Position numbers and translations under genes: made by a program | The notes under the pieces: model-generated | Seen by the model: only the letters and a program-made list of their open reading frames with translations | Databases searched by the model: none | Told to the model about the DNA's origin: nothing | In this document: in pieces, positions 1-22,546 of the stretch | Layout of the letters: each line of letters begins with the position of its first letter | How positions within the stretch are numbered: position 1 is the first letter of the stretch | NCBI GenBank assembly: GCA_038824665.1 | Contig: JAWBBK010000001.1 | Location: 453,854 to 476,399 of the forward strand | Length of the DNA: 22,546 nucleotides | Direction of reading: 5' to 3' | Source of the DNA: Acidilobaceae archaeon | Lineage (GTDB): Archaea; Thermoproteota; Thermoprotei_A; Sulfolobales; Acidilobaceae

Positions 1-195
1 CTTACAGCTCCTCTTCACGGTTGTATTTGGACCTCAGACATAGCGAGACTAAAACCTATCGTCGTAGCAGTAGGTAAGTGCAAGATGCACTCCTTCATCA
101 AGGACGCTAAATCTATGACTAGATACTATAGAGTATCGTCTAGAGAAGTAGCTGTGGGAAGCCATAATACTCAAGTCCTATTGAGCCTGTTCTAG
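1..195 (+). CDS. Possible 3' end of an upstream gene (unidentified)
   Basis: Frame +1 is open from base 1 to TAG at 193-195 (LTAPLHGCIW...QVLLSLF*). No recognisable motif; could be a chance open frame. Confidence 0.2.
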   Translation, partial: LTAPLHGCIWTSDIARLKPIVVAVGKCKMHSFIKDAKSMTRYYRVSSREVAVGSHNTQVLLSLF

Positions 196-255
196 ATTTG
201 TAGAAACTCGAGCGAGCGGTTAAATATTACCTAAAAATGTGATCGTTCAGAAATT

Positions 256-276
256 GAAAATAAATAATTTTAAAGC
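256..276 (+). promoter_or_regulatory. Putative archaeal BRE/TATA promoter for the nitroreductase gene
   Basis: A-rich GAAAATAAATAA followed by TTTTAAA about 35-40 nt upstream of GTG 310; SD-like AGGTGA at 297-302. Confidence 0.45.
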
Positions 277-309
277 TGTCTTAAAAAGTGTTTAAAAGGT
301 GAAAGACTA

Positions 310-1137
310 GTGAGTTTAAAGGAGATAGAAGAGACAATAAATGATCTCTGCAATGCGTTACCGAGAAGCGTCGTCACGACACTTCTGCGAGGTCTTCGAA
401 GAGCAAAAGAGCGAAGAGATCCAGCTCTGATCTACCATTATCTCTCTTTTCACTCCCGTAGCTATTTGGGAATGAACCTACTGTATAAGTCGGAACCCTT
501 TCACAAGGTGTATCCTAACGCTCTGAGAATCCCACTGCCCGAACCTCCTAAGAAAAGCGGTGTCGACTTGTTCACAGCTATTGAGTCAAGAAGGAGCAGA
601 CGATCGTTTTCCAGCGACCCTTTGAGCCTTGAAGAGGTCTCAGCTCTACTCTATTATACGGCAGGCATAACTGCTAAAACCAAATGGGGCGAACTTCTCA
701 GAGCTTATCCTAGCGCAGGAAACCTGCAGCCTGTAGAACTCTACTTGGCTGTTTCAAGAGTTGAAAATCTAGAAAAAGGATTGTATCACTACAACCCTAG
801 CGAGCACAGTCTGGAGATGCTAGAAGTCGGAGACTTCTCTGCACCTCTTACTGTAGCGGCTCTTGACCAAGTGTTTATAGAGAGAGCTCCCCTCAACTTA
901 ATAGTGACAGCTGTTTATAGAAGGACCGCTCAAAGATATGGACTAAGAGCTTATCGTTATGTACTTCTAGACTCAGCCATGGCTTCAGAACACATATATC
1001 TCATAGCTGAAGCTCTGAACTTGGCTACTGTCGCTGTAGGCGCCTTCTATGATGATGATATATGTAGAATCTTGCGTATAGATTGTGAAGAGGAAATTCC
1101 TGTGCTATTGTTCCCTGTAGGTAGAAGGAAAGACTAA
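310..1137 (+). CDS. SagB/ThcOx-family dehydrogenase (nitroreductase superfamily)
   Basis: Motifs IESRRSRRSF, LRAYPSAGNLQPVELY, GLYHYNP, RYGLRAYRYVLLD, VAVGAFYDD are characteristic of the family. Confidence 0.9.
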   Translation: MSLKEIEETINDLCNALPRSVVTTLLRGLRRAKERRDPALIYHYLSFHSRSYLGMNLLYKSEPFHKVYPNALRIPLPEPPKKSGVDLFTAIESRRSRRSFSSDPLSLEEVSALLYYTAGITAKTKWGELLRAYPSAGNLQPVELYLAVSRVENLEKGLYHYNPSEHSLEMLEVGDFSAPLTVAALDQVFIERAPLNLIVTAVYRRTAQRYGLRAYRYVLLDSAMASEHIYLIAEALNLATVAVGAFYDDDICRILRIDCEEEIPVLLFPVGRRKD

Positions 1138-1928
1138 AAGTCTGAGTTCGCCAAGCGTTGAACATCTAGACATTCGGTTAGAGCTTCGGAACAGCCCCTA
1201 AAGTCCACTAGCTCTAAGACTGCTTCTAGCACACCTGCTCCTCCAGACTTCCTCACGACCTTAGCTGACGCTCTTTTAGCGAGATCGGAAGCGTCGGAAA
1301 GAGTGATCGAAAGTCTCGCTTTAGCTAACATAGTCGTGTCGTTATCGCCGTCTCCTATAGCTAAAACGTCGTCCCATCTCAGGTTTAGTTTCTCAAGAAC
1401 AGCGTTCACTCCTTTTTCTTTACCACCTTCAGCTGGATAAACGTGTAGAGCATAGCCAGACCACGTAGCTTTGAAGCCATGCTCCGATACTATTGTCTTG
1501 GCTTTCGACAGCGCTATCTCAAAGTTCTTCTCGGGAGGGTAGAAAGCTATGTCGTAGACTCTAAACCTGTTCTGCCACGCTTCTCTAAAACCTAGTGCCA
1601 GTAGCTCTTCTATTAGCTGACGTGGAGGTCTCGACCTACATATATGTAACTCTTCTGTTTCTAAAAGAGCAAGACAACCGTTTTCACCAATAGCGATATC
1701 TGCTCCTAAATACGTAGAGAGACCAGCTACAACCGGCAGAGAGTTGCCAGAAACCAAAGAAACCCTAACGCCTAAACACTTCAACACACGAAGAGCTACT
1801 ACCGCTTCAAGAGAAAACTGGAGACTTCCACGCCTTTCGGTCAAGGTACCGTCGACGTCTATAGCTGCAAACTTGATCGGTAGACGTTCTCTGTTCTTCT
1901 GTTGCACGACCAAATCACAACGCCCCAA
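1134..1928 (-). CDS. HAD-superfamily (Cof/SPP-type) hydrolase, archaeal phosphoglycolate-phosphatase-like
   Basis: HAD motif I DVDGTLT, motif II VSGN, ENG, motif III K (GKEKG), motif IV GDGDND. Exact start uncertain. Stop codon overlaps the upstream gene's stop (CTAA 1134-1137). Confidence 0.85.
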   Translation of the reverse strand: MGRCDLVVQQKNRERLPIKFAAIDVDGTLTERRGSLQFSLEAVVALRVLKCLGVRVSLVSGNSLPVVAGLSTYLGADIAIGENGCLALLETEELHICRSRPPRQLIEELLALGFREAWQNRFRVYDIAFYPPEKNFEIALSKAKTIVSEHGFKATWSGYALHVYPAEGGKEKGVNAVLEKLNLRWDDVLAIGDGDNDTTMLAKARLSITLSDASDLAKRASAKVVRKSGGAGVLEAVLELVDFRGCSEALTECLDVQRLANSDF

Positions 1929-1990
1929 GATAGGAAGACTACCGCTAATTAAAGTCTATCCTTGTTATATCTTGAGCTAGAACTATAGTT

Positions 1991-2004
1991 AAAGGAATTT
2001 ATAA
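1991..2004 (+). promoter_or_regulatory. Putative BRE/TATA for speE
   Basis: AAAGGAA-TTTATAA about 45 nt upstream of GTG 2048; GGTGG SD-like at 2036-2040. Confidence 0.45.
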
Positions 2005-2047
2005 GAAGAGCAGTATGCATTTAGTCTAGCCTCTCGGTGGTCTAGAA

Positions 2048-2956
2048 GTGAGGGTTCCTTATCTTCTTTTCATAGAATGGGACACACCAACTCACGGTCA
2101 CGTGAAAGTGCTTGCAAAAATAATCGAGTATAGAGTTTCTAAATATCAAGAAATAATTGTAGCTGAGACTAAAGAGTTCGGAAGATTATTAATATTGGAC
2201 GGCAAGACTCAGTCTTCAGAAGTTGATGAATTCATATATCATGAGTCTCTAACTCATCCAGCGATGATACTCCATGGAAACCCTAAGAATGTTTTGATCT
2301 TAGGTGGTGGAGAAGGAGCTACAGCACGCGAAGTGCTTAAGTATAAGAGCGTGAAGAGAGTAGTAATGGTTGACATAGATGAAGAAGTGGTTAGAGTCTC
2401 TCGAGAACACTTAGAATTTATGAACAAAGGGGTTTTTGATAACCCTAGGCTCGAGCTGAAGATTGGAGACGCTCTAGACTACGTCTACTCAACTAACGAA
2501 AAGTTCGATGTTGTGATAGCCGACCTCTCTGATCCTATAGAAGCTGGTCCATCTTATAAACTATATACAAAAGAGTTTTATGAAAGACTGAGCGAGATCC
2601 TCGAAGAAGGAGGAGTGTTCGTAACCCAAGCGACGAGCCCTATAGGCTCTCCCAAAGTGCACGCTGTCATCTACAACACTATCAGAAGCGTCTTCAGATA
2701 TGCCTCCTACTATCATGTGTTCGTTCCTAGCTTCGAGACACTTTGGGGCTTTGTCATAGCGTCAAACAGCAAAGACCCTGCGTCTCTCGAACCCGAAATT
2801 GTAGATAAAACGCTCAGAGAGCTGAACATAGAGACCAGGTTTTACGACTCGAAAGCACACAGACACATGTTCAGCGTATCTAAGTATTTAAGAACTCTAA
2901 TAGAATCAGAGAAGTCTGTAGCGGTTATGGACAATCCGGTTTTCATGCCTGCTTAG
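2048..2956 (+). CDS. speE: Polyamine aminopropyltransferase (spermidine synthase)
   Basis: SKYQEI, FGRLLILDGKTQ, DEFIYHESLTHP, VLILGGGEGATAREVL, VDID, DVVIADLSDP signature motifs. Confidence 0.95.
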   Translation: MRVPYLLFIEWDTPTHGHVKVLAKIIEYRVSKYQEIIVAETKEFGRLLILDGKTQSSEVDEFIYHESLTHPAMILHGNPKNVLILGGGEGATAREVLKYKSVKRVVMVDIDEEVVRVSREHLEFMNKGVFDNPRLELKIGDALDYVYSTNEKFDVVIADLSDPIEAGPSYKLYTKEFYERLSEILEEGGVFVTQATSPIGSPKVHAVIYNTIRSVFRYASYYHVFVPSFETLWGFVIASNSKDPASLEPEIVDKTLRELNIETRFYDSKAHRHMFSVSKYLRTLIESEKSVAVMDNPVFMPA

Positions 2957-3018
2957 CCTAACCCTGTCACTCAAAAGATATTTACTCTTAAGGTAGTGCT
3001 GTACAAAGGAGATAGCTT

Positions 3019-3687
3019 TTGGAGCTATCTCACCTTCTAGCTTTGATGGTTGTTTATGCCTCAATTGATTCAATAAACTTATGTGCAATCTCTACGACCG
3101 CTGTCTTAGCGCTTTACTCATCTACGCTTATGCCTAGCGGGATTCGAAAACTAGCTTTGCCTGCCTTTTTCATCTGCGGAGTTTACTTAGGTTATGTGCT
3201 TGTCGGTCTGGCTCTTAGCTTTGTGCTCGTGTATTACAAAGTCTTACTGACATTAGTCGTAGGTCTTGCCGTGATCCTCTTGATTTTAGACATTAGAGAA
3301 GCTTTGAAAAAAGAAACAGTCGCCTGTAAGATAGGTGAATGTCTGCCCGCTTGGATCCAAAGGCTTCCAATGTCTTTGCTCAACTTAGGAGCCTTCATTT
3401 ATGGAGTCGTTGTTTCTTGGAGCTTCATGTTATGTTCTGCTGCTCCTTATCTTATCTTTTTAAGCATGCTCTCTCAATATATGAGTTCTTGGGAACTCCG
3501 AGCTTTAATTATAGCTTTATATTGTCTTATAATAATTGCACCCCTAATAATTGTCGCATCTCTTCCTGTTGTTTTAACTGAATACATCTCTATCAACTTG
3601 AGGACGCTTCTCTTAGCGAGATCGCTTCTGCTTTCTATAGTGGCGCTTCTCGGAGTCTATTACCTCTTCATGACCTCTCCTTCATGA
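3019..3687 (+). CDS. CcdA/DsbD-beta-like (cytochrome c biogenesis-type) six-TM membrane protein
   Basis: About 6 hydrophobic segments; DSINLCA in TM1 and FMLCSAAPY in TM4 match the two-cysteine pseudo-repeat pattern (DxxNPC / LPCxxxPY) of this family. Confidence 0.6.
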   Translation: MELSHLLALMVVYASIDSINLCAISTTAVLALYSSTLMPSGIRKLALPAFFICGVYLGYVLVGLALSFVLVYYKVLLTLVVGLAVILLILDIREALKKETVACKIGECLPAWIQRLPMSLLNLGAFIYGVVVSWSFMLCSAAPYLIFLSMLSQYMSSWELRALIIALYCLIIIAPLIIVASLPVVLTEYISINLRTLLLARSLLLSIVALLGVYYLFMTSPS

Positions 3688-3750
3688 GTTAACCCCTACA
3701 GAGATATCTTTAAAACTCTCAGACCTTCTGCCGAGGTCAGGATCGGAGTA

Positions 3751-4422
3751 ATGCTTAGAGCGTTATTGTCAATTGTTCTCTTAACTCTAGCTATAACGCC
3801 TACTGGAGCTTTCGCTCCTGGTCCGCTTTCCGCTACGGCTTTAGCTTCAGGAGCTAGCTTAGGAGCGATAGGAGGACTCATCATAGCTTTAGGTCATGCT
3901 CTCTTCGAACTGCCTTACGTGATAGCTCTCTACAAGGCTTTAGGAAAAGTGGAAAGAAGCGTGAAGAAGTTCAAGCCCTTCATGACTTTCATAGCCGCGT
4001 TCTTCATGCTCTACTTCGCCTACCTACTATTCTCTAGCGCATATGATGTTTACTCTAAGGGATCTATCGAAACCAATAGCGATATTAGGAGCTTCGGATA
4101 TCTCGATGCTCTAGTAGCTGGGCTTGCTTTAACTGGATTCAACGCACACTTCCTTCTCTGGTGGATTACCGTAGGCTTTCCTCTGATAGCGGAAGCTCGT
4201 AGACTAGGTTATGTTGGTCTTACCGTTATGTATTCAGTCCACGTATCGATGGATTTCTTCTGGCTAGCTCTGCTAGCCGTTGCTGGAGCTATGGCCAAAT
4301 CTCTAGATTATAGACTCTACGCAACCTTATTAGTAGCTCTAGCGATTTTTCTTGTATTCTTCGTACTCAGAACTATATTCAGCGAGATGAGAGTCTTACG
4401 AGAAGGAGAAAAGCGTGGCTAA
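3751..4422 (+). CDS. LysE-family translocator
   Basis: PTGAFAPGPL, GxxxGGxxxALGHALFE, and GLALTGFNAHFLLWW (cf. NPxxxxWW) typical of archaeal LysE/RhtB exporters. Confidence 0.85.
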   Translation: MLRALLSIVLLTLAITPTGAFAPGPLSATALASGASLGAIGGLIIALGHALFELPYVIALYKALGKVERSVKKFKPFMTFIAAFFMLYFAYLLFSSAYDVYSKGSIETNSDIRSFGYLDALVAGLALTGFNAHFLLWWITVGFPLIAEARRLGYVGLTVMYSVHVSMDFFWLALLAVAGAMAKSLDYRLYATLLVALAIFLVFFVLRTIFSEMRVLREGEKRG

Positions 4423-5175
4423 AGACCTTTCAGTATGTCGCGATAGTAGTTGAAGTAAGTTGAAGTAAATAGAGTGTTTTCTCATAGTGTCTATGTATTT
4501 CCTTTTATCATATTCTACTGTCACCTTTGAGTCCGCTTTTGTAATAGGTTTCGAGAACTTCTTCTGAACCTCTTCTCTATAATAGTCTTGAAGTACGTTA
4601 AACGCACAAAACGGTATCGGTCTGCCGCCAGGTAGAGCGTAATGAATGTTACATTTCTTAACTCTCTCCACGTCGTAGTTATAGATGTCCATAAAGCGTA
4701 TTGCTCCCAACGAGCAGACTGTTTCTCAAGAACTCCTTAACGGCATCTATGTTAGCTTTCAGCATAAATTTGATAAGGAGATTAACGGGTCTCACATCCT
4801 TCGACAGTCTGTCTATGTCAGCGAACTTTCTGATGCTATTGACGAGCTTTACTTTATCTAGAACTGTAGCCTTTCCTCTTTTCTCAATATCTTTTCTTAG
4901 CTCATCTACGTACTCCAAAAACCCTTCTACGTCAAATAAGTCTCGTAGTCTCCGAAGTACAGTCCTCTTATGTACCGTGATTGGGACATTTCTTTCTAAT
5001 GTAGAGTCTTCTTTCTCGTCCAATTATAAGAGCTGGGACGAGCCGATAGCAGTCTGGACATAAGCTTGTGGTCACTTTAATAAGTTTCTCCTCCTCTCTT
5101 AAAAGAGCTAAAGCATCGTTGTCTGAAGCCTTAGTTTTAGGAGCTTTTCTACTGACGGTTCTAGACCCTAGCCAT
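4419..5175 (-). pseudogene. tes: Degraded tetraether-lipid-synthase-family (Tes/MJ0619-like) radical SAM gene: internal deletion plus frameshifts and a nonsense codon
   Basis: Minus strand 5090-4971 reads [40 protein letters not shown] (N-terminal rubredoxin-like CPxC...CPxHG). It then shifts to YFGDYETY and jumps directly to DVEGFLEY...LLVG / AIRFMDIYNYDVERVKKCNIHYALPGGRPIPFCAFN (C-terminal motifs). No CxxxCxxC core is present. tes versus a paralogue such as gms cannot be resolved. Confidence 0.85.
4448..4467. repeat. 10-nt tandem duplication AGTTGAAGTA x2 inside the pseudogene
   Basis: Seen directly at 4448-4457 and 4458-4467. Removing one copy restores ...IYFNYYRDILKGL* with TAG at 4419-4421. 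Confidence 0.85.
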
Positions 5176-5278
5176 GTGAGGAATCCTTCTTAATTAACTC
5201 AATAGTTGTTGAAAGGTTTAAAGATTTAACGCTAAAGACGTGTTGAAGCTATACTTCTGCAAACAGTCGCACTAGACT

Positions 5279-5833
5279 TTATCCGTGCTCGCTTGAAGCT
5301 CTTGATTTAAGTTCGGTCAAGTATAAACATAGGTCATTTACCAAAGCCTCAATGTTGTTGTAGACCAGTATGGGAGAGAGCTTTCTGTAATCTAAATGAG
5401 GAGCTAAAGACTCTAGCCTATCGCTATCCATCCCGCTCTTTAAGAGAAAGACTGGCTTACTTTCAGTATAGGCGGTCACAACTTCTTGAATGACTCCTGC
5501 TCCACCTCCTAGAGCCACTAAAACGTCGCTACTTCTGGCTAAGATCACGCTTCTCGCTCTGTAGCTAGTACCTGATCTGATGACTATTGCCTTCTCTGGA
5601 AAATCTACGTCTTCTTTCTCAACAGGTGGAAGAATAACTACTGTGAGTCCCCAGGATAGAGCTTCGTCTACAACGACCTTCATGAGTCCCCAATATCCAC
5701 CTAAAACGAGAGCTACGTTATCGCTACACTTCTTAGCTAGAAGAGCAACGAATCTACGCGAAGTTTTCTCTAAGTCTTCTCCATAGCTTCCGCTATGAGC
5801 CGCAACGCCGACTAACTTCATGGCTTTAACCAC
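5279..5833 (-). CDS. LOG/SLOG-family (TIGR00725-like) nucleotide-binding protein
   Basis: LVLGGYWGLMKVV, VVILP, RSVILARSSDVLVALGGGAGVIQEV, KPVF motifs. Confidence 0.85.
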   Translation of the reverse strand: MVKAMKLVGVAAHSGSYGEDLEKTSRRFVALLAKKCSDNVALVLGGYWGLMKVVVDEALSWGLTVVILPPVEKEDVDFPEKAIVIRSGTSYRARSVILARSSDVLVALGGGAGVIQEVVTAYTESKPVFLLKSGMDSDRLESLAPHLDYRKLSPILVYNNIEALVNDLCLYLTELKSRASSEHG

Positions 5834-6607
5834 TTATTCACTTATAGGCGCAATGAATATCGTTGTCTTCTCTCCAGCAGGCAAATCGAACGTAACTTTA
5901 GCTGGGTAGTTAGTAGCGAACTCTAACTTAACGACCTCTGCCGCTCCAGCAGGCTTTACGGCTATGTCTATAGAGGACCTGGAGTAAAGAGATTCCGCTG
6001 ACTCTTCGACGTCTAACTCAAGAAGAGGGTCTCCAGGTTTCAGCGTCCACTCATAAGACTTCCCTTCGCCTCTAGCTATAACCTTAACCTCTCCTGGAGC
6101 TGCTCTCACAGCTAAGGTATCGCCAACTACTTTAACGTCTTGAGAGAGTAGCTTGAAGTCTTTTGAGTTCATGGAAAACCTAGCAGTCGCATTAAGCCTA
6201 AGCTCTTTATAGTCTGCTCCGCTCGTTGAAAGAATAGGTATCTCAAACGTTCTTCTCATTCCCGTCTTCCTATCTACAAGAGTCGACATGATTACGTTCG
6301 CGTCTTCAGTCATCTCTAACTCTAGGACGTCGTTTCTTCCTGCTCTTTTAGCTATTCTGTGAAGGTCTTCGGTCTTTATCAGAAGTCTCATGGGGCTTGT
6401 TACCTCGAAAGCTTCTAGAGAGAGAGGCGGTATGGAGACTACTGCCATTAATGTCTTATCTGGACTCATCATCCAAAGCGTTAATCCGTCTTCTGAGACC
6501 ATTACGTTACACTCATCGCTTATTTTCGACAAAGCGTACGTAACATATTTGAACTTAGAAGCCTTAGGATAAGCCAGTCTGAACAGCAACTCTAGTCTCC
6601 GCTCCAA
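5834..6607 (-). CDS. pcn: DNA polymerase sliding clamp (PCNA), one of the crenarchaeal paralogues
   Basis: 257 aa; ALSKISDE, EDGLTLWMMSPDKTLM, FEIP, ESLYS, LEFATNYPAKVTF and terminal IFIAP match the PCNA fold signature. Confidence 0.88.
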   Translation of the reverse strand: MERRLELLFRLAYPKASKFKYVTYALSKISDECNVMVSEDGLTLWMMSPDKTLMAVVSIPPLSLEAFEVTSPMRLLIKTEDLHRIAKRAGRNDVLELEMTEDANVIMSTLVDRKTGMRRTFEIPILSTSGADYKELRLNATARFSMNSKDFKLLSQDVKVVGDTLAVRAAPGEVKVIARGEGKSYEWTLKPGDPLLELDVEESAESLYSRSSIDIAVKPAGAAEVVKLEFATNYPAKVTFDLPAGEKTTIFIAPISE

Positions 6608-6706
6608 TCAGCTTCCTTCCAGCTTAAAAAGGTGTTGAACGCTTTTCTAGAACTTCATGAGATCATAGAAGAGCTTTTCTCTATATTCAAAATCTTGGAG
6701 AGGTGT

Positions 6707-7834
6707 TTGAGGGTAGCCGTCATAGGAGCGGGGTTCTCTGGACTCGTGTTTGCAGTAAAGCTGGCTGAGATAGGACTCAACGTAGTCGTGTATGAAGAGC
6801 ATGAAAGCGTGGGAATCCCTACCCACTGCACGGGGCTCGTGTCTTCGAAGACCGTGAAGCTCATCGGAAACCCCGCACAAAATTGTATAGAGAGAATATA
6901 TGATTCTTTAGAACTAATTGGCAAGAGGTCTAAAGTCACTATTGTCGTCAAAGAAGGGATCGTCAAACTAGACAGAGTAGCTTTAGAGAAAGAGCTTTTG
7001 CGAAAAGCTGAGAAGATAGGAGTTGAGACAGAACTAGGAGTAAGGGTTGAACGAGTTACTCCTGAAGGAGAAGTCAAAGCGAAAGGGTTCTCTAAGAGTT
7101 ACGATGTTGTAGTGTTGGCTGAAGGATACAGAGGAGAACTCAAGAGAACTCTTGGACTTGATTTCGAATCTAAGACGGTTTACGGAGTGAACAGAGATTA
7201 TCCAGCCTCATCTGATGGAAAAGCCATCGAGGTGTATTTAGGTGAGAGGTTTCCTTACGGCTTTTTCGCCTGGCGTCTCTATAGAGATAGAGAAATCACT
7301 TTAGGTCTTGGAGCTCCTACGAAAAGAGCTGCCGCAAAGCTACTAGAAAAGCTAGAGAAAACCTTTAATCTAAAGAGTTCTAAGAGGTCCTATGGAGGCA
7401 TCATAGTCCTAGGGCCTCCAGCAAAGAGGTTCAGGAATAACAGGGTCGTGATCGTAGGCGATGCTGCTGCGTTAAACAAGCCACTTACAGGAGGAGGGCT
7501 TTATCCAAACGCTCTAGCTGCTGAAATATCGAAACGTCTCATAGCTATAGGGGAAGACCCTCTTAAAGCTCTTCAAACATCTCTTGAAAGCGTAGCTCAC
7601 AAACTTAGAAGAGTCACCCCTATAGCTAGAGTCGTTCAGAGCTGTCCTCTATTAGTTGAAGAAGTTTTAGATGTTCTCTCAAGCACATTAAGAGGCGATC
7701 CCATAGAGCTAGATTATGACAACCATCTAGAAGACTTGCTCCGTATTGTAGCGACAGTGTTGAGGAGTCCTAGAACAGCACGCTTACTAAGTCCTAACGT
7801 ACTGAAGTCTCTGTTTTCGTGCTTTAAGCTATAA
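6707..7834 (+). CDS. FAD-dependent oxidoreductase, geranylgeranyl-reductase family paralogue
   Basis: VAVIGAGFSG Rossmann motif, EEH..VGIPTHCTGLVS, LDRVALEK, VGDAAALNKPLTGGGL. Start placed at TTG 6707 after SD-like GGAGAGGTG (ORF track extends to 6632). Confidence 0.8.
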   Translation: MRVAVIGAGFSGLVFAVKLAEIGLNVVVYEEHESVGIPTHCTGLVSSKTVKLIGNPAQNCIERIYDSLELIGKRSKVTIVVKEGIVKLDRVALEKELLRKAEKIGVETELGVRVERVTPEGEVKAKGFSKSYDVVVLAEGYRGELKRTLGLDFESKTVYGVNRDYPASSDGKAIEVYLGERFPYGFFAWRLYRDREITLGLGAPTKRAAAKLLEKLEKTFNLKSSKRSYGGIIVLGPPAKRFRNNRVVIVGDAAALNKPLTGGGLYPNALAAEISKRLIAIGEDPLKALQTSLESVAHKLRRVTPIARVVQSCPLLVEEVLDVLSSTLRGDPIELDYDNHLEDLLRIVATVLRSPRTARLLSPNVLKSLFSCFKL

Positions 7835-7846
7835 ATCTGAAGTTGT

Positions 7847-7912
7847 TCGTCGGGCTCGAACGGTTCATGAACTCCTCATTGTTTCAGCCAACCCAGCGAC
7901 TCTCATCGCCTT
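7847..7912 (-). ncRNA. Candidate box C/D guide sRNA
   Basis: Minus strand: C box GCGATGA (7909-7903), 15-nt spacer, D' CTGA (7887-7884), 4 nt, C' ATGAGGA (7879-7873), 19-nt spacer, D-like CCGA (7853-7850). TATA lies about 25 nt upstream. Confidence 0.5.
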
Positions 7913-7934
7913 CGATCTAACAATTGGCTTAATG

Positions 7935-7942
7935 CTTATAAG
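7935..7942. promoter_or_regulatory. Palindromic TATA element CTTATAAG, possibly bidirectional (ABC binding protein and candidate sRNA)
   Basis: Perfect palindrome 53 nt upstream of ATG 7995 (SD GGGTGA at 7983-7988) and about 25 nt from the C box on the opposite strand. Confidence 0.5.
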
Positions 7943-7994
7943 TCTCCACAGAGAAGACGCTAGAAACCAGTTAGTCTAGAGTGGGTGAGACTCC

Positions 7995-9413
7995 ATGTTA
8001 AGAAGATTAGTTATCTTAGCCCTCATAGCTATCATCTTGACCGGCGTTTTCACTCCCAAAATATTCGCCCAAAAGCCTACAGCAGAGGAGACAGGACTCG
8101 TCCTCGTTAGCTTCGAAGAAGGAGTGGATTTCATGACAGAGGCTGCAAAGTACTCAATCGCATATGAAATCAAATGGTACGGAACAGATGGTTTAGCCTT
8201 AAGCACTAAGCTCCTTGAAAGCGCTACCGCGAGAGACTTAGCGATCAAAACAAATTTCAGAGCCACTATAGCTCTGAGCTTAGAGAACTTAGAGCTCGTG
8301 AGAAAAGTATACTGGGAAGTTAAAGATAGAGTAGGTTATGCTCCGGAAAGCTATTCGTTCAACACCTATGACGCAGTTTGGGTTATAGGTCTTGCTGTAG
8401 TAGCTGCAGGAGGAGCTACAGATGCTGAAGTGAGTACTATAGCTGAACTCATTCCGAAAATAGTTGAGATCTACTACGGAGCTTCAGGCAAAATAGTTCT
8501 CGACGAAAACGGGGATAGAGTCGGTAGTGATTACGGTATATTCGGAATTGTTGAAAAAGAAGGTAACTATATGTGGGTTCTAAAAGAAATGTGGAGCATG
8601 GAGAGAGACAGCATCACGAAATATGAAACAGACCCGCTAACTACGAGACCCACAGGAAGCCCAATGCCTACTGTAGACGTAGCGAAGCTGAGACAACTCG
8701 TGGTCAAAGAGCCTCCAGCTGTAGTCACTGTGACTATAGGTGCACTTTATCCGCTGACTGGAGGTTTAGCGTCGTTCGGTAGAACTAACGTTGAAGCTCT
8801 TAAAATTGCCATAGAAGACTTGAACAAATGGTTAGAAGCTAACGGCTTCAAGTTCAGGTTTAGTTATGAAATTAGAGATACAGCAACAAGCCCTGAAGTC
8901 GCTCTCGATAGATTTAGAGAGCTCTACGCTAGAGGTATAAGAGTCTTCGTAGGCCCTATGGCTAGCAGAGAGCTAGCGAAGATAAGAGATGAGATATTAG
9001 GAGGGAGCAGAGCTGTCGTTATAAGCCCTTCGAGCACCTCGCCGCTCCTCAAAACTAAAGACACGATATTCAGATTCCCGCCACCTGACGACTATCAGTG
9101 TTTAGCTATAGCTAGAATGATAAAGAATGATGGAGTTAAACAAATCGTTATAGTCTATCTGAACGACGATTGGGGTAGAATGCTTGCAGACTACACCAAG
9201 AGAAGAGCTGAAGAGCTAGGTATAACGGTTCTCGGGATGTATGCCTACGATCCGAATAACCCAGGGTTCCCATCTCTAGCAGAGACTGTGTTTAAGACTA
9301 TTGAAGCCAATGTAGCTGGACCTGGCGTCTCACCGGCTATCATAGTAGCTCTAGTAGTAATCGTAGCAATCGTGATCGTTGGAGGATATCTAGTACTCAA
9401 GAAAAGAAAATAA
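7995..9413 (+). CDS. Branched-chain amino acid (Liv/HAAT-type) ABC transporter substrate-binding protein, apparently circularly permuted, with signal peptide and C-terminal TM anchor
   Basis: Signal peptide aa 1-25. Type I PBP motifs IGALYPLTGGLASFG, DT..SPE, VGPMAS, ISPSSTSP, IFRF, NDDWG at aa 245-440, and WYGTDG, YDAVW, GASGKIVLDENGDR at aa 34-200. TM at aa 448-468 followed by KKRK. Confidence 0.88.
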   Translation: MLRRLVILALIAIILTGVFTPKIFAQKPTAEETGLVLVSFEEGVDFMTEAAKYSIAYEIKWYGTDGLALSTKLLESATARDLAIKTNFRATIALSLENLELVRKVYWEVKDRVGYAPESYSFNTYDAVWVIGLAVVAAGGATDAEVSTIAELIPKIVEIYYGASGKIVLDENGDRVGSDYGIFGIVEKEGNYMWVLKEMWSMERDSITKYETDPLTTRPTGSPMPTVDVAKLRQLVVKEPPAVVTVTIGALYPLTGGLASFGRTNVEALKIAIEDLNKWLEANGFKFRFSYEIRDTATSPEVALDRFRELYARGIRVFVGPMASRELAKIRDEILGGSRAVVISPSSTSPLLKTKDTIFRFPPPDDYQCLAIARMIKNDGVKQIVIVYLNDDWGRMLADYTKRRAEELGITVLGMYAYDPNNPGFPSLAETVFKTIEANVAGPGVSPAIIVALVVIVAIVIVGGYLVLKKRK

Positions 9414-9529
9414 TGTCTACAACAAAAAAGCTTCAAAACCTCCTAAACACCTCACTAATTTTTTAAGCTCTCTATTAATAGTGGAGTTGAAGCACGATTC
9501 TACGAAGGTCTTGAGGTGACAATAACGAG

Positions 9530-10291
9530 GTGGACGCGCTACTAGAAGTAAAAAACATATGGAAAAGCTTTGGAGCCTTAGTAGCACTCAAAGGAGTATC
9601 TCTTAGAGTTCCTAAAGGAAAGATAACTTTGCTCATTGGACCTAACGGAAGCGGTAAGAGCACGTTGCTAAATATAATAAGCGGACTCTTAGAACCTGAT
9701 GAAGGTAAGGTGATATTTGAAGGCGTTGATATCACGAAGCTACCTTCTCACGAAAGGCATAGATTAGGTCTCGTCAGAGGCTTTCAGATCCCTAGACTCA
9801 TGCGGAACCTGTTGGTTGATGAAAACGTAGCTTTAGGAAGAGCGGACAACCCAGGAGAGAGTCTCACTCGCGCCGTTATAGAGGCCTTCTGGCTGGAGTT
9901 TGAGTCTAAAACTATAAGCGAAGCCAACAAGACTCTAGACTCTCTAGCGCTTAGTCAAGCTAAAGGGAAAAAGCCTGGAGAATTAAGCGGAGGTCAGATG
10001 AAGCTCTTAGACTTAGCGAGAGTCATGATGGCTAAGAACGTGAAACTAGTTCTTCTCGACGAGCCTACAGCAGGAGTTAATCCTGTTTTAGCTCACGAGA
10101 TCTTCAAAGTCCTCAAGAAGTTAGCGACAGAAGGAGGACTCACGTTTCTCGTAGTAGAACACAGATTAGATATAGCCGTAGACTACGCTGATTACGCCTA
10201 TGCGCTACATCTAGGCGAAGTAATAGCTGAAGGTGATCCACACGAAGTTTTAAAGAATCCAAAAGTAATTGCAAGCTACCTCGGTGAGTAG
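9530..10291 (+). CDS. livG: Branched-chain amino acid ABC transporter ATP-binding protein (LivG-like)
   Basis: Walker A GPNGSGKST, GLVRGFQIPR, LSGGQ, LLDEPTAGVNP, VEH, terminal YLG. Confidence 0.9.
   Translation: MDALLEVKNIWKSFGALVALKGVSLRVPKGKITLLIGPNGSGKSTLLNIISGLLEPDEGKVIFEGVDITKLPSHERHRLGLVRGFQIPRLMRNLLVDENVALGRADNPGESLTRAVIEAFWLEFESKTISEANKTLDSLALSQAKGKKPGELSGGQMKLLDLARVMMAKNVKLVLLDEPTAGVNPVLAHEIFKVLKKLATEGGLTFLVVEHRLDIAVDYADYAYALHLGEVIAEGDPHEVLKNPKVIASYLGE
9635..9664 (+). repeat. 30-nt exact direct repeat, copy 1 (Walker A coding sequence)
   Basis: ATTGGACCTAACGGAAGCGGTAAGAGCACG, identical to 10393-10422. Confidence 0.9.
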
Positions 10292-10293
10292 CT

Positions 10294-11007
10294 ATGGTTT
10301 TAAGCGTAGAGTCTCTAAACGCTGGCTATGGAAAGCTTCAGATACTCTTCGACGTATCGTTTTCAGCTAAAAGAAAGGAGATAGTAGCTATAATTGGACC
10401 TAACGGAAGCGGTAAGAGCACGCTTCTCAAAGCTATATTTGGAATAGCCAACGTATATTCCGGAAGAATTCTATATCATGGAAACGACATAACTAAGATG
10501 CCTCCTCACGAGAAAGCGAGAATAGGGTTAGCCTATATGCCACAAACTGATAACGTGTTTTTAAACTTAACTGTGATAGAGAACTTAAAGATAGCCTCTT
10601 ACACTATTAACGAAGAAGATGCTGAAAGCAGAACTAAAGAGGTTCTAGAGTTCTTTCCGTTCCTCAAGAAAAAATTAGACATAAGAGCTAGCGCTCTAAG
10701 CGGAGGAGAGAGACAAATGCTAGGTATCGCTATGATCTTGATCAGAGACCCGAGCGTAGTGATGCTTGACGAACCTACAGCGGGCATCGCACCAGTTATA
10801 GCAAAACAGATGGCCACATATATATCTCGGCTTAGAGACGAGTTCGATAAGACAGTTCTATTGGTAGAACAGAACGCTAGACTAGCTCTAAACATAGCTG
10901 ACTCTGCTCTGCTATTAGTTAGCGGCAAAGTAGTCTATTTCGGAAGCGCAGAAGACCTAGCTAAAGACCCCGAGCTGGGCTCTAAATACGTGGGGCTAGC
11001 GCGTTGA
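10294..11007 (+). CDS. livF: Branched-chain amino acid ABC transporter ATP-binding protein (LivF-like)
   Basis: LNAGYG, GPNGSGKST, YMPQ..NVF..LTVIENL, LSGGERQML, LDEPTAG, VEQNA. Confidence 0.9.
   Translation: MVLSVESLNAGYGKLQILFDVSFSAKRKEIVAIIGPNGSGKSTLLKAIFGIANVYSGRILYHGNDITKMPPHEKARIGLAYMPQTDNVFLNLTVIENLKIASYTINEEDAESRTKEVLEFFPFLKKKLDIRASALSGGERQMLGIAMILIRDPSVVMLDEPTAGIAPVIAKQMATYISRLRDEFDKTVLLVEQNARLALNIADSALLLVSGKVVYFGSAEDLAKDPELGSKYVGLAR
10393..10422 (+). repeat. 30-nt exact direct repeat, copy 2
   Basis: Identical to 9635-9664. Confidence 0.9.
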
Positions 11008-12065
11008 TCGATGCCTTAGTTCTAGCGATCCCTTCTATTCAATATCTCCTTGCAGGACTCGCTTTTGCATCAAGTATTGCTTTACTCTCAGCTATGATGA
11101 CTTTAGTGTACTTAGTGACTAGAGTTCCTAACTTCGCACAAGGAACTCTAGTAATCAGTGGAGTGCTTGTCACAGTTTATTTGATAGATAGAGTATTTTA
11201 CACCCATCTAGGAAGTCCTTTCTATCTTCTTTTGTACTTAGTAGCTCCCGTAATCTCGGGAGTCTTTGTAGCTCTGATGGCCTTTTGTGAGTATCTCTTC
11301 GTGATCAGACCTCTAAGAAGTAAGGGAATAGGTGACATAGGCATCATGATATCAACTCTAGCTTTTGACGCGATCCTAGCCGGATCGTTAGCTATAGTCA
11401 CACTAGTGGTCCCAGGTGTTTACATCAAGAAGCTGATCAACATAGACCTCAGATCTCTCGATGTGCTTTTGAACACTCCTCTAGGACGATTTTACTTAAG
11501 CGATCTTCTGGTGCCTCTTATCAGCCTCGTTCTAGTCGCTCTAATGCATTACGTGTTATATAAGACCAAGTTCGGAATAGCTCTGAGAGCTTCTATAGAG
11601 AACCCAAACTTGGCTAAAGTTTTAGGCATTAACGTCGATAAGACCTATGCAATAGCTTGGCTCCTCGCAGGATTTCTCAGCGGCGCTATTGGAAGCCTCA
11701 TAGGTTTTCAGCTTTCAAGTAATTACGGAGGGATCAACCCTACAGGAACTCAATATCTCTTCTTGATATCGATATTTGCCGGCAGCGTGCTAGGAGGTAT
11801 GAGCTCTATATACCTGTCGATGCTAGGAGGCTTTATCATAGGGGTTACTGAAAGCATTTTCGTTACTACTTTAAACAACGTGTTCATGTTCGGACTGAAC
11901 GTAAACCTTCAGCTACACGCGCTTAAGGGACTCTTCAGCTTCTTAATCATAATGATCGTGCTCCTAGCCGCTCCTCAAGGACTCGCCTCAATAAATTGGG
12001 AGAGGCTTTTGGGTCTAAGAAGCAAAGGTGAGGTCGTTCATGAAAGCACTGGTGAGAGAACGTAA
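11004..12065 (+). CDS. livH: Branched-chain amino acid ABC transporter permease (LivH-like)
   Basis: VPNFAQG, TKFGIALRASIENPNLAKVLGIN, FAGSVLGGMSS, PQGL motifs; polytopic membrane protein. Confidence 0.88.
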   Translation: MIDALVLAIPSIQYLLAGLAFASSIALLSAMMTLVYLVTRVPNFAQGTLVISGVLVTVYLIDRVFYTHLGSPFYLLLYLVAPVISGVFVALMAFCEYLFVIRPLRSKGIGDIGIMISTLAFDAILAGSLAIVTLVVPGVYIKKLINIDLRSLDVLLNTPLGRFYLSDLLVPLISLVLVALMHYVLYKTKFGIALRASIENPNLAKVLGINVDKTYAIAWLLAGFLSGAIGSLIGFQLSSNYGGINPTGTQYLFLISIFAGSVLGGMSSIYLSMLGGFIIGVTESIFVTTLNNVFMFGLNVNLQLHALKGLFSFLIIMIVLLAAPQGLASINWERLLGLRSKGEVVHESTGERT

Positions 12066-13356
12066 AGACGTACTTATAGATGTCTTAACGCTAGCGTTCA
12101 TAGCGTTTCTACCTTTAGCGCTTGTAATAGCGCAAAGAAAGCTCGGCCTGATGCTGATACCGATGACAGAAGCAGACATCGTATCCATATTCGCGTTAGC
12201 TATAATCGTGCTAGCTCTGAACCTAGTTGCAGGCTATACGGGGATTCCACATTTCGGTATGCACTTTTTCGTTTACATTGGAGCCTTCGGAATGAGCGCT
12301 ATGGCTATGAGGCTCTACATAGCGACTATTGGCTTTCTAGACGAGAGTCTCAGAGAAAAGCTTCTCGGAGACGAGATAATTAAGAAATATGCAACTAGTC
12401 TGATGGAGGTCTTGACGTTAGCTACAGGTCGTTCGATAAGTCTCAGAGTCTCCGATATAGTAGGAAACCACGCTGGCTCAAGTCCTTACCTAACGCTCTT
12501 CTATATAGCCTTGGGACTTATAAGTAGCGTCTTCCTAGCTCTAGCGTTCTCGTTCCTACTAGGGCTCGTTGCTTTAAGACTAAGAGGTGACTACCTAGCT
12601 ATATTTTCTTTAATAATGGCAGAGTTCATGGTAATGGTGATCTTCCACAACTTAGAGACCTTAGGAGGAGGAGTTTATGGTGTAAGCGCGCCACGCGTTC
12701 TTCCTCAGCTAGCTGAAAATCTGAGACCTCTAGGTGAAGTCTTGGGGATAAGCTCTCCGCTAGCTTTGCTCACAGCACTCATATTGTTCATAGCTCTTGT
12801 AGCGACTTACGCTTACTCTATCAGAACCTCTAACAGTCCTCTTGGAAGGCTTTTAAGAGGGATCAGAGACGATGAACTCGTAGTAAGCATCTTCGGTAGA
12901 GACGTAGGCGTTATCAAAATGAAAGTTATCCTCCTAGGTTGCGTTATAGCGAGTCTAGCCGGAGCTCTCTACACTCTTTACATGGCTAGCGTCATACCCA
13001 GAAGCTTCAACAGAATGGATTGGACCTTCCTTCCGTGGACTATGATGATACTAGGAGGTATGGCGAACAGTAGAGGCGTTATCGTTGGAGCTCTTCTCGT
13101 TTACTTGATTAGAAGGCTTTCGAGTAGCTTAGCTCCTTCAGTTTTTGAGATCTTCTCTTCTCTCAGCGGTTTCACGCTAGAACAACATACTATAGACCAA
13201 GTTCAAGCTATAGCACCTCATATCGTTACAGGAGCTTTAGTTCTACTCGTCCTTTACCTAAGACCTCAAGGACTGTTACCAGAAGAGCCTAGCAAGACGT
13301 TGAGGCCTAAGGTTTTATCTACTTCGTTCCGTAGCTCTTCTCAAGAATCTTCTTAA
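12040..13356 (+). CDS. livM: Branched-chain amino acid ABC transporter permease (LivM-like)
   Basis: LNLVAGYTG, LRLRGDYLAI, GGGVYG, SPLGRLLRGIRDDE, ILGG, RPQGL. Start at ATG 12040 after GGTGAGGT SD (ORF track gives GTG 12028). Confidence 0.88.
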   Translation: MKALVRERKDVLIDVLTLAFIAFLPLALVIAQRKLGLMLIPMTEADIVSIFALAIIVLALNLVAGYTGIPHFGMHFFVYIGAFGMSAMAMRLYIATIGFLDESLREKLLGDEIIKKYATSLMEVLTLATGRSISLRVSDIVGNHAGSSPYLTLFYIALGLISSVFLALAFSFLLGLVALRLRGDYLAIFSLIMAEFMVMVIFHNLETLGGGVYGVSAPRVLPQLAENLRPLGEVLGISSPLALLTALILFIALVATYAYSIRTSNSPLGRLLRGIRDDELVVSIFGRDVGVIKMKVILLGCVIASLAGALYTLYMASVIPRSFNRMDWTFLPWTMMILGGMANSRGVIVGALLVYLIRRLSSSLAPSVFEIFSSLSGFTLEQHTIDQVQAIAPHIVTGALVLLVLYLRPQGLLPEEPSKTLRPKVLSTSFRSSSQESS

Positions 13357-15937
13357 AGACATAAGATAGTACTCCACCGCTCTTATAATACTCGACTTCT
13401 GCCCAGCTGTCTAGTCTGAGTTTAGCTTTCAGCTCTAAAGTAGAGCCGTCGCTTCTTCTTATGACTACTTTAACTTTAGAGCCTGGAGCTATTCCTTCAC
13501 TTAAGCCCAGTATGTCGATCTCCTCATCGCCTCTGAGAACTTCTATAAGCCTCTCTTCGACTTCTAGCGGAAGGATTCCTACAGCTACAAGGTTTCTTCT
13601 GTGAATTCTCTCAAAGCTTTCAGCTATAACGGCTTTAACGCCTAAAAGTCTTGGAGCTCTAGCTGCCCAGTCTCTGCTACTACCCATTCCGTAGTTCTTA
13701 CCGGCTACAATAACTGCAGGAACTCCTCTTGACATATAGGTCTTGCTAGCCTCGAAGATCGTAGTCTCAACGCCTTCAGGCCAGATCTTGGTCCAAGCTC
13801 CACGTTTTTCTGAGATCAAATTCTTAAAGCCAGGACTATCGAAAGTCCCTCTCACCATGACCTCATGATTGCCTCTCATGGAACCGAAGGTCAGTCCTTC
13901 AGCTTCTGGGTCTATGCCGAGCTCAAGCAGATATCTTCCAGCTTGAGAGTCTCTTTTTATCGGTCCTGCTGGGCTTATGTGGTCAGTGTTCGTGTTGTCT
14001 GGAGCTAAGACTAAGATCCTGGCTCCTATAATGTCCTTAGTTCTCTCCTCCTCGCTAACAAACAAAAGAGGAGGTTTGACTATCTGAACGCTGAACTTCC
14101 AGTCGTAAAGTAATCCTTCTGGAGCCTCTATCTTTAACCACTCAGATGGCTCTTGGATATAACAGAAGACTTCTATTGAAAGTCTTTTCAAGTCGAGCTT
14201 TTCGAGTTCTCTGTGAACCTCGTCCTCTTTAGGCCAAAGCTCTTTTAGATAGACAGGCTTCCCGTTTGGGTCTAAGCCTATAGGTTCGTTCTCTAAGTCT
14301 ATATCTATGCGTCCAGTCAAGGCATAAACTACCACTAGAGGCGGACTAGCTAGATAAACGCTTTTGATAAGAGGATGAATCCTTCCTGAGAAGTTCCTGT
14401 TTCCGCTTATGACGGCTACTAGATGAACTCCTCTTCTAGCCGCTTCTTCAACTACTGGAACTAGAGGACCGCTGTTACCTATGCAAGTAGCGCAAGCATA
14501 GCCAACAACATGAAAACGAAGAGCTTCAAGATATGGCATTAAGTTGAGCTCTTCTAGAACCCTGACAGCTAGCCTACTACCAGGAGTGAAGCTTGTCTTA
14601 ACCCAAGGCTTTACCTGAAGACCTCGTTTGACAGCACGCTTAGCTATCAACCCTGCCGCTACCAAAAGATCCAAGCTTCCTGTGTTCGTACAACTAGCTA
14701 TAGCCGCCAAAGCTACATATCCGTCTTCTATCTTGTACTTGACTTTATCGAATTCCGCTTCGTAAGATGAGCTTTGAACTGGCAGATAGGTTTTAACTTT
14801 AGTCTTGACTTCTTTTAAGGATATTCTTTCAAAGGGGTTCTTAGGTCCCGCTATTGATGGTTCTACAGAACTCAAGTCTAGCTCTATGACCTCGCTGTAG
14901 TTGGGTTCGTTTTGAACATCGTACCACAGCCCTGTCCTTTTGGTATACGCTTCTATTAGCTTTATCCATGACTCGTCTCTACCGGTAATGCGGAGATATT
15001 TTAAAGTGTTCTCGTCTATTGGAAAGAAGCCTACTGTAGCTCCATACTCTGGAGCCATGTTGGCTACTGGAAATCTGGTCCAGACAGAGAGCTTGTTATA
15101 GGACTCTCCGAAGAACTCTACAAAAGCTTCTACAACTCCTCTCTTTCTAAGTAGCTCAGTTACGTAAAGAGCTAAGTCTGTAGCCGTAACTCCCGGTCTC
15201 AGCTCTCCATACAGCCTCACTCCGACGACTTTAGGAACCGCTATGTAGTAAGGCTCTCCTAGCATTACTGCCTCTGCTTCGAGTCCTCCAACTCCCCAGC
15301 CTAGAACGCCTAAAGCGTTGACCATGGTCGTATGGCTGTCTGTACCAAGAACTGTGTCAGGAGTTATCCAGAGCTCTCCCCTTTTCTCTTCTAAACGAAC
15401 AACTGTAGCTAGTTGTTCTACGTTGATCTGATGTATTATACCGTTGCCTGGAGGTATCACCCTAAAGTTCTTGAAGGCTTTTTGAGCCCATTTGAGTAGT
15501 CTGAACTTATCTCTGTTTCTAAGCGCCTCAAGCCTCATGTTCTCTCCTAAAGACAATGACGATCCGAAGCTGTCTACCTGAAGGCTATGGTCTACTATGA
15601 GGTCTACCTCAACGATTGGATCAACAACTCTAGGGTCTAAACCTCTCTGAGCTACAGCTTCTCTTAAAAGAGCTAGATCGAGAGCTAGAGCGACTCCTGT
15701 GAGGTCTTGCGATATGAGTCTAGAGGGATAGAAGGAGATCTCCAAGTCTGTGCCCGACTTCCACTTGCTTAAAGCCTCTAGCGCTCGTTCAGCCTCGTCG
15801 CTAGGAAGACTTCTAGCTACGTTCTCAGCTAGTAGCCTTATAACATAAGGAGCTTCGTGGATCCAGTCTAAGCTCTTGAGGTCCACGAACTTAGCCTTAC
15901 CGTAAATAGTTTCAAGAAGTCCAAATCTGACTTCCAA
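13319..15937 (-). CDS. acnA: Aconitate hydratase A (AcnA/IRP family)
   Basis: QDLTGV, DHSLQVD, PPGNGIIHQIN, GTDSHTTM, NMAPEYGAT, Fe-S ligands ASCTNT and GYACATCIGNSG, SGNRNF, TDHISPAG, GSSRDWAA. Start probably TTG near 15937-15943 after AGGTGA (ORF track extends to 16036). Confidence 0.95.
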   Translation of the reverse strand: MEVRFGLLETIYGKAKFVDLKSLDWIHEAPYVIRLLAENVARSLPSDEAERALEALSKWKSGTDLEISFYPSRLISQDLTGVALALDLALLREAVAQRGLDPRVVDPIVEVDLIVDHSLQVDSFGSSLSLGENMRLEALRNRDKFRLLKWAQKAFKNFRVIPPGNGIIHQINVEQLATVVRLEEKRGELWITPDTVLGTDSHTTMVNALGVLGWGVGGLEAEAVMLGEPYYIAVPKVVGVRLYGELRPGVTATDLALYVTELLRKRGVVEAFVEFFGESYNKLSVWTRFPVANMAPEYGATVGFFPIDENTLKYLRITGRDESWIKLIEAYTKRTGLWYDVQNEPNYSEVIELDLSSVEPSIAGPKNPFERISLKEVKTKVKTYLPVQSSSYEAEFDKVKYKIEDGYVALAAIASCTNTGSLDLLVAAGLIAKRAVKRGLQVKPWVKTSFTPGSRLAVRVLEELNLMPYLEALRFHVVGYACATCIGNSGPLVPVVEEAARRGVHLVAVISGNRNFSGRIHPLIKSVYLASPPLVVVYALTGRIDIDLENEPIGLDPNGKPVYLKELWPKEDEVHRELEKLDLKRLSIEVFCYIQEPSEWLKIEAPEGLLYDWKFSVQIVKPPLLFVSEEERTKDIIGARILVLAPDNTNTDHISPAGPIKRDSQAGRYLLELGIDPEAEGLTFGSMRGNHEVMVRGTFDSPGFKNLISEKRGAWTKIWPEGVETTIFEASKTYMSRGVPAVIVAGKNYGMGSSRDWAARAPRLLGVKAVIAESFERIHRRNLVAVGILPLEVEERLIEVLRGDEEIDILGLSEGIAPGSKVKVVIRRSDGSTLELKAKLRLDSWAEVEYYKSGGVLSYVFKKILEKSYGTK

Positions 15938-16458
15938 ACTCAAGTCACCTATCCATTCGAACTCACGACTATCCGCACTGCTTAATAGAGTGACGCCTAT
16001 AATTGTTGTCGCTACGAAACGATTAACTGAACGCATGCGAGAGCGCTTTCTACAGCTCTACAACTTTTAGACCGATGCTCGTACAACGCGTAGATCCTCA
16101 AACTTTATAAACGATAGAAAACCCTCGTCTTAACTCTCACTTAACTCCCTCATCTTATCCCTTTACAGTATAGCGATCTATCGTTAACGCTTTACATAGC
16201 TGAAACCTGGTCACGATGAGCTAAATGGAAGATCGCTTAGAGTTGAAGCTCTTCAAAGAACGTTGAAGCCTTCGCTTTCAGCTTGTGACTTCTTTCAAAT
16301 AAAGTTAGAGAACTCAGTTGAGGTCGTCTCAAATAACAACAATTGAAAATCAAAACACGTTCGTAACGAGAGCTTCTAAGACCTGTCTCTAGCTATAGCT
16401 CATAGAATCTATTAAGCGTTCCTCAAGCGAGATCGTGAAGAGAAGAGAGGGACTCGAT

Positions 16459-16821
16459 ATGTCTTCGTCTTCCATCTCCAAAGACAGCGGGGAGGTTTCT
16501 ATAGAGGAGTTCTCTAAGCTTGATCTAAGAGTCGGAAAAGTAGTGTTGGCTGAAGCCGTTCCCGGTAGCAGGAAGTTGTTGAGACTTATAGTCGACATCG
16601 GCGGAGGAGAGCAAAGACAGGTTATAGCTGGAATAGCTAAATGGTACAAACCTGAAGACCTAATAGGTAAGCTCGTAATAGTAGTGGCTAACTTAAAGCC
16701 TAAAGTCATGGCTGGCTACGTGAGTCAAGGCATGGTTCTCGCTGCTGGCTGTGGACCTGAAGACAAACCTGTCCTTCTTACTGTAGACGAACCTGTAGCG
16801 CCTGGTTCTAGAGTCTGCTAA
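16459..16821 (+). CDS. Stand-alone tRNA-binding OB-fold protein (MetRS C-terminal/beta subunit, Trbp111/CsaA-like)
   Basis: EEFSKLDLRVGKV, KLLRLIVDIG, RQVIAGIA, VVANLKP, SQGMVLAA. ATG 16459 follows GAGAGGG (ORF track start 16435). Confidence 0.9.
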   Translation: MSSSSISKDSGEVSIEEFSKLDLRVGKVVLAEAVPGSRKLLRLIVDIGGGEQRQVIAGIAKWYKPEDLIGKLVIVVANLKPKVMAGYVSQGMVLAAGCGPEDKPVLLTVDEPVAPGSRVC

Positions 16822-18022
16822 AATGAACGACCTCCTCTACAGCCTTCACGACTCCTTTCATGAACACATGGGGCGAGAACTTCTCGATATGTTCAAGCGG
16901 AGCTGTCTTAGGCTTCTCGAGCGCCTCCTTGACTTTCTCTGATATCTCCAAAGGTTCTTGATTGTTGAACCCATAACAATATTTACCTTCAAGACATACG
17001 TCTGTCCAAGTGCCGCTAAAGGTGTGAACTACGAGAGTAGCTCCAGCAACCATAGCCTCTAAGGGAGCGATCCCGAACTGTTCTCCCGCTGCTGCATGAA
17101 GATATGTTGAACACGAAGACAAGATCTCCACCTTTCTCTGATTGTCTACGTTTGCTTCTACAATAACGTTGGACGGAGCTCTTTTCTTTATCTTTTCGTA
17201 ATAAGCTCGTGAAGCCATTCCGTACACTCCTCCAATTATGTAAAATCTTACGTCTTTCAGGATCTTCGCAACTTCTAGCACTAGTTCGTAGTTCTTTTCA
17301 GAACTGAATCTGCCAAGCGTGGTCACACAGAGCTCTTTACTCCTGTTCCTCGCTGAAAGCAGTTCGCTCATTCTAGGAAGTGGAGGATATAAGATGCTCG
17401 TCTTTTCAAGCACTTCATTACAACACTTGTAAACGTTGTTTAACGCATACTCTAGAGCTCTAAGAGTAAACGTAGAGTTCACTAATATCTTGTGAGACTT
17501 AAGGAGAAGTTCTTTGAAACACCTTCTCGCTAATAGCGAATACGGCTTCACGTAGAGCCATAGAACAAGGCTTTCGAGAAAGCCTCTAATCCCATAACTC
17601 AAAGGGCTCTTAAGCGAGTACCTGTTATGAACTCCAGGGTTCCACTTCTCGTCAAGCATGAGAACTAGAGGGAAGTGCATATAGTAGACCACTGGCGCCT
17701 TGAGCCGTTTTGCTGAAGGAGGGAAGCCAGCAGTAGCGACAACGACATCATAGTCTCCTCGATATGCTTCAAGCCATGAGAGGATCCCTTTATATATAGC
17801 GAACGCTCTCACGTTTAGCGATGGATGTTTGAGTTCTACGTTCGGAGGAAGCGGTTCTCCCACGAGCTCCTCGTAGGCTTGAGGATCAGGCCTTTCAGAA
17901 GTCGACACTACAACTTTGAAGCCAGCATCAGTTAAAGCCTTAATAGTATAATAGAAAACTGTTTGTCCTCCACCATAGCCCCAGCGCTGATTAACCACTA
18001 GAACTCTCATCTCGACGTTCAC
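16808..18022 (-). CDS. GT-B fold glycosyltransferase, family 4 (Alg11-like features)
   Basis: N-terminal GGGQ, YYMHFP, VNSTFT, LYPP, LGRFSSEKN, EQFGIAPLEAM (Ex7E). Confidence 0.9.
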   Translation of the reverse strand: MNVEMRVLVVNQRWGYGGGQTVFYYTIKALTDAGFKVVVSTSERPDPQAYEELVGEPLPPNVELKHPSLNVRAFAIYKGILSWLEAYRGDYDVVVATAGFPPSAKRLKAPVVYYMHFPLVLMLDEKWNPGVHNRYSLKSPLSYGIRGFLESLVLWLYVKPYSLLARRCFKELLLKSHKILVNSTFTLRALEYALNNVYKCCNEVLEKTSILYPPLPRMSELLSARNRSKELCVTTLGRFSSEKNYELVLEVAKILKDVRFYIIGGVYGMASRAYYEKIKKRAPSNVIVEANVDNQRKVEILSSCSTYLHAAAGEQFGIAPLEAMVAGATLVVHTFSGTWTDVCLEGKYCYGFNNQEPLEISEKVKEALEKPKTAPLEHIEKFSPHVFMKGVVKAVEEVVHFSRL

Positions 18023-18032
18023 CTTTCAGACT

Positions 18033-18281
18033 TCACGACGTATAGCACAGTCTTACCTTGAGAGGCTGTCTAGACTGTCTTCTTCTAGAAAACGACACGA
18101 TCACGTTGTCCTCCAACTCCTCTATCGAGAAGCTCTCGATTAATATCCTGAAGTTGCAGACCGGACACCTAAAATACCTCGAGCCCGTTCTTCTGTTTTC
18201 TCCTCTTTCCAGTTCTGTGTGAACATCCATCTCGCTTCGACATCGTGGACATAAGTGAAGGTCTTTACATTCGAGCCCCAC
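18033..18281 (-). CDS. Small putative Zn-ribbon protein
   Basis: CPRC and YFRCPVC pairs about 25 aa apart; ends 10 nt before the GT4 start on the same strand. Confidence 0.7.
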   Translation of the reverse strand: MGLECKDLHLCPRCRSEMDVHTELERGENRRTGSRYFRCPVCNFRILIESFSIEELEDNVIVSFSRRRQSRQPLKVRLCYTS

Positions 18282-18303
18282 TTCTACTCCCGTCGTTCAT
18301 CAC

Positions 18304-18320
18304 AAAAGCAAGCCTATAAG
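18304..18320 (+). promoter_or_regulatory. Putative BRE/TATA of tRNA-Cys
   Basis: AAAAGCAAG then CCTATAAG about 30 nt upstream of the tRNA 5' end. Confidence 0.45.
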
Positions 18321-18346
18321 GTCTAAGAGTAAGCTAAGATAGCGGA

Positions 18347-18449
18347 GCCGGGGTGGCCGAGCGGTCTAAGGCGACGGGCTGCAGTAAGTACGATCTGCTC
18401 GTCGTGGAGACCCGTTTACTCCCGGGTTCGAATCCCGGCCCCGGCTCCA
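18347..18449 (+). tRNA. tRNA-Cys(GCA) with 25-nt intron at position 37/38 (intron 18385-18409), CCA encoded
   Basis: Acceptor GCCGGGG/CCCCGGC, discriminator U, anticodon stem ACGGG/CCCGT, anticodon GCA 18381-18383, T arm CCGGG-TTCGAAT-CCCGG. Excising 18385-18409 restores the 7-nt loop CUGCAGA. Confidence 0.95.
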
Positions 18450-18492
18450 ATACATAATGCTCTTAAACCTCAGATATTTGCGTCAAAAGTGG

Positions 18493-18570
18493 GCCGCGGT
18501 AGTATAGCCAGGCCCAGTATGCGGGCCTTTCGAGCCCGTGACCCGGGTTCAAATCCCGGCCGCGGCACCA
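18493..18570 (+). tRNA. tRNA-Glu(TTC), intronless, CCA encoded
   Basis: Acceptor GCCGCGG/CCGCGGC, anticodon arm CGGGC-CTTTCGA-GCCCG (TTC 18529-18531), T arm CCGGG-TTCAAAT-CCCGG, ends ACCA. TCTTAAA TATA-like element at 18461. Confidence 0.97.
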
Positions 18571-18634
18571 CAAAACGAACTCCGCTGTTTTCCGACAGTT
18601 CTTTAAATTCCGTTTTCTGCCACCTCAAGAGGGA

Positions 18635-19825
18635 TTGCTGGTGGCTCAGCTACTAGAGGTCGAACGGTTATCTTGTAAGGAGAACATCGACACCGAGACC
18701 TTTGTTGAGATCACGAAGAAAGTTCTCAAAGCAGGAGGCGTTGAAGAAACTATAGCTGTAGACTCTGAAGGCAAAGTGATTGGGAACAAAGTTCTTTGCA
18801 ACGTTCTGATAAGGCTAGGCGTCAAAAAAATCCCTGTCTCTTTAATGAATCCAGAGAAAGTCTTCTACAGCCTAGAAGAACTCGGCTTTTATGATGAAGT
18901 TTTAGGAACGCCTTTTAGAGTTTTTGAGAATAGCGAAGAACTCCTCTATAAAGGATGGCCTACTCCTTTGGTTAGACTACGCAGTCTTGAGAATGGCTCT
19001 ATAAGAGTCTGGGGCAAACTCGAAGGCTTCAACCCTTGGGGTATGAGCGTAAAGGATAGAGTTGGCTGGATGATGTTCAAAAACGCTATAGAAGAGCTTA
19101 AGAAACCCCCAAAGCTAGTAGTCGAAGCCACGTCTACCAACACTGGTCTTGCAGTAGCTGCCATGTGTGCAATCTATGGGTCTAAGCTAAAGGTGTACAT
19201 ACCTAACACTGTCTCCAAAACAGGAGAGATTCTACTTAAGATCTTCGGAGCTGATGTCGTGAGATCAGACAAGCCTCTCACAACGGATCTGATAGATGAA
19301 GTAGAAGCTGAGGCCAAGAGGTTAGGAGCTGTAAGTCTTAACCAATTTTATAATGATGTAAATTTGGAGACACATCTGAGGTTTACAGCAAAAGAGTTAG
19401 ACCTTCAAGTCAGGAAGGCAGGTCTCAACGTTAAAGCCGTAATCGGAGGCTTAGGCACGTCAGGACATATGTCGGCTATAAGCATCTACTTTAAGAGTAG
19501 ATTGAAAGACATCAAAACATATGGAGTTGTTCCTAAGAAGGGGAGCACGATCCAAGGAATTAGAAGAGTAGAAAGTGGAATGAAGTGGCTTAAGTACACT
19601 GAGCTAGATGGAGTTGTGGAAGTAGACGCACGTGAAGCAGCAGAAGAGGTCGTGTTTTTAACGAGAAGAGAGGGAATATTCTTAGGGCTTAGTAGCGGAG
19701 CTGTTCTCAGCGCTTATAAGAAGCTCATCGAAGGAAGAGAGATTAGAGAAGGAGACGTGATACTAGTGCTTCCCGATATGGGGTTTAAATATGTAGACCT
19801 GATCTCTGAACTTCTCGGACTTTAG
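18635..19825 (+). CDS. cysO: PLP-dependent cysteine synthase, O-phosphoserine sulfhydrylase type, with extra N-terminal domain
   Basis: PTPLVRL, KLEGFNP..SVKDR (PLP Lys), EATSTNTG, NQFYND, GLGTSGHMSA, IQGIRRVESG, GLSSGA, PDMGFKY. Architecture resembles Aeropyrum pernix OPSS as I recall it. TATA CTTTAAA at 18601. Confidence 0.85.
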   Translation: MLVAQLLEVERLSCKENIDTETFVEITKKVLKAGGVEETIAVDSEGKVIGNKVLCNVLIRLGVKKIPVSLMNPEKVFYSLEELGFYDEVLGTPFRVFENSEELLYKGWPTPLVRLRSLENGSIRVWGKLEGFNPWGMSVKDRVGWMMFKNAIEELKKPPKLVVEATSTNTGLAVAAMCAIYGSKLKVYIPNTVSKTGEILLKIFGADVVRSDKPLTTDLIDEVEAEAKRLGAVSLNQFYNDVNLETHLRFTAKELDLQVRKAGLNVKAVIGGLGTSGHMSAISIYFKSRLKDIKTYGVVPKKGSTIQGIRRVESGMKWLKYTELDGVVEVDAREAAEEVVFLTRREGIFLGLSSGAVLSAYKKLIEGREIREGDVILVLPDMGFKYVDLISELLGL

Positions 19826-20112
19826 CTTTTCTCCTCGCTTTTGACCTCAAAAACTCCTATCCTGTAGTCTTCATCACTACCTTCAGGCTCAAGCACTTCT
19901 ACAAGTCTCGCGTCAAGACCTAGGTCTCTCATCTCATACGCTAGGTCCTCTATCCAGTCAGTCACACCACAGGTGTGACAGAACCTCCCAGAGAACACTA
20001 TATAGACTTTACCGTTCTCCTCTTTGATTATCTCAGCTACGGCTTCGGGGCTTCTGTACATATTGTATCTCCTAACGGCTTCTTCAATCTTCTCCCTCAG
20101 CCTGAGGTTCAT
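19822..20112 (-). CDS. Small conserved-looking archaeal protein with NifU-C-like FxGxFCxxC motif
   Basis: Helix, then VYIVFSGRFCHTCG, then helix, resembling NifU C-terminal 'V.l.GaC.gC' topology; 96 aa, acidic C-terminus. Confidence 0.65.
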   Translation of the reverse strand: MNLRLREKIEEAVRRYNMYRSPEAVAEIIKEENGKVYIVFSGRFCHTCGVTDWIEDLAYEMRDLGLDARLVEVLEPEGSDEDYRIGVFEVKSEEKS

Positions 20113-20166
20113 CCTTTACGCCCACGCAAGTCGGCTATTTCCAGCTTAAAAAGTCTGAGTTTAAGA

Positions 20167-21168
20167 CTAAGCAGTCATCTTAACGAAGTCCATCATAATC
20201 CCTAGTCCTTCTTTTAAAGCCTTCCTGTACACTAGCTGTGCCGTAGCTACGTCTTGAATCGCTAATCCAGTTGAGTCAAACACCGTGATCTCATCTTCAG
20301 CTATCCGTCCGGGCTTCTTTCCCGCAACGATCTCACCTAGCTCAGCATATATGTCTTTCAAGCTTATGACTCCTTGAGACAACGGAACGTTTATCTCTCC
20401 GCTATGAGACGCTTGTTCTATATCGTCAACTACTATCTTAGCTCTCTTCAAGATAGCTGGATCTAGCTCCTGTTTGCCAGGAGCGTCAGCCCCTATAGCG
20501 TTTATGTGTAGACCTTGTTCTATCCACTCGGCTTTGACAACAGGACCTTTAGCTGGAGTAGCCGTCACTAAAACGTCTACACCTCTTACGGCACACTCTG
20601 CACTCTCACAGATCACTACATCAACGCCTAAGGTCTTCTCGATCTCTTTCTTGTAGCTCTCGGCTTTCGAGTAGACAACGTCGTAGACCTTAACCCTCTC
20701 GAGCTTCATGACCCTAGAGGAGAACAAGGTCTGTATGTGTCCCTGAACTCCAGCGCCTATAACGCCTAGAACTCTTGAACCTCTTCTAGCTAAATACTTA
20801 ATCGCTATAGCTCCTCCAGCTCCGGTTCTATAGGCAGTTATTAAAGTGCCGTCCATGACAGCAAGAGGAGCTCCGCTCTCAGGATCTACAAGCAAGATCG
20901 TCGCCATCACTGTAAGTAATCCTCTCTTAGGGTTGTTTGGATGAACGTTGACCACCTTGACTCCAGCCATTCTGAACTTGGATATATATGCTGGCATAAC
21001 TCTCAAGTCTCCATTGTACTCGTCAAAGAAGAGATACATCTTCGGTGGCATCTGAACTCTGTTTAGACCTTTTTCTCTGAAAGCTTCTTCAACAACAGAT
21101 ATCACATCATCGAAGTCTAGAAGTCGTTCTATCTCTCTCCAAGAAAGAACTAGAACGCCCTTAGTCAT
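20167..21168 (-). CDS. ala: Alanine dehydrogenase, ornithine cyclodeaminase/mu-crystallin family
   Basis: QMPPKMYL, GDLRVMPAY, KVVNVHPNNP, TAYRTGA, IGAGVQG, HINAIGADAPGKQELD, FDSTGLAIQD; matches the Archaeoglobus-type AlaDH pattern. Confidence 0.88.
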   Translation of the reverse strand: MTKGVLVLSWREIERLLDFDDVISVVEEAFREKGLNRVQMPPKMYLFFDEYNGDLRVMPAYISKFRMAGVKVVNVHPNNPKRGLLTVMATILLVDPESGAPLAVMDGTLITAYRTGAGGAIAIKYLARRGSRVLGVIGAGVQGHIQTLFSSRVMKLERVKVYDVVYSKAESYKKEIEKTLGVDVVICESAECAVRGVDVLVTATPAKGPVVKAEWIEQGLHINAIGADAPGKQELDPAILKRAKIVVDDIEQASHSGEINVPLSQGVISLKDIYAELGEIVAGKKPGRIAEDEITVFDSTGLAIQDVATAQLVYRKALKEGLGIMMDFVKMTA

Positions 21169-21239
21169 CTCTGTCAGCCATATTTAAAGTGATTCTGTAG
21201 AACTTTATTAAAAGATCTAGCTCTTTGAGAACCAGCAAC

Positions 21240-22436
21240 CTATGTTGGCAAAAGAGCTAGAAAAACAAAAGGGACTATAGCCAATAGAGCTATAGATGTT
21301 GGAACTAACAGTCTATAAGATCTAAGCAAGCTTATGTTGTAGTACTGTAGTGTGTATATTAAACAAAGATGAAGCGGTGATATCATGTAGCCTATGAACG
21401 CCGCTATGTATATCAAAGTGACCTCCTTTACCGTAATAGGGTAAAAGGATGAAATCATTGGGAGGGAGATCGACACGCCTATAGAAATAGCTCCTGAGAA
21501 GAATCCGAAGAGAGTTGGAAGAGCTACCACTAGAAGAGGTCTTAGCTCGAAGTCTAAAGAGTTAATGCTTGAGTAGTCAGATAAACTGAAGACCTCTCTG
21601 AGAACTAAAGCCGAAAAGGTTACTACAAGGATATCCCATACCGTGTGGTCTCGGAAGGGAGCTAGAAGCTTCTCATAAGGAATTTGAGAGAACACTAGGA
21701 ACAAAGGCACAGAACTCAATACAGCGATCAACACTGAAAGACGAGAGCTTAAGCCTGCAATTTCTCCGAGGATCGCTATGATTATGGTTGCGAGCATTGG
21801 TACTAGCCCTCTTGCAAGACTGTTTTTATCGAAAGCACCGCTCAAAGCTTCTCCTTCATCTCTCCCAATTACCATAAGTCCAATCAAGATCATAGAAATT
21901 GACGCTATAAGCGACAGAGCCGCTATAGCCCATAAACTCACTCCAGCGATACTTGCCGCTACTATCATGACTGAATTCAAAGGATACGCTATTACGAGTG
22001 CGTGTCTAAACCAGACATTGATGAAAAGCTTCTTCTCGGAGTCCCAACCAAGCCTTCTTCCGATCTCATCGATAATTGGAGCTGACATCAGAGCTCCTCC
22101 TGGAACGGGAAGGAGTCCCAGAAGTGCCGGTGTTCCTATAGCCGCTATCTTAGGGTTTTTCAGAGCTTTGGAGAGTTCTTCGCCAAGAGTTGTAGCTAAG
22201 CCTGTGTTCCTATAGAGCGACACAAGCCAAGCAACAGCTCCTACTCCAGCTAACGTTTCAAAAGTATAGAAGTTAGTGAGCACTTTCTTGTAGACGTAAG
22301 GAACTACGTCAAGCCCTAAAGTTATAGATGCGATCAGCGACGCTAAAGCTACAGCTACAGATGGTGGGAGCTTAGCTAACGAAGCTATCAAAACCACTAA
22401 GACTACTAGAAGACCGACGAGTATAGCGTCTGCCAT
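21240..22436 (-). CDS. Polytopic membrane protein, DUF401-like (ion transporter superfamily)
   Basis: PALLGLLPVPGGALMSAP, INVWFRH, YPL, GYMISPLHLCL motifs; about 11-12 TM segments. Start taken at ATG 22436 (ORF track gives GTG 22448). Confidence 0.8.
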   Translation of the reverse strand: MADAILVGLLVVLVVLIASLAKLPPSVAVALASLIASITLGLDVVPYVYKKVLTNFYTFETLAGVGAVAWLVSLYRNTGLATTLGEELSKALKNPKIAAIGTPALLGLLPVPGGALMSAPIIDEIGRRLGWDSEKKLFINVWFRHALVIAYPLNSVMIVAASIAGVSLWAIAALSLIASISMILIGLMVIGRDEGEALSGAFDKNSLARGLVPMLATIIIAILGEIAGLSSRLSVLIAVLSSVPLFLVFSQIPYEKLLAPFRDHTVWDILVVTFSALVLREVFSLSDYSSINSLDFELRPLLVVALPTLFGFFSGAISIGVSISLPMISSFYPITVKEVTLIYIAAFIGYMISPLHLCLIYTLQYYNISLLRSYRLLVPTSIALLAIVPFVFLALLPT

Positions 22437-22546
22437 AGAGTTCCCCACAGCTTTGCTAACATAATCAGAAAACCGCAGAATTCGAGTTTGTCAGAAATCC
22501 TATAAGCTTTTACGACATTCTATAAAGCTTTGGAGATGAAGAGTTC

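Follow-up and report, generated by a model that had tools for sequence, protein, structure and literature searches.

Natural circular permutations of proteins are usually ancient, and because of their age the mechanism by which they arose has had to be argued from indirect traces; the routes of origin that are generally considered are duplication and trimming, fission and fusion, and direct cut-and-paste. The fold of the periplasmic binding proteins tolerates new termini, as is evident from the engineered circular permutants of these proteins that are used in biosensors. A natural and functional circular permutant of the type I (cluster B) fold has been described in Treponema pallidum, namely the membrane-tethered protein TpMglB-2 (Tp0684), for which, together with its relatives, Brautigam et al. 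2016 proposed the term “Type Ic / Cluster Bc” (PMC4990184). According to that account, TpMglB-2 is cut in lobe 1, and its C-terminus now carries the first three strands, a segment of about 100 residues; the moved part is only 13% identical to its counterpart and is of unclear origin; an extra (fourth) inter-lobe crossing is present, and a link between it and tethering is a matter of speculation. No recent pairs of canonical and permuted forms are reported for it (PMC4990184).

The window analysed in the present work is a stretch of 22,546 nucleotides of DNA from an Acidilobaceae archaeon from hot springs. The gene of interest is the uninterrupted open reading frame at 7995..9413 on the forward strand, the 472-residue product of which is identical to the sequence quoted earlier and probably serves an ABC importer of the Liv/HAAT type as its surface receptor. 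The frame encodes a Liv-type (Peripla_BP_6; type I, cluster B) ABC substrate-binding protein in which the two modules of the fold are swapped. Very probably the LivJ/LivK fold has here undergone a true circular permutation in nature with a working protein as the outcome, and such rewiring has arisen repeatedly in the family.

The canonical order of elements is signal peptide, module A, module B, ordered tail, PT-stretch and TM anchor, while the permuted order is signal peptide, module B, tail, module A, short tether and TM anchor. In the protein under study, all features of which are encoded on the forward strand, the signal peptide is read from the sequence at 7995..8072 (residues 1-26, MLRR...KIFAQ), where AlphaFold places a helix at residues 2-18; cleavage would be expected after AQ, and homologous N-terminal peptides ending in ..SSAQ or ..SQAQ are present in canonical and permuted relatives. 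Module B, at 8094..8606 (residues 34-204), supplies what in the canonical type I fold comes second: the rest of lobe 2, the second part of lobe 1 and the C-terminal beta-hairpin. The Pro/Thr-containing tail or joint at 8607..8726 (residues 205-244), which aligns with the C-terminal tail of the canonical protein P0010, leads from the former C-terminus to the former N-terminus. Module A, at 8727..9314 (residues 245-440), is the first half of the canonical fold (the first part of lobe 1, then that of lobe 2), and its last element is the helix at residues 425-439. The remaining stretch, 9315..9413, is read from the sequence as a very short tether at about residues 440-447 (..NVAGPGVSP), a TM anchor at about residues 448-468, where the second terminal helix of the AlphaFold model is placed (447-471), a KKRK motif and the stop codon; the anchors of canonical relatives are homologous to it. 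Signal peptide and C-terminal anchor both keep their canonical positions; the exchange is limited to the two internal modules.

The evidence for the exchange comes from profile and homologue comparisons. In a Pfam scan of the whole protein, residues 245-429 match positions 1-183 of the 343 positions of Peripla_BP_6 (E 8e-31, 108 bits against a cut-off of 31.7), and ANF_receptor is matched with 105 bits. When the N-terminal part is scanned by itself (nucleotides 8094-8726), residues 36-185 match positions 183-350 of the 353 positions of ANF_receptor (E 5e-8) with a score of 32.7 bits, which exceeds the curated cut-off of 25.4 bits. With profile positions 1-183 and 183-350 covered, all parts of the two-lobe fold are accounted for, and the probability that two above-threshold half-matches would fall by chance in exactly complementary profile ranges is negligible. 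Against the NCBIfam profile NF011933 the protein aligns only through residues 243-412, with positions 24-193 of 370 (39 bits against a cut-off of 477), whereas canonical P0010 aligns colinearly, residues 30-395 corresponding to positions 14-360. BLASTP comparison with 72 database homologues separates them into 49 that match as two pieces in inverted order (for example, residues 243-442 with subject residues 40-240, and residues 31-236 with subject residues 245-449, the latter being the match of module B to P0010), 11 that are colinear with the query and are thus also swapped, and 12 that match through module A alone. The chain order is not colinear with that of the Liv family, in which the first strand is N-terminal and the hairpin C-terminal; the halves are inverted. 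The cut interrupts a helix-to-strand loop of lobe 2: it follows the helix at residues 425-439, equivalent to helix 223-239 of the canonical model, and about 195 residues (profile positions 1-183) are placed after the rest, the old C-terminal tail now running directly into the first strand of lobe 1. The original prediction, according to which the halves are swapped and a loop of the second lobe holds the new termini, is borne out by the complementary profile matches, the homologues that align in two exchanged pieces, and the structure comparisons; the pair of inverted partial matches that it anticipated, of the C-terminal residues with the N-part of a profile and of the N-terminal residues with its C-part, was obtained, and homologues of the same order exist in the colinear set.

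The AlphaFold model of the query is a single domain with a pLDDT of 94.9 and a pTM of 0.89, obtained from a shallow input alignment of 44 rows, some of them half-length rows that had been added to it. The best structural alignments with LIV proteins pair residues 244-440 of the model with residues 1-195 of the chain only (about 190 residues, Z 11.5-13.8). For module A against residues 1-195 of 3ipc and 1z15 the Z-scores are 11.5-13.4, and module A superposes at 2.1 Å on 3IPC and 4N0Q and at 6.1 Å on the superopen 1Z15. As a control, the model of canonical P0010 (pLDDT 92.5) aligns end-to-end with LivK 3td9 over 341 of 350 residues (Z 41.4). All nine PDB sequence matches of the query lie at residues 242-439, against about residues 3-228 of the chain. 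The top VIA structure match, 5er3 (263 residues, rmsd 4.4, 10% identity), was rejected as a permuted relative, since it represents an out-of-register pairing of the two similar lobes. Profile-based annotation detects only half of such permuted proteins, and sequential structure searches under-score them.

In two respects the original prediction must be amended. It had described the protein as re-anchored at its C-terminus, and the C-terminal anchor is indeed now attached to lobe 2, but the anchor itself is old, the canonical relatives in the same archaeal family already carrying an N-terminal signal peptide and a C-terminal PT-stretch with TM anchor; these two elements hardly differ within the closest pairs of a canonical and a permuted protein, and it is the attached part of the fold that differs. 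It had also described a linker, and this segment does join the old termini, but, far from being a newly acquired flexible spacer, it is a tail of some 40 residues that belongs to the family as such; in canonical relatives this tail sits after the last beta-hairpin and before the PT-stretch, and it is predicted to be ordered in both forms (pLDDT 95-98 in the permuted model and 95-97 for the equivalent element of the canonical model). The permuted form probably has a fourth connection between the lobes; this crossing, and the proximity of the end of the tail to the start of module A in the canonical form, are read from pLDDT and secondary structure. The canonical ordered tail would already run back from the last elements of the fold in the direction of the first ones, and this may be the reason why the permutation is tolerated. 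Both lobes and the ligand cleft would be reassembled from the same pieces, for which reason binding of a solute, probably an amino acid, between the lobes is to be expected; the bound solute would be handed to LivHM, with transport driven by LivG/LivF. The tethering would be altered, lobe 2 now standing about 8 residues from the membrane anchor.

The genetic setting is that of a complete importer, as had been claimed from the intact frame and the genes behind it, and the open reading frame and domain assignments agree with that claim. The binding-protein gene heads a set consisting of a livG-type ATPase (9530..10291, ABC_tran plus BCA_ABC_TP_C), a livF-type ATPase (10294..11007, ABC_tran), a livH-type permease (11004..12065, BPD_transp_2) and a livM-type permease (12028..13356, BPD_transp_2), all on the forward strand, so that both HAAT permeases and both LivG/LivF ATPases are present. 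An FAD-oxidoreductase gene upstream and livG downstream define a locus that is common to permuted, canonical and hairpin-cut forms, and the grouping with the transporter genes recurs in relatives. No other Peripla_BP_6 match was found in G000 or in G008, the permuted protein being the sole one found in each.

The source genome is a metagenome-type assembly of 10 contigs, and of two Logan contigs of run X1 one ends and the other starts at 8718-8736, adjoining the joint between the tail and module A, as might be the case if the order were an artefact of assembly; however, the gene is covered without joints by Logan contigs of three studies (4 runs), the span 8600-8730, for which the original prediction had asked for bridging sequence and which includes the tail/A point, is bridged by two contigs of two other studies (8300-9192 and 8273-8820), further Logan contigs bridge the signal-peptide/B and A/anchor junctions, and with the exception of one adapter there are no joints or loose ends in these contigs. 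The same order is found in the single-contig genome G008, at 72% identity, and in many independent assemblies, one with a contig of 119,872 nt, and the bridging contigs and independent genomes together lead to the rejection of misassembly as next to impossible. It is almost as hard to maintain that the protein is a mosaic of halves taken from two paralogous binding-protein genes. Identity to canonical relatives does differ between module A (about 54-56%) and module B (about 41-47%), but module B is also less conserved than module A among the canonical proteins, the nearest canonical relatives (L007/P0010 and P0011) are the same for both modules, a single canonical gene matches both modules at 94-96% identity in the recent pairs, and the locus is syntenic with canonical genes. 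Truncated “A-only” frames in relatives indicate that damaging rearrangements do occur at the locus, which would suit the view that the gene is an inactive, rearranged relic and no working receptor; this is very unlikely in the face of frames that are intact in all six species genomes with the permuted order, down to 42% identity, dN/dS values of 0.09-0.13 at dS 0.8-0.9 for three permuted genus-g7 genes (modules and tail), the position of the sole Peripla_BP_6 match of G000 and G008 beside an intact livGFHM, and the confident prediction of the fold. The dN/dS of the tail is as low as that of the modules, and between the query and G008 dN/dS is 0.05 with dS saturated. The permuted orthologues are under purifying selection, and the protein is likely to be functional; a search for RNA runs found none.

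Whether the permuted order arose once or repeatedly is a matter of phylogeny. A maximum likelihood tree of the concatenated modules (39 rows, 13 of them permuted, LG+G4) requires 5 order changes, and not one of 200 bootstrap trees manages with only 1. AU tests reject the placement of all 13 permuted rows in one clade (p 4.6e-71) and of P0006 with P0007 in one clade (p 1e-6), and the largest permuted group (the source genus, the g7 species and P0005/P0008) is compatible with one clade (p 0.14). On these trees the permuted order is polyphyletic and the B-A order must have originated at least four times, with the reservations that trees of recombining genes can mislead and that for the P0006 and P0007 groups, which make up two of the four inferred origins, the sequences are metagenome proteins, P0007 itself coming from one 5.3-kb contig and its group having a second member, P0089. 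In a finer tree each permuted group forms one clade that is sister to its own canonical group, and the closest pairs across this divide are canonical P0085 and permuted P0083 (94.9% identity in A, 94.5% in B) and canonical P0012 and permuted P0089 (96.4% and 95.0%). A single ancient origin could be reconciled with these trees if recombination or gene conversion had homogenised the modules without changing their order, so that the polyphyly is only apparent. Permuted and canonical alleles about 95% identical do occur within one 90% cluster, the “A-only” frames L044 and P0023 resemble canonical-5'/permuted-3' recombinants or chimeras, from which it follows that both allele types meet in the same samples, and the main permuted group can be kept together. 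Against this stand the rejected one-clade constraints, the failure of canonical and permuted rows to intermix in the fine tree, and the three junctions, the sequences of which are unlike between permuted groups and which vary in length as well as sequence, each resembling its own canonical sister (PSKVAI versus PTVAI at the start of B, APTS versus EVQE at the tail-to-A joint). In addition, the P0017/P0019/G021 group, the nearest relatives of which are canonical proteins with an N-terminal anchor, shares just about 42% identity with the query and is hence too distant for homologous recombination. A single ancient origin is therefore judged unlikely, and repeated origin is the preferred reading. 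Phase-like switching back and forth was also considered and was set aside in view of the one clean split per lineage in the fine tree and the lack of alternative joints in the contigs, in which rare order variants could nevertheless escape notice.

Repeated origin leads to the question of how the segments moved. In G020 the chain is cut at a second point, which lies within the C-terminal hairpin; the order there is tail-A-Bcore, and the sister of G020, G057, is canonical. P0193, in a distant cluster, is cut at the same place. As to the mutational route, the gene may have been duplicated and then trimmed, or a segment may have been transferred inside it in one step. The A-B-A-B arrangement occurs in 61 of 147 top representatives, as tandem Liv-type fusions in distant relatives, but a search among near relatives found no close relative of 600-850 residues, the three matches of 588-737 residues (P0057-P0059) being just 30-32% identical, and a search for longer proteins from P0013, which is weak evidence, found only a distant triple fusion of 1160 residues; with no close A-B-A-B relative found, the duplication route is unsupported for these particular events. 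Candidates for half-trimmed intermediates of A-B-A or B-A-B type (P0148, P0198 and P0200 were inspected) look like truncated reading frames and are left out of account. No microhomology is obvious by eye at the G020/G057 junctions, and the direct repeats within the window gene are only short, weak pairs, none of which marks a junction. A metagenome scan with P0007 gave 7 loci, of which 5 are canonical, one is the A-only L044, one is the truncated L050 and none is permuted, and the recently permuted alleles are absent from all 67 species genomes of the family. We raise only tentatively, as a rather doubtful proposition, the idea that the Acidilobaceae gene is a permutation hot-spot, with at least five rewirings, two cut points, two very recent events (alleles 95-96% identical), apparently clean cuts and no duplicated intermediate found. 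If it were true, the pattern would point to an efficient one-step intragenic movement of segments or to strong selection tied to membrane tethering, and the canonical/permuted pairs would be natural before-and-after comparisons, with both the mechanism of permutation and its consequences directly measurable.

The value of the system lies in the existence, in one orthologous gene at one locus, of the canonical order, the swapped order and a second cut point, with two canonical/permuted pairs that are only about 5% apart in protein sequence and in which the export signal and the membrane anchor are fixed. It permits the DNA breakpoints to be read directly and the two connectivities to be compared with respect to ligand binding, hinge motion and permease docking. 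Tethering geometry as a driver of the change, an idea that has already been raised for TpMglB-2, the one natural permuted type I binding protein found in print, also becomes a question that can be asked.

Among known systems, the canonical LivJ/LivK proteins (E. coli LivJ, 1Z15; Thermotoga LivK, 3TD9; the Brucella protein 4N0Q; Agrobacterium Atu2422, 3IPC) share with the query the profile family, the elements of the two-lobe fold and the operon partners LivG/F/H/M, and differ from it in having the order A-B instead of B-tail-A, such that sequential aligners cover half, and in lacking the ordered tail of about 40 residues and the C-terminal TM anchor that the query adds. The canonical orthologues of the same archaeal family (P0010/G006, P0013/G029, P0085/G061 and P0012) are alike to the permuted forms in locus, signal peptide, tail, PT-stretch and anchor; their per-module identity is 41-56% to the query and up to 96% to other permuted groups, and they differ in their A-B order, the P0010 model being the one that runs end-to-end with LivK. 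The tandem Liv-type fusions (A-B-A-B and longer) have the form that an intermediate should have if permutation went by way of duplication, and they align colinearly with the query across the B1-A2 junction (for example, residues 31-418 with 244-602 of the 805-residue P0104), but they are only 26-35% identical to it and none was found among close relatives. The permutants known from biosensors are man-made, whereas that of the query is natural. As to novelty, the suggestion that a natural permuted subfamily might be undescribed does not hold for type I binding proteins in general, since TpMglB-2 has been published, but it stands for the Liv type, of which no natural permutant was found described in the literature searched, a body of work that excludes most subscription journals. 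TpMglB-2 resembles the query in being a circularly permuted type I binding protein and differs in being a bacterial lipoprotein of the sugar-binding MglB family with its cut in lobe 1, whereas the query is Liv-type, archaeal and cut in lobe 2, with Pfam and PDB sequence matches of the Peripla_BP_6/ANF_receptor kind that are mostly Liv-type and include no sugar-binding family.

The receptor gene encodes a Liv-type binding protein whose natural circular permutation is real and conserved. Its reading frame (7995..9413, + strand) is intact, encodes 472 residues identical to those first quoted and, as the original prediction held, heads a set of livG, livF, livH and livM. If the first and second halves of the canonical type I fold are called modules A and B, canonical proteins run A-B, while the query runs B, tail, A, the tail being aa 205-244. 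The original prediction had also anticipated two half-matches in inverted order, and these were obtained: a Pfam scan of the whole protein matches Peripla_BP_6 positions 1-183 of 343 to aa 245-429 (E 8e-31), and a scan of the N-terminal part alone matches ANF_receptor positions 183-350 of 353 to aa 36-185 (E 5e-8, above the cut-off). The NCBIfam branched-chain binding-protein model covers the query solely at 243-412 (profile 24-193 of 370); it aligns colinearly with P0010, a canonical-order relative used as a control, over 30-395 (profile 14-360).

AlphaFold, supplied with a 44-row alignment of 10 permuted proteins and module-length rows from canonical loci, gave a query model with pLDDT 94.9 and pTM 0.89 (tail pLDDT 95-98); the P0010 model reached pLDDT 92.5 (tail 95-97). 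The best PDB matches of the query model in Foldseek are Leu/Ile/Val-binding proteins, with just 182-216 columns aligned to chains of 335-396 residues, and VIA-align places residues 244-440 onto the first 195 of 3ipc and 1z15, with Z 11.5-13.4 over about 190 residues. For the P0010 model, the alignment runs from one end to the other on LivK 3td9 (341 of 350 residues, Z 41.4), as it does on 49 further entries at Z of at least 33.7. All nine matches of the query to PDB sequences fall within 242-439, against chain residues of about 3-228, and PDB sequence and structure searches with the query found no solved structure with the B-A order.

Read side by side, the canonical sequences of this archaeal family start with signal peptide and A, continue with B, whose last element is a beta-hairpin, and with a roughly 40-residue tail (..DPFAERP..LP..), and finish with a Pro/Thr stretch, a transmembrane anchor and basic residues; the permuted ones consist of signal peptide, B, tail, A, a short or absent Pro/Thr stretch and the anchor. 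The positions of export signal and anchor are unchanged between the forms, and in the closest canonical/permuted pairs both elements are near-identical. Because canonical relatives carry the same tail, with signal and anchor staying put, aa 205-244 is the family's own tail, fused onto A at its first strand; it does join the old termini, as had been proposed, but it is not a new linker. The new termini lie where they were expected, in a loop of the second lobe, between helix 425-439 and strand 33-38 of the query model, which correspond to helix 223-239 and strand 247-252 of the canonical model. Between helix 425-439 of the query and its membrane helix there are just about 8 residues. Three canonical-order proteins (L015 in genome G003, P0018 and P0100), forming the sister clade of the permuted P0017/P0019/G021 group, are anchored through an N-terminal transmembrane helix and a Ser/Thr-rich stretch without a C-terminal anchor, and the anchoring end therefore varies too within the family. 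Tether length is also polymorphic: two canonical frames from different samples (L047, +3884, and L048, +1632; 538 and 510 residues) are near-identical except for a long Pro-Thr repeat run before the anchor.

An assembly artefact is ruled out by Logan contigs bridging every junction and by the same order, at 72% identity, in a congeneric single-contig genome, G008. Contigs from four runs in three studies cover the gene without joints, matching it at 99% identity or more; those of two studies (8300-9192 and 8273-8820) bridge the tail/A joint and thereby the stretch 8600-8730 for which spanning evidence had been sought, two others (7800-8736 and 7800-8290) bridge the junction of signal peptide and B, and one (8718-9600) bridges that of A and anchor. 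Next to the tail/A joint, two contigs of run X1 end or start at 8718-8736 and run X2 has no contig over 8663-8753, both places being crossed by contigs of two other studies; these gaps may reflect a graph branch from a variant, or chance.

When 72 homologues from a word-indexed search were compared with the query by BLASTP, relatives with its order were indeed present: 11 are colinear with it at 41-100% identity (P0002-P0009, P0017, P0019 and the partial P0020), 49 align as two pieces in inverted order (for P0010, query 243-442 with 40-240 at 54% and query 31-236 with 245-449 at 46%), and 12 align through module A only. The source named among the homologues is 'Acidilobaceae archaeon', and the query DNA is present in hot-spring metagenomes. 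The swapped order occurs in 6 of the family's 67 species genomes: the window's own (G000) and G008 in genus g1, G038, G045 and G051 in g7 (3 of 8 species), and G021 in g9, where the gene is divided between two overlapping contig ends. Two A-only frames (L044, +385, 283 aa, followed by livGFHM; P0023, 275 aa) comprise signal peptide, A, PT-stretch and anchor without module B, and in each the 5' junction is of the canonical type and the 3' junction of the permuted type; these frames could be genuine recombinants of the two alleles or chimeras assembled from samples holding both.

The permuted protein is probably functional. In both G000, a genome that is 83% complete, and G008, its gene is the sole Peripla_BP_6 match; dN/dS is 0.09-0.13 at dS 0.8-0.9 among the three permuted g7 genes, with the tail as constrained as the modules, and 0.05 between query and G008, where dS is saturated. 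One FAD-oxidoreductase gene recurs as the upstream neighbour of permuted genes (G000 and G008), several canonical genes and the hairpin-cut form, and livG lies downstream in every form; the forms are thus variants of a single orthologous gene. In the window, the FAD-dependent oxidoreductase (+) and a PCNA-like gene (- strand) occupy 5834-7834, upstream of the receptor gene; the oxidoreductase keeps this upstream place in several relatives, but none lies within 1.5 kb of the three permuted genes in g7. A TATA-like TTATAA about 55 nt before the start codon and GGTGAG 7 nt before it (both in 7930-7990), together with a T-run at about 9459-9465 in the 116-nt spacer before livG (9414-9529), may represent a separate promoter and a partial terminator for the receptor gene. 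On the - strand, a 905-aa frame within 13319-16036 shares 38 nt with the 3' end of livM.

What is remarkable about the permuted gene is that, at a single locus, the swapped order originated repeatedly and in part very recently. In trees built on concatenated module alignments, the order changes five times both in a quick mixture-model tree (59 rows), where at least four changes are forced by starred branches, and in the finished LG+G4 tree (39 rows, omitting identical or partial rows and 18 distant ones), where a single change suffices in 0 of 200 bootstrap trees. AU tests reject one clade of all 13 permuted rows (p 4.6e-71) and of P0006 with P0007 (p 1e-6), and are compatible with one clade of the query's genus, P0005/P0008 and the g7 species (p 0.14). 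Taken together, the tree changes and AU rejections call for at least four origins, in that main group, in P0017/P0019/G021, in the P0006 group and in the P0007 group, and two of these are recent. Among the 15 members listed of P0006's 90% cluster (43 in all), 13 are permuted, one of them occurring on 6 contigs of four sources and another on a 119,872-nt contig, and 2 are canonical, including P0085; canonical P0085, with modules identical to those of the G061 gene, shares module identities of 94.9% and 94.5% with permuted P0083, and canonical P0012 shares 96.4% and 95.0% with permuted P0089. A finer 30-row tree resolves each permuted group as a single clade beside its own canonical sister group (100/97, 95/88), with no sign of repeated switching inside one lineage. 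A single origin of the swapped order followed by gene conversion is disfavoured because the junction residues differ among the permuted groups, each resembling its own canonical sister.

A second cut point, inside the C-terminal hairpin, is found in G020 of genus g7 (L006 = G020:C32, frame +1396, 489 aa), whose protein runs signal peptide, second hairpin strand and tail, A, B through the first hairpin strand, PT-stretch and anchor. The layout recurs at L034, L043 and L057, and the cut also in P0193, a 462-aa protein of a distant 50% cluster that carries its anchor at the N-terminus and shares 34% identity with the query; the sister species of G020, G057 (L009), is canonical. With either cut, the tail is fused directly to the beginning of A. 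The ordered canonical tail, confidently modelled, would put the chain's end near its beginning, so that fusion might be easily tolerated.

Duplication followed by trimming is the textbook route to circular permutation, and the permuted Liv-type genes could have arisen in this way. Tandem A-B-A-B fusions of about 780-850 aa are frequent across the broader family, making up 61 of the top 147 library representatives (P0093-P0239), and the query is colinear across their B1-A2 junction at an identity of only 26-35%; no duplicated form near the permuted groups was found by the homologue search or by a search for longer relatives. Longer arrays also exist: six of the top 147 are A-B-A-B-A-B, one 1943-aa protein has five A-B units, and P0074 (1160 aa) has three. 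Alternatively, a segment may have been transferred within the gene in one step; the protein sequences of the P0006 lineage suggest a clean cut (between ..ELT and RAIEPSK..) with nothing duplicated or lost.

The original prediction had raised the possibility that a natural permuted subfamily of such binding proteins was undescribed. No natural Liv-type permutant was found in the literature searched, mostly without subscription journals; the kind itself has been published. TpMglB-2, a sugar-binding lipoprotein of type I / cluster B with a solved structure (Brautigam et al. 2016, PMC4990184), is naturally circularly permuted: the first three strands of its lobe 1 are at the C-terminus, and a fourth hinge crossing is present; a class 'Type Ic / Cluster Bc' was proposed for it, and a link with tethering was speculated on by its authors. 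By comparison, the query belongs to a different family, is cut at a different place, is archaeal and is of repeated origin: a natural permuted type I binding protein was already known in TpMglB-2, and the Liv-type archaeal case, with its own cut, is new.
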